Assembly: GCA_965221775.1 (NCBI GenBank)
Contig: CBDCSU010000006.1
Span: forward strand, 96,001 to 160,000
Length of the DNA stretch: 64,000 bases
Source of the DNA: Candidatus Latescibacterota bacterium
GTDB taxonomy: Bacteria; Latescibacterota; UBA2968; UBA8231
Direction of reading: 5' to 3'
Translations under genes and position numbers: made by a program
The notes under the pieces: generated by a model
Seen by the model: only the letters and a program-made list of their open reading frames with translations
Told to the model about the DNA's origin: nothing
Databases searched by the model: none
In this document: piece after piece, positions 1 to 64,000 of the stretch
How positions within the stretch are numbered: the stretch's first letter is position 1
How the letters are laid out: the number at the start of each line of letters is the position of its first letter

Positions 1-254
1 ACCGATTCCCAGTCCTTGAAGAGCATCTTCTCGGCCTCGGCGTCGAAGGCGGTCTTGGCGTCGTCGAAGGCCTTCTGAGCCGCGGAGAGATCGCTGCCGG
101 CGTACTTCTCGGCCTCGGCCGCTTCGGCCGCGGCGAGGGCCGCCTGGGCGGCGTCGAGATCGGCCTGGGGGGGCTCACCTCCGCAGCCGACGAGAGCGGC
201 GATGGCGAACAGGCCTGCAACCCGCAGGGTGAGGTATCTTGCTGCCCGCATCAT
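1..254 (-). CDS. Lipoprotein, DUF4398-like helical protein (3' end runs off window)
   Basis: Manual translation MMRAARYLTLRVAGLFAIAALVGCGGEPPQADLDAAQAALAAAEAAEAEKYA; lipobox LVGC; GGAGG RBS upstream. Confidence 0.7.
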   Translation of the reverse strand, partial: MMRAARYLTLRVAGLFAIAALVGCGGEPPQADLDAAQAALAAAEAAEAEKYAGSDLSAAQKAFDDAKTAFDAEAEKMLFKDWES

Positions 255-309
255 GACATCCTCCAGACCATTTTCGTTGATGGCGTGATGGCCGTAACTG
301 ACGGCGGGG

Positions 310-339
310 AAGCTACATATCGGTTCTCGGGATTGTCAA
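310..339 (-). promoter_or_regulatory. Sigma70-type promoter for the lipoprotein gene
   Basis: TTGACA-18 nt-TAGCTT on minus strand. Confidence 0.5.
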
Positions 340-361
340 GCGAAAAGCCCGGAGGCGCGCC

Positions 362-649
362 CTAGCCGTCGGCCCGCGCCGGCGCCATCCGTTCCGGGGC
401 TACCCGCACCTCCCCCCGGGGTGGACCGCCGGGACCGTCCCCCGGCTCCAGACGGACCGAATCCCCCTCCTTCCGCCTCTCCGCCAGCTCCCTGCGGGCG
501 GCTTCCATGCGGTGTCGAAGCTGCTCGCCAGCGCTGCGGGCGGTCTCCAGCCGCGGCTCCAGGGCCCTGCGGTAGCGCAGGTAGTCGACCACGACCTGGG
601 CGGCGATGAACAGACATCCCACGGCGAGCAGGGCCGTTACCCATTCCAT
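362..649 (-). CDS. Small membrane-anchored coiled-coil hypothetical protein
   Basis: N-terminal TM (WVTALLAVGCLFIAAQVVV) followed by an E/R-rich helix; 4 nt from upstream ORF. Confidence 0.6.
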   Translation of the reverse strand: MEWVTALLAVGCLFIAAQVVVDYLRYRRALEPRLETARSAGEQLRHRMEAARRELAERRKEGDSVRLEPGDGPGGPPRGEVRVAPERMAPARADG

Positions 650-653
650 CGGC

Positions 654-863
654 TTACCGATCCTCCCACGCGTCGATCACCTCCGGCTCGCCGCCGTCCT
701 CGTCGTCGTCCTCGTCGTCGTCGAAGATCCAGCCGCAGGAGGGGCACAGAGGGCCCTCCTCCCTGGGTGAGCCGCACTCCGGGCAGCGCGCCTTCCGTGG
801 AACCAGGTAGTAGGCGATGACCACCAGGATGAGAAGCGCGGCGAAAGCGGCGGAGACCAGCAA
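654..863 (-). CDS. Small membrane protein with zinc ribbon
   Basis: TM helix, CPECG...CPSCG, acidic tail; TTG start. Confidence 0.6.
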   Translation of the reverse strand: MLVSAAFAALLILVVIAYYLVPRKARCPECGSPREEGPLCPSCGWIFDDDEDDDEDGGEPEVIDAWEDR

Positions 864-1077
864 GGGCTCGGAATCAACGGCGCGAGATCGGCCGTCCGCG
901 GGGCAGCGGTGACGGCGGCGTCACAGGCCGGCCGGACGGAGGATCCATGGCTCGGTGTTGGGCGGCCCCCCGCACCCCCCGGTCGGAGGGGAACAGGGTA
1001 CGGCCACACCTCGTCTTGGCTCACGGTGGGACGCGTATGCTGGAAACGGACGGGAAGAACAGGGCGGGGACGGGCCA

Positions 1078-1107
1078 ATTATACCCCCGCCCCCGCGGAA
1101 GCGTCAA
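1078..1107 (-). promoter_or_regulatory. Near-consensus sigma70 promoter
   Basis: TTGACG-18 nt-TATAAT on minus strand. Confidence 0.65.
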
Positions 1108-1135
1108 GCGCGAAAAACCGCCGCCCCGGGGAGGC

Positions 1136-1987
1136 TCAGGAGTCCCGGCGCCGGCTGGCCCTGCGGATCTCGCGGCGCCGGCGCCAGCGGCCGGGCTTGA
1201 GCCGCTGGCGCCGGCCCAGGGGGACCAGGATCGCTCCCTCCCGCGCCAGCTCCTCGAGGACGCCGTTGAGGCGGTCGGGATGGTTCGTGGCGATCCCCTG
1301 CACCCCCATCTGGACCACGTCCCGCAGGACGACGTCCTCGTCCACGGTCCAGGTCCAGACCGTCAGTCCGCGCTTGCGCACCTCTTCGTAGAAGGCCGGC
1401 GTCAGGGTCGCGTGCCAGATGTTGAGGATGTTGGCGCCCAGTGACAGTACCTCGCGGACCATGCGCCGGGCCCGCATCCGTGAAGGGGAGGTGGGCAGTT
1501 TCCCCACCAGCAGGGCCGTCGGTGCGGCCGGGTCGATCGCCTTCACCCGCCGCAGGGTCTCGGAGGAGAAGGACTGAATGACGACCTGGTCGGCCACGAC
1601 GAGGTCGTCCACGACGCGCAGGACCGCCTCGGCCAGGTGGTCGGCCTTGATCTCGATCACCGCCAGGGCCCGGCGCCGCAGCAGGTCGAGGGACTCGGCC
1701 AGGGTGGGCACCTTCTCGCCGGCGAAGGGGCGGCCGAACCAGCCGCCGGCATCGGCTTGGCGGACCTGCTCCAGCGTCAGCTCGTGCACCGGCCCCTCGC
1801 GGTCGGTGGTGCGGTCCAGCAGCGGATCGTGGAGGACGACGAGGGCGCCGTCGCGAGTGGAGCGCACGTCGAGCTCCACCGCGTCGACGCCGATCTCGAT
1901 GGCGCGCTCGAAGGCGGTCAGGGTGTTCTCCGGCGCCAGACCGGCTCCGGAGGCCCCGCGGTGGGCGATGCGCACCGGGTGGATCAC
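1136..1987 (-). CDS. Glycerophosphodiester phosphodiesterase (GDPD family)
   Basis: IAHRGAS...APENTL, VELDV, HD..LDRTT, IEIK, GIATNHP motifs. Confidence 0.92.
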   Translation of the reverse strand: MIHPVRIAHRGASGAGLAPENTLTAFERAIEIGVDAVELDVRSTRDGALVVLHDPLLDRTTDREGPVHELTLEQVRQADAGGWFGRPFAGEKVPTLAESLDLLRRRALAVIEIKADHLAEAVLRVVDDLVVADQVVIQSFSSETLRRVKAIDPAAPTALLVGKLPTSPSRMRARRMVREVLSLGANILNIWHATLTPAFYEEVRKRGLTVWTWTVDEDVVLRDVVQMGVQGIATNHPDRLNGVLEELAREGAILVPLGRRQRLKPGRWRRRREIRRASRRRDS

Positions 1988-2009
1988 CCGACCTCGATGG
2001 CGGCGGCGC

Positions 2010-3224
2010 TCAGGCGCCGAACTTGGCCAGGCGCCCGGCGTGGGCCAGGGCGAGGGCCATCAGCTCCGTGGTGGCGATGCGGCCGAGGCTGCCGCCGGCG
2101 CAGCCGCGCTCGGTCATGCTCGTCCCGGCGACGGGGAAGCCGGCCTCGCCGAGGATCAGCACCGGCACGGGGTGCCAACTGTGGCCGCCCATCCGCGACG
2201 GCGTCGAGTGGTCGCCGGTGACCACGAGGACCTCGGGCTTCAGGTCGAGGAGGCGGGGCAGGTGTCCGTCGATCTCCTCCAGGAGGGACACCTTGCGCTC
2301 GAAGTCGCCGTCCTCCCCGGCACTGTCCGTCGGCTTGAAGTGGACGTACCAGAAGTCCTCGGGGCCCGCCTGCCAGCGCGCCGCCAGCAGGTCGAGCTGG
2401 GCGTCGATGCGGGCGTCGCAGGCGGGGGTGTCCATGCCGACGGCGCGGGCGATGCCCCGGTACATGGGATACCCTGCGATGCCCACCGGATCGAGGCCGT
2501 AGACCTCCTGCATGGAGGGCAGCTCGGGGTAGCGGCCGAAGCCGCGGATGAGCACCATGTTGGCCGGGCTCTCACCGGCCAGGAGCTCCCCGGCCCGGGC
2601 GACGAAGGACTCCGCCACCGCCGCCATGCGCCGGCCATCGGCGGATTCCGCCCGCAGCGGCAGCGGGGGTTTGCCGGTCACCTGGGGGTCCGAGTCGCCG
2701 ACCCCGTCCGACAGCCCCTCGCCGCGAAAGCGGACCGCGGCCCGATACTCCATCTCCGGAGCCACGGTCACCTCGACGCCGGGGATGTCGACATCGGCGA
2801 GCAGACCGCACAGCCGCCGGCAGGTCTCGGTCGGGATCCGCCCCGCCCGCCGGTCGCTGACCCGGCCGTCGCCGTCGACGGTGCAGAAGTTCAGCCGCGC
2901 CGCCACGTCTCCCGGCCTGAAGTCCAGACCGAGGCCGAGGCAGGAGAGGGCCCCGCGTCCGATCCTCCGAAGCCACGGGTCGTAGCCGAAGAGGGCCAGG
3001 TGCGCCGGGCCGCTGCCCGGGGTGAACCCGGGCCCGAGGGGGGAGTGGAGGCCGCAACTGGAGCGGCCGCACAGGCCGTCGAGGTTGGGCAGCGAGGCGG
3101 CCTCCAGCTCGCTGATTCCCGTCTCGGAGTGGGGCAGTCCTCCGAGACCGTCGATGACGAGGAGGAGGATGCGCGCCCCGGAACCGGTGACGAAGAGTTC
3201 CCGGGTGAGATCGGAGCTGATCAC
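2010..3224 (-). CDS. apgM: 2,3-bisphosphoglycerate-independent phosphoglycerate mutase, ApgM type
   Basis: LLVIDGLGG, PGSGPAHLALFGYDP, HFKPTDSAGEDG, TGDHSTP, HSWHPVP; GTG start overlaps recJ stop (GTGA). Confidence 0.9.
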   Translation of the reverse strand: MISSDLTRELFVTGSGARILLLVIDGLGGLPHSETGISELEAASLPNLDGLCGRSSCGLHSPLGPGFTPGSGPAHLALFGYDPWLRRIGRGALSCLGLGLDFRPGDVAARLNFCTVDGDGRVSDRRAGRIPTETCRRLCGLLADVDIPGVEVTVAPEMEYRAAVRFRGEGLSDGVGDSDPQVTGKPPLPLRAESADGRRMAAVAESFVARAGELLAGESPANMVLIRGFGRYPELPSMQEVYGLDPVGIAGYPMYRGIARAVGMDTPACDARIDAQLDLLAARWQAGPEDFWYVHFKPTDSAGEDGDFERKVSLLEEIDGHLPRLLDLKPEVLVVTGDHSTPSRMGGHSWHPVPVLILGEAGFPVAGTSMTERGCAGGSLGRIATTELMALALAHAGRLAKFGA

Positions 3225-4957
3225 GGGATCCCGGCATCGAGCATGGCAGAGGGAACGCTCTCTCCCGGCGCCGGGGCAGGCTCGCATCCGGGTGAGAAGT
3301 CCATGTCGCGGATCACCATCTGCACCGTGCCCATGCCGTTGAAGGTGTCCTCCGACAGCTCGTAGGCCACGTCCAGGCGCTGGCCGGGTTCCAGGTCGCG
3401 GGCCAGGCTCCCCTGGTGCCACCACACCCCCGGACGCACACCTCCGGCCTGGAAGGCCACCTTGAGGTGTTCTCCCTCCTTGCCGACCCGGGTCCGGCTG
3501 GCCAGCTCGAGACCGCGGGTCAGGAACAGGGGCATGCGGTTCTCCTGGCCGAAGGGCTCGAGCCGGCGCTGCACCTCGACCGTGCGCATGTCGATGTCCC
3601 CCGGCTGCAGCTCCAGATCGATGTCGAGGTGGGCCTCGAGGTGTTCCGGCGTCAGCTCGGTGCCGGCGTGGTCGATGAGGCTCGCCCGGAACTCCTCGAA
3701 GGCCTCGGCGGGCAGGGAGAACCCGGCGGCGCCGGCGTGGCCGCCGTACCTGGTGAGGAACCGGGAGCAGTGGCGGAGGCCGTCGTTCATGTCGTACCCC
3801 GGTATGCTGCGCGCCGATCCGACGTAGGTCCCGTCGCGCTGCACGTCGGTGAGGACCACGGCGGGCCTCCAGAAGGTCTCCGACAGGTCGCTGGCGATCA
3901 GCCCGATGACGCCCAGGTCCCATTCCTCGCCGAGGACGCACAACAGGCGCTCGCGCTCCAGCTGGTCCTCCGAGACCAGCGACCGGGCCTCGCGGACGCC
4001 CTCCCGCTGCAGCCGCTGGCGCCGGAGGTTCAGCTCGTTGAGCCGGCCGGCCAGGAGGCGGCCCTTCTCGTGGTCCCGCGTGCGCAGCAGATCGAGGGCC
4101 AGGTCGGGCTTCTCCAGGCGGCCGGCGACGTTCAGGCGGGGTCCCAGGTAGAAGGCCACGGCCGTGCTGTCGACCCGCCCCCGGGGGCAGCGGGCGGCGA
4201 TGCGCAGCTCCTGCAGGCCGGGCCGGGCGCTGCGCTCGACGGCCTTGAGTCCGTGGCGCACGAGGACCCGGTTCTCGTCGAGGAGGGGAACCATGTCGGC
4301 CACCGTGCCGAGGGCGACGAGGTCGAGCAGGTCGTTCAGGTAACGGCGGCGCTCCCCGGACTCGAGGAGGGACTCGCTCAATCGCTGCACGACCTTGAAG
4401 GTCACGCCCACCCCGGCCAGTCCCTTGAAGGGGTAGTCGCAGTCCAGCCGGTTGGGATTGATGATGCTGTGCGCCGGCGGCAGCTCCTCGTTCTGCCGGT
4501 GGTGGTCGATGACGACCACGTCGAGACCTTCGTCGCGGGCCAGTTCGAGGGCCTCGCCGGCGGAGATGCCGTTGTCCACCGTCACCACGAGGTCGGCGCC
4601 GAGATCGAGGGCCTTGCGTACGCCCGGCGGTCTGAGGCCGTAGCCGTCGGTGCGGCGGTCGGGGAGCAGGGCGTGGCCCCGCGCCTTCACGTGCTCGAGG
4701 AAGTCGAGGAGCAGGGCGGTGCTGCTGACCCCGTCGACGTCGTAGTCGCCGTAGACGACGATGGTCTCGTCCTGGCGCACGGCGCGCTCGATGCGTTGGG
4801 CGCCACGGTCGAGGTCGGTGAGCAGCTCGGGCCGGTGCAGACCTTCGGGGCCCGGGTCGAGCTCGTCGAGGCCCAGTCGGCGGCCCGAGAGGAGGGCGTC
4901 GAGCAGATCGCCGTATTCCCCCTCGTGGGCCAGGTGCCACACCGGGTAGGTACGCAA
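3221..4957 (-). CDS. recJ: Single-stranded-DNA-specific exonuclease RecJ
   Basis: YGDYDVDG, TVDNG, IDHH, GTVADMVPL, GSARS, GGHAGAAG, LEPFGQEN. Confidence 0.96.
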   Translation of the reverse strand: MRTYPVWHLAHEGEYGDLLDALLSGRRLGLDELDPGPEGLHRPELLTDLDRGAQRIERAVRQDETIVVYGDYDVDGVSSTALLLDFLEHVKARGHALLPDRRTDGYGLRPPGVRKALDLGADLVVTVDNGISAGEALELARDEGLDVVVIDHHRQNEELPPAHSIINPNRLDCDYPFKGLAGVGVTFKVVQRLSESLLESGERRRYLNDLLDLVALGTVADMVPLLDENRVLVRHGLKAVERSARPGLQELRIAARCPRGRVDSTAVAFYLGPRLNVAGRLEKPDLALDLLRTRDHEKGRLLAGRLNELNLRRQRLQREGVREARSLVSEDQLERERLLCVLGEEWDLGVIGLIASDLSETFWRPAVVLTDVQRDGTYVGSARSIPGYDMNDGLRHCSRFLTRYGGHAGAAGFSLPAEAFEEFRASLIDHAGTELTPEHLEAHLDIDLELQPGDIDMRTVEVQRRLEPFGQENRMPLFLTRGLELASRTRVGKEGEHLKVAFQAGGVRPGVWWHQGSLARDLEPGQRLDVAYELSEDTFNGMGTVQMVIRDMDFSPGCEPAPAPGESVPSAMLDAGIP

Positions 4958-5035
4958 GATGGGTTCTGACGCAGGCGGTGGAGGAGGGGCCCCGACCGTG
5001 CCGGCACGAGACCCTTCTGGGGGGGAGAGTCGCCG

Positions 5036-5063
5036 AATATAGCCGTGGACCCCGCAGGGTCAA
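5036..5063 (-). promoter_or_regulatory. Promoter of recJ operon
   Basis: TTGACC-16 nt-TATATT on minus strand. Confidence 0.55.
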
Positions 5064-5140
5064 GGTGTCCCCTGCGGCCCTGGGCCTTTGCCCCGATCGC
5101 ACCGGGATCTACCTTTGGCCGGGGTGACGGCCCTGTGGAG

Positions 5141-6487
5141 ATGACGAGGACGGACCCGGTCCGCACCGAGGCGGTGCGCCTGCTGGAGGAGGTCGAGTCG
5201 GGCGCCCGGCTCGCACCTCTCCTCGAGGGCCTGGAGAGCCGCTTCGACGGGCGCGACCGGCGCTTCGTCCGCCAGTTGACCTCCGGGGTCCTCCAGTGGC
5301 GAGGCCGCCTCGACTGGATCCTGGCGTCGTTCTCCAGCCGTCCCCTCGACTCCCTGACGCCCCGCGTCCTCCACATCCTGCGCCTTGGCGCCTATCAGTT
5401 GCTCTGGCTCGATCGCGTGCCTCCGAGCGCCGCCGTCCATACCGCCGTCGATCTGGCCCGGCGCCGCGGCCACTCCGGGGCCGCCGGCTTCGTGAACGCC
5501 GTCCTCCGGCGCGTCTCGGCGGAGGGCGCCCGCGTGGCCTACCCGGACCGCGGCGGGGATCCGGAGGGCTACCTGTCCGTCTACCACTCGCACCCGCAGT
5601 GGCTCGTGAGCCGCTGGCTCCACCGCTGGGGGCCGGCCCGCACCGAGGCCTTGCTGCGGGCCAACAACGAGCCGCCGACGCTCTTCGTGCGCCCCGACCC
5701 GCGGTTCGGGAACGCGGAGCGGCTCGTCGAGTCCCTCCCGGAGAGCCTCGGCGCCGTGCTCGTGGACGCCCGACCGGAGGCCTGCCGGCTCGAACGGCCC
5801 GGAGGTTTCTTCGACTCCCATGCCTTTCGTCAGGGACGGTGCTTCGTGCAGGACCTCAACGCCGGACTCGCCGTCGAGCTGCTGGCCCCGAGACCGGGGG
5901 ACCGAGTCCTCGACGCCTGCGCCGCCCCGGGCGGCAAGTCGGTGCAGCTCGCCCTCGCCGCGGGGCCGGTGCGGGTGGCGGCGGGAGACCTGTCCCGGGC
6001 CCGTCTGCGGCGTCTGCGGGAGAACAGGGACCGCATGCGTCTGAAGGGGATCCATCTCTTTGCGGGGGACGCCGCCGCGGGACCCCACCCCCCGGGCGCC
6101 TTCGACCGCGTCCTGGTGGACGCGCCCTGCAGCGGCACGGGCGTCCTGGGGCGGCGGCCCGAGGCGCGCTGGCGCAAGTCGGAGTCCGACCTGGCGCGGC
6201 AGTCGCAGCGGCAGTCGGCCATCCTCGGGGCCGCCTTCGAGGCCCTGAGGCCCGGGGGCCGGCTCGTCTACAGCACCTGCTCCCTCGAGGAAGAGGAGAA
6301 CGACACCGTCGTCGACGGCCTGCTGGCCCGGAGGTCCGACGCCCGCCTGGAGCCGGCCTCGCGGCGGTTCCCCGGCGTCGCCTGGGCGGCGCGCACGATC
6401 CAGACGCTTCCCGGCCGGGAAGCCGGGGACGGCGCCTACGCCGCCCTGATCCACAAGCTCCCCCCCTCCCGCGGAAGGACTCCGTGA
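5141..6487 (+). CDS. rsmB: 16S rRNA m5C967 methyltransferase RsmB/Sun
   Basis: NusB-like N-domain (GFVNAVLR), DACAAPGGKS, LVDAPCSGTG, YSTCSL; ATG start chosen after GGAG. Confidence 0.93.
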   Translation: MTRTDPVRTEAVRLLEEVESGARLAPLLEGLESRFDGRDRRFVRQLTSGVLQWRGRLDWILASFSSRPLDSLTPRVLHILRLGAYQLLWLDRVPPSAAVHTAVDLARRRGHSGAAGFVNAVLRRVSAEGARVAYPDRGGDPEGYLSVYHSHPQWLVSRWLHRWGPARTEALLRANNEPPTLFVRPDPRFGNAERLVESLPESLGAVLVDARPEACRLERPGGFFDSHAFRQGRCFVQDLNAGLAVELLAPRPGDRVLDACAAPGGKSVQLALAAGPVRVAAGDLSRARLRRLRENRDRMRLKGIHLFAGDAAAGPHPPGAFDRVLVDAPCSGTGVLGRRPEARWRKSESDLARQSQRQSAILGAAFEALRPGGRLVYSTCSLEEEENDTVVDGLLARRSDARLEPASRRFPGVAWAARTIQTLPGREAGDGAYAALIHKLPPSRGRTP

Positions 6488-7239
6488 ATCGGCTCCTGCG
6501 CACCCTGTTGACGGTCGCGGCGGCGGCCGGCGGCACCGGCCTTCTGTTCCTGGCGGCCCTCGACAAGCTGATCATGCCCGCCATCGTCCAGGTGCCGATG
6601 GTCACGGTGCCCGACCTGCGCGGCGGCACGGCGGAGGCGGCCCGGGAGCGGGTGGCCGGCGAGGGCCTGCGCCTGGCCCTGCGCGACAGCGTGTTCTCGG
6701 AATCGGCGCCCATGGGCCACATCGTCGACCAGGCGCCGCGGACCGGAGAGGAGATCAAGCGCGCGCGGCGGGTCTTCGTCGACGTCAGCCGGGGTCCGCG
6801 GCTCTACCCGGTGCCGGAGGTCACGGGCGGCAGCGAGCGCGAGGCGGGCCTCAAGATCCAGGGAGGCCAGCTCCGGCGGGGCACCGTCGAGTACGCCTCC
6901 TCCACCACCGTTCCCTCGGGCGTGGTCGTTCGGCAGCGCCCCGCCGCCGGCGAGCGGGTCGAACGCGGGTCCACGGTGCATCTCGTGGTGAGCAGCGGCT
7001 CTCCTTCCGCCCCGAAGCGGGTCCCCGACGTCGTCGGCCTGCCGATCGGCGTCGTGGCCGACAGCCTTCGCAAGTACGAGATGACCCTCGGCACCGTCCG
7101 CCGGCGGACGGTGGACGGGCCGGGCGGAAGGGTGCTGTCCCAGACCCCCGAGGCCGGCGCCCGCGCCACCCGCCACACGGCCGTCGAAGTGGTCGTCAGT
7201 GCGCCGCCCGCCGCCAACGCCGGAGAGGATACCCGATGA
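6484..7239 (+). CDS. PASTA-domain membrane protein (three PASTA repeats)
   Basis: N-terminal TM, then VPDLRG, VPEVTG and VPDVVG repeats with Q.P.AG..V motifs; GTG overlaps rsmB stop. Confidence 0.88.
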   Translation: MNRLLRTLLTVAAAAGGTGLLFLAALDKLIMPAIVQVPMVTVPDLRGGTAEAARERVAGEGLRLALRDSVFSESAPMGHIVDQAPRTGEEIKRARRVFVDVSRGPRLYPVPEVTGGSEREAGLKIQGGQLRRGTVEYASSTTVPSGVVVRQRPAAGERVERGSTVHLVVSSGSPSAPKRVPDVVGLPIGVVADSLRKYEMTLGTVRRRTVDGPGGRVLSQTPEAGARATRHTAVEVVVSAPPAANAGEDTR

Positions 7240-7895
7240 GCGCCGTCTCCGTCGCCCCCTCCCTCCTGGCCGCCGACTTCGCCCGCCTCGAGAGCGAGAT
7301 CGAGCGCGTGGAGGCGGCGGGCGCCGACTTCCTCCACCTGGACATCATGGACGGCCGCTTCGTCCCCAACCTCAGCTACGGGATCCCCGTGGTCGAGGCC
7401 GTGCGCCGGTGCACGCGCCTGCGGCTCGACACCCACCTGATGCTCGCCGACCCCGGGGCCTACCTCGAGGCCTTCGCCCGGGCCGGGGCCGACTCCCTCA
7501 CGGTCCACGTGGAGATCGACGCCGACCCGGCCCCGCTGCTGGCCGAGATCGGGCGCCTCGGCCTCGGCCGCGGCCTGGCCGTCAACCCCGGCACGCCCGT
7601 GGACCCCCTGCTGCCTCATCTGGAGAGTCTGGACCTGCTGCTGGTGATGTCCGTGGAGCCCGGCTTCGGCGGCCAGTCCTTCATGCCCGAGGTGCTCGAC
7701 AAGGTCCGCGCCCTGTGCGCCGCCCTGGCCGAACGCGGCCTCGATGTCCCCATCGAGATCGACGGCGGCATCGGCCCCGACAACGCCGCCGACTGCCGCG
7801 CCGCGGGGGCCTCCTGGCTGGTGGCCGGGTCGTCCGTCTTCGGCGCCGGGGATGCAGCCGAGGCGATCCGCCGGATCCGCGGGGCGGAGCGCTAG
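7236..7895 (+). CDS. rpe: Ribulose-phosphate 3-epimerase
   Basis: APSLLAADF, HLDIMDG.FVPN, DTHLM, MSVEPGFGGQ, IDGG. Confidence 0.97.
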   Translation: MSAVSVAPSLLAADFARLESEIERVEAAGADFLHLDIMDGRFVPNLSYGIPVVEAVRRCTRLRLDTHLMLADPGAYLEAFARAGADSLTVHVEIDADPAPLLAEIGRLGLGRGLAVNPGTPVDPLLPHLESLDLLLVMSVEPGFGGQSFMPEVLDKVRALCAALAERGLDVPIEIDGGIGPDNAADCRAAGASWLVAGSSVFGAGDAAEAIRRIRGAER

Positions 7896-7934
7896 GGGCG
7901 CCTCGGGCGACTGCCGCCGGCCGGAGCCGGGTCC

Positions 7935-9347
7935 TCAGGCCGGGGAAACCCGTGCGGCCGGCTCTTCCGCGGCAGCCTCGCGCGGCTCCCGCGGCTCCAT
8001 GCGCATGGGCATGAGCAGGGCGCCGGGACCGCCATCGCCCACGTCGAAGTGGATGGCCGGCAGGCGGCCCTTCCCGTAGCGGACCCGGATCTCCTCGCCC
8101 GCCTCCCCCAGGGCCGCCACGATCGCCTTCAGGAAGTCGTGGTTGACTCCCACCCGGAGGGATTCTTCCTCCAGACCCGTCACCCGCACCGGGCAGGAGA
8201 CCGAGTGGGTCCATTCAGGCCCCTCGCGATCCAGGTCCGGCGCGGCCTCCTCGACGCGGGCGAATCCCTGGTCCCGGCTCGTCCGCAGCGTCAGCCGGCT
8301 CTCCAGCCCCGACAGGTGGATCTCCACGAGAGGGTTGTAGGCCCATCCCCGGCTGGCCCGGTGCCGGGGCCCCAGGTACGGCTCGATCTCCTCCACGCAG
8401 GCCCTCAGCTCCGCGGTGCCGGCGGCAACGGAGACCGATCCGGGCGGGTGGAGGCCGACAGCCTCCTCGTAGCGCACGTAAGGTCCGGGATGGAGGGGGA
8501 AGGTCACGCCGGCGCCGTCCCCCGTGTTGAGGGCGGCCTCGTCCTCGTCGATCACCAGGGTGCCCCCATCGCCCTCGGGGACCGACTCCGCCGTCACCGA
8601 CTCCAGGATCACGGGGGCCGCCAGCGAGACGAGGCCGCGGCTCGGCCAGATGAGCATTCGGGCGCCGTCGCAGGCCACCATGCGGCCCCCCGCCTCCAGG
8701 CAGATGCACCGCAGGATCCGCCGGTGGTCCCGGCCCTGGAAGCGGGCCAGGTGACGCAGCCCGGTCAGGTCGGAGGCGGTCAGCTCGTAGCTCTGGGAGA
8801 AGCTGGAGTCGGGCATGGCGGTGATCTCCTTGTGAAGTCGTGATCGGGCTTTCTGCAGGCGGCTGCGGACGGTGCCGGTCTCGAGGTCCAGGAGGAGGGC
8901 CGTCTGCCGGTACGAGTAACCCTTCAGGTAGTGGTGGACGATCACCTCCCGGTGGGCGTCGCCGAGCCTCCCCAGGGCCTCCCGCAGAAGGCCGCGGATG
9001 CGCTCCTCCCGGGGTGCCGGCGCCGGCGCCGGGAGCGTCTCGTTCCCGAACCGCGCCAGCAGGTCGAGCTGGGTGAGCCGGCGGCGCTGCCACAGGCGCA
9101 CCTGGTTGTCGGCGATCGAGCGCAGCCAGGCGGGAAAACGGCCGGGGTCGCGCAGCGTCGCCAGCCGCTCCCAGGCGGCCAGGAAGACCTCCTGGAGGAG
9201 GTCCTCCGCCGTCTCCGGCGAACCGAGCCTGGAGGTGATCCGGGCCCGCAGCCAGCCCGCGTGATCTTCCACCAGGCGGCCGAAGGCCTCGGCATCACCC
9301 GCGGCCGCGGCCCGCACCTGCTCTCTCCCGTCCCCGTCCATGGTCAC
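7935..9347 (-). CDS. ECF sigma-70 factor fused to a C-terminal DNA polymerase III beta-clamp-like region (domains II-III)
   Basis: Sigma2 AEDLLQEVFLAAW...FPAWLRSIADN; sigma4 REVIVHHYLKGYSY...GTVRSRLQKARSRL; C-region VACDGARM, GPYVRYEEAV, VGVNHDFLKAIVAAL, ALLMPMRM resembles DnaN. Confidence 0.8.
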   Translation of the reverse strand: MTMDGDGREQVRAAAAGDAEAFGRLVEDHAGWLRARITSRLGSPETAEDLLQEVFLAAWERLATLRDPGRFPAWLRSIADNQVRLWQRRRLTQLDLLARFGNETLPAPAPAPREERIRGLLREALGRLGDAHREVIVHHYLKGYSYRQTALLLDLETGTVRSRLQKARSRLHKEITAMPDSSFSQSYELTASDLTGLRHLARFQGRDHRRILRCICLEAGGRMVACDGARMLIWPSRGLVSLAAPVILESVTAESVPEGDGGTLVIDEDEAALNTGDGAGVTFPLHPGPYVRYEEAVGLHPPGSVSVAAGTAELRACVEEIEPYLGPRHRASRGWAYNPLVEIHLSGLESRLTLRTSRDQGFARVEEAAPDLDREGPEWTHSVSCPVRVTGLEEESLRVGVNHDFLKAIVAALGEAGEEIRVRYGKGRLPAIHFDVGDGGPGALLMPMRMEPREPREAAAEEPAARVSPA

Positions 9348-9444
9348 CCTGATAGTTGCGCCACCGGACCGGAAGTATCCGGACCCCTTCCGGGATACCC
9401 CTGCCTCCGCTCGGCCCGCCGTGGCGGATCCGCCCCCCTCCGTC

Positions 9445-9450
9445 TATATT
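9445..9450 (+). promoter_or_regulatory. -10 element (TATATT) of ffh operon
   Basis: TATATT about 40 nt upstream of the ffh start; recurrent motif in this window. Confidence 0.45.
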
Positions 9451-9491
9451 TAGTCGTTTTGCCCCAAGAGGTTACGAGCCCCGGAGGCGGA

Positions 9492-10844
9492 TTGTTCGAG
9501 AGACTGACAGAGCGCTTCGACGATGTCTTCCGCCAGCTGCGCGGCCACGGGCGCATCAGCGAGAAGGCCCTCGACCAGTCCCTGCGCGAGATCCGCCGCG
9601 CCCTCCTCGAGGCGGACGTCAACTTCAAGGTGGCCAGGAGCTTCCTCGGCCGCGTTCGCGAGCGCGCCCTCGGACGCGAGGTCCTGCGCAGCCTCAGCCC
9701 CGGACAGCAGGTGATCAAGGTCGTCCACGAGGAGCTCGTCGCCCTTCTCGGAGGCACCGCCGCGCCGCTGGAGCTGGCGCCGCAGCCGCCGACGGCGGTG
9801 CTCCTCGTCGGTCTGCAGGGCTGCGGCAAGACCACGGTGGCCGCCAAGCTCGCCCGCCACTTCAAGGAGCGGGGGCGCCTCCCGTACCTGGTGGCGGCCG
9901 ACACCTACCGCCCCGCCGCCGTCGAGCAGCTGCGCACCCTCGGGGCCTCCATCGACGTCGGCGTCTTCGGCCCCTCCGAGGCCGGCTCCGAAGACCCGGT
10001 CGAGATCTGCCGCCTCGGCGTGGAGCAGGCCCGCCTCAACAACCGCAGCATCGTCCTCCTCGACACCGCCGGCCGCCTCGGCATCGACGAGGAGATGATG
10101 GCCGAGCTGACGGCCATCCGCGAGGCCGTGCAGCCCCACGAGATCCTCTTCGTCGCCGACGCCATGCTCGGCCAGGACGCGGTGGAGACGGCGAGCCGCT
10201 TCCACGAGCGGCTGGCCTTCCAGGGCGTGGTGCTGACCAAGATGGACTCCGACGCCCGCGGGGGCGCGGCCCTGTCGATCCGCCAGACCACCGGGCAGCC
10301 GATCCGCTACGTCGGCACGGGCGAAACCCTCGAGGGACTGGAGCCCTTCCACCCGGACCGCGTCGCCTCCCGCATCCTGGGGATGGGCGACGTGCTCTCC
10401 CTGGTGGAGAAGGCGGAGCAGAGCTTCGACCGCGAGCAGGCCGCGGCCATGGAGGCTCGCCTGAGCAGGGAGGCCTTCACCTTCGAGGACTTCCAGCAGC
10501 AGCTGCAGGCGGTCCGGGGCATGGGGCCGCTGGACCAGTTGATGGGCATGATCCCCGGCGCCGGCAAGGCGTTGAAGGGGGCCCCCGTCGACGACGGCGC
10601 CTTCACCCGCACCGAGGCGATCATCAACTCCATGACCCTTCAGGAGCGCCGCCGTCCGCAGATCCTCAACGGCAGCCGCCGGCGGCGGATCGCCCGCGGC
10701 AGCGGCACCTCCATCCAGGACGTGAACCGCCTCGTCAAGCAGTTCCACGCCATGCAGAAGATGCTGCGCCAGATGAGCCGGCCGGGGCGCAAGGGACGGG
10801 GCCGGAGGTCCCTGCCCCTGCCCCTGTCCATGCCGGCCCCCTGA
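9492..10844 (+). CDS. ffh: Signal recognition particle protein Ffh
   Basis: ALLEADVN, GLQGCGKTT, DTAGR, TKMDSDARGGAALS, FHPDRVASRILGMGD; TTG start with GGAGG RBS. Confidence 0.97.
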   Translation: MFERLTERFDDVFRQLRGHGRISEKALDQSLREIRRALLEADVNFKVARSFLGRVRERALGREVLRSLSPGQQVIKVVHEELVALLGGTAAPLELAPQPPTAVLLVGLQGCGKTTVAAKLARHFKERGRLPYLVAADTYRPAAVEQLRTLGASIDVGVFGPSEAGSEDPVEICRLGVEQARLNNRSIVLLDTAGRLGIDEEMMAELTAIREAVQPHEILFVADAMLGQDAVETASRFHERLAFQGVVLTKMDSDARGGAALSIRQTTGQPIRYVGTGETLEGLEPFHPDRVASRILGMGDVLSLVEKAEQSFDREQAAAMEARLSREAFTFEDFQQQLQAVRGMGPLDQLMGMIPGAGKALKGAPVDDGAFTRTEAIINSMTLQERRRPQILNGSRRRRIARGSGTSIQDVNRLVKQFHAMQKMLRQMSRPGRKGRGRRSLPLPLSMPAP

Positions 10845-10887
10845 ATCCACTCCGAACCCCACCACCTACTCCAGGAGCGATCGACAC

Positions 10888-11286
10888 TTGGTCAAGCTTC
10901 GACTCAAGAGAATGGGACGCAGGAAGCGCCCCTTCTACCGCATTGTCGCCACGACGGACAATCTCCCCCGTTCCGGCCACTCGCTGCAGGAGCTGGGCAC
11001 GTACGACCCCGTGCACGCGCGCTTCGAGGTCGACGAGGAGGCCGCCGTGGACTGGCTGAAGAAGGGCGCCCAGATGACCCCCACGGTCCACGACCTGCTG
11101 CGCAGCAAGGGCATCCTCGCCCGCTGGCGCGGCTTCGAGGGCGTCGACCGCCAGGGCGCGCTGACCACGGACAAGCCCAAACGCCGCAAGAAGCTCGGCG
11201 CCGCCGCGCCGGCGGAGGCGGAGGGAGCCCCGGAGGAGTCCCCCGAGGCCGCGTCGGGTGAGGGCGGCGAACCGGCAGAGGAGTAG
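10888..11286 (+). CDS. rpsP: 30S ribosomal protein S16 with acidic C-terminal extension
   Basis: VKLRLKRMGRRKRPFYRIV, LGTYDP, WLKKGAQMT; ffh-rimM context. Confidence 0.93.
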   Translation: MVKLRLKRMGRRKRPFYRIVATTDNLPRSGHSLQELGTYDPVHARFEVDEEAAVDWLKKGAQMTPTVHDLLRSKGILARWRGFEGVDRQGALTTDKPKRRKKLGAAAPAEAEGAPEESPEAASGEGGEPAEE

Positions 11287-11827
11287 GGCCGCCGACGGGC
11301 GGGCGCCGGGACGCGTCGCCGTCGGCTTCGCCCGGCGCGCCAAGGGCGTCCGCGGCGAGGTCCTCGTGGAGCCCCTCACCTGGGACCCCGACCGGTTCGA
11401 CGGGTTGGGCGCCGTGCGGCTCGAGCGCGACGGGCAGCCGGATCTCGAGTTGCGGGTCGAGAGGTGCCGTTCGGGCCCCGGGGGCGTACTGGTGAAGTTC
11501 GCCGGCGTCGACTCCCCGGAGGAGGTGCGGGAGGGGATCACGGGCGGATACCTGACGGTCCCCGGAGATCAGGTCGCCCCGCCTCCCGAGGGCCGCTATT
11601 TCGTCTTCGACGTGATCGGCTGCCGGGTCCGGGACGACCGCGGCCGCTGTCTCGGCGAGGTGACCGAGGTGCTGCAGATGCCGGCCAGCGACGTCTTCGC
11701 GGTGCGGCTGGAGGACGGCGGCGAGATCCTGCTGCCGGCGGTCCGGGACTTCGTGACCCGCATCGACGTGGACCGGCGGCGGATCGACGTGCGGGGCGTC
11801 GAGGCACTGCTGGAGCCGGGAGGCTGA
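11258..11827 (+). CDS. rimM: Ribosome maturation factor RimM (start uncertain)
   Basis: GVRGEV, YFVFDVIGC, PASDVF, LLPAV; operon context. Confidence 0.9.
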   Translation: MRAANRQRSRAADGRAPGRVAVGFARRAKGVRGEVLVEPLTWDPDRFDGLGAVRLERDGQPDLELRVERCRSGPGGVLVKFAGVDSPEEVREGITGGYLTVPGDQVAPPPEGRYFVFDVIGCRVRDDRGRCLGEVTEVLQMPASDVFAVRLEDGGEILLPAVRDFVTRIDVDRRRIDVRGVEALLEPGG

Positions 11828-11828
11828 C

Positions 11829-12602
11829 GTGAGGATCGACGTGGTGACCCTGTTCCCGGGGTTCTTCACCCAGCCCCTGGAGACGAGCATCCTGGGCCGG
11901 GCCGCCGCCGGCGGCCACCTGGAGGTGGCCGTGCACGACCTGCGGTCCTGGGCCACCGACCGGCACCGCACCGTCGACGACGCGCCTTTCGGCGGCGGCG
12001 GCGGCATGCTCATCAAGCCCGAGCCCGTGGCCGCCTGCTGGGAGGACCTGGAACTCCACCGGGGCCTGGGCATCTACCTCACCGCCGACGGCGAGCGTTT
12101 CGGCCAGCAGACGGCGGTGGAGCTGTCGCTGCAGCCGCACCTGGTGCTGCTGTGCGGCCACTACAAGGGGGTGGACGAGCGCCTGCGCGAGCGCTGCATC
12201 GACCGCGAGCTGTCCATCGGCGACTACGTGCTCACCGGCGGCGAGACCGCCGCCCTCGTGGTGATCGATGCCGTGACCCGGCTGCTGCCCGGCGTCCTCG
12301 GCGACTTCAGCTCGGCCATGGCCGACTCGTTCCACGACGGGCTCCTCGACTGCCCGTGGTACACGAGGCCCGCCGAGTTCGACGGCCAGCGCGTCCCCGA
12401 GGAGCTGCTCCGCGGCGACCACGGCGAGGTCGAGGCCTGGCGCCGGCGGCAGGCTCTGCGCCGCACCTTCGAGCGCCGGCCCGACCTGCTGCCCGCGGCG
12501 GACCTGGACGAGAGGGAGCTGCGGCTGGTGCAGGAGTGGTCAAAGGAGCGAGAGGCCGGCGGGGGCCGGTCCCAACCATCACTGGAGAGAGAGAGGGTTT
12601 GA
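11829..12602 (+). CDS. trmD: tRNA (guanine37-N1)-methyltransferase
   Basis: VTLFP, VDDAPFGGGGGM, CGHYKGVDER, SIGDYVLTGGE. Confidence 0.97.
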   Translation: MRIDVVTLFPGFFTQPLETSILGRAAAGGHLEVAVHDLRSWATDRHRTVDDAPFGGGGGMLIKPEPVAACWEDLELHRGLGIYLTADGERFGQQTAVELSLQPHLVLLCGHYKGVDERLRERCIDRELSIGDYVLTGGETAALVVIDAVTRLLPGVLGDFSSAMADSFHDGLLDCPWYTRPAEFDGQRVPEELLRGDHGEVEAWRRRQALRRTFERRPDLLPAADLDERELRLVQEWSKEREAGGGRSQPSLERERV

Positions 12603-12950
12603 ATGGACACAGGTATCATGCGGGAGATCACGGCCGACCAGGTGCGCACCGATCTCCCTGAGTTCCTGCCCGGAGACTCGCTGCGCATCCACGTCCGCGT
12701 CATCGAGGGCGAGAAGGAGCGCACCCAGGTCTTCGAGGGAGACGTCATCCAGCGCAAGGGCAGCGGCATCCACGAGACCTTCACCGTCCGCAAGGTGAGC
12801 CAGGGCGTGGCGGTGGAGCGGATCTTCCCCCTGCACTCGCCGCGCATCCTGAGGATCGAGCGCCTGCGCCGGGGCCGCGTGCGCCGGGCGCGCCTGTTCT
12901 ACCTCCGCAACCGCAAGGGACGCTCCGCCCGCATCCGCGAGAAGCGCTGA
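12603..12950 (+). CDS. rplS: 50S ribosomal protein L19
   Basis: [38 protein letters not shown]. Confidence 0.97.
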
Positions 12951-12961
12951 AGGAGAGCCCC

Positions 12962-13219
12962 GTGTCAGCACCTCCCGCACTGCCTTTCACCCGCCGGAAC
13001 TGGATCCTCTTCCTCGCCGGCCTGGGGGTCATCGCCGTCGGCTACGTGCTGCTGCGCATCCCCCCGGTCGATGGATTCCTGTCCCTCACGGCGGCGCCCA
13101 TCCTGCTGGTGGCCGGCTACTGCGTGATCCTGCCGGCGGCGATCCTGGTCCGCCACCGCAACCGCAACGGCGGCGGTGAGACGACCGGCGATTCCGAGGC
13201 CGGTGAGCCGCGATCATGA
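12962..13219 (+). CDS. Small 2-TM protein (DUF3098-like)
   Basis: FTRRNWILF.AGL.VI..GY and SLTAAPILLVAGY pattern. Confidence 0.7.
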   Translation: MSAPPALPFTRRNWILFLAGLGVIAVGYVLLRIPPVDGFLSLTAAPILLVAGYCVILPAAILVRHRNRNGGGETTGDSEAGEPRS

Positions 13220-14040
13220 CGGAAGCCACCCTCCCCCACCCCGCGGGCCTCTACAACGCCGAGCGCGCCGCCCGGCTGGTGGAGAGTCTCGACTCCGTCG
13301 GCGAGGCGGAACGCGCCTTCTTCCACGACCAGGGTTACCTGGCCGTGCGCCGGGCCGTCTCCCGGCAGCGGATCCGGGCCGCGTCGGCCGCAGTGGACTC
13401 CCTCATCGACGGCGGCGATCCCTCGTTCCGCGGCGTGCAGTTCGAGGCCGGCGGCCGCCGGCAGGCGACGATTCGCCGACGCCGGCTGGGCGTGCGCAAG
13501 CTGATGAAGTTCGTCGACTACCATCCGGCGCTGAAGGAGCTGAGCGAGGACCCGGACCTGCTGGGCCTGGTGAGCTACCTCATGGATGGGCAGACCCCGC
13601 GGATGTTCCAGGACATGGCTCTGCTCAAGCCGCCGGGGGGCCGGGAGAAGCCCTGGCACCAGGACATGGCCTACTTCAACGTGTCGCTGGACACGCCCGT
13701 CATCGGCCTGTGGATCGCCCTCGACGAGGCGACAGCGGCCAACGGCGCCCTCCACGTCATCCCCGGTTCCCACCGCGAGGGCCCGAGGAACCACTTCAGC
13801 CGCCGCGACTGGCAGATCTGCGACACCGACGTCGCCCCCGGCCGCGACGTGGTCGTGCCCCTCCCCCCGGGGGGCATCCTCCTGTGGCACGGCCTGACCC
13901 ACCACGGCAGTCCGGTGAACCACTCCCGCCGCCGGCGACGGGCCCTGCAGTTCCACTACCGGCCCGCCGCCGCCGAAGAGACCACCACCGAGGAACGGAT
14001 GCAGGTCTACGGCGGCGAGGTGCGCGGCGCCGAGTGCTGA
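13216..14040 (+). CDS. Phytanoyl-CoA dioxygenase (PhyH) family Fe/2OG oxygenase
   Basis: FFHDQGY, KPWHQD (HxD), WIALDEA..NGAL.VIPGSH, THHGS..N....RR. Confidence 0.9.
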   Translation: MTEATLPHPAGLYNAERAARLVESLDSVGEAERAFFHDQGYLAVRRAVSRQRIRAASAAVDSLIDGGDPSFRGVQFEAGGRRQATIRRRRLGVRKLMKFVDYHPALKELSEDPDLLGLVSYLMDGQTPRMFQDMALLKPPGGREKPWHQDMAYFNVSLDTPVIGLWIALDEATAANGALHVIPGSHREGPRNHFSRRDWQICDTDVAPGRDVVVPLPPGGILLWHGLTHHGSPVNHSRRRRRALQFHYRPAAAEETTTEERMQVYGGEVRGAEC

Positions 14041-14163
14041 CCGGACCTTCCTGAGCCGAACCACCGGGAGTCGAGGGGTCACCGCTCCCGCTCTCCCGGT
14101 GCCGCGGGCCTGCGGGCACGGGCTTTGCCGACGCCCGGTCGCGACGCCCGCCGGAGCGGGACC

Positions 14164-15669
14164 TCAGCCGCCCGCAGACCCGGCCGCGGCGGCACTGGAG
14201 ACGGTGAGCAGGTCCAGCTGGCTCTCCCCCGCCGAATCGGTGGCCTCGCAGCCGGCGAAGGGGTGGCCGCCGCCGATGCAGTAGGTGCACAGCCGCCCGG
14301 AGTCGAGGCCGAGCCGCTCGAAGGCGCGCATCATGCCGCGGGTGGAGATGTAGACCACGGGCAGGCCCATCTTCTCGCTGATCTCCCGGGACTCCCGGCC
14401 GCGGGCGATGAACTCCTCGCCTTTCGGCGGCGCCGGCGGCATGTCCACCCCGAACATGCATCCCCGCGGCACTCCGTCCTCGGGTACGATACCGATGGGC
14501 GGGGTGTACGAGGCCACGTAGGCCTTCTTCACGCCGAGGTCGTCGTAGAGCAGGTTGCGGGCGCGGACCAGGTTGTTGCCGCGCACGATGCTGTCGTCGA
14601 TGAACAGCACCGTCTTCCCCGACAGGCGCGGGCGCAGGCCGGGCAGCAGATGCAGGTTGTCGTCGATCGACCGCCTCCGGTCCCGGGCCGTCGACCCCTG
14701 GAAGGACCGCTCGCCCCGCATCTTGTAGAAGACGGGCATGAAGGGCAGACCCCGGACCTGGGCATAGGAGCGCGCCGCCACCTCGGGGCACCGCGGCAGG
14801 AAGGTGACCACATCCACGTCGGAGGGGGTGAACTCCTCGGCCAGGATCTCCCCCAGCTGCTCGCGGACCCGGCGGGCGGCGACGTGGTTGATGATCGAGT
14901 CGACGTCGGAGATGTAGTTCCACTCGAAGAAACAGTGACGCGGCTGCGGCTCGACCAGGAGTTCCTTGGAGTACTCCCCCTCCGGGGACAGGTAGTAGAG
15001 CGACCCGGGGTCGAGATCCTCGATGTACTCGCCGCCGTTCTTGCGGAAGGCGATGTCCTCGGAGGCGACGCCGTACTTGCCGTCCTTCCAGCCCAGGACC
15101 CCCGGCTTGATGCCGGTGCGGTCGCGCAGGACGATCACGTCGCGCTTGCGCCAGTCGGCGATGGCCATCGTGTAGGCGCCGGGGACCCGGTGGAGGAAGG
15201 CCTCCTCGCCGTCGCGCCGGTAGAGGTAGAGGAGGGCCTCGGTGTCGCAGGTCGACTTCATCTGTGAGAGATCGAGGCCGTCGAAGTACTCGAAGTCGAT
15301 CTGGCCGTTGTGGACGGCGGCCATCTGACAGTCGCGGATCAGTATGTGGCTGCCCCGGTCCTCCACCTGGCCCCCGAGCACGTGGGGGTGGGCGTCGTCG
15401 AGGATCTCGTCCTTGCGGCCCTGCGTGGCGTAGCGCACGTGGGCCATGTAGGTGTGGTAGCTGGGGCTGGGGAAGATCTTGTGGAGGTCGGTGATGTCGA
15501 AGCGGTCGACGCCGCCCGCCCACTTGATGACGTCGATCCGGCCTTCGCCGACGGCGGCGATCCCCGCCGCTTCCCGGCCCCGGTGCTGCAGGGCTCGGAG
15601 GAAGGAGTAGGCGTCGTGGAGGGTATGGGCGACGCAGAATCCGCAGTTGTGGCGGACGGCGCCTTCCAT
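14164..15669 (-). CDS. purF: Amidophosphoribosyltransferase
   Basis: Short propeptide then Ntn Cys (NCG), LQHRG, HVRYAT, HNG, DDSIVRG PRPP motif, Fe-S Cys (CFFE, GCMFG, CTYC). Confidence 0.88.
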   Translation of the reverse strand: MEGAVRHNCGFCVAHTLHDAYSFLRALQHRGREAAGIAAVGEGRIDVIKWAGGVDRFDITDLHKIFPSPSYHTYMAHVRYATQGRKDEILDDAHPHVLGGQVEDRGSHILIRDCQMAAVHNGQIDFEYFDGLDLSQMKSTCDTEALLYLYRRDGEEAFLHRVPGAYTMAIADWRKRDVIVLRDRTGIKPGVLGWKDGKYGVASEDIAFRKNGGEYIEDLDPGSLYYLSPEGEYSKELLVEPQPRHCFFEWNYISDVDSIINHVAARRVREQLGEILAEEFTPSDVDVVTFLPRCPEVAARSYAQVRGLPFMPVFYKMRGERSFQGSTARDRRRSIDDNLHLLPGLRPRLSGKTVLFIDDSIVRGNNLVRARNLLYDDLGVKKAYVASYTPPIGIVPEDGVPRGCMFGVDMPPAPPKGEEFIARGRESREISEKMGLPVVYISTRGMMRAFERLGLDSGRLCTYCIGGGHPFAGCEATDSAGESQLDLLTVSSAAAAGSAGG

Positions 15670-15762
15670 CGAGCTAGTTCACCGGCCCGGCGGCGCGGCT
15701 CCAGGCCGGGCCGCCGTCTCTGTCACTTGTCGTCACCAGAGTCCATCCCGTCGTCTCGCGAG

Positions 15763-15768
15763 AATATA
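15763..15768 (-). promoter_or_regulatory. -10 element (TATATT) upstream of purF
   Basis: AATATA on plus strand in the intergenic gap. Confidence 0.4.
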
Positions 15769-15798
15769 CGGCCGCTCCAACCTCGCGGATACACCGCC

Positions 15799-16632
15799 TC
15801 AAGGCCACCGGGTCTCGAACTCGTCCCGGCCGGACCCGTAGACCAGGTCTCCGTAGGCGCGCCAGCCAGCGATCTCGGACTCGGTGGGATCCGGCGCCCC
15901 CAGGACGGCGAGGTTGGCCCGCAGCTCCTCGAGGCTCCCCGGCGCCGTGAGGGCCACCTGCACGGCGTCGTGTCCGAGGGCGAAGCGGTAGCAGTCGGCG
16001 GCCGTGGGGACCGGCCCCGACCAGCCGGGATGACCGGCCGGCAGCCCGCCCCAGCGCGTGCAGGTGAAGGCGACCACGGGGATGCGCCGCTCCAGGGCGG
16101 CGGGCAGCACGGCTTCCTCGGCGCCCCGGTGGGCCATGTTGTAGCGGTGCATGAGCACGTCGATGCGGCCGCTCTCCAGGAGCCGCCGCGCCAGGGGCCG
16201 GCTGTGCGCCGTGGCGCCCACGTAGCGGATCCGGCCCGCCTCCTTCCACCCGTGCAACAGCCCGACGACGCCGTCGTCGGCGAGGAGCCCGTCCACGTCG
16301 TCGCCGGGATGCACGTACTCGGCGTAGAACAGGTCGACGGGAGCCGGCGACAGCCTCTGCTCCACCTGGCACAGGTAGTCCTCCACCTGCGCCGGGTCCC
16401 GGCTCTCGGAGCCGGTGGCGCGGAAGACGTCCCTCCGGCCGCCGAGCCCGGCGAGGCCGTCGACGAGACCGGTGAAGCCGAGGTTGTAGAAGAAGAACAG
16501 GTTGACGCCCGCCTCGAGGGCGGCGGGCACGCAACCCGGGTCGGTCTTCGGGTGGCCCGCCAGCCCGAGGCGGGAGACGGGGCGGCCGTCGGCGCAGAGC
16601 AGGGGCCGGTCCGCCCCGGCCGGCGCCGTCAG
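15799..16632 (-). CDS. Aldo/keto reductase family protein (probable CTG start)
   Basis: VSRLGL, GRIRYVGATAH, DVLMHRYN, VALTAPGSLEELRANL; CTG overlaps the P-II stop (CTGA). Confidence 0.8.
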   Translation of the reverse strand: MTAPAGADRPLLCADGRPVSRLGLAGHPKTDPGCVPAALEAGVNLFFFYNLGFTGLVDGLAGLGGRRDVFRATGSESRDPAQVEDYLCQVEQRLSPAPVDLFYAEYVHPGDDVDGLLADDGVVGLLHGWKEAGRIRYVGATAHSRPLARRLLESGRIDVLMHRYNMAHRGAEEAVLPAALERRIPVVAFTCTRWGGLPAGHPGWSGPVPTAADCYRFALGHDAVQVALTAPGSLEELRANLAVLGAPDPTESEIAGWRAYGDLVYGSGRDEFETRWP

Positions 16633-16967
16633 ATCGCCGATTCCCCGGTCTCCCCGGTGCGGATGCGGACCACCTCGTCGACGGAGAGCACGAAGATCTT
16701 GCCGTCGCCGATCTGTCCGGTGCCGGCCGCTTCCTTCACCGCGTCGATGCAGCGCTGGGCGATCGAGTCGGCCACGACCACGTCGATCTGCAGTTTCGGC
16801 GTGAAGTCGATGTTGTACTCGGAGCCGCGGTAGATCTCCCGGTGCCCCTTCTGCCGCCCGAATCCCTTCACCTCGCTCACCGTCATGCCCATCACGCCCA
16901 GCTCGCTCAGGGCCTCCTTGACCCTCTCGAGCGCGTTGGGACGAACGATGCACTTCAGCAGCTTCAT
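16629..16967 (-). CDS. glnK: P-II nitrogen regulatory protein
   Basis: GMTVSEVKGFGRQKG, YRGSEY, TGQIGDGKIF, RIRTGE; adjacent to amtB. Confidence 0.93.
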   Translation of the reverse strand: MKLLKCIVRPNALERVKEALSELGVMGMTVSEVKGFGRQKGHREIYRGSEYNIDFTPKLQIDVVVADSIAQRCIDAVKEAAGTGQIGDGKIFVLSVDEVVRIRTGETGESAI

Positions 16968-16979
16968 GGCCTCCTCCCT

Positions 16980-18353
16980 TCAGACCTCCGAATAGTAGCC
17001 CTGCTCGTTGTGCAGGGAGATGTCCAGACCGCGGTCCTCCTCCTCCTCGTCGACGCGCAGGCCGATGACGGCATCGACGGCCTTGAGGATGACGAAGGAG
17101 AGCGCGGCGCAGTAGATGGTGGTGACGAGCACGCCCACGACCTGGGCCCACACCTGGCTGCCCATGGTGTGGGTCACTCCGGCGGCGGTGCCGGAGAAGC
17201 CCTGTCCGCCGAGAGACTCGGCGGCGAATACACCGGTGAGGATGGCGCCGGCCATGCCGCCGATGCCGTGGACGCCGAAGACGTCGAGGGAGTCGTCGTA
17301 GCCGAGACGCGGCTTGAGGCTGGTGACGCCCAGGAAGCACAGCACCCCGGCGGCGGCGCCGATGGCGATCGCCCCGAGGGGGCCGACGCTGCCCGAGGCC
17401 GGGGTGATGGCCACCATGCCCCCCACCGCCCCGGTGACGATGCCGAGGACACTCGCCTTGCCGTGCTTGATCCACTCCGCCACCATCCACGCGGCGGCGG
17501 CGGCGGCGGTGGCCACCTGGGTGACGAGCATGGCCATGCCCGCGGCGCCGTCGGCGGCCAGGGCCGAGCCGGCGTTGAAGCCGAACCAGCCGACCCACAG
17601 CATGGAGGCGCCGATGACGGTGATCACCAGGCTGTGGGGCGGGATGAGGGTGTCGGGATGGCCGCGGCGCCTGCCGATGACCAGGGCCGCCACCAGGGCG
17701 GCGACGCCGGAGTTGATGTGGACCACGGTGCCGCCGGCGAAGTCGATGATGCCCCGGTCCCAGAAGAAGGCGCCGTCGCCGCTCCAGGTCATGTGGCAGA
17801 TCGGCGCGTAGACCACCGTCGACCAGACGACCATGAAGAGCAGCATGGCCGAGAACTTCATGCGCTCGGCGAAGGCGCCGACGATCAGGGCCGGGGTGAT
17901 GATGGCGAAGGTCAGCTGGAAGGTGACGAAGACCGTCTCGGGCACCGTGCCGGTGAGGGCGTCGATGCCGACGCCGCGCAGCAGGGCCTTGTCGAGGCCG
18001 CCCACGAAGGAGGCGGCGTTGGTGACGCCCAGTTCCATCCCCGCGGTGTCGAAGGCCAGGCTGTAGCCCCAGACGACCCAGACCAGGGTCATCACCGCCG
18101 CCAGGGCGAAGCACTGCATCAGCACGGAGAGCACGTTCTTCGTGCGCACGAGGCCGCCGTAGAACAGAGCCAGCCCGGGGATCGTCATGGACAGCACGAG
18201 GGCCGTGGAGGTCAGCATCCAGGCCGTGTCCCCGGAGTCGAGGCCCTCGGCCCCGGCCGCCGCCGGGGCCAGGAGCCAGGTGAGCATGGCGCCGCACAGG
18301 ACCGCCCGGCGGCGGTCCCGGGGCCCGTTCTTCGATGAGGCTGTTTCTGCCAT
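16980..18353 (-). CDS. amtB: Ammonium transporter
   Basis: GDTAWML.ST, PGLALFYGGLVR, FAIITPALI.GA.AER, DFAGGTVVH, LWVGWFGFNAGS, DDSLDVFGVHG. Confidence 0.97.
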   Translation of the reverse strand: MAETASSKNGPRDRRRAVLCGAMLTWLLAPAAAGAEGLDSGDTAWMLTSTALVLSMTIPGLALFYGGLVRTKNVLSVLMQCFALAAVMTLVWVVWGYSLAFDTAGMELGVTNAASFVGGLDKALLRGVGIDALTGTVPETVFVTFQLTFAIITPALIVGAFAERMKFSAMLLFMVVWSTVVYAPICHMTWSGDGAFFWDRGIIDFAGGTVVHINSGVAALVAALVIGRRRGHPDTLIPPHSLVITVIGASMLWVGWFGFNAGSALAADGAAGMAMLVTQVATAAAAAAWMVAEWIKHGKASVLGIVTGAVGGMVAITPASGSVGPLGAIAIGAAAGVLCFLGVTSLKPRLGYDDSLDVFGVHGIGGMAGAILTGVFAAESLGGQGFSGTAAGVTHTMGSQVWAQVVGVLVTTIYCAALSFVILKAVDAVIGLRVDEEEEDRGLDISLHNEQGYYSEV

Positions 18354-18391
18354 GGTGCCCTTTCCGTGATGATGCGGCTTCTGTGGCCGGG

Positions 18392-20137
18392 CTACTCGTA
18401 CAGCTCCACCGCCGTCTCGCCGCGGGCGAAGCGCTGCGCCGTGGCCGCCGCCGACTGGCTGCCGATCCGGCGGCGCGTGTCCGCCGCCCAGCGCGACAGT
18501 CCCACGAGGAGCTGGTTGCGCGCCGGGTGGCCGGCGCAGCGCTCCCACTCGTCGAAGGCGGTGCGCAGGGTGTGCAGCAGATCCCAGCCGTTGTCGTCGT
18601 TGAGGATCACCCGGCCCAGCTCGCGCAGCAGGCGGTCGCCGTCGTGGCCGGCGTTGAGGTAGTCCCGCGTCATGCGGCCGATGCGGCGCACCTGGATCGA
18701 CTCGATGGCCTCGACGATCCGCTCGAGGGCGGCCTCCTCCTCCCCGGGGGCGCCGTTGCCCGAGGCGGCGTCCGCCTCGGCGAGCCGGCGCTGGGGGATG
18801 TTGAGCCAGCGGTCGTCGAAGAACTGCCAGGCCGCGTGGTAGAGCGCCTTGCGCGCCGCCCCCGCCCCGGCGCGGCGGTTGACGGTGCGCACCGCCGAGG
18901 CCAGGGACATCTCCCAGGCCAGGTCCCCCCACCCCGGGCTCATGCCCACGGGGGTGCGCGCCATGCGGTCGGCGGCGAGCATCACCATCGAGGTGGCCAG
19001 CTGCTCGACGCCGGCTCCTTCCTCCAGGGCCCGGGTCACGGCGTCGAAGGTGGTGCGCACGTTGCCGCTGACCAGCCCCTCGACGAAGGCCGCCTCGTCG
19101 TAGTCGCCGGCGGCGTCGTCCGGATCGTCGGGGACCGGCGTCTCCGCGAAGATGTCCATCGCCTCGCGCAGGGCGTCGCCGGGCACGCCCCGGCCGCGGC
19201 CGAGCATCTTCGCCGCCGTGTTGCAGACCAGCTCCTCGCTGATCCCCCATCCGAACTCGTCGAGCAGCTCGATGAGACAGCCGAGGTTGCGCAGGTTGTC
19301 GCGCACGGCGATGAAGTGGGGGGCCACGGCGCACTCGAAGAGCAGGGGCGGGATGTCGTCGTCGCGGCCGCCCTGGCCGCGGAGGGTGAGGAGGCACTTC
19401 TCGATCCCCTCCCACATCTTGTCCTCGGAGAAGTAGCGCACCCAGCCGGCGAGCTTGTCGTACGGGACCGTGTCCCCCTCGGAGACCCCGGGCAGGGCCC
19501 GCAGGGGCGGCCGGTCCCCGGCCCGCCCCGAAGCGGCGGTGGCGGCCATCATCAGGGGGATCAGCCGCTCCTCCGGCTCGTAGCGCCGGGCCACGGCGAG
19601 ACCGTTGACGAACTGGGCCACCTCGTTGCCCGCCTGGCGCGCGTCGAGCTGCGTCGCCGCGTAGCGGCCCATGTGGCGCACCAGCTTCTCGAGGGTCTCC
19701 CTCTCGGAGACGCCGCGGGCCAGGAGGATGGCGATCGCCTTGGAGAGGGTCCAGCTGTCGCCGTTGTTCAGGCCCTCCTCCAGCAGCAGGAAGTGGGCGT
19801 CGTCCCGCCGGGAGCCGCCGCTGCTCACGTCCACGTGGATCCCGCCGTCCCGCACCTCCACCGGATAGGTGTCGAGGTCGTCGCAGCCGCCGGTGAAGCA
19901 GCCGCCGCCGCCCAGGTCGTAGCTGTACCCGTGCCAGTCGCAGGTCAGCACGCCGTCGCGCACGATGCCGCGGGTGAGGGGGTAGCCCATGTGGGGACAC
20001 TGGTTGTCGGTGGCGTAGTAGCGGCCCTGGTGCTCGAAGAGGGCCACGCTCCGCCCCTCGACGCGGACCGCTCTCGGCTGCCCCTCGACGACCTCGTCGA
20101 CTGACGCGACCCTTACGAAGTCTGCATTCGTGCTCAT
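18392..20137 (-). CDS. Rieske [2Fe-2S] ferredoxin domain fused to a large helical domain, paralogue 2
   Basis: N-terminal CPHMGYPL...CDWHG Rieske ligands; ATG overlaps upstream stop (ATGA). Confidence 0.85.
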   Translation of the reverse strand: MSTNADFVRVASVDEVVEGQPRAVRVEGRSVALFEHQGRYYATDNQCPHMGYPLTRGIVRDGVLTCDWHGYSYDLGGGGCFTGGCDDLDTYPVEVRDGGIHVDVSSGGSRRDDAHFLLLEEGLNNGDSWTLSKAIAILLARGVSERETLEKLVRHMGRYAATQLDARQAGNEVAQFVNGLAVARRYEPEERLIPLMMAATAASGRAGDRPPLRALPGVSEGDTVPYDKLAGWVRYFSEDKMWEGIEKCLLTLRGQGGRDDDIPPLLFECAVAPHFIAVRDNLRNLGCLIELLDEFGWGISEELVCNTAAKMLGRGRGVPGDALREAMDIFAETPVPDDPDDAAGDYDEAAFVEGLVSGNVRTTFDAVTRALEEGAGVEQLATSMVMLAADRMARTPVGMSPGWGDLAWEMSLASAVRTVNRRAGAGAARKALYHAAWQFFDDRWLNIPQRRLAEADAASGNGAPGEEEAALERIVEAIESIQVRRIGRMTRDYLNAGHDGDRLLRELGRVILNDDNGWDLLHTLRTAFDEWERCAGHPARNQLLVGLSRWAADTRRRIGSQSAAATAQRFARGETAVELYE

Positions 20138-21915
20138 GGCTGGGCCGGCTCCTCGTCGGCGAATACGTCGATGGTGGTGAGGCCCTCGGCGAAGCGCAGG
20201 GCCGTGGTCGTCGCCGCGCCGCTGGCCTTGCTGGTGCGCACGTCGGTGGCGTACCTCGCCAGCCCCGCCACCAGTTGCGCCGCCGCCGGGTGGCCGGCGC
20301 CGAGGGCCGCGTCCCCGCCCCGGGTGCCGGCGAACTCGTCGACCACCGTGGACAGCGTCGGCAGCAGGCGGGCGCCGGTGTCGTTCCACAGGATCAGCAC
20401 CCCCAGCCGGTGCAGCAGCCGGTCGGCGTCGAGTCCGGCGGCCAGGTAGGCGGCGGCGCTGTCGCCGGCGGCGTGGACGTCCAGGGTCTGAACCGCCCGG
20501 GCCACCTCCTCGACCCCTTCCCCGGCCGAGGAGGCCGACGGCGCCGCCTCCGGCGGCTCCGACAGGGGCCGGGCGGGGATGTTGAGCCAGCGGTCGGCGA
20601 AGAGGTGCCAGGCCGCGTGGAACAACCCCATGGCGGCGACCCGGGGGCCGCCGATGCGCAGCGCCGTGCGCAGCGACCGCGCCAGGTCCAGCTCGAGGGT
20701 GAGGCAGTTCCAGCCGGCGTCGACGTTGACGGGGGTGCGCGCCATGCGGTCGGCGGCGATCAGCAGGAAGGTGGTGATCAGCCGCTGCAGGGAGACCCCG
20801 GATTGCAGCACCCCGGCCAGGGAGCTGAAGGACCGCTCCAGATCGCCGCTGAGCAGGTCCGCCGCCAGGGCGTCCTCGTCGAACTCGAGCCCCTGCCCGG
20901 GAGACTCCGCCGCCTGATCGATGACGCCGGCGAGATCCCGCATCTTGCGGATGGCGTCGCGGCGGAACAGCTCCGGCTCGCCGCGCCCCTGGCCCACGGT
21001 GCGGGACCCGAGGTTGAGGACCAGCTCCGACGACGCCTCCCAGCCGAAGCGGTCCACCGCGTCGGCCAGGCAGGCGAGGGTGACCAGGTTCTCGCCGAAG
21101 CCGAGGAACCCCGGCTGCACGGCGCACTCGAAGAGCAGCGGCAGGATGCGCTCCGTGTCGCCGCGGGAACGGGCCGTGAACAGGCAGCGCTCGATGCGGT
21201 TGGCCTGGCCGTTGCGCGAGAACACGCGCACCCAGTCCTCGATGCGCTCCTGGGTGACCGGCTCGGGCAGGGGCACCACCCGCAGCCGCGAAGCCGCCCC
21301 GCCCGAGGCGGCGGTGGCCGCCGTGGCCAGGCAGGCGAGCTGATCGGCGCCGTCGTAGCGGTCGGCCACCGCCAGGCCGCCCACCAGGCGCCCCAGGTCG
21401 GTGCCCGCCTCGTCGCCGCCGGAGCTGGCCACGCGGCGGCCGAAGTGGCGCAGCACCACGGCCACGACTTCCTCCCGCGGCACCCCGCCCCGGGACAGCA
21501 GGGCCAGGGCCTTGGAGATCGTCCAGCGGTCCTGATGAAGGAGCCCCTCGCGCAGCAGCTCCAGGTGCACCTCCTTGCGCCGGTAGCCCTCCTCCTCCAC
21601 CTGGATCCACACCTGGTCTCCGCCGCGGATCTCCACCGGGAAGACGGCCAGGTCGTCGCACATGTTGTTGAAGCAGCCGCCGCCCTCGAGGTCGAAGCGC
21701 CGGCCGTGCCAGTCGCAGGTGACGACGCCGTTGCGCACGACGCCGCGGGTGAGGGGGTAGCCCATGTGGGGGCACTGGTTGTCGGTGGCGTAGATGCGCC
21801 CGGCCTCGTTGAAGAGGGCGACGCTGCGCCCCTCCTCGCCGAGACGAACCGCCTTGGCCTGGCCGGGCTCGATCTCCCCGACGGCGGCGACCTGCATCCA
21901 GCCGTTCTCGTTCAC
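20134..21915 (-). CDS. Rieske [2Fe-2S] ferredoxin domain fused to a large helical domain, paralogue 1
   Basis: CPHMGYPL...CDWHG; shares AADRMARTPV, DRWLNIP and RFA.G motifs with the neighbour. Confidence 0.85.
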   Translation of the reverse strand: MNENGWMQVAAVGEIEPGQAKAVRLGEEGRSVALFNEAGRIYATDNQCPHMGYPLTRGVVRNGVVTCDWHGRRFDLEGGGCFNNMCDDLAVFPVEIRGGDQVWIQVEEEGYRRKEVHLELLREGLLHQDRWTISKALALLSRGGVPREEVVAVVLRHFGRRVASSGGDEAGTDLGRLVGGLAVADRYDGADQLACLATAATAASGGAASRLRVVPLPEPVTQERIEDWVRVFSRNGQANRIERCLFTARSRGDTERILPLLFECAVQPGFLGFGENLVTLACLADAVDRFGWEASSELVLNLGSRTVGQGRGEPELFRRDAIRKMRDLAGVIDQAAESPGQGLEFDEDALAADLLSGDLERSFSSLAGVLQSGVSLQRLITTFLLIAADRMARTPVNVDAGWNCLTLELDLARSLRTALRIGGPRVAAMGLFHAAWHLFADRWLNIPARPLSEPPEAAPSASSAGEGVEEVARAVQTLDVHAAGDSAAAYLAAGLDADRLLHRLGVLILWNDTGARLLPTLSTVVDEFAGTRGGDAALGAGHPAAAQLVAGLARYATDVRTSKASGAATTTALRFAEGLTTIDVFADEEPAQP

Positions 21916-21942
21916 TCTTCTTCCTTTCCTCTCAGTCTCCGC

Positions 21943-24765
21943 TCAGTGGGCGTCGAGCCAGGTCTCGCCGGTGCCCATCTCCACCACGATGGGCACCTCC
22001 ATGGGGATCGCTTCCTTCATCTCCCGCTCCACCACCTCCCGCACCTCCTCCTCCTCCTCGCGGTGGAGGTCGAAGAGCAGCTCGTCGTGGACCTGCAGCA
22101 GCATGCGCGTCTTCCAGCCGCGCTCCACCTGCTGCCGGTGGATGGCGACCATGGCGCGCTTGATCATGTCCGCCGCCGTGCCCTGGATCGGCGAGTTGAT
22201 GGCGTTGCGCTCGGCGGCGGCGCGCACCGCCCGGTTGCGGGAGTGGATGTCCTTCAGGTAGCGGCGGCGGCCGAGCATCGTCTCCACGTACCCGTGCTCC
22301 TTGCAGAACTCGATCGTCTCGTCCATGTAGCGGCGCACGCCGGGGTACTCCTCGAAGTACTGCTCGATGAACTGCTGCCCCAGCTTGCGCGGCAGGCCCA
22401 GCCGCTCCGACAGGCCGAAGGCGGAGATGCCGTAGATGATGCCGAAGTTCACCGTCTTCGCCTGGCGCCGCATCTCGTCGTCGACCATCTCCTCCGGCAC
22501 CCCCCAGATGCGCGACGCCGTCACCGCGTGGATGTCCTCCTCCTCGCGGAAGGCGCGGGTCATGCGCTCGTCGCCGCAGATCTCGGCGATGATGCGCAGC
22601 TCGATCTGCGAGTAGTCGGCGGCCAGCAGGGTGTACTCGGGGCCGCCGGGGACGAAGGCCTTGCGGATCTCGCGCCCCTGCTCGGTGCGGATCGGGATGT
22701 TCTGCAGGTTCGGGCCGCTCGACTGCATGCGGCCGGTGGCGGCCACGGCCTGCTCGTAGTGGGTGTGGACCCGGCCGGTGCCGGGGAAGATCGCCCCCGG
22801 GAGCATGTCGAGGTAGGTCGACTTGAGCTTGGTGCACAGCCTGTGATCGAGGATCCGGGCGGCGATCTCGTGCTCGTGGGAGAGCCGCGTGAGGACCATC
22901 TCGTCGGTCTTGTACTGCTTCGACTTGGAGGTGCGGCGGGCGTTGGGGTCGAGCTGCAGCTTCTCGAAGAGGATGTTGCCGAGCTGCTGGGGCGAGTTGA
23001 GGTTGAAGGGCTCCCCCGCCAGCTCCTCGATCCGTTGCGCCGCCGACTCGATGCGCGCCGCCAGCTCGTCGGAGATCGTCTTGAGGATGGCCGGGTCGAC
23101 GCGGATGCCGGCGTGCTCCATGGCGGCCAGCACCGGGATCAGGGGCGCCTCGACCTCCTCGTACAGCCGCATCTGCCCCGACTCCTCGAGCATCGGCTCG
23201 AGCTTGAGGCTCAGCTGCAGGGCCACGTCGGCGTCCTCCGCGGCGTACTCCGTCAGCTCCTCAAGCGGCACCTCGCGCATGCTGCGCTGGTCCTCGCCGC
23301 GCTCGCCGATCAGGTCGGCGATGGGCACCGGCTTGTACCCGAGCAGGGCCTGGGAGAGGTAGTCGAGGGAGCGGCGCAGGTCGGGCACGGCGAGGAAGGC
23401 GGCCACCATGGTGTCGAAGAGGCGGCCCCGCACCTCGATGCCCTTCCAGCGCAGGGCGACGAGGTCGAACTTGAGGTTGTGGCCGATCTTGGCCACCGCC
23501 GGGTCCTCCAGCAGCGGGCGCAGCTCCTCGAGGACGGCGCGGCCCTCCTCCTCGTCCTCCGGGAAGGGGACGTAGGCCCCCGCGTGCGGCGTGTGGCTCA
23601 CCGCCATCCCCAGCAGCTCGCAGGTGCGCGGGTTGAGGCTCGTCGTCTCCAGGTCGAGGGCGAAGGCGCCGGCCTGCTTCAGCTCGGCGATCAGGGCGGC
23701 GCGGCCGGCGGCGTCCTCCACGGTGCGGTAGTCGTGCTCCACGTCGGCGATGGAGCGCACCTCGTGGGGATCCTCGACGCCGGCGTGGAGGCGCTGCACT
23801 CCGGCCTCGAAGTCGTCGCCGAAGAGGCGCTTGCCGAGGGCGTTGAACTCCAGCTCCGAGAACAGGCCGGTGAGGAGCTTGTCGTCGGCGGGGCCCCGCT
23901 TGAGGGACTCGATCTCGAGCTCCACGGGAACGTCGGTCTCGATCGTCACCAGCCGCTTGGAGAGCCGCGCCTGGTCGGCGTGCTCCTGCAGGACCTGGCG
24001 GCGCTTGCCCTTGATCTCCTCGACGCGGTCGAGGAGCTGCTCCACGGTGTCGAAGTCGGCGAGCAGCTTCTGGGCCGTCTTCTCGCCGATGCCGGGCACG
24101 CCGGGCACGTTGTCGATGGCGTCGCCCATGAGCCCGAAGAGATCGGGGATCTGGTCGATGCGCTCGATCTTCCACTTGGCCAGCACCGCGTCCTGGCCGA
24201 GCAGCTCCGGCGGCCGGCCGGAGCGGCCCGGACGGTAGAGCAGGGTCCGCTCCGACACGAGCTGGGCGAAGTCCTTGTCGGGGGTGACCATGTAGGTCGT
24301 CATGCCCGCCGCCTCGGCGCGGCCCACCAGGGTGCCGATGACGTCGTCGGCCTCCCAGCCGTCGACGCGCACCACGGGGATGTTGAACCCCTCGAGGATG
24401 CGGAAGACGTAGGGCATGGCCATGCCCAGGTCCTCGGGCATGCTCTCGCGCTGGGCCTTGTACTCGGCGAACTCCTCGTGCCGGTGGGTCGGCTCGCCGG
24501 TGTCGAAGACGGCGGCCAGGTGGGTCGGCTCGAAGCGCTCCAGCAGCTCCAGCAGGGTGTTGGTGAAGACGAAGGGCGCCGAGGTGTTCATCCCCCGGGA
24601 GTTGGTCACCGGGTTGTTGATGAGGGCGAAGTGGGCGCGGTAGGCGAGGGCCAGGCCGTCGAGGAGGCAGAGGACGCGGCGGTCGTCGAGGTCGAGCTCT
24701 CCGCTGCGGCCGAGGGCGCGGCCGGCGGCGTCGGAGGGGGCGGCGGCGGTCGTCATGGAGAGCAC
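21943..24765 (-). CDS. polA: DNA polymerase I (start may be ATG at 24756)
   Basis: 5'-3' exonuclease (EADDVIG, DKD, GIGEKTA), 3'-5' exonuclease DLET, polymerase motifs ADYSQIELR, KTVNFGIIYG, QVHDEL. Confidence 0.98.
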   Translation of the reverse strand: MLSMTTAAAPSDAAGRALGRSGELDLDDRRVLCLLDGLALAYRAHFALINNPVTNSRGMNTSAPFVFTNTLLELLERFEPTHLAAVFDTGEPTHRHEEFAEYKAQRESMPEDLGMAMPYVFRILEGFNIPVVRVDGWEADDVIGTLVGRAEAAGMTTYMVTPDKDFAQLVSERTLLYRPGRSGRPPELLGQDAVLAKWKIERIDQIPDLFGLMGDAIDNVPGVPGIGEKTAQKLLADFDTVEQLLDRVEEIKGKRRQVLQEHADQARLSKRLVTIETDVPVELEIESLKRGPADDKLLTGLFSELEFNALGKRLFGDDFEAGVQRLHAGVEDPHEVRSIADVEHDYRTVEDAAGRAALIAELKQAGAFALDLETTSLNPRTCELLGMAVSHTPHAGAYVPFPEDEEEGRAVLEELRPLLEDPAVAKIGHNLKFDLVALRWKGIEVRGRLFDTMVAAFLAVPDLRRSLDYLSQALLGYKPVPIADLIGERGEDQRSMREVPLEELTEYAAEDADVALQLSLKLEPMLEESGQMRLYEEVEAPLIPVLAAMEHAGIRVDPAILKTISDELAARIESAAQRIEELAGEPFNLNSPQQLGNILFEKLQLDPNARRTSKSKQYKTDEMVLTRLSHEHEIAARILDHRLCTKLKSTYLDMLPGAIFPGTGRVHTHYEQAVAATGRMQSSGPNLQNIPIRTEQGREIRKAFVPGGPEYTLLAADYSQIELRIIAEICGDERMTRAFREEEDIHAVTASRIWGVPEEMVDDEMRRQAKTVNFGIIYGISAFGLSERLGLPRKLGQQFIEQYFEEYPGVRRYMDETIEFCKEHGYVETMLGRRRYLKDIHSRNRAVRAAAERNAINSPIQGTAADMIKRAMVAIHRQQVERGWKTRMLLQVHDELLFDLHREEEEEVREVVEREMKEAIPMEVPIVVEMGTGETWLDAH

Positions 24766-24840
24766 CCAACCTAACGACGCCCTCGAACCTCATCAAGCGC
24801 CTTGCCTCCGGGCGCGCAGGCGGCTTGATTGCGCCGCCTG

Positions 24841-25656
24841 ATGAGCAGGAAACCCCCCGATCCCACCGCCCTCGGCCGGGCCTTCCGCCGGCGCCTGCGC
24901 CGCGCCGGCGCCGGGGGGCCGCCAGCCCTCGGGTGCATGGTCTCGGAGTACCTGCGGCCGTCGATGGCGACCCTGCTCGCCGAGGCCGGGTACGACTTCC
25001 TCTTCGTCGAGACCGAGCACGCTTTCCTGCAGACCCCGGAGCTGGCCGGCTTCGTCCACGCCGCCCGCGGCCTGGGCCTGCCGGCGATCGCCAAGACCGA
25101 CCTCGACCGCGGCGAGGTGACCCGCCTCCTCGACGCCGGCCTGTGCGGCCTGCAGCTGCCGCGCACCGAGTCGCCCGAGCAGCTCGCCGAGCTGGCCGAG
25201 TACGCCCTCTTCCCGCCGAAGGGCTCCCGCGCCGGGGCCCCGGGATACGCCAGCAGCGACTACCGGATCCCCGAGGACCACGCCGCCTGGCTGCGGCGGG
25301 CCAACCAGTCCGTCAGCATCGTGGCCCACATCGAGACCGCCGAGGGGTTGCGCAACGCCGCCGCCATCGCCGCCAGCCCCCACGTGGACGTCGTCTACGT
25401 GGGGCCCTACGACTTCTCCATCGCCATGGGCCGCCCCGGCGACTACGACCACCCCGACGTGACCGGCCCCATGAGGCGCATCCTGCGGCTGTGCCGCGAG
25501 CGCCGGGTCTGCTTCGGGACGACGCCCTCCGGCCCCGGGACGGCGCGGGACTGGGTCCGTCGCGGCGCCGGGTTCTTCGAGCTGGGCAGCGAGCTGGAGC
25601 TGTTGGAGCGGGCGGCGCGGGCCGAGGTGGAGGCCTACCGTGGCGGACAGGAGTGA
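24841..25656 (+). CDS. HpcH/HpaI aldolase family protein
   Basis: GYDFLFVETEH, LLDAG, IET.EG, VGPYDFS. Confidence 0.88.
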   Translation: MSRKPPDPTALGRAFRRRLRRAGAGGPPALGCMVSEYLRPSMATLLAEAGYDFLFVETEHAFLQTPELAGFVHAARGLGLPAIAKTDLDRGEVTRLLDAGLCGLQLPRTESPEQLAELAEYALFPPKGSRAGAPGYASSDYRIPEDHAAWLRRANQSVSIVAHIETAEGLRNAAAIAASPHVDVVYVGPYDFSIAMGRPGDYDHPDVTGPMRRILRLCRERRVCFGTTPSGPGTARDWVRRGAGFFELGSELELLERAARAEVEAYRGGQE

Positions 25657-25771
25657 TGGGTCCCCCTTCGGGGTCACGCCTCGAATCAGTCCGCTTGTTC
25701 CGATGAATGTCACATCCCACTAACAAACTCAAATCCCAAATGCGACGATCTGTGAGAGAAAGGGTTGCCTC

Positions 25772-25828
25772 ATGACCGAAACGGAAAAATACCTCTTCGA
25801 TGTCCACGGAGCGGGTCCATGGCGCTGA
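25772..25828 (+). pseudogene. 5' remnant of a PhyH-family gene
   Basis: After a GAGAAAGGG RBS reads MTETEKYLFDVHG (typical PhyH start), then stops after 18 codons. Confidence 0.55.
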
Positions 25829-27351
25829 TGACCGAGGAGCAGAGGTGGGCCTTCGAGCTCGACGGCTATATCCTCCTCCCGAGCCTGCTCGGCGCGCCGG
25901 CAGCGGCGCACGCCACACCCGCCGCTCTGGCTGAGCATCCGGACTTGCTGGCTGCGATTGATCAGCTAGCTGGCGGGGAGTTACCACTGTGGCACCGCGC
26001 TGCGTACGACGGTACTGAAGGGAAGGAACAGGAGTTCCACACGATCAAGTTTGAGCTGGACCGGCCGTCGCGCCGCCTGACCAAAGAGGGGCAGTGGGCC
26101 AATGATCTGACGGTGGATGAGCAGCGCCGGCTGGGCTACGACACGACCAGCCGGCCCGACCGGGTGTGCGTCTGGGGGCTGCGCGCGCTGTGGGCCGTGG
26201 GCGACAGCCGCGCGGTGGTGTGCCCCGCGTCGCACAAAGCCAACGTCCAGCCGCCCCCGAGCATGGCGCGCGCCGAGGAGCTCGGGGCGACGGAGTGCGT
26301 GCAGCTCCGCGCTGGCGACTGTCTGCTCGCGGTTGCCACCACGCTGGTCGGCGCCGCCCCGGGCTCCTCGCTGCAGGAGTGCATCTTTTGCGACGACTCC
26401 CGCTACCCTGGGGGGGCCTTCGGCCACGGCACGACGGGTGTGGACAGCTGGCTGGATGAGCTCGCGCCGGCGCGCCGAGCGCTGGTGTCCGGCCCACCAC
26501 GCGGCCTCGGCCACGACGGCCAGCCCCTCAGCAACGACCAGCAGCTGGCGCCGTCGCTGCTGGGCGTCAACACGCGGCCTGACGCTCCGAACCACGAGGA
26601 GGTGTGGTTCTGGGACCTAAGAGGCTACCTGGTGCTGCCTGGCGTGATGGACCGCGAGTGGTTAGCGCAGTGCAATGCAGCGCTCGACTCGCCCTTCGCC
26701 GAAGCCAACCGTCGGCCGGTGGGCCTTTCGAGCAGTGTCGTGGGCGAGTACCCGAACTACGAGGGCTGTTCTCAGACTATTGCCCCGGCCCCGGGCACGC
26801 GCTGCACCGAAGAGCGCATCTCGCAGACCTGGACCCATCCCTCACCCTTCAGCGACGGCTTTCGACGCATGATCGACAATCCGCTCGTGAACGCGCGGCT
26901 GAAGTGGATGATCGACCCGGGCTTCGTCATGACGACGTGCTACACCATCGTCAGCCGCGACGGGGCGGCCGGCCAGCCCCTTCATGGCGGCTGGTTTTAC
27001 GGCGCCGGCCCTACCTATCACTTCCGGGACGGACAGCCTCGTACGGAGCAGGTGAACATCGGCTGGCTGCTCCAAGACGTCGAGACGGCGACGGGCGACG
27101 GCGGACTGATGTTAGTCCCCGGAAGCCACAAAGCGCGGCTGCCGCTGCCGCGCCCGAAGCAAACCAGCTGCGACCTGCCGCAGGTCAAGCATATGCAGGG
27201 GGTTGCCGGGACGGTGATCATGTACACGGGCACGACGACGCACGGCGTGCGCAGCTGGCGCAACCCCAATCGCGAGCGACGCTTCGTCAACACCAAAGCG
27301 GGACCCAATATACTGCGGCCGGAGCGCGAGGCGGCGCAACCGAGTCCCTGA
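25819..27351 (+). CDS. Tandem-domain PhyH-family Fe/2OG protein
   Basis: Two PhyH starts (EQRWAFELDGY; EEVWFWDLRGY); second domain has LHGG, GGLMLVPGSHKA, THG; atypical codons. Confidence 0.75.
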   Translation: MALMTEEQRWAFELDGYILLPSLLGAPAAAHATPAALAEHPDLLAAIDQLAGGELPLWHRAAYDGTEGKEQEFHTIKFELDRPSRRLTKEGQWANDLTVDEQRRLGYDTTSRPDRVCVWGLRALWAVGDSRAVVCPASHKANVQPPPSMARAEELGATECVQLRAGDCLLAVATTLVGAAPGSSLQECIFCDDSRYPGGAFGHGTTGVDSWLDELAPARRALVSGPPRGLGHDGQPLSNDQQLAPSLLGVNTRPDAPNHEEVWFWDLRGYLVLPGVMDREWLAQCNAALDSPFAEANRRPVGLSSSVVGEYPNYEGCSQTIAPAPGTRCTEERISQTWTHPSPFSDGFRRMIDNPLVNARLKWMIDPGFVMTTCYTIVSRDGAAGQPLHGGWFYGAGPTYHFRDGQPRTEQVNIGWLLQDVETATGDGGLMLVPGSHKARLPLPRPKQTSCDLPQVKHMQGVAGTVIMYTGTTTHGVRSWRNPNRERRFVNTKAGPNILRPEREAAQPSP

Positions 27352-27354
27352 TGA

Positions 27355-27663
27355 CCTTTCGATAGCCTCACCATCCTTCACTACGCAGAGCACATTGCTG
27401 ACGTGCCCGCCAAGAGAACCGAGCGCTATCGGTGGCCGGTCTTGCGTGGTGGCTCGTGCGAATGGATGGAGTTCGAGCAGTTTGACACTTCCGACGGAAT
27501 CGCCGACTGGCCCGGTGGCAGCTATTTCCAGTCCATCACAGGAGAGTACATGGCTTGCAGGAGCTACGCGACGGGACGGGTCGGTGCCGCAGACTCGTAT
27601 CTGTTCAACGCCAGGGATCTGACGGATTTCGCGGTAGCATGGCTGGAAGAACAGTTCGGTTAG
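27355..27663 (+). pseudogene. 3' fragment of an aminoglycoside 3-N-acetyltransferase (AAC(3)) family gene
   Basis: PFDSLTILHYAEHIADVPAKR...EQFDTS...YF..I...GRVGAADSYLFNARDL..FAVAWLEEQFG; no start or N-terminal half. Confidence 0.75.
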
Positions 27664-27677
27664 CAGGGCCAGGTGAC

Positions 27678-29162
27678 TCAGTGTTGGCGATCTGCGCTTC
27701 GTCCAGGAAATGGCCCCGGCGTGTATCTGAACAGATCACCGGTTCCCCCCGGCAGACGGATCGTCAGTGCGCCCCCGCTCACTTTGACGGTCTCGACGTT
27801 GCCGCTGAGGCGGTTCAGGCGATAGAGCTCGCTCACCTCGGGTTTGAACCTGACGGTGAAGGTCAGCTCGAAGTCTTCCGCGGTGCCGCCCTTGTCGTGC
27901 CAGAGGTTGGTCAGCATGAAATAGGGCTCTCCTCGATCATCGGTGAAGAACCCCAGCAGGCCATCCTTGTATTCGCCCGGTGATTCGACTACCACATCTG
28001 TGATCTGGTGATCGTTGCCTGCACCGTAGGACCAGGCTGTGGCCCCCCTTGGGGTCGGGTTGCCCACACGCGAGGAGCCTTCGTCGTGCCGGCCCTGCAC
28101 GAAGCGCACATCGGTGCTGGTGAGAAAGCGGAGTGCCGTACCGAGATTCGCCACCTCGACATTGGCCTGGGCCGCATGGTGATACAGGCGATTCGGCTGA
28201 CCGTCTGCTTCGATGAGACCGCGCTCGAATGCGATGTCGTAAGTGAAATAGGCGATGCCCGTGTAGCCATAGGTCAACGGTGTGAAGAGTTGGAATCGAA
28301 TGTCTGATTCACTGGGCAGGCGTCGATGCCATCCGTTGTGTGTCTCGAAGGACTGGATGAAGAGCCAGTAGGGCATGCCCTGTTCCAGGGCCACGTGTCG
28401 GACGACTTCCAGCACCTTGAAGTAGCTCTCTGCATGGACCCAGCCGTCCACCTCTTCCAGGTCGCCGAGGGGGTAGACATCGACCATCAGGACATCGGGA
28501 TCGATGATGGCGGCGAAGTCGTCGATGTAGCGCTCGTAATCGGGGCCGAGCAGCATCTCGCCTTCGGGCCTGGCATTGCAGTAGGCGAGCGCTTCGGGGT
28601 GGAGCTGCCTCAGCCACTTGAGCATGTGCCGGGTGTAGCGCATGTAGGTGGAGACCACGGGCTCGTCATTGACGAGCCATCCGATGCATCCCGGATTGCT
28701 GATCAGGTCCCGGATGTAAGCACGGTTTTCTTCACTGTCCAGTTCGCCCAGCGCTTCGCGCAGCGACTGTTCGCTGGCGCCTTCGCGGTTGGTCTGCTCG
28801 TCGCCCCAATGGTCGAGGTAGAGGTGATAGGGCAGTCGGTTCGCAGATGCGATGGGCAGCAGCTCGTCGAAGGTGCTCGGCTCCCACGCGAGGAGCGCGC
28901 TCATGTTGGCTTCGCGGTACTGATCCGCATCGAAGGGCCTGGGTGTCATCCGGGTCAGCCCCATGATGGTGAAGGGATGGCTGCGCACCCAGCGATGCCC
29001 GCGCTGCATCGTGGGCGGGCCGGCCGGTGAGAGCGTTTCCGAGGTGATCTCGCGCGGTGATTGGTGCTGGTTGCTGCTCACGGCCTGGCCCCAGGCCATC
29101 GACATGCCCAACAACGAGCATCCGATCAGACCGTGAAGCACAATATGAGATTTCCCACGCAT
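27678..29162 (-). CDS. Secreted glycoside-hydrolase-like (TIM-barrel) protein
   Basis: Signal peptide; GWLVNDEP, VDVYP, PYWLFIQ, GYTGIAYFTY pattern. Confidence 0.6.
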   Translation of the reverse strand: MRGKSHIVLHGLIGCSLLGMSMAWGQAVSSNQHQSPREITSETLSPAGPPTMQRGHRWVRSHPFTIMGLTRMTPRPFDADQYREANMSALLAWEPSTFDELLPIASANRLPYHLYLDHWGDEQTNREGASEQSLREALGELDSEENRAYIRDLISNPGCIGWLVNDEPVVSTYMRYTRHMLKWLRQLHPEALAYCNARPEGEMLLGPDYERYIDDFAAIIDPDVLMVDVYPLGDLEEVDGWVHAESYFKVLEVVRHVALEQGMPYWLFIQSFETHNGWHRRLPSESDIRFQLFTPLTYGYTGIAYFTYDIAFERGLIEADGQPNRLYHHAAQANVEVANLGTALRFLTSTDVRFVQGRHDEGSSRVGNPTPRGATAWSYGAGNDHQITDVVVESPGEYKDGLLGFFTDDRGEPYFMLTNLWHDKGGTAEDFELTFTVRFKPEVSELYRLNRLSGNVETVKVSGGALTIRLPGGTGDLFRYTPGPFPGRSADRQH

Positions 29163-29174
29163 GCGATCCTCCTT

Positions 29175-30194
29175 TCAGGGAGGGCTGCCCTGCCACTGGA
29201 AGATGACGCCGAGCATCCCCTTCTCGCGGCGGTAGATCATCTCGTAGGCCTCGGCCATTCTCGTGTACGGCAGCCGGTGGGTGATCAGCCGGCTCGGCGC
29301 CAGGCCGCGCGCCATGAGGGACAGAGTGTGCTCGCAGGTGCGCACCGCGTCGAAGCGGTCGCCTTCCGCCGTCGGGAATAGATAGCCGCCCCGTCCGGAG
29401 ACGGCGACGAGGGCGATCCCCTTGTTGTAGAACCACTCCATGCCCACGGGGTTGAAGTCGTCGAGGGGCTCCTCGCCCCGCCCGGGCAGGGCGACGACGG
29501 AGACGCGGCCGTTGTCGCGCACCACCTCGCAGGCGGCCTTCCAGGCCGGCCAGGGGTTGGCGGTGAGGATCACCAGGTCGATGCCGGCGCCGCCGGTGAA
29601 CTCGTCGAGACGGGCCTCCAGGTCGGGATCGTCGGAGAGCCAGGCCGCCTCGGCCCCCATGTCGGTGGCCATGCCCAGGCGCCCAGGGTGATTGCCGAGA
29701 CCGACGACGCGCGCCCCGAAGAACGGCCCGAGGGCGACCGCCCCGAGGCCGAGCACTCCTAGTCCGACGACGGCCACGTTCTCCCCCGGCGTGAACCAGG
29801 CCTTGCGGTAGCAGTGGGCGCTCAGGGTGTAGAGGTGGGCCCACACGGCGTCCTCCGGGTCGACGCCCTCGGGCACGCGGACCACGCTCTGGGCCTCGTC
29901 GACGACGTACTCCGACTGGTGCGGGGCCCGCGTCACCACCCGGTCCCCCACCCGGATGCGCTTCACCTCGGAGCCGACGGCGCGCACCACCCCGAGGTTG
30001 CTGTCGCCCACCCAGCGCGGGTAGTCCGGCGCCCCGGGGACGCGCTCGGCGCCCTCGTAGTTGCCGCGGTCGGTGCCGATCTTCAGCGCCGAGATCTCGG
30101 TCTCCACGTGGATCTGCGTGGGGGCGAGGTCCGTGTCCAGGGGCTGCTCCTCGATGCGCAGGTCCCGCGGCCCGTGCAGCACGGCGATCTTCAT
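29175..30194 (-). CDS. Medium-chain (MDR) alcohol dehydrogenase
   Basis: LHGPRDLRIEE, GroES-like domain, VVGLGVLG Rossmann motif, LITHR. Confidence 0.88.
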   Translation of the reverse strand: MKIAVLHGPRDLRIEEQPLDTDLAPTQIHVETEISALKIGTDRGNYEGAERVPGAPDYPRWVGDSNLGVVRAVGSEVKRIRVGDRVVTRAPHQSEYVVDEAQSVVRVPEGVDPEDAVWAHLYTLSAHCYRKAWFTPGENVAVVGLGVLGLGAVALGPFFGARVVGLGNHPGRLGMATDMGAEAAWLSDDPDLEARLDEFTGGAGIDLVILTANPWPAWKAACEVVRDNGRVSVVALPGRGEEPLDDFNPVGMEWFYNKGIALVAVSGRGGYLFPTAEGDRFDAVRTCEHTLSLMARGLAPSRLITHRLPYTRMAEAYEMIYRREKGMLGVIFQWQGSPP

Positions 30195-30225
30195 GAGTCT
30201 GCTCCGTCGTTTCGGGACTGGCGGC

Positions 30226-31353
30226 TCAGTGCGGATCCCCCGCCCGCCACCGGTGCTTCTCCACGCCCTCCATGTCCAGCTCCACCCCGATACCCGGCCG
30301 GTTCGGCACCACGACCCGCCCCTCCACGACCTGCAGGGGCTCGTCGATCACCTCGTCCCGCCAGTCGATGCCGGTGACGAACTCCATGGGCGCGGCGTTG
30401 GGGATCGACATCATCACGTGGGCCGCCGCCAGGATGCCCACGGGCCCCTTGGTGTTGTGGAAGGAGATCGGCACGTGGAAGGTGTCGGCCATGGCGGCGA
30501 TCTTCCTCGCCTCGGTGATACCGCCCGAGTACATCAGGTCGGGCTGGGCGATGTCGATACCCTCCATCTCCAGGAGGCGGCGGAACTGGCTCTTGGTGTT
30601 GAGCCGCTCCGAGCCCATGACCGGGATCGAGATCTCGCGGCGGATCTTCGGGTACGCCGTCAGGTCGTCGGGGGCCACCGGGTCCTCGTAGGCGAACAGG
30701 TCGAGGTGCTCGAGGCGCCGGGCCAGACGGATGGAGTTGGCCACGGTGAAGCGGCCGTGGCAGTCGATGAAGAGCTTCACCTCAGGCCCCACGGCCTCGC
30801 GCACGGCTTCGAAGTGGGCCGCCGTCTTCTCGGGGTGACCGTCGTCGAGGTAGGTGTCCCAGTCGAGGCCGGCCCGGTCGCGCCAGCTGGCGCCTCCCTT
30901 CAGGGCGAAGTAGCCCTCGTCCCGCTTGGCCTTCGCCATCGCCGCCGTCGCCTCGGGGGTGGCGCCGCCGAAATGGGTGTACACGTCGACCGCCTCGCGG
31001 AAGGCGCCGCCGAGCAGCTCGTAGACCGGCAGGCCCGCCACCTTGCCCTTGATGTCCCACAAGGCGATGTCGATGCCCGCCAGGGCGCTCATCCACACGG
31101 GGCCGGCCATGCGCCAGATGCCGCTCACCGAGGATCGCTTGTAGATGTGGTGCCACAGGTACTCGATGCGCGCCGGGTCGAGGCCGACCAGCTCCTGCTT
31201 CATGTGCTCCACGGCGGCGCAGACCACGGGCTCCTTGAGGGAGTAGGTGGCCTCGCCCAGGCCGGTGATCCCCTCGTCGGTGTGGACCCGGACGATGGTC
31301 CACTTGCGGCCCGGGGAGGCGATCATCAGGGTGTCGATGTCGGTGATCTTCAT
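30226..31353 (-). CDS. Mandelate racemase/enolase-superfamily acid-sugar dehydratase (DgoD-like)
   Basis: MKITDI, TDEGITGLGE, GIDIALWDIKGK, IDCHGRF, EDP, SERL, QPDL...GGITE, HN, PGIGVE. Confidence 0.9.
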   Translation of the reverse strand: MKITDIDTLMIASPGRKWTIVRVHTDEGITGLGEATYSLKEPVVCAAVEHMKQELVGLDPARIEYLWHHIYKRSSVSGIWRMAGPVWMSALAGIDIALWDIKGKVAGLPVYELLGGAFREAVDVYTHFGGATPEATAAMAKAKRDEGYFALKGGASWRDRAGLDWDTYLDDGHPEKTAAHFEAVREAVGPEVKLFIDCHGRFTVANSIRLARRLEHLDLFAYEDPVAPDDLTAYPKIRREISIPVMGSERLNTKSQFRRLLEMEGIDIAQPDLMYSGGITEARKIAAMADTFHVPISFHNTKGPVGILAAAHVMMSIPNAAPMEFVTGIDWRDEVIDEPLQVVEGRVVVPNRPGIGVELDMEGVEKHRWRAGDPH

Positions 31354-32051
31354 GGCAGGGTCTCGCAGGCGTCGACGAACTCCGCCGAGGTGGTGGTGTA
31401 GCCGATGAGATGCTCGAAGTTGCGCAGCACGATCTTGTTGAGCCAGCCGCCCTCGGGGATGCTCTCGTCGATCGTGTCGGGGAACTCGATCTCGGCGCCG
31501 TTGGAGGCGTCGCGCAGGAGCACCACCCGGTAGTTGCGGCCCACGGCCTCGGCGCAGGTGTAGTGCATGCAGGCGCGGCGGCTGTAGCCGACGACGATGA
31601 GGGTGCGCGTGCCCCAACTGCGCAGGTGCTGATCGAGGAAGGTGTCGTGGAAGCCGCTCCAGATCCACTTGGGGAAGTTCGGCTCGCCGTCGCGGGGAGC
31701 GACGCAGTCGAGGTAGCGCGGCTCGAAGTCCGGTCCCGCCTCGCGCCACGGCTGGAGCCCGTCGCGGCCGTGGCCGTGCTTGGTCTTGCCCCAGAACTCG
31801 CCGACGATGTTGCCGGGGTCGGCCACCAGGCGCAGGTCGTTGTGGACGTAGGCGACGCGCAGACCCACGTCCCGCGCCGCCTCCAGGGCCGGGGCGATGC
31901 GATTCTCGGTGACCGGGTTGGGGGAGGTCCCGTCCACGTCGACGAGGAGGAAGGTGCACTCCGCCAGCGGCAGGGCGAGGGTCTCGTACCCGTAGTCGTA
32001 GCCGCCGGGGTAGTCCTTGTAGTAGCGGACGGGGATGTAGAGGACGGCCAC
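31350..32051 (-). CDS. Isochorismatase-family cysteine hydrolase
   Basis: LLVD, K..WSGF..T.LD..LRS.G..TLIVVG...AC..T triad pattern. Confidence 0.85.
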   Translation of the reverse strand: MAVLYIPVRYYKDYPGGYDYGYETLALPLAECTFLLVDVDGTSPNPVTENRIAPALEAARDVGLRVAYVHNDLRLVADPGNIVGEFWGKTKHGHGRDGLQPWREAGPDFEPRYLDCVAPRDGEPNFPKWIWSGFHDTFLDQHLRSWGTRTLIVVGYSRRACMHYTCAEAVGRNYRVVLLRDASNGAEIEFPDTIDESIPEGGWLNKIVLRNFEHLIGYTTTSAEFVDACETLP

Positions 32052-32249
32052 GGGTCGTCTCCGGGTCGGGTGAGGGCCGCCTACACTAGCGGCCCGCAGA
32101 GCCGGCGGCAACACTCGTCCCCGCGGACCACCAGACCCGGACCGGTCCGGCTTGCCGCGCCGCACGGAGGGCCGTTACATGCCGACCGGCCCGTCGACCG
32201 GCGGCCTCGGCGCCTGCTGCCGGCGCCTCCCTCAACCATCGCCCGGAGA

Positions 32250-34685
32250 ATGTCGATCGTGTCCCTGGTCATGAGTGACGAAGAGCTGCTCGACGCCCTC
32301 GACCCGGAGTTCCCGGAGTTGGAGCCGATGCGCCAGGCCCGAACGGCCGGCGGCACGGCCGCGGCCAAGGCCGCGCTGGCGCGCTACATCCGCCGTCGCG
32401 AAGGAGGCGGTGACGGTCCCGAGAGCGGACCCGGCGACAGGCCCGAGGCCGTCTCCGAACGGGGCGAGGCGCTGTGCCGCGACCTCGCCGGCCGCGACTG
32501 GCTCACCGTGCCGCACCCGGAGGAGGTCCCCGAGCGCCTGCACAGCACCCAGGTCATGGGGCTCAACGACCACCACGACTTCGCCGCCCTGGCCCAGGAG
32601 TACGGGTCGACCGGCAACCACCGCTACGCCCGCGAGTGCGTGGCCCGCATGGTCGAGTGGATCGAGGTCAACGGGCCGCTGCCGGACCGGCCTCCCACCG
32701 GCCCCACCGGCGCCTTCTGGCGGACCATCTTCTACACCCTCCCCCGCACCGCCAACTGGACCCGCTGCCTGATGCTCCTGCGCCATTGTCCCGCCGTCAC
32801 CGACGACGAGCTGATCACCCTTCTCAAGGCGGTCCTCCATCACCTCCGCTACGCCGCGAACAACCGGGTACCGGGCATGCCCAACATGATCGTCCACCTC
32901 CACGAGCAGCTCATCGGCCTCGGGGAGCAGTGGCCGGAGTTCGCCGAGTCGAAAGGCTGGTCCCGCGCCGGCGTGGAAGGGCTCCGGGAGCTGCTGGACG
33001 ACTACTTCTACCCGGACGGCGCCTACATCGAGCTGTGCTACTTCGCCCACGAGAGCTTCACCCGCGTCCTGGAGCGCGGCGAGGCCGGCGAGATCGAGCT
33101 GCCGCCGGGGTTCCGCGAGAAGGTGGAGGGCATCTTCGACTTCCCCGCGTACATGGTGAAGCCCAACGGCAGCTATCCCTCGGTCAACGACAACTACTCC
33201 GCCCAGGACCCCGAGAAGCCGCCCGAGCGCCGCGGCGGCCTGATCGACCTCGGCGTGGAGATCACCGGCCGTGGGGACCTGCGCTACATCGCCTCCTTCG
33301 GCGCCGAGGGCGAGCCCCCGTCCCGGACCTCCCGCGCCTTCCCCTACGCCGGGTTCCACGTCATGCGCTCCGACTGGTCCGCCGAGGCCCGCTACCTCGT
33401 CTTCGACGGCGGCCGCAGCGCCGGCGGTCACAACCACGTGGACAAGCTCAGCTTCGAGCTCTACGCCTACGGCAACACCCTGGTCACCGACAGCGGCTGC
33501 GGCGGCCCCTGGGCCTCGGCCTGGCGCAGCGAGTACTTCGTCGGCCCCGCGGGACACAACACGATCATGGTCGACAGCCGCGGCCAGGTGGCCGGCCTCC
33601 CCCTCTTCGAGATCCCCTGCCTGCACGGGCGCACCGCCTGGCACGAGATCGCGCCGGAGCCGCTGCCCAACACCTGGGTAAGCGGCCGCCGCTTCGACTA
33701 CGCCGGCAGCCGCTACGAGGACGGGTACGCCGCCTACGGCTCGGAGCAGAGCCGCCGCCGCGGCTTCGCCTACGAGAGCAAGCGCGTCGACGGCGTGGAG
33801 CGGATGCAGCCCTGGACGCGGAGCCAGGGCGAAGACCTGCAGGTGCCGCCCCACAAGCGAGTGTTCGTCGATCACGAGCGCCGCATCCTCTTCGTCAAGC
33901 CCGACTACTGGATCCTCTCCGACCGGCTCCTCGGCAAGGGCCGCCACAAGGCCGAGTCCCTGTTCCACTTCCAGGCCTCGGCCACGGCCCGCGTCGAGCC
34001 GGAGGACGGCTCGGTGCGCACCGTGAACGGCCGCGCCGGCCTGGTGATCCTGCCCGCCCCGGGGCCAGAGCTGCAGGCGCGCATCGTCCAAGGCCAGGAG
34101 GATCCGCCCCAGGGATGGGTCCCCGCCGGCTGGGGCGAGCACCGTCCCTCCCCGGTCGCCATCTACTCGGCGGAGGAAGAGCTGCCGCTGGCCTGGGACG
34201 CGGTGCTCTATCCGCACCCCGGGGACAGCGCTCCGGCGCTGTCGGTGGAACGGCTGGAGGTGCACGAGGAAGGAGAGGCGGTGCCCACGTGGCAGGCGTC
34301 CGCGCTCTGCGTGCACGTCGACGGAGGACGGGACTACTGCTACGTCTCCCACGAGCGCCGCGCCCTGCGCACCGCCGGACCGCTGGTGAGCGACGCCGAG
34401 CTGGTGCTGGTTCGCTGCGGCGGCGACGGACGGCCCCGTGAGCTGGCGCTGATCAACGGCAGCTACGTCAAGCTGGAGGGCCGGCTGCTCGTGGCCGCGG
34501 AGGAGACCTTCCCGCGCCTGGAGCTGTTCTGGGAGGGGGATGCGCTCACGGTGGACGCGGGTCACCCGGTGGGGGCGGAGGTGTGGGCCGGCGGCGCCCG
34601 GCGGGTGATCATCGGCGAGGGGGAGGCGCGGGGGGTTCAGCCGGTGGATGATCGAGTCGCGATCTTCGAGGACTGGCTGGATTGA
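32250..34685 (+). CDS. Heparinase II/III family polysaccharide lyase
   Basis: YPDGAY.E, GFHVMRSDW, GHNHVDKLSFEL, LVTDSG, HNTIMVD, HERRILFVKPDYW. Confidence 0.88.
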   Translation: MSIVSLVMSDEELLDALDPEFPELEPMRQARTAGGTAAAKAALARYIRRREGGGDGPESGPGDRPEAVSERGEALCRDLAGRDWLTVPHPEEVPERLHSTQVMGLNDHHDFAALAQEYGSTGNHRYARECVARMVEWIEVNGPLPDRPPTGPTGAFWRTIFYTLPRTANWTRCLMLLRHCPAVTDDELITLLKAVLHHLRYAANNRVPGMPNMIVHLHEQLIGLGEQWPEFAESKGWSRAGVEGLRELLDDYFYPDGAYIELCYFAHESFTRVLERGEAGEIELPPGFREKVEGIFDFPAYMVKPNGSYPSVNDNYSAQDPEKPPERRGGLIDLGVEITGRGDLRYIASFGAEGEPPSRTSRAFPYAGFHVMRSDWSAEARYLVFDGGRSAGGHNHVDKLSFELYAYGNTLVTDSGCGGPWASAWRSEYFVGPAGHNTIMVDSRGQVAGLPLFEIPCLHGRTAWHEIAPEPLPNTWVSGRRFDYAGSRYEDGYAAYGSEQSRRRGFAYESKRVDGVERMQPWTRSQGEDLQVPPHKRVFVDHERRILFVKPDYWILSDRLLGKGRHKAESLFHFQASATARVEPEDGSVRTVNGRAGLVILPAPGPELQARIVQGQEDPPQGWVPAGWGEHRPSPVAIYSAEEELPLAWDAVLYPHPGDSAPALSVERLEVHEEGEAVPTWQASALCVHVDGGRDYCYVSHERRALRTAGPLVSDAELVLVRCGGDGRPRELALINGSYVKLEGRLLVAAEETFPRLELFWEGDALTVDAGHPVGAEVWAGGARRVIIGEGEARGVQPVDDRVAIFEDWLD

Positions 34686-34775
34686 GCAAGGTTCAGCGGG
34701 CGCACCGCCGACCTCACCTTGCCCCTCAACTGCGGACCGCGGGGCTGTGCCGGGTTCGACCTTGGGACAGGTCCG

Positions 34776-35033
34776 TCAGAGCTTCAGCAGAATCAGCGTG
34801 CCCAGGGTGACCAGAGTCGTAAACTGGAAGCCCAGCAGCCAGTTGATGCGCTTTTCCAGGCTGTCGAAACGGGAGCCCGTATGGCTCTCCAAGCTGTCGA
34901 AACGGACGTTCGTCTGGCGTTCCATGCTGTCGAGGCGCGCGCCCAACTGCTGAAGGGTGCCGTTGATCTGCTCAACGGCCCCTTCCACGCGGGACAAGCG
35001 CTCCCCGTGGTCCCCGGCAGTAACTTCGGTCAT
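34776..35033 (-). CDS. Small coiled-coil protein with C-terminal TM (DUF1640/Bdr-like)
   Basis: ERLSRVEG.VEQI, repeated RFDSLE, WLLGFQFT..TLG C-terminal anchor. Confidence 0.7.
   Translation of the reverse strand: MTEVTAGDHGERLSRVEGAVEQINGTLQQLGARLDSMERQTNVRFDSLESHTGSRFDSLEKRINWLLGFQFTTLVTLGTLILLKL
34855..34938. repeat. Three imperfect 33-bp coding tandem repeats
   Basis: tcca(g/a/t)gctgtcga at 34855, 34888 and 34921. Confidence 0.75.
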
Positions 35034-35221
35034 CGTCTGCTTCCCTGAGTGAAGGCCCCGGTCCGGAGCGTTGCCCGGAATATAAGGGGTCGCTGCAGGC
35101 TGGGGAATCTCGGGCCTCCCCGCCGGCCCCTACTATGGCTTGCCTCCCACCACCGCCGCGCCCTGCGGGAGCGCCTGCTGAAGCGTCCACCGACGCTGCC
35201 CAGATCTACTTGCCGCCGTTG

Positions 35222-35254
35222 CGATATGCAGACTATGTCATATCGTAGATGACA
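35222..35254. promoter_or_regulatory. Overlapping inverted repeats, putative TA operator
   Basis: CGATATG-N10-CATATCG (35222-35245) and TGTCAT-N7-ATGACA (35236-35254) directly upstream of the PIN remnant. Confidence 0.45.
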
Positions 35255-35256
35255 CT

Positions 35257-35405
35257 ATACGCCCGACATTGGACACCAATGTCGCCGTCGCGGGGCTGAG
35301 CAGCCCGGCCAGAGCTTCCGCCGGCCTGCTTGACCGAGCCCTGCGCCGCCAACTCGAGTTGGTCCTCTCGCTGCCTTGCCCTCGAGTACGAGGCCGTATG
35401 CCAGG
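35257..35405 (+). pseudogene. Frameshifted, truncated PIN-family toxin
   Basis: LDTNVAVAGLSSPARASAGLL...LS, then in another frame LALEYEAVC; remainder deleted. Confidence 0.7.
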
Positions 35406-35463
35406 ACCCGGCCCAACGCATCATCTCGGGCCTGCTATCGCCCCAGCAGGCTCTGAGGAGAAC

Positions 35464-35727
35464 ATGGGAATGAGCAAAGGAAGCAGCACCTACCTCTTGC
35501 GGCTGCCCGCCTCCCTGAAGGCAGCGGTCGCGGAGATCAGCAAGAAAAACGGCACGAGCATGAATCAGTTCGTCACGACGGCCGTCGCCGAGAGGGTCTC
35601 TGCCATGAAAACGGCGGAGTTCTTCACCACGCGCGGGGGGGAGGCCGACATCGAGGCGGCACGCCGGCTGCTGCGCCGCGACGGGGGGCAGTCACCCGCA
35701 CCTGACGATGCCCTGGACCTGGCATGA
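35464..35727 (+). CDS. Ribbon-helix-helix antitoxin
   Basis: YLLRLPASLK.AV..I.K..GTSMNQFVTTAVAERVSA; GAGGAG RBS. Confidence 0.8.
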   Translation: MGMSKGSSTYLLRLPASLKAAVAEISKKNGTSMNQFVTTAVAERVSAMKTAEFFTTRGGEADIEAARRLLRRDGGQSPAPDDALDLA

Positions 35728-35788
35728 TCCATCACGGTCAAGGCGCCACGGCTGATGTGCGCCTTGAATCGACCGAAAACGGGCCCTC

Positions 35789-35980
35789 ATGAGCATTGAG
35801 TACACGATCGTCATCGAGAGAGACGAGGACGATTGCTACCTTGGAAGTGTCCCCGTGCTCCCAGGCTGCCACACTCAGGGAAAGTCAATTGACGAGTTGC
35901 TCGAACGGATGCAGGAGGCGATTGCGCTCTGGCTCGAGGTCAACGGGGGTCGCCGCCCTCTTGCGCCGGGGCCCCCGTGA
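35789..35980 (+). CDS. HicB-family antitoxin (short, no adjacent HicA)
   Basis: YTIVIERDED..YLGSVP.LPGCHTQG.SIDE...RMQEAI.LWLE. Confidence 0.85.
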   Translation: MSIEYTIVIERDEDDCYLGSVPVLPGCHTQGKSIDELLERMQEAIALWLEVNGGRRPLAPGPP

Positions 35981-36102
35981 TCTTCCATCAACGTCGGAGA
36001 GGCACGGTACCACTGTCCTGGTACTGTATTCAGCGACCCAGCCATCGGCCGTCTGGCCAGAATACTGACCCGCCTGTCCAAGAACCTAATGGGGTTTCTT
36101 CG

Positions 36103-36864
36103 ATGAGCTACAACTCCGCAATCGAATGGACCGACGCCACCTGGAATCCGGTAACCGGCTGCACCAAGATTACGCGCGGCTGTGACCACTGCTATGCCGA
36201 GCGCATAGCCGAGCGGTTCCGAGGTACACCGGGGCATCCCTTTGAGAATGGGTTCGATCTCACCCTGCGACCGGAGCGTCTGGCTCAACCCCTTTCCTGG
36301 AGACGGCCGCGCAGGGTCTTTGTCAACTCAATGAGCGACCTGTTTCACAAGAGGATCCCGGTTGAGTTCATAGACCGCGTATTCGACACCATGGAAGCCG
36401 CGGAAAAGCACATCTTCCAGGTGCTCACCAAGCGGAGCTCGCTGATGAAGAACTATCTCCAGCACAGGTATGGATCTGGGCAAGGGCCACGCCATATCTG
36501 GTGCGGGGTCTCCGTAGAAGATCACTTGGGGACAGCAAGAATCCGGCATCTCCAGAGGGCGCCGATTCCAGTTCGCTTTCTCTCGATAGAACCCCTTCTC
36601 GGTCCAGTGGGCGACATCGACCTCGAGGGAATATCCTGGGTCATCGTCGGCGGGGAGAGCGGTCCCAAGGCCCGCCCCATGGAGCTGCACTGGGTACTCG
36701 ACATCAAGAAGACCTGTGACCGGGCGGGAGTCGACTTCTTCTTCAAGCAATGGGGAGGACCGACCCCGAAAGCCGGAGGACGCCTGCTACAAGGAGTCGC
36801 ACATAACGCGATGCCCCTATTGACAGAGAGAGAGGAACCCCATGGATTTCAGGAGGCATCCTGA
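36103..36864 (+). CDS. Phage Gp37/Gp68 family (DUF5131) radical-SAM-like protein
   Basis: SAIEWTDATWNPVTGCTKITRGCDHCYAE, FVNSMSDLFH, LTKR, WVIVGGESG, FFKQWGG. Confidence 0.92.
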   Translation: MSYNSAIEWTDATWNPVTGCTKITRGCDHCYAERIAERFRGTPGHPFENGFDLTLRPERLAQPLSWRRPRRVFVNSMSDLFHKRIPVEFIDRVFDTMEAAEKHIFQVLTKRSSLMKNYLQHRYGSGQGPRHIWCGVSVEDHLGTARIRHLQRAPIPVRFLSIEPLLGPVGDIDLEGISWVIVGGESGPKARPMELHWVLDIKKTCDRAGVDFFFKQWGGPTPKAGGRLLQGVAHNAMPLLTEREEPHGFQEAS

Positions 36865-36930
36865 CGAACCCCCGCCTCTACCCTGAGCCACACAGCAAGG
36901 CGAAACTGGACGTCCTGCGATGCTACCTTG
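36842..36930 (+). pseudogene. 5' remnant of three-Cys-motif partner protein (TcmP-like)
   Basis: ATG overlaps the DUF5131 end; frameshifted EPHSKAKLDVLRCYL matches the TcmP N-terminal pattern; usual DUF5131 partner. Confidence 0.6.
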
Positions 36931-37014
36931 GGTTTGAGCTCTGCGGACCAAGTGACCCAATCGATCGATCCAGAGTTATGTGGCTGACAGACGTGCTCTC
37001 TAGGAAAGACTGTC

Positions 37015-37545
37015 ATGAGGAGTAGTCAAGGGTTCTTGCGAGAGGTATTGTGGCGACCCAGATCAGCAATATCGGGATTGATTGCTCTACTACTCTCCAT
37101 CTCGTCGTGGGCTGGCCTAGGCGCGAACTGGACGCCCCTCGAGAAAACACTTGTGCCGGTCTCCCTACTCCTAGCTGCCCTACTGGTGAGCGTTCTCTTC
37201 TCGTCCTACTCCCTCCTCAAGAAGTCTGACCGTCCACTCAGTGTGCGCAGGGTAACCGAGGGGAAGCACTACTACAAGGATCAACTGATGGTCATCTTGG
37301 AGGCCCGTGATACTGTCCTTGTTGGCGACATTCTGACCTTGTTTGTACGGGAAGGTGATACTGAGACACCGATCTGCCTTGTATCAGTCGAGGCCATGTC
37401 AAGCAAGGGCTTCCCCCAGAGCATAGTACTCCATGGACTCACTGATGAAACATCACAATATCTCCGTGATGAGAGCAGACTCGAACAACTGCAGGCAAAA
37501 CGTGGCATAACAAGGAGGGCACTGGAATGTCTGAAGACGCTATAG
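37015..37545 (+). CDS. Hypothetical 2-TM protein with beta-rich C-domain
   Basis: Two hydrophobic helices then a soluble domain; low GC; overlaps next ORF. Confidence 0.7.
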   Translation: MRSSQGFLREVLWRPRSAISGLIALLLSISSWAGLGANWTPLEKTLVPVSLLLAALLVSVLFSSYSLLKKSDRPLSVRRVTEGKHYYKDQLMVILEARDTVLVGDILTLFVREGDTETPICLVSVEAMSSKGFPQSIVLHGLTDETSQYLRDESRLEQLQAKRGITRRALECLKTL

Positions 37546-37898
37546 AACACGACGGCCTTGTCGCCCATGTCCTTGATGACAGAAGGCTTGTCATCAACAA
37601 GGGAGCGCAGGACAACATCACGATGGGCACCAGATTCGTGGTGTACACGGTAGGGGAGGAAATACACGATCCTCGGACAGGAGAAAGCCTTGGAATACTG
37701 GAAGAAATCAAGGGCAAAGGAGAGGTTGTTCATGTTCAGGATCGAATGTGTACCATTAAGACCTTCGAGTTCGACATGGTGATAGAACCAGTCCCTGAAT
37801 TTGCGGCGGTCTTTTCCTTGGTCAAGGAAAGGAAGCGAAAGGTCTATAGCGAATTCGTTGATCCCGAACCCGGAGACTATGTGCGAAGAATCCGTTAG
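37527..37898 (+). CDS. Hypothetical protein, FlgT C-terminal-like beta domain
   Basis: VINKGAQDNI..GTRFVVY..GEEIHDP.TGESLG.LE..KG.GEVVHV pattern; AGGAGG RBS. Confidence 0.7.
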   Translation: MSEDAIEHDGLVAHVLDDRRLVINKGAQDNITMGTRFVVYTVGEEIHDPRTGESLGILEEIKGKGEVVHVQDRMCTIKTFEFDMVIEPVPEFAAVFSLVKERKRKVYSEFVDPEPGDYVRRIR

Positions 37899-37924
37899 AT
37901 GAGGATCGCGGAACGTGTCTGGGA

Positions 37925-38180
37925 GGCGGGTGTGATCCACACTTCGTTCGAGCGCGTGGGGCAGCCCTTGGACGAAGCGCTCGGGATGGCGTGTGTAGGC
38001 GTCCTCAATGACGCTCTCCCGCTCGGCCTGCAGGACACCGGCGCGCCCCGGTCCTGGTGTAGGGTCAGCTGCTCCGGCTCGATGGCCTGCTCGTGGCAGA
38101 CGGCCTGGATCAGGCGCCGGGCACGACCGGCGCTTTCCCGGGTGGCCACCGTCCAGGCGACGACGTAGCGCGAAATATCG
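37925..38180 (-). mobile_element. Internally deleted IS3-family transposase remnant
   Basis: SRYVVAWTVATRESA...QLTLHQDRG (integrase core) joined to AYTRHPERFV...VWITP (C-terminus) in different frames. Confidence 0.7.
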
Positions 38181-41100
38181 CCCCAATCCTCCGCGCCATC
38201 TCCGCAAAGTACAGCACCTCCTCCGGCGACAGGGGCCTCCCGAGGACATCGCGTTCCCGGTAGGACAACCACTTCTTGAGGACTTGGTAGCCGCCGAGCT
38301 TGTAGTCCCAGATGGCGGCGGGGACGTTGCGCCAGAAGGCGCGGTCGTTCAGGTAGACGTCCAGCGTCGTGGCGCCGAGGGTGGGGATGGCATCGCCGAG
38401 GGCGGCGCGTTCCTCTGGGGTGTATTCGCGTTCGACGATACGGCCTTGCCCCGGCATCACCGCGTCACCCGTTCCGAAGTGGCCCCACCCCGCTGTCAGG
38501 GCGAAATCGTCGCCGGTCATGTTGCGGCCGCCGGACGTGGCCGGTACGGCGATGGCGCTGATCTCTGGAAGCAACGTGCCTTGGGTAACGCCGGGCACCG
38601 GCGTGTCGGGATCGAGCAGGCGTGCGAGTTCCCGGCCGCGCGCCGCTGATTCAGCGAGGGTCTCTGCTGCGCCGTCAGCATCGCCATCGGGCCAGCCCGG
38701 GAGCGGGATGCGGGGCCATTCCATGCGGAGAGCCCCGGCGTTGGCCTCTCGGTAGGCGGGGTCGTGGAGGGTGGCGAGGACATGGTGGAAGAGATTTTCT
38801 ACGCTCGCGCCGATTCGGTGGAGATAGCGTTGGGCGGCACCGGACAAGTTGGGGCGGCGTTGTATTTCGTTGCCGCTGATTCCGAGGCCCCTGTCACGGA
38901 GGTAGGCAGGGAACATGTTAGCACCGCGCTCAATCAGATGATGTGAACCGATTCGTTTCGTAAAACAAGCTTGTGGTTCTTCTGCGTCCTTCCGCAGATG
39001 CTGCGCGGCTGACAGCCACATATTTCCATCGAACACATGCGGCCGGTAGTCAACGCGCTTCTCGTCAAGCAGTTTTGTTTCCGCTTCCCAATAGAGCCAG
39101 CGATTGTCAAATGGCCGGTAAGCAAGGCGTATAAAACCGGCGTTGACTGGACCTCCACGCGCAAGCAGTGCGTTCCGCCCAGAATCAGCGTCAAACCGCG
39201 CCGTGGATTTCATCGCACTTGGATAGCGCCGCGCTACCTGGTCATGGCTCAGTTCCGTATTGAAGTAATCAGCGACCCGAGTCTTGAGCCGATCTATGTC
39301 AACGTCGACGAGAAAAGCATCACGGTTGGTCAGAACTCCGTGAAATCGAACTGGGAACAGATCGGTCAAGGCCGGCCAGTCGAACCAGCCCTCGCTCACC
39401 GCCGTTTGCATGAACGGCTGGCCCAGCGGCAGCACCGGTGCAATATGCTTGTAGAGCACGTCCGGTTCCGTCTCCTCAGTCTCAATCAGTTCCTCGCGCT
39501 TGGCTTGTCCCCACAAATGTCGAAAGCCGACCTCTCCAGTTGGCACATGGTTGGCCTTGCGCACCAGCGTCGCAATCGCCGTCCCAACTTGAATGCCGAC
39601 CGGGTCGCCTTCCGTCGAAAAAATGCTCGGGTCGGGTGAGCCGTCGGGCGCCACCTTGCCGGTCTTGTATTTGTCGCCGTTCAAGCAGTCGATGCGGATC
39701 GCGTCGAATGCCTCGAGATAGCGCTCCCGCATCCCGGTGAAAGACAGCCCGTCGAGCCAGGAGTAGTTGGAGATGAAGCAGACCACACCCTGGCCCGTCC
39801 TCTCGGCGATGCGCCGTTCCGCCATGCGGAAGAACCGCACGTAGAGATCGTTCAACCCTCGTCCCTCGGGCCGGCGCACCCGCTTCGTCGTGCGGTAGGC
39901 CTCGGACAGCTCCCGCTCCTCCTCCACCGCCACGCCGGCGAAGCCGTTGTAGGGCGGATTGCCGAGGATCACCAGGATCGGGGTGTCCCGCTTCACGCGC
40001 TCGGCGCGGTCCCGTTCCTCCTCCAACTCCGGGAAGGGCAGGGGCTTGTCGGTCTTCGGCTCCCAGCCGGTGAGGGCGTTGGTGAGGAAGACACCGGCGC
40101 GTTCGTCTCCGTCCTCCGCCAGCGGCGCGTCGAGGTCCTGCAGGGTGAGGCCGACTTGCAGGTGGGCGACGACGAAGGGGGCGGGCATGATCTCGAAGCC
40201 GAAGACCCGTTCCAGGGCCGCCTGCTTCACCCGCGCGCCGGCGAGGGCGCCGAGGCCGCGGCCTTCGAGGTTGGCGGCGATGCGGCGCAGGACTTCGGCC
40301 AGATAGGCGCCGGTGCCGCAGCAGGGGTCGAGGACGTAGACGTTGTCGGCGGCCAGCCCGTCGGAGATCCCGAGGTCATCCCGCAACGCCCGGTCGACGC
40401 GGGCGACCATGTAGCGCACGACTTCAGACGGCGTGTACCAGACCCCGAGTTGCTTGCGCAGGCCGGGGTCGAAGGCTTCGAGGAAGGGCTCGTAGAAGTA
40501 GGGCACGGCCTCGCCCTCGTTGAAGCGGGAGAAGAAGGCCGGCCGGTCCACCCGGTCGAGGGCCGCCGCGGTCCAGTCCATCACCTCGACGAGGTCGAGG
40601 TGCCGCAGGCGGGCGGGGCCCGAGAGCTGATGGAAGAGCGCCCGCAGGACCGGGGCGCGCAGGTGCCAGACCGAGGTGCGCCAGTCGAAGCGGTCATCCT
40701 GCCTGGCTTGCCGCGCCCACAGCACCCAGGCAGAGAACAGGCCGTAGAACAGGGTCTGCACGAGGGTCGAGCGGAAGAAGGCCTCGCCGCGCTTGCCCTC
40801 GAAGCGAACCCCCAGGGCCTCCTCAAGGGCGGAGCGCACCGCCTTCAGCGGTTGTGCGTCGCCGGCGGCCTCGACTCGGGCCAGCCCGTCGCGGGCGTAC
40901 GAGGCCAACAGCCAGGCGAGGTCCCTCGGCTCGGACAGCGCGGCGCGGTGCGCCAGCGCCCGGCCCAGGTACTCGGCCAGGCCGGCGCCAATGTCGCGGG
41001 CGAAGGATTGTGGCGTCTCCAGGCGCTGCTCGAACTCCTCGGCGCTCTCCGCCAGCCGGAAGGCCTCGAGCTTGGTGGGAAGGCGCGCCGAGTCCTCCCC

Positions 41101-41496
41101 GACGAGCACGAAGTCGCGGGTGTTGGTCACCAGCACGAGGCCGTAGCGGTCCCAGTAGCGGCTGACCTGTCGGCTGTGCGCGGTCAGCCAAGCGTCGTCG
41201 TCCGCGGACTTCACCTCCACTACGCCGCGCTCGGGCCTCTGCCCCGGCCGGGGCTGCCCCTTCTGTACCTGCCGCGACGAGTAGAGCCCGAAGTCGGGGT
41301 GGCCCGCTCCCTGGTCGGCCAGCTCGCCGACGCAGAACACCTTGGGCTTGAGGGCGCCGCCGACGGCGTTGAGCAGGTTGGCCAGCGGCCCGTAGCTGGA
41401 GCGCTCCCCGGTGGCGCTGCCGGAGGCACGGATCCGGTGCAGGTCGGTCAGGTAATGCTCGACCGCCGCCGTCAGGCGGGCCGTCTTGGTGGCCAT
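38110..41496 (-). CDS. Single-chain restriction-modification enzyme (Type IIG/ISP-like, N6-adenine MTase plus TRD)
   Basis: N-terminal PD..EVK nuclease (HPDF, VEVKS, LVTN), GVWYTP, LDPCCGTG, GNPPY, YRPFD, GGYQVLKKWLSYR; last ~20 aa derive from the IS remnant. Confidence 0.88.
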   Translation of the reverse strand: MATKTARLTAAVEHYLTDLHRIRASGSATGERSSYGPLANLLNAVGGALKPKVFCVGELADQGAGHPDFGLYSSRQVQKGQPRPGQRPERGVVEVKSADDDAWLTAHSRQVSRYWDRYGLVLVTNTRDFVLVGEDSARLPTKLEAFRLAESAEEFEQRLETPQSFARDIGAGLAEYLGRALAHRAALSEPRDLAWLLASYARDGLARVEAAGDAQPLKAVRSALEEALGVRFEGKRGEAFFRSTLVQTLFYGLFSAWVLWARQARQDDRFDWRTSVWHLRAPVLRALFHQLSGPARLRHLDLVEVMDWTAAALDRVDRPAFFSRFNEGEAVPYFYEPFLEAFDPGLRKQLGVWYTPSEVVRYMVARVDRALRDDLGISDGLAADNVYVLDPCCGTGAYLAEVLRRIAANLEGRGLGALAGARVKQAALERVFGFEIMPAPFVVAHLQVGLTLQDLDAPLAEDGDERAGVFLTNALTGWEPKTDKPLPFPELEEERDRAERVKRDTPILVILGNPPYNGFAGVAVEEERELSEAYRTTKRVRRPEGRGLNDLYVRFFRMAERRIAERTGQGVVCFISNYSWLDGLSFTGMRERYLEAFDAIRIDCLNGDKYKTGKVAPDGSPDPSIFSTEGDPVGIQVGTAIATLVRKANHVPTGEVGFRHLWGQAKREELIETEETEPDVLYKHIAPVLPLGQPFMQTAVSEGWFDWPALTDLFPVRFHGVLTNRDAFLVDVDIDRLKTRVADYFNTELSHDQVARRYPSAMKSTARFDADSGRNALLARGGPVNAGFIRLAYRPFDNRWLYWEAETKLLDEKRVDYRPHVFDGNMWLSAAQHLRKDAEEPQACFTKRIGSHHLIERGANMFPAYLRDRGLGISGNEIQRRPNLSGAAQRYLHRIGASVENLFHHVLATLHDPAYREANAGALRMEWPRIPLPGWPDGDADGAAETLAESAARGRELARLLDPDTPVPGVTQGTLLPEISAIAVPATSGGRNMTGDDFALTAGWGHFGTGDAVMPGQGRIVEREYTPEERAALGDAIPTLGATTLDVYLNDRAFWRNVPAAIWDYKLGGYQVLKKWLSYRERDVLGRPLSPEEVLYFAEMARRIGAIFRATSSPGRWPPGKAPVVPGA

Positions 41497-41787
41497 GATG
41501 GGGGTCTCTCAGAGTAGCCGCGGCCTGCTGCTCTTGCCAGCGGCAGCGGCACTGGCAGCGTCAACTCGCCTGATGGACTTCGGACTCAAGAACTGTACGG
41601 CGGGAAGGATAGAGGACGTTCACAAGATAATGGACGGCGTCCATAGTCGCGATGGCCATGTGGCGGCATCTTCCGCAGCCGTGCGCGAGCTCCAGATCCA
41701 GGGACGGCAGGATGGCCTGTGAGGGTTATATTCCTGAGCAGACGAAACAACCTGCCTGCCGAGAGTCCTCGGATCGCCGAACAGGAA

Positions 41788-42207
41788 ATGAACCCTCGCC
41801 AAGACCTGCACCAGTGCATCGCGAAGGTCCTCGAGCCTCGCTCTGAGGTCCTGGAGGCCTACCTGTTCGGCTCCCACGCCCAAGGCGTTGCGCAGCCCCA
41901 CAGCGACATCGACATCGCCGTGTACATTGACGAAAGCCGGGTCGAAGAGAGCGCCTTCGGATACCGGGCACATCTCACGACCGTGTTGATCGGCGGCCTT
42001 CACGACAACGACATCGATCTGCTGGTCCTCAACCACGCCCCCCCGGTTCTCTACTACCATGTGCTCCGCGACGGCATACGTGTCCTGTCCCGTGATCTCA
42101 TGGAGACGACGACCCGGGAGGGCTATGCGGTTTCCCGGTACTGCGACTTCGTTCCCCATCTGGCAAAGATGGACCTGCTGAGTTCACCCTCCGGCGGCGA
42201 ACAGTGA
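41788..42207 (+). CDS. mntA: Type VII TA antitoxin, MntA-type nucleotidyltransferase
   Basis: YLFGS.A.G.....SDIDIAV, IDLLVLN.APP; TATATT at 41727-41732 upstream. Confidence 0.88.
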   Translation: MNPRQDLHQCIAKVLEPRSEVLEAYLFGSHAQGVAQPHSDIDIAVYIDESRVEESAFGYRAHLTTVLIGGLHDNDIDLLVLNHAPPVLYYHVLRDGIRVLSRDLMETTTREGYAVSRYCDFVPHLAKMDLLSSPSGGEQ

Positions 42208-42671
42208 CACCCGGACGGCCGAATCACTCTGCCGTGCGGCGCCACCTCACGGCATTGAGGTTCGCCGTCGGCAACTTGCGCCGGCACGCGGGTACAACGG
42301 CCACCCAGCTCCGGGATGACGCAGATCTTCGCTGGCTGATCGAGCGGGGACTTCAACTCTGTGCCCAGAACTCCCTCGACATAGCGACCCATCTGGTACA
42401 GTCGGATGGCCGCGATGCCGCAGACTACACGACGGCCATTGACCGCCTCGCGGAGATGGGCGTGTTGCCCGGTGAGTTTGCAGCGCGCTTCAGGGATGTA
42501 GCCGGGTTCCGCAACGTCCTGGTCCACGGATACCTCGATGTCGATCTCGACCTCGTTGGGCAAGTCCTCAGCCGGCACCTGAACGATTTCGAGATCTTCT
42601 CTCAGCACGTGGAAGGATGGCTTGCCCAGGCGGGGAGTGATCCCGAACCGAGCCCGCCCGCCCCCCCCTGA
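42204..42671 (+). CDS. hepT: HEPN (DUF86) RNase toxin HepT
   Basis: ERGLQL..Q..LDIA, FRNVLVHGY (Rx4HxY). Confidence 0.88.
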   Translation: MTPGRPNHSAVRRHLTALRFAVGNLRRHAGTTATQLRDDADLRWLIERGLQLCAQNSLDIATHLVQSDGRDAADYTTAIDRLAEMGVLPGEFAARFRDVAGFRNVLVHGYLDVDLDLVGQVLSRHLNDFEIFSQHVEGWLAQAGSDPEPSPPAPP

Positions 42672-42674
42672 CCC

Positions 42675-43478
42675 GTGCCGCTCCTCGGCAACATCGCCCT
42701 CGGCAAGTACGTCGCCGGCGACTCCCTCCTGCACCGGCTCGACCCGCGGACCAAGCTGGTCACGGTGACCGTCATGATGACCGTCGCCCTCGGCTCCCGC
42801 GGCCTGGCGCCGGTGGGCGCCTTCGGCCTCTTCGTCCTCCTCGCCGCGGGACTGTCGCGGCTGCCGCCGGCGCTGCTGGCGCGCAACCTGCGGTCCTTCC
42901 TGTGGCTGCTGGTGATCACCGCCCTGCTCCACGCCTTCAACACGCCGGGGCATCCGGTCTGGCGCGTGCCCTGGCTCGACCTTCTGGCGACGCGCGAGGG
43001 ACTGCAGTCGGCGGCCCTCTTCACCCTGCGGCTGGCGACCCTGGTCACCGCCGCGGCGCTGCTGACGCTGACCACCTCGCCCCTGGAGCTGACCGACGGC
43101 CTGGAGCGGCTGCTGCGGCCCCTGCGCCGGCTGCGGGTCCCGTCCCACGAGCTGGCCATGATGATCTCCATCGCCCTGCGCTTCATCCCGGTCCTGGCCG
43201 AGGAGGCCGAGCGCCTGCAGAAAGCGCAGATGGCCCGCGGCGCCGAGTTCAGCGGCGGCCCGGTGCGCCGCGCCCGCAAGCTCGTGCCGCTGCTGCTGCC
43301 GCTGTTCGTCTCCGCCTTCGCCCGCGCCGACCGCCTGGCGGTGGCCATGGAGGCCCGCGGCTACCGCGGCGAGGGCCGCACCAGCTACCGGCAACTGCGC
43401 CTGGGCCGGCTCGACGCCGCGGCGGCGCTGCTGTCGGCGGCAGTGGCCGCCGGCATCCTGTGGGTGGGCCGGCCGTGA
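42675..43478 (+). CDS. ecfT: ECF transporter transmembrane component T
   Basis: S.LHRLDPRTK, LTLTTSP, IALRFIP, AQMARG, AMEARGY. Confidence 0.93.
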   Translation: MPLLGNIALGKYVAGDSLLHRLDPRTKLVTVTVMMTVALGSRGLAPVGAFGLFVLLAAGLSRLPPALLARNLRSFLWLLVITALLHAFNTPGHPVWRVPWLDLLATREGLQSAALFTLRLATLVTAAALLTLTTSPLELTDGLERLLRPLRRLRVPSHELAMMISIALRFIPVLAEEAERLQKAQMARGAEFSGGPVRRARKLVPLLLPLFVSAFARADRLAVAMEARGYRGEGRTSYRQLRLGRLDAAAALLSAAVAAGILWVGRP

Positions 43479-44281
43479 GCCGCGCCCCCGCGAGTCCCCG
43501 GACCCTGCGCCTGGACCTGGAGTACGACGGCTCCGGCTTCGTGGGCTGGCAGGACCAGGCCGAGGGGCGCACCGTGCAGGGGACGCTGGTATCGGCGATG
43601 CGCGCCCTGCTGCAGGAGGAGGCCGCCCCGGTGGGCTCGGGACGCACCGACGCCGGCACCCACGCCCTCGGCCAGGTGGCTCATGCCCGCGTGCGGTCGT
43701 CCATGGAGGCGGACCGCATCCTCCGGGGGCTGAACGCCCTGCTGCCGGAGGACGTGGCCGTCCTCCGGGTCCTGGAGGTGCCCGCCGATTTCCACGCCCG
43801 CTACGGCGCCCTGGGCAAGCGCTACCGCTACCGCATCGACACGGCGCGCCACGCTCTCGGCCGGCACGCCGTGTGGACCCTGCCGCGGCAACTGGACCTG
43901 GAGCCCATGGCCGAGGCCGCGGCGGGTCTGAGAGGCGCCCTCGACTTCCGCGCCTTCTGCAAGGCCGACCCGCCGCCGGAGAGCTACAGCTGCCGGATCG
44001 ACGCCGCCGAGTGGCGCCGCCGCGGGCATCGGTGGAGCTTCGAGATCGAGGCGGACCGCTTCCTGCGGCACATGGTGCGGTCCCTCGTGGGGACCCTGGT
44101 GGAGGTGGGCCGGGGGCAGCGGAGCCCGCGGCGGTTCCTGGAGCTGCTCGAAGGCGCCGACCGCTCCGTCGCCGGCGCCACCGCCCCGGCGCGGGGCCTG
44201 TGCCTGCTGCGGGTGCGCTACCCCGAAGAGGTGGGCGGCGCCTCCGGGCCCGAACCCCTTGAGACGCCCGGCGCTCTTTAG
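43475..44281 (+). CDS. truA: tRNA pseudouridine(38-40) synthase
   Basis: YDGSGFVGWQ.Q, SGRTDAGTHALGQV, FHAR, FLRHMVR, APARGL. Confidence 0.95.
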   Translation: MSRAPASPRTLRLDLEYDGSGFVGWQDQAEGRTVQGTLVSAMRALLQEEAAPVGSGRTDAGTHALGQVAHARVRSSMEADRILRGLNALLPEDVAVLRVLEVPADFHARYGALGKRYRYRIDTARHALGRHAVWTLPRQLDLEPMAEAAAGLRGALDFRAFCKADPPPESYSCRIDAAEWRRRGHRWSFEIEADRFLRHMVRSLVGTLVEVGRGQRSPRRFLELLEGADRSVAGATAPARGLCLLRVRYPEEVGGASGPEPLETPGAL

Positions 44282-44299
44282 CAGGTTAGTCGAAGCCCC

Positions 44300-45409
44300 A
44301 TGAGAGCCTGGTCCCCGCTCATTCCGCTCCTGGTATCCCTGGTATCCGCCGGCGCCGCCGCCGAGGACCCGGTCACCGCCTCGCGCCGCAACGCCGTGGT
44401 CCGGGCCGTCGAACGGGTGCAGCCCTCCGTGGTCAGCGTCCGCGTCGTCCACCGGGAGCAGGTCCTGCGCAGGTACCGGGACCGCTTCGACTTGTTCATG
44501 GGTCTTCCCTTCGCCCCGCGCTACTACCAGAGCCATCGGGACCGGGTGCTGGAGGGATCCGGCTTCATCGTCGACGGCGAGGGCTTCGTCCTGACCAACG
44601 ACCACCTGCTGGGGCGCCGGGGCATCCGCAAGGTGGAGGTCTCGCTGCCCGACGGCCGGGTGTTCCAGGTCCGTTCGGGCAGCCGCGACGTGGCCCTGGA
44701 CCTGGCCGTCCTGAAGATCGAAGGCGCCGATCTGCCGGTTGCGCCTCTGGCCCGATCCGACCATCTTCTGGTCGGGGAATGGGCCATCGCCATCGGCAAC
44801 CCCTTCGACCTCGGTCCCACCGTGAGCATCGGCGTCATCAGCGCCGTCGACCGGGACTTCGAGGAGCCCCAGGGCGACTACTACTACCGCGACATGATCC
44901 AGACCGACGCAGCCATCAACCCGGGCAACAGCGGCGGCCCCCTGGTCAACGCCCTGGGCGAGGTCGTCGGCGTCAACAGCTTCATCTACACCGGCGGCGA
45001 GTACAGCCTCGGCTCCATCGGCATCGGTTTCGCCATCCCCATCGGCGACGCCCGCAGGTTCCTCGAAGAGATGCGCGTCCATGGCCAGGTTCGCCTGCCC
45101 TGGCACGGCATCGTCGACCTCCAGGACCTGACCCCGCGCTGGGCGAGCTACCTGGAACTGGACATCCGCGAGGGCGCCGTGGTCATGCGGGTCACTGCGG
45201 ACAGTCCCGCGTACGAGGCCGATCTGGCCCGCGGCGACGTGATCACCGGCATCAACGGCGAGGCCGTCCGTTCCACCAAAGAGGCCTGGAGCGTGCTCGG
45301 GGGACTGAGGGTCGACCAGACCTGCGCCCTCGACATCCTCCGCAGGAAGGAGCCCCGGACGATCGAGTTCACCATCCAGGAGCGTCCGAAGGGGACGAGA
45401 TGGAACTGA
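44300..45409 (+). CDS. HtrA/DegP-family serine protease with PDZ domain
   Basis: GSGFIV, LTNDH, DLAVLKI, IQTDAAINPGNSGGPL, C-terminal PDZ. Confidence 0.93.
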   Translation: MRAWSPLIPLLVSLVSAGAAAEDPVTASRRNAVVRAVERVQPSVVSVRVVHREQVLRRYRDRFDLFMGLPFAPRYYQSHRDRVLEGSGFIVDGEGFVLTNDHLLGRRGIRKVEVSLPDGRVFQVRSGSRDVALDLAVLKIEGADLPVAPLARSDHLLVGEWAIAIGNPFDLGPTVSIGVISAVDRDFEEPQGDYYYRDMIQTDAAINPGNSGGPLVNALGEVVGVNSFIYTGGEYSLGSIGIGFAIPIGDARRFLEEMRVHGQVRLPWHGIVDLQDLTPRWASYLELDIREGAVVMRVTADSPAYEADLARGDVITGINGEAVRSTKEAWSVLGGLRVDQTCALDILRRKEPRTIEFTIQERPKGTRWN

Positions 45410-46045
45410 ATGGCCCGTGAGGGAGTCCCCTTCGTGGCCGCCGGCCTGTTGCTGTGCGCCGCCTGCTGGTACGCCCGCCAATGGAACCCCGCCCTCGGCT
45501 TCGGCGCGGCGGCCTTCGCCGCCGCCACGGCCTTCATGGCCTTCTTCTTCCGGGATCCCCGGCGGCAGGCGCCGGCGTTGCCGGGCGCCGTCGTCTCCGC
45601 CGCCGACGGCCGCGTCGTCTCCGTGGAGCGCCTCTCCCATGACGACTACCTCGGCGGCCCGGGCACGCGCATCAGCGTCTTCCTGTCGGTCTTCAACGTG
45701 CATGTGAACCGCGTCCCCCACGAGGGCGAGGTCGACTTCGTCGACCGGCGCTCCGGGCGCTACCGCGTGGCCTACGCGGAGCAGGCCTCGGAGGACAACG
45801 AGCAGAGCGTGATCGGCATCCGCTGCGGGGACCACCGGCTGGTGGTCAAGCAGATCGTCGGCATCCTGGCCCGCCGCATCGCCTGCTACCTGGCCCCCGG
45901 CCAGCAGGTGCGCCGGGGCGAGCGCTTCGGGCTGATCCGCTTCGGCTCGAGGGTCGACCTCATCCTTCCGGAGTCCGCCCGGATCGAGGTCTCGGTGGGC
46001 GACCGGGTACGGGGCGGCGAAACCGTCATGGGAGTCCTGGCGTGA
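45410..46045 (+). CDS. psd: Phosphatidylserine decarboxylase proenzyme
   Basis: FFRDP, ADG.V, IFLSVFNVHVNR, IRFGSRVD. Confidence 0.93.
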   Translation: MAREGVPFVAAGLLLCAACWYARQWNPALGFGAAAFAAATAFMAFFFRDPRRQAPALPGAVVSAADGRVVSVERLSHDDYLGGPGTRISVFLSVFNVHVNRVPHEGEVDFVDRRSGRYRVAYAEQASEDNEQSVIGIRCGDHRLVVKQIVGILARRIACYLAPGQQVRRGERFGLIRFGSRVDLILPESARIEVSVGDRVRGGETVMGVLA

Positions 46046-46755
46046 TCAACCGAGGCCTCATTCCCAACCTGTTCACCGTGGGCAACCTGCTCTGCGGCTT
46101 CCTGGCGCTGCGCTACATCGTCGAGGGGAACTACGTGCCCGCCGCCTGGCTGATCGTCCTGGCCAGCGCCCTCGACAACATGGACGGACGCCTGGCCCGC
46201 TACATGGGCCGCGACTCGCGGTTCGGCATCGAGTTCGACTCCCTCGCCGATGTCTGCACCTTCGGCGTCGTCCCCGCCTTCATGCTCTACCACGGACTCC
46301 TGCCCACCGGGTGGGGGGCGGTCCTGGCCTCGGTCTTCCTCGTCTGCGGCGCCCTGCGCCTGGCGCGTTTCAACGTCATGAGCCAGGACGGGGGCAAGGG
46401 AGAGTACTTCACGGGCATGCCGATCCCCGCCGCCGCCATCGTCCTGAGCCAGTACATCGTCTTCACCGGGCATTCCTGGGCCACGGCCCACGCCGCCCAC
46501 CTCGGCGTGCTGCTGACCTTTGCCCTGTCGATGCTGATGGTCAGCCGCGTCGAGTACGACTCCATGCCCAGCTTCCGGTCCGGCGGGCTCAGGGACCGCT
46601 GCAAGCAGGTCTTCCTCGTCGTCGCCGTGGCCCTCATCGTTCATCCGGCCACGTCGAAGGAGTTCTTCTTCCCCATCGCCCTGATCTACCTGCTCTCCGG
46701 GCTCTACCGCTGGGTCGCCGGCCTGTTCAGCGACGAGGTGACGCAGCACGCCTGA
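46042..46755 (+). CDS. pssA: CDP-diacylglycerol--serine O-phosphatidyltransferase
   Basis: PNLFT.GNL.CG, DGRLAR...S.FG..FDSLAD..TFGV.PA, RLARFN. Confidence 0.92.
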   Translation: MINRGLIPNLFTVGNLLCGFLALRYIVEGNYVPAAWLIVLASALDNMDGRLARYMGRDSRFGIEFDSLADVCTFGVVPAFMLYHGLLPTGWGAVLASVFLVCGALRLARFNVMSQDGGKGEYFTGMPIPAAAIVLSQYIVFTGHSWATAHAAHLGVLLTFALSMLMVSRVEYDSMPSFRSGGLRDRCKQVFLVVAVALIVHPATSKEFFFPIALIYLLSGLYRWVAGLFSDEVTQHA

Positions 46756-46772
46756 GGGGATGAAGGCGGCCC

Positions 46773-47054
46773 ATGTTCAGGGACAAGCCGGTCGGTTACC
46801 TGGTCCTCATCCTGCTGGTGAGCGCCGTCAGCGGCAGCGTCATCGGCGAGTCGCTGCGCATCGTCCTGCGCTTCGTCGCCGGTGAGAGCAGCATCGTGGA
46901 GCGGGCCCTGCTGGACTTCTTCCGCTACGAGATCGGGCCCCACCGCCTGGACCTAATCATCCTCTCCTTCCAGTTCGAGCTGGGCCTGAGCTTCAACGTC
47001 ATCACCCTGCTCGGCATCTTCGCGGGCTGGTACTACTTCAAGTACTCGTACTGA
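46773..47054 (+). CDS. DUF4321-like membrane protein
   Basis: GSVIGE, LDLIIL.F...L..NVITLLGI pattern. Confidence 0.7.
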
Positions 47055-47073
47055 ACCTTCCGGAGGACCGACC

Positions 47074-47367
47074 ATGTTTCCGAGTCACTGGGAATTGCTC
47101 ATCATCTTCCTCGTGGTCCTGCTCCTCTTCGGGGCCAAGCGCATTCCGGAGATGGCCCGGGGCCTGGGCAAGGGAATCCGCGAGTTCCGGGGCGCCGTGA
47201 AGGACGTGCGCGACGAGGTGGAGACGGCGGGCCAGGAGGCGCCGCCCAACCGGATCGCCACCCCCGCCTCCGGCTCCGTGGCCCGCGAGGCCGGCGCCTC
47301 CCCGGCCGAGGCTTCCCCCTCCGACGACCCGGGCGCCCCCCCGGCGCGGGAAGAGGCCCGCAACTGA
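47074..47367 (+). CDS. tatA: Twin-arginine translocase TatA
   Basis: [32 protein letters not shown]. Confidence 0.95.
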
Positions 47368-48806
47368 GTCTCGCCGAGCTCACCGCCCACGAGGCGCTGC
47401 ACCGGCTCGAGGCCGGCGAGCTCACCTCCACCGAGCTGACGCGGCAGGTCCTCGACCGGGTCGAGGACCGCGACGCCGAGGTCAACGCCTTCATCAGCGT
47501 CGACGCCGACGGCGCCCTGCAGCGGGCCTCCGACGTCGACCGCCGGCGGCAGGCCGGCGAGCCCGTGGGCGCCCTCGCCGGGGTCCCCCTGGCCGTCAAG
47601 GACGTGCTCTGCGTCCGCGGCGGTCCCACCACCTGCGGCTCGGAGATCCTCCGCGGCTACGTGGCCCCCTACGACGCCACCGCCGTGGAGCGGGTGCGGC
47701 AGGCCGACGCCGTCCTCGTGGGCAAGACCAACATGGACGAGTTCTCCATGGGCTCCTCCACCGAGAGCTCCTGCTTCGGGCCGACGCGGAATCCCGTCGA
47801 TCCGCGGCGCGTGCCGGGCGGGTCGAGCGGCGGTTCGGCAGCCGCCGTGGCCGCCGACGAGACCGTCCTCGCCCTCGGCTCCGACACGGGGGGCTCGGTG
47901 CGCCAGCCGGCGGCTTACTGCGGCGTCGTCGGGCTCAAGCCGACGTACGGCCGCGTCTCCCGGTACGGACTGGTGGCCTACGCCTCCTCCCTCGACCAGA
48001 TCGGCCCGGTGACCAAGGACGTGGAGGACGCCGCCCTCCTGCTGACCGTCATCGCCGGCCGCGACCCGAGGGACGCGACCTCCGTGGACCGCGAGGTTCC
48101 CGACTACCGGGCGAAACTCGACGCGGGGGTCGAGGGTCTGAGGATCGGCTGGGCGAAGGAGTTCTACGGCCCCGGCCTCGACGCCGAGATCCGCGCCGCC
48201 GCCGAGGCCGCGGCGCGGCGGCTGGCCGGGGCGGGGGCCGAGATCGTCGACGTCTCGCTGTCGGTGGCGGGAGACCCGGACTACTGTGTCAGCTGCTACT
48301 ACGTGATCGCCATGGCCGAGGCCTCGGCCAACCTGTCGCGCTTCGACGGCGTGCGCTACGGGTTCCGCGCCGAGGCGCCGGACGACCTGCAGGACCTCTA
48401 CCGCCGGACCCGCAGCCGGGGCTTCGGCGCCGAGGTGCAGCGGCGGATCCTGATCGGCGCCTACGTCCTCAGCGCGGGGTACTACGACGCCTACTATCTC
48501 AAGGCGCAGAGGGTCCGCACCCTGATCCGGCGCGACTTCGAGAGCGCCTTCGACAGCTGCGACCTGCTGCTGTCGCCGGTGGCTCCCACCACCGCCTTCC
48601 CCCTCGGCGAGCAGCTGGAAGACCCGCTGCAGATGTACCTGAACGACATCTACACCACGTCTCTGAACCTGGCCGGCCTGCCCGGCATCTCGGTCCCCGC
48701 GGCCACCTCGGCCGAGGGGCTGCCCATCGGCGTGCAGCTGATGGCCCGCCCCTTCGAGGAGGCGACGCTGCTGCGGGGCGCCAGGGTCCTCGAGCAGGCC
48801 GCCTGA
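47364..48806 (+). CDS. gatA: Asp/Glu-tRNA amidotransferase subunit A (probable CTG start)
   Basis: [46 protein letters not shown]; frame extends to [10 protein letters not shown] overlapping the tatA stop. Confidence 0.95.
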
Positions 48807-48811
48807 CGACC

Positions 48812-49744
48812 ATGGAGTCCGCCATGTCCTCCACCGCCCTGCGCCTCGCCCTGGTGGCGGGGCTCCTCGCCGCCCCGGCGGCGGCGATCAACGAGAACGC
48901 CGGCACCGCCGGGTTCAGCTTCCTCAAGATCGGCGTCGGCGCGAGAGCCGCCGCCCTCGGGGGCGCCTTCACCGCCGTTCCCGGCGATCTCGAGTCGGCG
49001 GCCTGGAACCCGGCCGGCGTCTACGAGACAGGCGGCCGCTCGGCGGCGGTCTCCCTCACCCGCTACGTCATCGACACGCAGGCCGGGTTCCTCGCCGTGG
49101 GCCTGCCGGAGGGGCCGCGGATGTGGGCGCTGAGCGCCAACTACGTCACCTACGGCGAGATGGCGCACACCGACGAGGACGGCCAGGACCTGGGCACCTT
49201 CGCCGCCTTCGACATGGCCACCGCCGTGACCGCGGCGCAGAAGGTCTGGCAGGACCGCCTCACCCTCGGCGGCAGCGCCAAGTGGATCTACTCCGGCATC
49301 CACGACTACACCTCCGACGCCTGGGCCGTCGACCTCGGCTTTCTGATCCGCGGTCCGGTGGCGGGGATGACCTTCGGCGGCTCCATCTCCAACCTCGGGT
49401 CGGTGCGCAGCGGCTTCACCGAGGGCTACGAGGACGCCCTGCCCGTCCTCATGCGCGCCGGCGTCAGCCATCACCCCGCCCACTTCCCCATCCCCCTCAT
49501 GCTCTCCGTCGACTTCACCGTGCCCAACGACAACGACCCCTACGTCACCCTCGGGGCGGAGCTGCAGCTGGCGGGGGGCCTCTACCTGCGCCCCGGCTAC
49601 AGCCTCCGGCAGGAGGGCGAGGAGACCCTCGGGCTGTCCACGGGCGGCGGTGTCGAGATGAACAACCTGCGGGTCGACTACGCCTACTCCTCCCTGCCCG
49701 CCCTCGGCCGCATCCACCGTCTGAGCCTCAGGGGACGGATCTAG
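48812..49744 (+). CDS. PorV/PorQ-family outer-membrane beta-barrel
   Basis: Signal peptide, FLKIGVGARAAALGGA, WNPAG, DYAY, HRLSL. Confidence 0.85.
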   Translation: MESAMSSTALRLALVAGLLAAPAAAINENAGTAGFSFLKIGVGARAAALGGAFTAVPGDLESAAWNPAGVYETGGRSAAVSLTRYVIDTQAGFLAVGLPEGPRMWALSANYVTYGEMAHTDEDGQDLGTFAAFDMATAVTAAQKVWQDRLTLGGSAKWIYSGIHDYTSDAWAVDLGFLIRGPVAGMTFGGSISNLGSVRSGFTEGYEDALPVLMRAGVSHHPAHFPIPLMLSVDFTVPNDNDPYVTLGAELQLAGGLYLRPGYSLRQEGEETLGLSTGGGVEMNNLRVDYAYSSLPALGRIHRLSLRGRI

Positions 49745-49778
49745 GCGTCGAGAGCCTGGAGGCCCTCCGGGCGGCGGG

Positions 49779-50513
49779 TCAGGGGCCCTCCTCGGCGCGC
49801 CCCGTCATCGGCACGAAACGCACCGGCAGCAGGCGCTCGAGGGCGGTCTCCCCGCCCTCGTCGCGGGTGATGCGGATCAGCTCCTGGTAGCTCTCGCCCA
49901 CCGGCATGACCAGCCGGCCCCCCGGGGCCAGCTGCTCCACCAGCCGCGGCGGCACGTGGTCGGGCGCCGCCGTGACCATGATCCCGTCGAAGGGGGCGTG
50001 CTCCGGCCACCCGAAGTAGCCGTCCCCGGCGCGCACCCGAACGTTGTCGTACCCGAGGACGGAGAGCCGCTCCCCGGCCTGCTCGGCGAGGGCGGGAAGG
50101 ATCTCGATGCTGTAGACCTCGGCGGCGAGGTGGGAGAGGACCGCCGCCTGGTACCCGGAGCCGGTGCCGATCTCGAGGACGCGGTCGCCTTCCTCGACCT
50201 GGAGGGCCTGGGTCATGTAGGCGACGATGTAGGGCTGGGAGATCGTCTGCCGCAGACCGATGGGCAGCGGGTGGTCGGCATAGGCGCGGAAGCGCTCCGA
50301 CTCCGGGACGAAGAGGTGCCGGGGCACCCGCTCCATGACCGCGAGGACCGCCTCGTCGGTGATGTCGCGGGCCTGCAGCTGGGTGCGCACCATCTCCCGG
50401 CGCGGCCCCTCCCAGGCGTCGGCCGGGATTCCCGGCGCGCCCGGGTCGGGGCGGCACGAGAGCAGCGCCGCCGTCAGGATGCACGCCGAGGCGGAGACTC
50501 TCACGGCTCGCAC
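49779..50513 (-). CDS. pcm: Protein-L-isoaspartate O-methyltransferase
   Basis: VPRHLFV, QTISQPYIVA, VLEIGTGSGYQAA, APFDGI.VTAA, VRFVPM. Confidence 0.95.
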   Translation of the reverse strand: MRAVRVSASACILTAALLSCRPDPGAPGIPADAWEGPRREMVRTQLQARDITDEAVLAVMERVPRHLFVPESERFRAYADHPLPIGLRQTISQPYIVAYMTQALQVEEGDRVLEIGTGSGYQAAVLSHLAAEVYSIEILPALAEQAGERLSVLGYDNVRVRAGDGYFGWPEHAPFDGIMVTAAPDHVPPRLVEQLAPGGRLVMPVGESYQELIRITRDEGGETALERLLPVRFVPMTGRAEEGP

Positions 50514-50522
50514 GGCGAACCC

Positions 50523-50972
50523 TCAGCTCTCGTAGGCCTCGCGGAAGGCCTTCAGCGTCTCCCGGAGGGCGGCCGGGTGGTCCAGGTCGATGGTCTGCTT
50601 GCTCTTCATGGCGTGGACGATCAGCTTGTGGAGCCGCGCGAGCTGATCGCGGTAGGCCTCGACCGCCGCCGCGTCGCCCTCGTCGGGCAGCTTGATGCGC
50701 TGGGCGAGGAAGTACTGGGCCACGCTCTCGCGGATGCGGTCGGCGTGGACCTCCTTGTTCATCACCCAGCGGGCGATCTGGTTGGCGTTGGCCCCCGGAT
50801 CGGCGGAGAGTTCCGCGATCTGCCGCATCGACTTCTCCACCGTGCGGATGTCCTCGTCGAGGGCGGCGAAGCGCAGGTCGTCTCCATAGATGCCGCAGGG
50901 GATCTCGCAATGGCCGTAGGCGCCGGCGGCGCCGATGAAGAGGGCCGCACACAGGATCGCTAGCCTGGACAT
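50523..50972 (-). CDS. sodN: Nickel superoxide dismutase precursor
   Basis: Ni-hook HCEIPCGIY after a 20-aa signal peptide; RWVMNKE.HA, YFLAQRIK; AGAGGAG RBS. Confidence 0.92.
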   Translation of the reverse strand: MSRLAILCAALFIGAAGAYGHCEIPCGIYGDDLRFAALDEDIRTVEKSMRQIAELSADPGANANQIARWVMNKEVHADRIRESVAQYFLAQRIKLPDEGDAAAVEAYRDQLARLHKLIVHAMKSKQTIDLDHPAALRETLKAFREAYES

Positions 50973-51918
50973 GACACGTTCTCCTCTCTGGTGTCGGGGT
51001 TCCGCAATCTTACCCGCCCTCCTCCTGATCTGCAACCAGGGGTGCGGTCCCGCGGCGCAGACCGGCGCGTCCGCGAGCGAGGAGCTCTACGTCAGCCGGG
51101 TCCTGCTGCCTCCCGGCGTGTTCACCGGCGGCATCGAGGGGCCTGTCTGCGACGGCGCCGGCAACCTCTACGCCGTCAACTACGGCCGGTCCGGCACGAT
51201 CGGCAGGGTGACGCCCGGCGGCGAGGCGGGCCTCTTCCTGCAGCTGCCGCCGGGCAGCACCGGCAACGGCCTCCGCTTCGACCGCCGGGGGCGCCTGCTG
51301 GTGGCCGACTACACCGGCCACAACGTGCTCCGCGTCGACATGGCGACGCGCGCCGTCGAGGTCCTGGCCCACGAGCCGGCCTTCCACCAGCCCAACGACA
51401 TCGCCGTCACCGCGGCCGACGTGATCTACGCCAGCGATCCGGACTGGGGCGGGTCCACGGGCCGGGTGTGGCGCGTCGACCCGGACGGCGAGGTGACCCT
51501 GGTGCTGGCGGGCATGGGGACCACCAACGGCATCGAGGTCGGCCCCGGGGACCGGACCCTGTACGTGAACGAGTCGGTGCAGCGCAGCGTGTGGGCCTTC
51601 GACCTGGAGGAGGACGGCACCCTGGCCAACCGGCGCCTCCTCGTCGGCTTTGCCGACCACGGCCTCGACGGCATGCGCTGCGACGCGGCCGGGAACCTCT
51701 ACGTCACCCGCTACGGCAAGGGCACCGTCGCCAAGCTCTCGCCGGAGGGCGAGCTGCTGCGGGAGGTGGCGCTCACCGGGGAGAGGCCGAGCAATCTCGC
51801 CTTCGGCGGGCCCGACGGCAGGACCTGCTACGTCACCCTGCAGGACCGGGGCAACGTCGAGGTCTTCCGTGTCGAGGAGCCTGGCCGCGCCTGGGAGCTG
51901 GCCCGGCGGCGGCCATGA
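50971..51918 (+). CDS. SMP-30/gluconolactonase family protein (start uncertain)
   Basis: IEGP, GNG, QPND, TNGI, LDGMRCD..GNLY, SNLAFGG. Confidence 0.88.
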   Translation: MTRSPLWCRGSAILPALLLICNQGCGPAAQTGASASEELYVSRVLLPPGVFTGGIEGPVCDGAGNLYAVNYGRSGTIGRVTPGGEAGLFLQLPPGSTGNGLRFDRRGRLLVADYTGHNVLRVDMATRAVEVLAHEPAFHQPNDIAVTAADVIYASDPDWGGSTGRVWRVDPDGEVTLVLAGMGTTNGIEVGPGDRTLYVNESVQRSVWAFDLEEDGTLANRRLLVGFADHGLDGMRCDAAGNLYVTRYGKGTVAKLSPEGELLREVALTGERPSNLAFGGPDGRTCYVTLQDRGNVEVFRVEEPGRAWELARRRP

Positions 51919-51919
51919 G

Positions 51920-51955
51920 AAAAGCCCGCTCCCAGGAAGCTGGAAGGGGCTCTTT
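51920..51955. terminator. Possible bidirectional terminator between convergent genes
   Basis: aaaagccc..ccag-gaag-ctgg..gggctcttt imperfect hairpin flanked by A and T runs. Confidence 0.35.
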
Positions 51956-51991
51956 GACCCGGCGGAGCGATGTCGGAGAGAAGGCGGAGGT

Positions 51992-52690
51992 TCAGTCGCG
52001 GGAGCCCTGCTCCAACTCGCTGATCTGGTCGCGGAGGCGGGCCGCCTCCTCGTAGGCCTCCTCGGCCACCAGGCGGTCGAGCTGCGCCTTGAGGCTGTCG
52101 AGCTCGGTGGGCTCCTCCACCGGGGCGGCCTCGGGGGCCGCGGCGGCGCCGCCGTCGAGGGCCTGCGAGGCCGGGGCCGGCTCTTCTTCCTCCTCCGGCT
52201 CCTCCCCCGGGGCCGCCGGCGCCGCGCCGGAGAGCTCTTCGAGCTCGTCGATGTTGAGCACGCTCAACTGCCGGCCCGCCTCTTCCATCACCTCGGGGCT
52301 CATGTAGATGGGGATGCCCATGAGGGTGGTCAGGATCATGCCGTCGCTCGGGCGGCAGTCGAGGTAGAACACCTCGTCCTGGGTCTGGATCAGCAGGTAG
52401 GCGTGGAAGGTCTCGTCCTTCAGGGTGTGGATCACCAGCTGGTGGACCTTGCCCTTGACCTTCTCCAGCAGGTTCTGCAGCAGGTTGTGGGTCAGGGGGC
52501 GGGGGAAGGAGACGTCCTGCATGGCCATCACCAGGTAGCGGCCCTCGGGACAGCCGATGGAGATGGGGACGAAGCGGCTCTCCTCACCCTTGAGCACGAC
52601 GATGAGGCTCTCGGGCGGCGTCACGTCGGGCACCGAGTAGATGCGCCAGATGCGAACGGGGATGAGGTGATCGTTCTTGGTTTTCTTCAT
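51992..52690 (-). CDS. Bifunctional nuclease (DUF151) with C-terminal UVR motif
   Basis: VPISIG..E, RPLTHNLL, FHA.L, DCRPSD; L..LVAEEAYEEAARLRDQI. Confidence 0.9.
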   Translation of the reverse strand: MKKTKNDHLIPVRIWRIYSVPDVTPPESLIVVLKGEESRFVPISIGCPEGRYLVMAMQDVSFPRPLTHNLLQNLLEKVKGKVHQLVIHTLKDETFHAYLLIQTQDEVFYLDCRPSDGMILTTLMGIPIYMSPEVMEEAGRQLSVLNIDELEELSGAAPAAPGEEPEEEEEPAPASQALDGGAAAAPEAAPVEEPTELDSLKAQLDRLVAEEAYEEAARLRDQISELEQGSRD

Positions 52691-52726
52691 CGGAAGGAGC
52701 GCGGCGTCACCGCCGCGACGGCACCA

Positions 52727-52754
52727 AATATACCCGCTCGATAGGCAGAATCAA
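52727..52754 (-). promoter_or_regulatory. Promoter of DUF151 gene
   Basis: TTGATT-16 nt-TATATT on minus strand. Confidence 0.5.
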
Positions 52755-52773
52755 GCACGACGAGGACCGCCGA

Positions 52774-53490
52774 TCACATCAGTCCACGCTCCTTGAGACT
52801 GAGGAAATCGCTTTCGCTGAGGATGATGTGATCGAGGATGTCGATGCCCATGATGCCCCCGGCCTCGACCATTCGCCGGGTGAGCTCGACGTCCTCCTTG
52901 CTCGGCGTCACGTCGCCCGATGGATGGTTGTGGGCGAGGATGATGCTCGCCGCCGCCCGGGTCACCGCCACCTGGAAGACCTCGCGGGGATGGACGATCG
53001 ACGCCGACAGGGAGCCTATGGAGATCAGCTCCTTGTGGACCACCTGGTTGCGGGCGTTGAGATAGAGACAGAGGAAGTGCTCGCGCCGCTGGTCCTTCAG
53101 CTCGGTGAGCAGCGGCAGGGTGTCGGCCGGGCAGGAGACGATGGGCTGCACCCCCAGCCCCTTGTGCAGGCCCCGCCGGGCCAGCTCGAAGCCGGCCACC
53201 AGGACCCCCGCCTTGACCCGGCCGATGCCCTTGAGCCGGCACAGCTGTCCGGCCTCCATGGCGACGAGCTCCTCGACGCCGTGGCGGTCGCAGATGGTGC
53301 GCGCCACCTCGAGCACGTTCTGGCCCCGGTAGCCGGTGCCGAGGACCACCGCCAGCAGCTCGTGGTCGCGCAGGCCCTCCGGCCCGAAGCGGTTGAGGCG
53401 CTCCCGCGGCAGGTCCTCGGGATGCCCGGCGTCCCCGTCGCCGCCGTCGCCGGGCGCCCGGCCCGGATCGTTCGCGTACAGCTCTGACAT
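52774..53490 (-). CDS. radC: RadC/JAB-domain protein
   Basis: PRERL, ELLAVVLGTG, GIG.VKA, VHPREVF, AHNHPSGD..PS.ED, LDHII. Confidence 0.93.
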   Translation of the reverse strand: MSELYANDPGRAPGDGGDGDAGHPEDLPRERLNRFGPEGLRDHELLAVVLGTGYRGQNVLEVARTICDRHGVEELVAMEAGQLCRLKGIGRVKAGVLVAGFELARRGLHKGLGVQPIVSCPADTLPLLTELKDQRREHFLCLYLNARNQVVHKELISIGSLSASIVHPREVFQVAVTRAAASIILAHNHPSGDVTPSKEDVELTRRMVEAGGIMGIDILDHIILSESDFLSLKERGLM

Positions 53491-53647
53491 CGGTCCCCCC
53501 CTGGGCGCATGAGTACGTGCACGGTAGCACACGGCCGTGTGTGCCGAGGCACACGCCGGAGGGCGGCTTCCCCCTGTTCCGGCCTGCCCCGAGCCACACT
53601 GCATGCACAGGGCGTGCCACCGCCGGCCGGAGCCACGGGGGCGGGCC

Positions 53648-53653
53648 TATATT
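53648..53653 (+). promoter_or_regulatory. -10 element 8 nt before the lnt-tatC start (likely leaderless)
   Basis: TATATT-ccctcccc-ATG with no Shine-Dalgarno. Confidence 0.5.
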
Positions 53654-53661
53654 CCCTCCCC

Positions 53662-56319
53662 ATGACCTTCCCGCCCTCTCTCTCGCGCCGGCTCGGGGGG
53701 CCCTGGCCGCGGGCCGTCCTGTCGGGCGTCCTGCTGGCCCTCGCCTTCCCTTGTCACCCGGAGAACGCGGCCTCCCTCGCCTACGGTCCGGCCTGGGCCT
53801 GGATCGCCCTGGCGCCGCTGCTTCACCTCCTCGCCGGGAAGCCGCGCCCGGCCGAGGCCTTCCGGCTGGGGTGGACGGCGGGCTTCGTCTTCTACCTCCT
53901 GAGTCTCTACTGGGTCGCCCACACCCGGGGCGGCGGTCCGGCCGTGGTCGGGGGCACCGGGCTGATGGCCGTCTACCTGGCCGTCTTCACGGGGCTCTTC
54001 GCCATGGGGCAGGCGAGCCTGTGCCGCCGCCATGGCCCCCGGGCGCTGCTCGCCGCACCGGTCCTGTGGACGGCGATGGAATACCTGCAGTCGGTGGGCG
54101 AGCTCGGCTTCCCCTGGCTGCTGCTCGGCCACAGCCAGGCCCCGTGGCCCGCCGTCGTCCAGTACGCCGAGCACACCGGCGTCTTCGGCGTCTCCTTCGC
54201 CGCGGCCCTGGCGGGGGCCCTGCTGGCCCTGGCCCTGTCCTCCGGGGGCCGGGACCGCTCGCGCGCCGTGATCGCCGCCGCCGCCGTGCCCGCCCTGGCC
54301 GCCCTGCACGGGGTCTTCGTCCTCGGCCCCGCCGACGGGACGGGCCTGCGGGTCGCCGTCGTGCAGAACAACCTCGGCCTGGAGAAGTGGCGGCCGGGGG
54401 GGCTCGAGGCCAGCTTCGCCTCCCTCGACTCCCTCAGCCGCCGGGCCGAGGCGCCCGGGCTGATCGTCTGGCCGGAGACGGCCCTGCCCTGCAACCTCGA
54501 CCGCCGCGCCGACTGCCGCCGGCGGATGCACGACCTGGCCGCCGCCCTCGAGGCGCCGATCCTCACCGGCGCCCCCGGCACCGAGCCGGCCACCGGCGAG
54601 CCCCTCAACGCCGCCTTCCTGTTCTCCCCCGGGCGGGAGGAGGTGCCGGCGTACGCCAAGATGCACCTGGTGCCTTTCGGGGAGCGCACGCCCCTGCGCG
54701 ACCGCCTGCCGCTGGTGCGCAACATCGACTGGTCGGCGCTGACGGGAGACCTGGCGCCGGCGGAGTTCGCCCGCGGGCGCAGCCGCACCCTGTTCACCGC
54801 GGGACCGGACTCGTCGCGCTTCGCCCTCCTCATCTGCTTCGAGTCGGTCTTCCCCGACTTCGTGCGCCAGTCGGTGCGGGAGGGCGCCGACTTCCTCGTC
54901 AACATCACCAACGACTCGTGGTTCGGGCCCACCGCCGGGCCCTATCAGCACGCCGAGCTGGCCGTTCTGCGGGCCGTGGAGAACCGCGTCGCCATCGCCC
55001 GCTGCGCCACCAGCGGCGTCTCCCTCTTCATCGACCGCTACGGGCGCACGCGCCAGCGCACGGAGCTCGGCACCGTGGACGTGCGCACCGAGGTCGTGGG
55101 CACCCGGCGCTCGCCGACGGTGTACACCCGGTTCGGCGACTGGTTCGCCGTGACGAACCTGCTCCTCGCCGCTGTGCTCGTGGCCGGGGCCTGGTGGACC
55201 GGCCGTCGGCCCGGGAGTGCAGGCGCCGGGAGAGATCCCGCCGGGCCGGCGGCGGAGGGGGGGCCCGGCGAGCCGGCGGAAGCACCGCTCGGGACGCCAG
55301 GGGGCGAGGGAGGAACGGTGGCGCCAGGGGAACCCGGGAGCCCGGTGGCGGCCGCGGCCGTTGCACCCGAAGTGGCGGAGGGCCTTGGCGAGGCCGGTCC
55401 CGGTCCGGCGGGGGAGGCGAAGGAAGCGCCGGACCGGCGCCCCGGCGAGGGGGAGATGCCCTTCCTCGATCATCTGGAGGAGCTGCGCTGGCGCATCCTC
55501 AAGGCCCTGGCAGCCGTGCTCGCCGGCACCTGCCTCTGCTTCCTCTTCGTGGAGCCCCTCCTCGGCCTGCTCGTGCAGCCCTACGAGGAGGCCGTCCTCA
55601 GCCTGAAGGAACAGGGCTCGCCGGGGGTGGTGGAGGCGATCCGGGGGTGGCTGACGGAGCTGCGCGGCGTCGAGGTGGAAGAGCCGCCCATCGAGACCGC
55701 CACCGAGCCCGCCGTGCCGTACGGAAGCCAGCTGCAGTCGCTGCGGGTGATGACCTGGTTCTTCGTCTACCTCCAGGTCTCCCTCCTCGGCGGGTTCCTC
55801 CTCGCCCTGCCCGTGGTGTTCTACCAGTTCTGGCGGTTCGTGGCCCCCGGCCTGCTGGACACGGAGAGACGCCTCTTCGTGCCCCTGATGACGATGAGCG
55901 TCGGCTGCTTCGCCGCCGGCGCCGCCGTGGCCCACAGCATCGTGCTGCCCATCGGCCTGAGGTTCTTCCTGAGCCTGGAGCCCAAGGACATGACCTCCCA
56001 GTGGGCGGTGGACGAGTACATCGGCTTCGTGCTGCGCCTCCTCTTCGGCTTCGGCCTCGTCTTCGAGATGCCCGTGGTCAGCCTCTTCCTCGCCCGCCTC
56101 GGGCTGATCACGGCCGACACCCTTCGCCGCGTGCGGCGCTACGCGGTGGTGGGCGTCTTCCTGGTGGCCGCCGTCTTCACCCCGCCCGATCCGCTCTCGC
56201 AGCTGATGATGGCCCTGCCCCTGATGGTCCTCTACGAGATCAGCATCTGGGTGGCGCACCTGGCCGGCCGCAGGGCGGAGGATCCCCCGGACGAGGAGGA
56301 GCCCGGCTCCGACAGCTAG
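53662..56319 (+). CDS. Apolipoprotein N-acyltransferase (Lnt) fused to twin-arginine translocase TatC
   Basis: Lnt: GFPW..LGHSQ, WPETA, YAKMHLVPFGE, LICFESVF, NITNDSWFG, RAVEN; P/G/A/E linker; TatC: MPFLDHLEELR.RI, FVAPGL, FGLVFEMP, TPPDPLSQ, LYEISI; no stop between. Confidence 0.88.
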   Translation: MTFPPSLSRRLGGPWPRAVLSGVLLALAFPCHPENAASLAYGPAWAWIALAPLLHLLAGKPRPAEAFRLGWTAGFVFYLLSLYWVAHTRGGGPAVVGGTGLMAVYLAVFTGLFAMGQASLCRRHGPRALLAAPVLWTAMEYLQSVGELGFPWLLLGHSQAPWPAVVQYAEHTGVFGVSFAAALAGALLALALSSGGRDRSRAVIAAAAVPALAALHGVFVLGPADGTGLRVAVVQNNLGLEKWRPGGLEASFASLDSLSRRAEAPGLIVWPETALPCNLDRRADCRRRMHDLAAALEAPILTGAPGTEPATGEPLNAAFLFSPGREEVPAYAKMHLVPFGERTPLRDRLPLVRNIDWSALTGDLAPAEFARGRSRTLFTAGPDSSRFALLICFESVFPDFVRQSVREGADFLVNITNDSWFGPTAGPYQHAELAVLRAVENRVAIARCATSGVSLFIDRYGRTRQRTELGTVDVRTEVVGTRRSPTVYTRFGDWFAVTNLLLAAVLVAGAWWTGRRPGSAGAGRDPAGPAAEGGPGEPAEAPLGTPGGEGGTVAPGEPGSPVAAAAVAPEVAEGLGEAGPGPAGEAKEAPDRRPGEGEMPFLDHLEELRWRILKALAAVLAGTCLCFLFVEPLLGLLVQPYEEAVLSLKEQGSPGVVEAIRGWLTELRGVEVEEPPIETATEPAVPYGSQLQSLRVMTWFFVYLQVSLLGGFLLALPVVFYQFWRFVAPGLLDTERRLFVPLMTMSVGCFAAGAAVAHSIVLPIGLRFFLSLEPKDMTSQWAVDEYIGFVLRLLFGFGLVFEMPVVSLFLARLGLITADTLRRVRRYAVVGVFLVAAVFTPPDPLSQLMMALPLMVLYEISIWVAHLAGRRAEDPPDEEEPGSDS

Positions 56320-57474
56320 TGCTCTGTTAAAGAGTGGGCATTGAGTTTTGGACCTTCACCAGCTTCGCATCCGCCTTGTTGCGACGTCTCCAAGCGAGGT
56401 ATTCCTGCATTCGCTGGCCTACGTCCCGATGGTCCTCCGGGTCGCTGTTCTTGATGACGAAGTAGTGGGCGGCCGTCAGATGGCATTCGAGCCGATTCAT
56501 CCAGGAGGCGTTGGTGGCGGTGAAGACGAGGTCGACCTGATGCCGTTGACACCATTGCCGGATCGGTTCGGTCGTGTGCGTCGACAGATTGTCGAGGACG
56601 AGGTAGATCCGTCGGGTTTGGTCGTAGCGGCGCCGGATGGCTTTGAGGAAGGTGAGCACCTCCGAGGCGTGCTTCTTGCGCTTGTGATGCATCCACAACT
56701 CGTCCTCGTGGACGTTGTAGGCGCCGAAGAAGTAGCTGACCCCGGCGTGCCGATGGTAGGTGGCCCGATGGCGCACCGGGCGCTTCTGCGGCGCCCACGA
56801 GGAGCCGGCATGGGGCTTGATCTGCACCGGCCCCATCTCGTCGAAGCAGACTACGACCGAGTCCTTCGGCGCCCGCCGGTAGAGTCGGTCGATTCGTTTT
56901 TTTTAGCGGCGAAGTCCGGATCCTTCGACTCCTTCCAGGTACGAGTCCGCTGGTAGGTGACCTTATGCCGGTCCAGGACCTTGGCGATGGTCACGTGCGA
57001 GACCTTGGGGATCATCTGCCGCCCCACCAGATGGTCCGTCAGCTTGCGCAGCGACCACTGGTTGAAGGGTTGGCCGAAGGCCCGAGGCGGCATGGTGGCG
57101 ATTTCCACGACCACGGACTCGTCTTCCGGGGTCAGCGCCGGGGGGCGTCCCGGATGGGCCCGCGTGCGAAGCGACGCCAGCCCTTCCTCGTTGTATTGAC
57201 GCAGCAGCTGGCGCACGTACTCCTCGTGCAGATGCAGCGTCGTCGACAGCTCCTGCACGCGCATCCCCTGGGCGCTGAAGGAGATCAACTGCCCTCGCCG
57301 CATCTGCACGGCATTGCGAGGCCGCTTCAGCCACCGGCTCAGTTCCTTGGATTCCGCGGCGTTCGGGGCTCGAGCATGGAGACACATGGCGGACCCTCCC
57401 AGGCAAAATGGCCATAGGTCCCCATGATACAACGACTTACGGAAAAGTACAAGCCCCAATCCTTAACGGAGCAC
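56319..57474 (-). mobile_element. IS630-family insertion sequence (1156 bp), apparently intact
   Basis: Terminal IRs gtgctctgttaa / ttaacggagcac (11/12 match), TA duplicated on both sides, lower GC. Confidence 0.92.
56327..57387 (-). CDS. IS630 transposase (orfA HTH plus orfB DDE, -1 frameshift at A8 run 56897-56904)
   Basis: orfA PGRPP, WSLRKL, RTWKES.DPDF; orfB VCFDEMGP, VLDNLSTH, ASWMN.LE. Confidence 0.88.
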
Positions 57475-57585
57475 TAGCCTGCGAGGAGCCTCCGCTCCGG
57501 GGCCAGCCCGGCGCTGGGCTTGCGGGCGGAAGGCCCGTCCACCGCCGAGGGGGTTCCTGTCTCGACGCCCCCAGCGAGGCGCCCG

Positions 57586-57591
57586 TATATT
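57586..57591 (+). promoter_or_regulatory. -10 element (TATATT)
   Basis: TCGACG-18 nt-TATATT upstream of an AAGGAG RBS. Confidence 0.45.
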
Positions 57592-57626
57592 CCCGCCTTC
57601 CTTCCCGACCCCAAGGAGAGCCCCAC

Positions 57627-58424
57627 ATGGCCAAGGAAACGACGCGCATCGGCCTGATCGGCTACGGTCAGATCGGCTCCGCCGTGCGCGGCATGATCGA
57701 CGCCGACGCCGGCAACGGCATGGAGATCGTCTTCATCCACGACCAGGACCCCTCGCTGCTGCAGGACCTGCCCGAGGGCCTGGCCCTGGAGGACCTGTCG
57801 CGCTTCGAGGAGCGCGGCCCCGACCTGGTGGTGGAGATGGCCCACCCGGCGGTGACCCGGGAGTGGGGGACGAGGATCCTGGAGAAGACGGACTACATGT
57901 TCATCTCGGTGACGGCCCTGGCCGACCGCGAGCTCGAGACGTCCATCGAGGAGGCCACCGCCAAACACGGCACGCGCGCCTTCGTGCCCCACGGCGGCGT
58001 GGTGGGCATGGACGCGCTCCTGGAGAACCGCGACGTGTGGGAGAGCGTCGACGTGATCATGAAGAAGCCGCCGAAGAACGTGGACTGCGCCGCCGTCGGC
58101 CTCGACCCCGACAGCATCACCGAGGAGACCTGCCTCTACGACGGCCCCACGCGCGGCATCTGCCCCAAGTTCCCCCGCAACGTCAACACCCACGCCGCCA
58201 TCGCCTACGCCGGCATCGGCTTCGACCGCACCCACTCGGTGCTGCTGGTCAACCCCGAGTGGGACACGGCCATCGTCGCCATCGAGGCCCGCGGCCCCGG
58301 GCTGGAGCTGAACGTGGAGCGCACCGAGGGGATCACCGGCGTCACCGGCGCCAGCACCCCGGCCTCGATCTACAACACGGTGCAGATGATCGGCTCCACC
58401 GGCCCGGGCATCCACCTGAGATAG
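57627..58424 (+). CDS. L-aspartate dehydrogenase-like (NadX/DUF108) oxidoreductase
   Basis: IGLIGYGQIG, DLVVEMA, SVTALAD, GG..GMD, KPP, FPRNVN. Confidence 0.8.
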   Translation: MAKETTRIGLIGYGQIGSAVRGMIDADAGNGMEIVFIHDQDPSLLQDLPEGLALEDLSRFEERGPDLVVEMAHPAVTREWGTRILEKTDYMFISVTALADRELETSIEEATAKHGTRAFVPHGGVVGMDALLENRDVWESVDVIMKKPPKNVDCAAVGLDPDSITEETCLYDGPTRGICPKFPRNVNTHAAIAYAGIGFDRTHSVLLVNPEWDTAIVAIEARGPGLELNVERTEGITGVTGASTPASIYNTVQMIGSTGPGIHLR

Positions 58425-58431
58425 CGGCCCG

Positions 58432-59616
58432 GTGAAACCGTACGCCGCGGCCCCGGCGGGGATCCCCCGCTCCGGCATCCGCGAGATCATGGACCTGGCC
58501 TGGGCGACGCCGGGCGTGATCCACCTGGAGGTGGGCCAGCCCGACTTCGACACGCCGCCCCACGTCGTCGAGGCCGCCTGCCGCGCCGCCCGCGAGGGCC
58601 ACACGCGGTACGTGCCCAACGCCGGGATCGACCCCCTGCGCGCCGCCGCCGCCCGCTGCGTGGAGGGCCGCACGGGCGTTCCCACCACGCCGGAGCACAT
58701 CCTCGTCACCCAGGGCGCCGTCCTCGGCGTCGCCACCGCCTTCCTCTCCCTCCTCGAGCCCGGCGACGAGGTGCTGCTGCCCGACCCGGGGTGGCCGAAC
58801 TACGCCATGGCCGTGCCCCTCTTCCACGGCCGCAACGTGTTCTACGAGCTGCGGCCGGAGCGCCGCTTCCTGCCCGACCCGGAGCATGTGGAGTCGCTCA
58901 TCACGCCGCGCACCAAGCTGCTGCTGCTGTGCAGCCCGTCGAACCCCACGGGGCAGGTCCACGGCGGCGAGCTCACGGCGGAGCTGATGGAGGTCGCCCG
59001 CCGCCACGACCTGTGGGTGCTCTCCGACGAGATCTACTCGGAGATCGTCTTCGACGGGGCCGGTCACGTGAGCTGCGCCAGCCACGACCCGGACGGACGG
59101 GTGATCCTCGTCACCGGCATGTCGAAGAGCTACGCCATGACCGGCTTCCGCGTCGGCTTCACGCGGGCGCGGCCCGACTACGTGGAGATGGCCAGCAAGC
59201 TCCAGGAGCCCCTCGTCTCGTGCGGCGTCGCCTTCGCCCAGATGGCCGCGGTGGAGGCCCTGGAGGGGCCCCAGGACTGCGTGCAGGAGATGCGCGGCGC
59301 CTACCAGCGGAGGCGCGACCTGGCCCTGCGGGTGCTGCGCGACCACGGCCTCTACCGCTACACCCCGGGAGGCGCCTTCTACCTCCTCGTGGACATCTCC
59401 GACTCGGGCATGGCTTCGCGGGACTTCTGCCTGGAGCTGATCGAGCGCCACAAGGTGGCCGCCGCCCCGGGCAGCACCTTCGGCCGGGTGTCCGCCGACC
59501 ACGTGCGCATCTCCATCGCCTCGCCGGAGGAGAACATCCGCGAGGGGTTGACGCGCATCTGCCGCATGGTCCACGAGAAGGCCGGCCGCTCCGCCCCGGC
59601 GGCGGCCGGCGGATGA
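58432..59616 (+). CDS. PLP-dependent aminotransferase class I/II
   Basis: VGQPDF, SPSNPTG, SDEIY, SKSYAMTGFRVG, GAFY. Confidence 0.93.
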   Translation: MKPYAAAPAGIPRSGIREIMDLAWATPGVIHLEVGQPDFDTPPHVVEAACRAAREGHTRYVPNAGIDPLRAAAARCVEGRTGVPTTPEHILVTQGAVLGVATAFLSLLEPGDEVLLPDPGWPNYAMAVPLFHGRNVFYELRPERRFLPDPEHVESLITPRTKLLLLCSPSNPTGQVHGGELTAELMEVARRHDLWVLSDEIYSEIVFDGAGHVSCASHDPDGRVILVTGMSKSYAMTGFRVGFTRARPDYVEMASKLQEPLVSCGVAFAQMAAVEALEGPQDCVQEMRGAYQRRRDLALRVLRDHGLYRYTPGGAFYLLVDISDSGMASRDFCLELIERHKVAAAPGSTFGRVSADHVRISIASPEENIREGLTRICRMVHEKAGRSAPAAAGG

Positions 59617-59626
59617 CGGTTCCCGC

Positions 59627-60718
59627 CTACAGGTAGCGCTCCAGGTCCGGGTCGCCGCCGAGGCGGTCGACGATCTCGCGTACCCGCTGGGCCTGGTCCC
59701 TCCGGCAGACGAGGAGGGCGTCCTCGGTGTCGACGACGACGAGGTCCTCCACCCCCACCAGGGCGATCAGCTTCTCCGCCGCGCCGCGGACGATGAGGTT
59801 GCGCCCGTCGATGGCCAGGACCCGGCCGCTGAGCAGGTGGCCCGCCCCGTCGGCCTCGAGCACGTCCGCCACGGCCGCCCAGCTGCCCACGTCCCCCCAG
59901 TTGAGGTCGCCCTCCAGGGCGGCCACGTGCGCCGCCGGCTCGATGATGGCGTGGTCCACGGCGATGGACGGCATGGCCGGGTACTCGCGCTCCACCGCCG
60001 CCTGCCAGCCGACGGATGGTCCCGGGGCGGCGGCCTCGATGATCGGCTGCAGGCGCTCGTGGATCTCCGGGGCGTGGAGCGCGAACAGGTCGAGGACGGT
60101 GCGCGCCTTCCAGACGAACATGTTGGTGTTCCACAAGTAGCGGCCGCTCTGCGTGTACTCGCGGGCGCGCTCCAGGCCGGGCTTCTCGGTAAACTCGGTC
60201 ACCCGCCAGACCGTCTCCTCCCCCACCCGGCACAGCTCCTCCCCCTTGCCGACGTACCCGAAGCCGGTCTCCGGCCGCGTGGGCCGCACGCCGAGGAGGT
60301 AGAGGTACTCCGGGTGTTCGCCCGCGGCGCTCACCGCCGCCGACAGCAGGCGCCGGAACTTGCCCGGGCGGCCGATGTAGTGGTCGGAGCCGAGGCTGGC
60401 CACCGTGCACCCCGGCCAGCGCGCCTCCAGCAGGGCGCACTCGAGGGCCACCGCCGGCCCCGTGTTGCGCAGGGCGGGCTCGACGATGAGGTGGTCCTCG
60501 GGCAGGGCGGGCAACTGCTCGCGCACCAGCCCCACATGGTCCGGGCCGGTGGAGACGAAGACGTCTGCGGGTCCCGCCATGCGCGCGATGCGCGAGTACG
60601 TCTCCTGCAGCATCGTCGACTCGCCGGCCAGGGCCTGGAACTGCTTCGGCCGTTTCTTGCGGCTGCAGGGCCAGAGGCGGGTGCCGACGCCGCCGGCGCG
60701 GATGACGAACTTCAGCAT
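59627..60718 (-). CDS. manC: Mannose-1-phosphate guanylyltransferase
   Basis: AGGVGTRLWP.SR..RPKQF, EP..RNT, SDH.I, PETGFGY, FTEKP, WGDVGSW. Confidence 0.9.
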   Translation of the reverse strand: MLKFVIRAGGVGTRLWPCSRKKRPKQFQALAGESTMLQETYSRIARMAGPADVFVSTGPDHVGLVREQLPALPEDHLIVEPALRNTGPAVALECALLEARWPGCTVASLGSDHYIGRPGKFRRLLSAAVSAAGEHPEYLYLLGVRPTRPETGFGYVGKGEELCRVGEETVWRVTEFTEKPGLERAREYTQSGRYLWNTNMFVWKARTVLDLFALHAPEIHERLQPIIEAAAPGPSVGWQAAVEREYPAMPSIAVDHAIIEPAAHVAALEGDLNWGDVGSWAAVADVLEADGAGHLLSGRVLAIDGRNLIVRGAAEKLIALVGVEDLVVVDTEDALLVCRRDQAQRVREIVDRLGGDPDLERYL

Positions 60719-61677
60719 ACGGGCTCGGCCACCAAGTATTGAAGGGAGGGATCCTGCGGCTGCACCGCGACCCGGCGGTCCGCCGACACCAAGGCCGAGT
60801 CTCCCGCCGCCAGGGACACATCCCCGAGGCGCGCCTCTCCGGCGACGACGGTGACGGCGGCGAAGACCTCCGAGCCCAGGAGCCGCGGTCCCCCGCCGAA
60901 CAGGGTCAGCCGGAAGGAGTCGGCCTCCACCAGGACCTCGCCGTCGGGGCCGGGCGGGGGCGCCGGCCGCGGCTCGGGGGCGTGCGCCTCGAAGTCGATC
61001 ACCTCCATCGCCCGCTCCAGGTGCAGCTCGCGGGGCCTGCCGTCGAGGCCGGGGCGCCCGTAGTCGTGGAGCCGGAAGGTGAGGTCGCTGGCCTGCTGCA
61101 CCTCGTAGACCATCACGCCCCCGCACAGGGCGTGGACGGTGCCCGCCGGCAGCAGCACCACGTCGGCGTCCTCCACCGGCCGGTAGCGGACGGCCTCCTC
61201 GGCGCGGCCGGCGGCCAGGGCCCGCTCCAGGCCTGGGCGGTCGACGCCCTCCTGCAGCCCGAGGACGATCCGCGCCCCCCCGGAGTCCAGCACGTACCAG
61301 GCCTCGGTCTTGCCGAGGGCGCCCAGTCCCTCGCGGCGGGCGTACCCGTCGTCCGGGTGGACCTGGATCGACAAGTCATCGGCGGCGTCGACGAGCTTGA
61401 TCAGCAGGGGGAACTGGTCGCCGTAGCGCGCGCGCACCGGGGCGCCCACGAGGGCCTGTCCGAACTCCTCGGCCAGCCTTGCAAGGCCGCGCCCGGCCAG
61501 CGGCCCCGAGCGCACGACGCTCTCCGCCCCCGGCAGCGCCGAAACCTCGAAGGACTCCCCCACCGGGACGTCCGGCGGCAGGTCCTTGCCGAAGCGCTCG
61601 CCGAGGCGGCGGCCGCCCCACACGGTGCGGCGCAGGTGCGGCTCGAGGGGCAGGATGTCGGGAAGGGATCGGGGCAC
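60712..61677 (-). CDS. manA: Type I phosphomannose isomerase
   Basis: VWGG..L, GES.E, FPLLIKL.DA...LSIQVHP, KTEAWY, GTVHA, EVQQ.SD.TFR. Confidence 0.92.
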   Translation of the reverse strand: MPRSLPDILPLEPHLRRTVWGGRRLGERFGKDLPPDVPVGESFEVSALPGAESVVRSGPLAGRGLARLAEEFGQALVGAPVRARYGDQFPLLIKLVDAADDLSIQVHPDDGYARREGLGALGKTEAWYVLDSGGARIVLGLQEGVDRPGLERALAAGRAEEAVRYRPVEDADVVLLPAGTVHALCGGVMVYEVQQASDLTFRLHDYGRPGLDGRPRELHLERAMEVIDFEAHAPEPRPAPPPGPDGEVLVEADSFRLTLFGGGPRLLGSEVFAAVTVVAGEARLGDVSLAAGDSALVSADRRVAVQPQDPSLQYLVAEPVC

Positions 61678-61793
61678 GGGTTCGCTCGCCGGAGAAACTA
61701 CGCCGGCCCTCTCGCGGTGGACAGCAGACTCCGGGGCGGGCTATGCTAAGCGGCTCCATCCACCACGACGCCCCAACCTCCGGAGAGATTCCC

Positions 61794-62735
61794 ATGGTCG
61801 ATTCCCCCCACCCCCTGATCAACCCCTACGCCCTGTCCGACGACGACGGCTACACCTGGGTCAAGGGCAACCTCCACAGCCACACCACCAACTCCGACGG
61901 CCGCGTCGGCCCGCAGGAGCGCCTCGACGGCTACGTGGGCGAGGGCTACGACTTCCTCTGCCTCTCCGACCACCACAAGATCACGCGCACCGACTCGGTC
62001 GACGCCCCCGACGACTTCGTCCTCATCCAGGGCGCCGAGCTGCACCCGGCCAACCCCTTCGGCGGCCAGGTCCACCACTTCCTCTGCCTGAACATCCACG
62101 AGGACATGGACTCGAGGGCGATGCCGCCCCAGCACGTGATCGACGCCTGCAACGAGCAGGGCGGCCAGGTCTGGCTCGCCCACCCCTACTGGAGCTCGGT
62201 GAACATCCTGCGCGACACCCTGCCCCTGAGCGGCTTCGCCGGCATCGAGGTCTTCAACAGCACCTGCCGCCGCCACGGCCGCGGCGAGTCCGGCCCCCAC
62301 TGGGACGACTGGATGGCCCAGGAGGAGCGCCTCTACCCGTGCCTGGGCAACGACGACTCCCACCAGGCCCAGGAGGCCCGCCACGACACCTACCTCGGAT
62401 GGACCATGGCCCGCGTCCGCGAGCGCACCCCGGCGGCCGTGCTCCAGGCCCTGGCCAGCGGCGCCACCTACGCCTCCACCGGCCCCGAGATCCACGCCAT
62501 CGAGCTGCGCCGTGTGAGCGAGGACGAAGTGGAGGCTCGGGTGCGTTGCTCGGAGGCGCGACGGGTGACCGCGGTGCACGACGTGGTCGGCAAGGAGTAC
62601 CACGAGCACGGGGAGATCTTCGAGGAGGCGGTCTGGGCTCTGCGGCCCAAGGCCCGCTGGGTGCGTTTCGAGGTGATGGGGCCGGAGGGGGAGAAGGCCT
62701 GGTCGAATCCGTTCGATCTGGGGGCGGTGGTGTAG
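61794..62735 (+). CDS. PHP-domain metallohydrolase (CehA/McbA-like)
   Basis: KGNLHSHTTNSDG, SDH, AHPYWS, IEVFN, NDDSH, WSNP. Confidence 0.85.
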   Translation: MVDSPHPLINPYALSDDDGYTWVKGNLHSHTTNSDGRVGPQERLDGYVGEGYDFLCLSDHHKITRTDSVDAPDDFVLIQGAELHPANPFGGQVHHFLCLNIHEDMDSRAMPPQHVIDACNEQGGQVWLAHPYWSSVNILRDTLPLSGFAGIEVFNSTCRRHGRGESGPHWDDWMAQEERLYPCLGNDDSHQAQEARHDTYLGWTMARVRERTPAAVLQALASGATYASTGPEIHAIELRRVSEDEVEARVRCSEARRVTAVHDVVGKEYHEHGEIFEEAVWALRPKARWVRFEVMGPEGEKAWSNPFDLGAVV

Positions 62736-62775
62736 GACGAATGGCAGCCAGGACCAGGAGAGCCGTGATGCCGCG

Positions 62776-63888
62776 ATGACAAGGCTCCTTCTCTTTTCCG
62801 ACCTCCACCTGGACAGCGCATTCGCCTGGATGGCGGGCGACCAGGACGCCTCGAGGGCCCGGCGCCAAGCCCTCCGGGTCACGCTGAATCGCATTGTCAA
62901 CAAGGCCATAGAACTGAGAGTGGACGCCCTGCTTTGTGGCGGCGACCTCTACGAGCACGACCGCTTCACGCCGAACACTGCGGATTTCCTCAAGTCGGAG
63001 TTCGAGCGGCTCCAGCCTGTCCAGGTCTACATCGCCCCTGGAAACCATGACTGGTACGGCCCTCGGAGCCTCTATCGCAGTGTTGAGTGGAGCGACAACG
63101 TCCATGTGTTCACCGAGAGTCACCTGCGGCCTGTCGAGATCGATGACGGGCTGACCCTCTGGGGGGCAGCCCACACAAGCCCGGCCAACACGCCCGGTTT
63201 TCTCGACAACTTCAGGGTAGACCCTGGAGGAGTGAACCTCGCCCTCTTCCATGGCTCGGAGCGGGGCTGGTTTACCGAACAGGGCAAGGGCAAGGCCCTT
63301 CACGCGCCATTCGATGCCGAGCAGATCGCGCGGGCTGGCATCGATCATGCCTTCCTCGGACACTTTCACCATCCCAAAGACGACCCACACTTCACCTACC
63401 CGGGCAACCCTGCCCCACTCAGCTTCGGCGAAGACGGCGAGCGCGGAATAGTCCTGGCCAGCGTCCACGGCGATGCCAGGATTCGACCCGAACGCTTCAG
63501 GGTGCCAGGCACCGAGGCCCACGACATCGATGTGGACATCAGCGGCTGCGCCAACCAGCAGGACATTCGCGGACGCGTCGAGGAGAGCATCAAGGGCCTT
63601 GCGGGAGTCGTGCGCGTTACCCTGAGAGGCGAGCTGGAGCCGAACGCAGATGTCCAAGTCCGCGACCTCCAGTCCCTCTCATTCAGCCCCGATCTTCTTG
63701 CCTGTCAGTTCCGAATCGGGGACATCCATCACGGCTATGATTTCGAGGTCCTCAAGAACGAACCAACGGTCAGCGGCAAGTTCGTCACCAACGTCATGGC
63801 GGCGGATATGCCAGAGGCGGAAGAGCGCAAAGTCCTGATCACTGGCTTGCGCGCTTTGGACGGACGGGAAGACTTGGAAGTCCTCTGA
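62776..63888 (+). CDS. SbcD/Mre11-like metallophosphoesterase (YhaO-type DNA repair exonuclease)
   Basis: SDLHLD, GGDLYE, PGNHD, FHGS, LGHFH, YPG. Confidence 0.9.
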   Translation: MTRLLLFSDLHLDSAFAWMAGDQDASRARRQALRVTLNRIVNKAIELRVDALLCGGDLYEHDRFTPNTADFLKSEFERLQPVQVYIAPGNHDWYGPRSLYRSVEWSDNVHVFTESHLRPVEIDDGLTLWGAAHTSPANTPGFLDNFRVDPGGVNLALFHGSERGWFTEQGKGKALHAPFDAEQIARAGIDHAFLGHFHHPKDDPHFTYPGNPAPLSFGEDGERGIVLASVHGDARIRPERFRVPGTEAHDIDVDISGCANQQDIRGRVEESIKGLAGVVRVTLRGELEPNADVQVRDLQSLSFSPDLLACQFRIGDIHHGYDFEVLKNEPTVSGKFVTNVMAADMPEAEERKVLITGLRALDGREDLEVL

Positions 63889-64000
63889 TGCGGTTCGATT
63901 CCATCACCGCCCACACCTTTGGGCCTCTCGTCGATCAGACCCTGGACCTTGCCCCTGGCTTGACGATCGTCTACGGGCCGAACGAGTCCGGCAAGTCGAG
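63888..64000 (+). CDS. SMC/Rad50-like AAA ATPase (YhaN-type), 5' end only
   Basis: MRFDSITAHTFGPL...PGLTIVYGPNESGKS Walker A; ATG overlaps the sbcD-like stop. Confidence 0.8.
   Translation, partial: MRFDSITAHTFGPLVDQTLDLAPGLTIVYGPNESGKS

Follow-up and report, generated by a model that had tools for sequence, protein, structure and literature searches.

Within the window, by which we mean the whole 64,000-nucleotide stretch of DNA analysed, a reverse-strand reading frame flanked by rpe (ribulose-phosphate 3-epimerase) and ffh (SRP54/Ffh) encodes, in one polypeptide, a complete ECF sigma factor, a joint of about nine residues and a clamp-like module of 270 residues (Table 1). The frame is present exactly as first stated, with 470 amino acids counted from the GTG at 9347. 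The true start is probably the ATG at 9341, two codons inside the GTG and yielding 468 amino acids, because the database cluster identical to the protein (P0002) has precisely this length, the relatives open with MD.DG, and the ATG is conserved throughout the aligned relatives but the GTG is missing from some of them (e.g., L005). All five motifs from which a sequence-only reading had proposed a fusion of sigma factor and DnaN are found in the translation, namely RRILRCICL, VACDGARM, GPYVRYEEAV, VGVNHDFLKAIVAAL and ALLMPMRM. A promoter-like element, GGATAC-N16/17-CAACTAT, lies upstream of the sigma-clamp gene in all relatives, and its exact form with a 16-base spacer occurs as one copy in the 5.36-Mb genome, at the gene itself; in a contig obtained from a different sample, the spacer is 5 bases shorter. 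The gene is probably transcribed by its own product from this element. The AT-rich block CTATATT (9444-9450), considered as the sigma factor's promoter, was rejected: congeners without the sigma gene retain it ahead of ffh, to which it therefore belongs.

Table 1. Positions of the sigma-clamp gene, its candidate promoter and the features of its product in the window.
Feature	Residues	Positions	Strand	Basis or remark
Candidate own promoter, GGATAC, 16-base spacer, CAACTAT		9352..9380	-	Ends 10 bases before ATG 9341
Whole open reading frame	470 aa from GTG	7935..9347	-	Stop codon 7935-7937
Sigma-70 region 2	25-89	9081..9275	-	Pfam PF04542, E 9.9e-14, 51.3 bits, cut-off 24
QLDLL, start of the sigma2-sigma4 linker	93-97	9057..9071	-	Fits published clamp-binding motif
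Sigma-70 region 4	120-171	8835..8990	-	Pfam PF08281 (Sigma70_r4_2), E 2.4e-11, 43.5 bits, cut-off 25.7
Clamp-like domain II'	~185-289	8481..8795	-	AF2 fold, structural alignment, hhalign, PDB profile
VACDGARM (domain II')		8655-8678	-	Corresponds to DnaN pocket strand VATDGHRL
Clamp-like domain III'	~290-450	7998..8480	-	AF2 fold, structural alignment, hhalign, PDB profile
Family-specific insert LGPRHRASRGW	325-335	8343..8375	-	hhalign
Family-specific 17-residue loop ending at W379		8211..8261	-	No DnaN counterpart; hhalign
VGVNHDFL (domain III')		8130-8153	-	YVRYEEAV likewise in domain III'
Terminal LLMPMRM (domain III')		7998-8018	-	Corresponds to DnaN VVMPMR
Variable low-complexity tail	451-470	7938..7997	-	Low pLDDT; many relatives without tail

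The first ~175 residues had been claimed as a complete ECF sigma factor, and profile searches bear this out, with sigma2 and sigma4 both exceeding their Pfam cut-offs. Residues 1-176 match the region 2 and region 4 families only, with a linker of 30 residues between the two Pfam matches; the sigma70-ECF model TIGR02937 is matched at 85.8 bits (cut-off 42.9), and ECF sigma factors are among the PDB profile matches, down to E 3.2e-32. Neither sigma region 1.1 nor region 3 is present, as is required of group IV. The extension of ~290 residues after sigma4 is conserved with the core and exceeds the >50 residues by which a fused C-terminal extension is recognized. In the full-length AF2 model, pLDDT is <50 at residues 90-129 and 174-182, hence in the linker and at the junction, and complex prediction of the sigma part (1-176) with the module (177-455), run without controls, gave ipSAE values of 0.27, 0.37 and 0.00 relative to a mark of 0.32.

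The clamp relationship of the C-terminal part is one that single-sequence searches missed and that profile and structure methods found. Pfam returned nothing for residues 177-470 except DUF6968 at E 0.05, and the protein is unmatched by DNA_pol3_beta_2/_3 even at E up to 10; phmmer of the module against the PDB gave nothing significant (best E 0.62), and BLASTP against the genome's own DnaN recovered short colinear motifs only (best E 0.069). PHROGs yielded only a weak processivity-factor match (phrog_947, E 0.0025), PF02768 matches 8 of 61 family representatives at E<=1e-3, and a protein atlas gave the lead 'putative DNA polymerase III subunit beta' (0.86). When the module family was aligned by hhalign with 19 DnaN sequences of the phylum, the relationship emerged at 99.5% probability and E 1.9e-22 over 235 columns (99.56% and E 1.5e-23 in a repeat run), spanning residues 7-276 of the module and 129-386 of the genome's own DnaN. 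All 55 matches of the family profile to the PDB at E<=1e-3 are beta clamps (best E 3.7e-19). The AF2 model of the module (pLDDT 92.9, pTM 0.89) superimposes in VIA-align on solved beta clamps with Z of 19.6-23.8 and rmsd of 2.3-3.9 A over 226-235 residues, residues 4-275 of the model covering 120-366 of E. coli beta, and Foldseek finds the similarity at E about 1e-11. Likeness of this extent cannot be put down to chance. The structural likeness to DnaN on which the sequence-only reading depended is thus present, and its claim that clamp domains II and III follow a sigma factor standing in place of domain I is upheld by profile and by fold. The extension derives from an old copy of domains II and III of the sliding clamp that has diverged strongly, and we consider architecture and homology as assigned here to be almost certainly right.

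The fusion itself is real and forms one conserved frame. No stop or frameshift, of the kind that might have betrayed two separate genes, lies between the halves: contigs from two other studies span the fusion with no indels in the coding part, and the fused frame is unbroken in 65 of 168 sampled genomes of the phylum, all of the window's own class, where the carriers make up 65 of 132 genomes, 5 of 10 in the genus, and come from four families. Fused relatives reach down to 24% identity, and the fusion is found in 13 of 16 close database matches and in 30 of 61 family representatives.

A canonical dnaN of 386 amino acids is encoded separately in the genome, adjoining a RecF-type gene and forming the sole match when that genome was scanned with PF02768. 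Clamp domain I is absent from the module, whose alignments stop at 129-386 of the genome's own DnaN and at 120-366 of E. coli beta. The insert LGPRHRASRGW directly follows the helix aligned to the DnaN dimer-interface helix (RRVSILSS in the genome's own DnaN), the interface residues being those given in review PMC11139829, where ring closure brings I272/L273 of domain III against domain I. Residues H329, Y337 and P339 are conserved in at least 94% of 48 relatives, and W379 in 98%. In the module family, channel helix III-1 bears a net charge averaging -2.2, compared to +0.8 in DnaN, K+R counts are below those of DnaN in three of four helix regions, and the AF2 model retains hardly anything of the second helix in domain II'. 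Judged from these comparisons, the module is not a second DnaN, given that it is without domain I, carries an insert at the interface and has one acidic channel helix; it would not be expected to act as a DNA-encircling clamp. The two-domain clamp fold is the unit of the trimeric clamps (PCNA, T4 gp45), and with the fold so well kept (Z up to 23.8) and free-standing two-domain forms in existence (P0020, P0024 and P0035 among them), three modules might close a six-domain ring of the PCNA/gp45 kind, or a module might pair with DnaN, in either case letting the sigma factor ride on DNA. The insert placed where DnaN closes its ring, the near loss of the second helix in domain II' and the acidic, K+R-depleted helix regions speak against such an arrangement, and we regard it as very improbable.

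The peptide-binding pocket presents a different picture of conservation. Defined by the 18 residues listed in review PMC11139829 (subsites I and II), it is identical to the pocket of the genome's own DnaN at 11 of 18 positions, compared to 38 of 208 other aligned positions (Fisher p 1.7e-4), an enrichment that agrees with the earlier claim of a clamp-type peptide cleft, though the test is partly circular because the alignment was anchored on the pocket motifs, which are also the most conserved residues of DnaN. Within the family, conservation is 0.66 in pocket columns and 0.45 elsewhere (Mann-Whitney p 2e-4). Among 48 relatives, 92-98% retain G228, N402 (the counterpart of DnaN N320), M446 and P447, and three pocket positions vary within the family, these being the equivalents of H175 (H in 31%), R246 and V344. 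Outside the pocket, the family-specific residues H329, Y337, P339, G361 and W379 are conserved as strongly as the pocket. By residue conservation, the peptide-binding pocket is the best-kept part of the module.

The gene is accessory, patchy and dispensable. Four congeners are without it at the same rpe-ffh site, so that presence and absence amount to an indel at one site; the rpe/ffh synteny is found in only 4 of 27 related loci, the other relatives being located elsewhere, and 2 of the 27 loci hold decayed copies (pseudogenes L025 and L027). A metagenome scan returned 6 loci with only L084 and L085 as family members, L085 being a broken sigma-fused copy. The host comes from sponge and marine communities. 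In all of 5 comparisons dN/dS is higher for the module (0.33-0.48) than for the sigma half (0.11-0.38), and the protein is 75-89% identical where neighbouring housekeeping proteins are 90-98%. Patchiness, decay and faster divergence would all fit an extension that only stabilises an otherwise ordinary ECF sigma factor or does nothing for it, or a gene nearing its loss. The dN/dS, although only moderately low, stays well below 1, the fused frame is kept across the four families and down to the lowest identities, specific pocket residues as well as family-only residues persist in nearly all of the 48 sequences, and the module occurs also alone and joined to other partners (zinc ribbon, SEC-C motif); a mere relic is on balance quite unlikely. 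The free-standing two-domain relatives are an undescribed branch of the DnaN superfamily.

A patchy gene whose product conserves the pocket while losing the ring features is also what might be expected of a guard, in which the pocket serves as decoy and binds in trans the molecules that target the real clamp (phage clamp inhibitors, SocB-type toxins, clamp-binding natural products), thereby freeing the sigma factor to trigger a response. Defence genes often show such accessory distribution, the sigma-clamp gene is an indel at one site, the host's sponge and marine habitat would suit the idea, and PDB entries, by their titles, include clamps with a phage protein, griselimycin or mycoplanecin in this pocket. 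A PADLOC search gave no match for the sigma-clamp protein, however, neither the window nor the relatives examined show defence genes flanking it, and tblastn against phage and plasmid collections found no match. The guard function is accordingly an unlikely one in our assessment.

Gene context and promoter distribution offer few clues to partners or targets. No anti-sigma gene stands beside the sigma-clamp gene in the window or among the scanned flanks of relatives, and none of the gene contexts examined links it to replication or repair genes. Allowing one mismatch per box, the promoter motif has 19 matches in the genome compared to 10 and 11 for two control patterns, with no convincing regulon target among the 19; it is absent upstream of the genome's seven CBM9-like matches. 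A CBM9-like gene pair lies downstream in 13 of 21 loci of the group at 51-56% identity, a synteny that proves little because these genomes are close kin (CBM9 proteins 90-97% identical). The only regulon hints, all from relatives, are envelope-type proteins with CBM9 or DUF5916, and no clamp-binding motif is found in the co-located CBM9 and DUF5916 proteins. Genome and context analyses found no partner, ligand or DNA-damage-related regulon for the sigma-clamp protein, which the sequence-only reading supposed could sense replisome or repair proteins, clamp-targeting toxins or antibiotics.

A candidate ligand is present in the protein itself. The linker sequence QLDLL conforms to the clamp-binding motif defined as Q-phi-x-[L/M]-[F/L] (review PMC11139829). 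Its Q93 is shared by 33 of the 35 fused relatives, whereas only 8 of 98 shorter ECF homologues have Q at this column; a motif of this pattern occurs somewhere in 9 of 96 unrelated ECF sigma factors by chance. The strict motif is found in 13 of the 35 fused relatives, nearly all of the window's own subfamily, and distant fused members resemble an amphipathic helix at the site (QLRLEE, QLRWEAL). The full-length AF2 model, of low confidence, places QLDLL inside a helix (68-97) and outside the pocket. An ECF paralogue in the same genome carries RRLEQLRL at the same place and bears a different extension (a weak 3-keto-disaccharide hydrolase match of 24.0 bits, cut-off 26.8); hence the motif could characterise the clade to which the sigma factor belongs.

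Were QLDLL to bind the DNA-loaded DnaN ring, it could tether the holoenzyme to DNA under replication or repair, with the pseudo-clamp masking the motif in cis and so gating the contact. Clamp-dependent transcription has precedent in phages T4 (PMC7892883) and Mu (PMC12867686), and such coupling is consistent with the published motif definition and with a clamp-type pocket in the module that could compete for the motif. It is at odds with the restriction of the strict motif to a minority of fused relatives, with the lack of replication or repair linkage in the contexts examined and with regulon hints that comprise CBM9/DUF5916 proteins only, and the motif, located at the sigma2 end, may be buried in the holoenzyme. 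Replication coupling is therefore rather unlikely. A low probability likewise attaches to a bolder reading, in which the protein alone forms a switch through which an ECF regulon responds to the state of the replisome: a true clamp-binding motif in the linker would be held in cis by the pseudo-clamp, and free DNA-loaded DnaN, or clamp-binding proteins freed on replication stress, would compete for the motif or the pocket, with the effect that the sigma factor is turned on or tethered to DNA.

Based on the collective evidence, we favour understanding the module as a regulatory C-terminal extension that binds peptides and thereby sets the activity of the attached sigma factor, a reading whose chances we put at about even. 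The fused clamp-like tail probably serves as a sensor integral to the protein, for which we found no counterpart described among sigma factors, because a diverged two-domain copy of the clamp keeps the clamp's peptide-binding pocket. The module would act as a protein- or peptide-binding domain, comparable to the SnoaL and TPR extensions of ECF41 and ECF42, with a short linear motif lodged in what was once the clamp's pocket. For that motif, the protein's own linker peptide QLDLL is the most concrete candidate, and in the pocket it would lock sigma2 and sigma4 in cis; the lock would be released when a competing clamp-binding peptide, or a real clamp, displaces it. We give a ligand supplied in trans about the same chance.

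Among sigma factors, those of the ECF type that carry a fused sensor domain represent the 'one-component systems', and to our knowledge only few of their sensor types have been studied. A sensor of replication-clamp origin would add a new class of input to those of ECF sigma factors and would mean that the peptide pocket of the clamp, on which polymerases and repair proteins converge and which antibiotics target, had been put to use beyond replication. The combination of sigma factor, clamp-type pocket and motif raises the directly testable question of whether bacteria couple transcription to the clamp; T4 and Mu demonstrate that clamps can activate transcription, and the bacterial case is amenable to testing with a few peptides and one protein. 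A literature search found no published description of a sigma-clamp (DnaN) fusion, although supplementary group tables of PMC7826278 may list the group; the main text of that ECF reclassification mentions neither clamp, DnaN, polymerase III nor Gemmatimonad. Among the matches listed in a full-text search for MerR-DnaN fusions, which the sequence-only reading had offered as a known analogy, none is about such a fusion, and nothing related was among the literature matches listed for clamp-like or DnaN domain architectures with transcription.

There exist analogies to known systems on each side of the fusion. The herpesvirus proteins UL42 and UL44 have a two-domain clamp fold without closed ring and bind a peptide of their partner; unlike the module, they belong to viral DNA polymerases as subunits and contact DNA through a basic face. 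With the DnaN beta clamp the module shares homology to domains II and III, the fold (Z 20-24) and the pocket motifs, and it differs in having two domains instead of three, in its fusion to a sigma factor, in scoring below Pfam thresholds, in the remodelled interface region and in the acidic channel helix. Extension-bearing ECF sigma factors such as ECF41 offer a parallel in overall design, combining a sigma2-sigma4 core and a fused domain of >50 residues with the absence of an anti-sigma gene nearby. C-terminal extensions of ECF sigma factors go with the absence of anti-sigma factors (PMC7826278), and in ECF41 the extension exerts its effect through a motif of the linker between sigma2 and sigma4 (PMC8999054). 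Other ECF sigma factors of the genome have extensions with weak TPR_19 and 3-keto-disaccharide hydrolase matches, both just under the Pfam cut-offs; what sets the present protein apart from the known cases is an extension homologous to DnaN domains II-III. Lastly, clamp-dependent transcription in T4, involving the gp45 clamp with gp55 and gp33 (PMC7892883), and in phage Mu, where MuC binds the E. coli clamp (PMC12867686), has a promoter-specificity factor or activator physically linked to a clamp via clamp-binding motifs. The phage systems use a DNA-loaded ring in trans, whereas the clamp part described here is covalently attached, lacks one of the three ring domains and possibly makes no contact with DNA. 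The window protein combines a sigma factor, a QLDLL motif of that type and a clamp-fold domain in one chain, and the replisome switch, if true, would be the cellular counterpart of the T4 gp45/gp55 and Mu MuC systems in a single polypeptide.

The fusion of an ECF sigma factor to a sliding-clamp-like module is real on four lines of evidence. Among the close database hits, 13 of 16 are proteins of 446-469 aa carrying both halves, the others being one 294-aa piece on a 1.3-kb contig and two 264-aa truncations. Strong matches (at least 200 bits) occur in 65 of the 168 sampled genomes of the phylum, one per genome, and all 65 sit in open frames of 370-510 aa. The window region 7800-9500 is spanned by contigs from two other studies' runs, the first with 9 substitutions and no gap, the second with 11 substitutions and a single gap of 5 bases, which falls 5' of the start codon. 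Lastly, dN/dS in comparisons with five relatives is 0.33-0.48 for the module and 0.11-0.38 for the sigma half. The ORF is as delimited in the sequence-only reading, and every motif quoted there is found in its translation. The true start is probably the ATG at 9341, two codons inside the GTG, since the database cluster of identical sequence has 468 aa, the N-termini of relatives read MD.DG, and aligned upstream regions conserve the ATG in all cases and the GTG not.

A complete ECF sigma occupies residues 1-176, with Sigma70_r2 at residues 25-89 (51.3 bits; cut-off 24), Sigma70_r4_2 at 120-171 (43.5 bits; cut-off 25.7) and a TIGR02937 match (85.8 bits; cut-off 42.9); no region 3 was found within them. 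Single-sequence methods revealed no comparable relationship for the C-terminal half: Pfam gave no clamp match, phmmer against the PDB reached a best E of 0.62, and BLASTP against the canonical 386-aa DnaN of the same genome returned short colinear pieces only (best E 0.069). Once relatives enter the comparison, the clamp-like nature of this half is clear. Alignment by hhalign of the 48-sequence family with 19 DnaN of the phylum gave 99.5% probability (E 1.9e-22, 235 columns; local rerun 99.56%, E 1.5e-23), module residues 7-276 corresponding to 129-386 of the genome's own DnaN. A profile of the window module and short family members had 55 PDB matches at E<=1e-3, all 55 of them beta clamps (best 3.7e-19), and at that threshold a direct match to Pfam DNA_pol3_beta_3 was obtained for 8 of the 61 family representatives. 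The confident AF2 model of the module (pTM 0.89, pLDDT 92.9) superimposes on solved clamps with Z 19.6-23.8 and rmsd 2.3-3.9 Å over 226-235 residues, its residues 4-275 matching domains II and III of E. coli beta (residues 120-366); for the full-length model, which is of lower confidence (pLDDT 70.7), the top Foldseek matches are identical (E about 1e-11). Profile and fold evidence thus bear out the earlier structural inference of a C-terminus resembling DnaN domains II-III.

Unlike DnaN, the module lacks domain I. At the 18 peptide-binding pocket residues listed in the available text of the review PMC11139829, it is identical to the genome's own DnaN in 11, compared to 38 of 208 other aligned positions (Fisher p 1.7e-4), a test with some circularity, since these very motifs anchor the alignment. 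Pocket columns are also the more conserved within the family (0.66 vs 0.45, p 2e-4); the residues corresponding to H175, R246 and V344 have not been retained. On rival readings, the module might be a decoy sensor for molecules that target the clamp, or the extension might be a relic domain. Two elements have no DnaN counterpart: the insert LGPRHRASRGW, directly after the helix aligned to the DnaN dimer-interface helix (H329, Y337 and P339 of this region are conserved in at least 94%), and a 17-residue loop ending in W379 (98%). The domain III channel helix carries a mean net charge of -2.2 in the family and +0.8 in DnaN, and three of four helix regions hold fewer basic residues than in DnaN. 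A tether formed by a ring of modules is a further rival reading. Given the loss of domain I, the conserved pocket, the insert and loop, and the acidic helix, the module looks like a non-ring, pocket-bearing clamp derivative.

HMMER, run exhaustively against 1.84 billion representatives, recovered 64 clusters at E<=1e-3, 43 of them at E<=1e-10; Pfam placed Sigma70_r4_2 in 30 and Sigma70_r2 in 27 of 61. Free-standing proteins of about 270-290 aa start at the module (e.g., clusters P0020, P0024, P0035), P0045 has a zinc-ribbon-like N-terminal leader and P0062 a C-terminal SEC-C motif; certain short members are cut sigma fusions. Among the sampled genomes of the phylum, only those of the window's class carry the fused form (65/132 genomes; other classes 0/36), with 30/76 in its own family and 2/3, 18/22 and 15/31 in three others. 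In its genus, 5 of 10 genomes have the gene; in four congeners without it, rpe and ffh are direct neighbours at a distance of about 215-280 bp (window 7896-9491 vs comparison loci L091-L095), so that a single-gene indel is indicated and the gene is a presence/absence polymorphism at this site. Decay is evident at two of 27 related loci, and phage and plasmid collections held no match. Submitters labelled related MAGs Gemmatimonadota, Gemmatimonadaceae or Candidatus Latescibacterota. Sequence near-identical to 7800-9500 occurs in 20 public runs of 8 studies, and most of these runs bear sponge or marine metagenome labels; the source organism probably lives in association with sponges.

Set among housekeeping genes (upstream rsmB, one for a PASTA-domain protein, and rpe; downstream ffh, rpsP, rimM and trmD), the sigma-clamp gene is the lone one on the minus strand; it converges with rpe and diverges from ffh, whose apparent start is TTG 9492. 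The AT-rich block CTATATT at 9444-9450 was set aside as ffh-associated: it is retained upstream of ffh with or without the sigma gene and is therefore probably the ffh -10 element. Elsewhere in the window, a possible mobile or defence island at 35900-41500 has a G+C of 0.56-0.63, compared with about 0.71 outside it, and contains several small ORFs, a 1128-aa ORF with the look of a fused methyltransferase/restriction enzyme, and a 295-aa ORF presumably similar to the phage Gp37/Gp68 (DUF5131) family.

Upstream of the gene in every relative, whatever the neighbourhood, stand GGATAC, 16-17 non-conserved bases and (G)CAACTAT, the latter ending about 10 bases 5' of the ATG. From its layout, we infer that it is an ECF promoter of two boxes, followed by only a very short leader. 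Against this reading, the boxes differ in close relatives (GGGTAC; CAACAGT, CAACTGT) and 5 spacer bases are absent in one contig from another sample. The exact motif is single-copy in the source genome, where a motif-based search found no target, and in three of the four other genomes where it occurs. In the fourth, G168, the gene for a 709-aa CBM9 + DUF5916 protein is preceded, at a distance of about 200 bases, by a second, 43-base copy, and genomes of its group often carry two CBM9-like genes after the sigma gene. The source genome has seven CBM9-like matches, none adjoining the sigma-clamp gene.

Coordinates of the sigma-clamp gene and related features (L-numbers, loci from relatives, the source genome G000 or metagenomes)
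Feature	Location	Strand	Remark
Sigma-clamp ORF	7935..9347	-	470 aa counted from GTG
Two-box motif	9352-9380	-	also L002-L028, just upstream of gene; L100 1500-1541
Repeat within spacer of putative promoter	9363-9367		tandem TCCGG TCCGG; single copy in one other-sample contig (5-base deletion)
Paralogous CBM9-like gene pair	L006 7381-9017		downstream, same strand as sigma gene; also at 12 further loci of 51-56% identity
Decayed copy	L025 about 6170		in-frame stop in sigma2, truncation
Decayed copy	L027 about 6770		truncated after VATDG strand, then unrelated sequence
Broken metagenome copy	L085 2990-4095		split and shortened
ECF with extension	G000 C6:753060 (L033 1477-2625)		weak 3-keto-disaccharide-hydrolase-like match
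ECF with extension	G000 C6:372111 (L032 1456-2607)		weak TPR-like match
ECF with extension, in a relative	L101 2516-3451		pentapeptide repeat

Several other ECF sigmas with C-terminal extensions thus occur in the lineage. No description of a sigma-clamp fusion was found in the literature searched, nor did the papers listed there include one on a MerR-DnaN fusion, the analogy drawn in the sequence-only reading, and the main text of the ECF reclassification paper PMC7826278 mentions neither clamp, DnaN nor polymerase III. The observation is confirmed. The module adds a new branch to the DnaN superfamily and, to the ECF sigmas, a new kind of extension, putatively regulatory; its function is amenable to concrete and cheap experimental test.

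The architecture matches that of known ECFs with C-terminal regulatory extensions, in that the extension is fused, no anti-sigma gene is found among the neighbours and the interaction pocket is conserved. The sigma2-sigma4 linker starts with QLDLL (residues 93-97), which fits the clamp-binding definition Q-phi-x-[L/M]-[F/L] as given in the available text of PMC11139829. Q93 is conserved in 33 of 35 fused relatives; of the 98 shorter ECF homologues, just 8 have Q in this position, and one of the eight is a fused-family fragment. The strict motif, however, occurs in only 13 of the 35, the linker start looks helical in distant fused members, and an ECF paralogue of the same genome with a different extension has a similar EQLRL at this place. 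The extension pattern and QLDLL, with these limits, therefore lead us to give a pocket-based regulatory role roughly even chances; about half of that expectation falls to a lock in cis, whereby the pocket would hold the protein's own QLDLL. Known systems offer analogies both for a rival reading, in which the sigma would be coupled to the real clamp as in T4 (PMC7892883) and Mu (PMC12867686), and for the pocket-based one, as ECF41 C-terminal extensions act on a linker motif, each as described in the available portions of these sources (for ECF41, PMC8999054 and PMC7826278).
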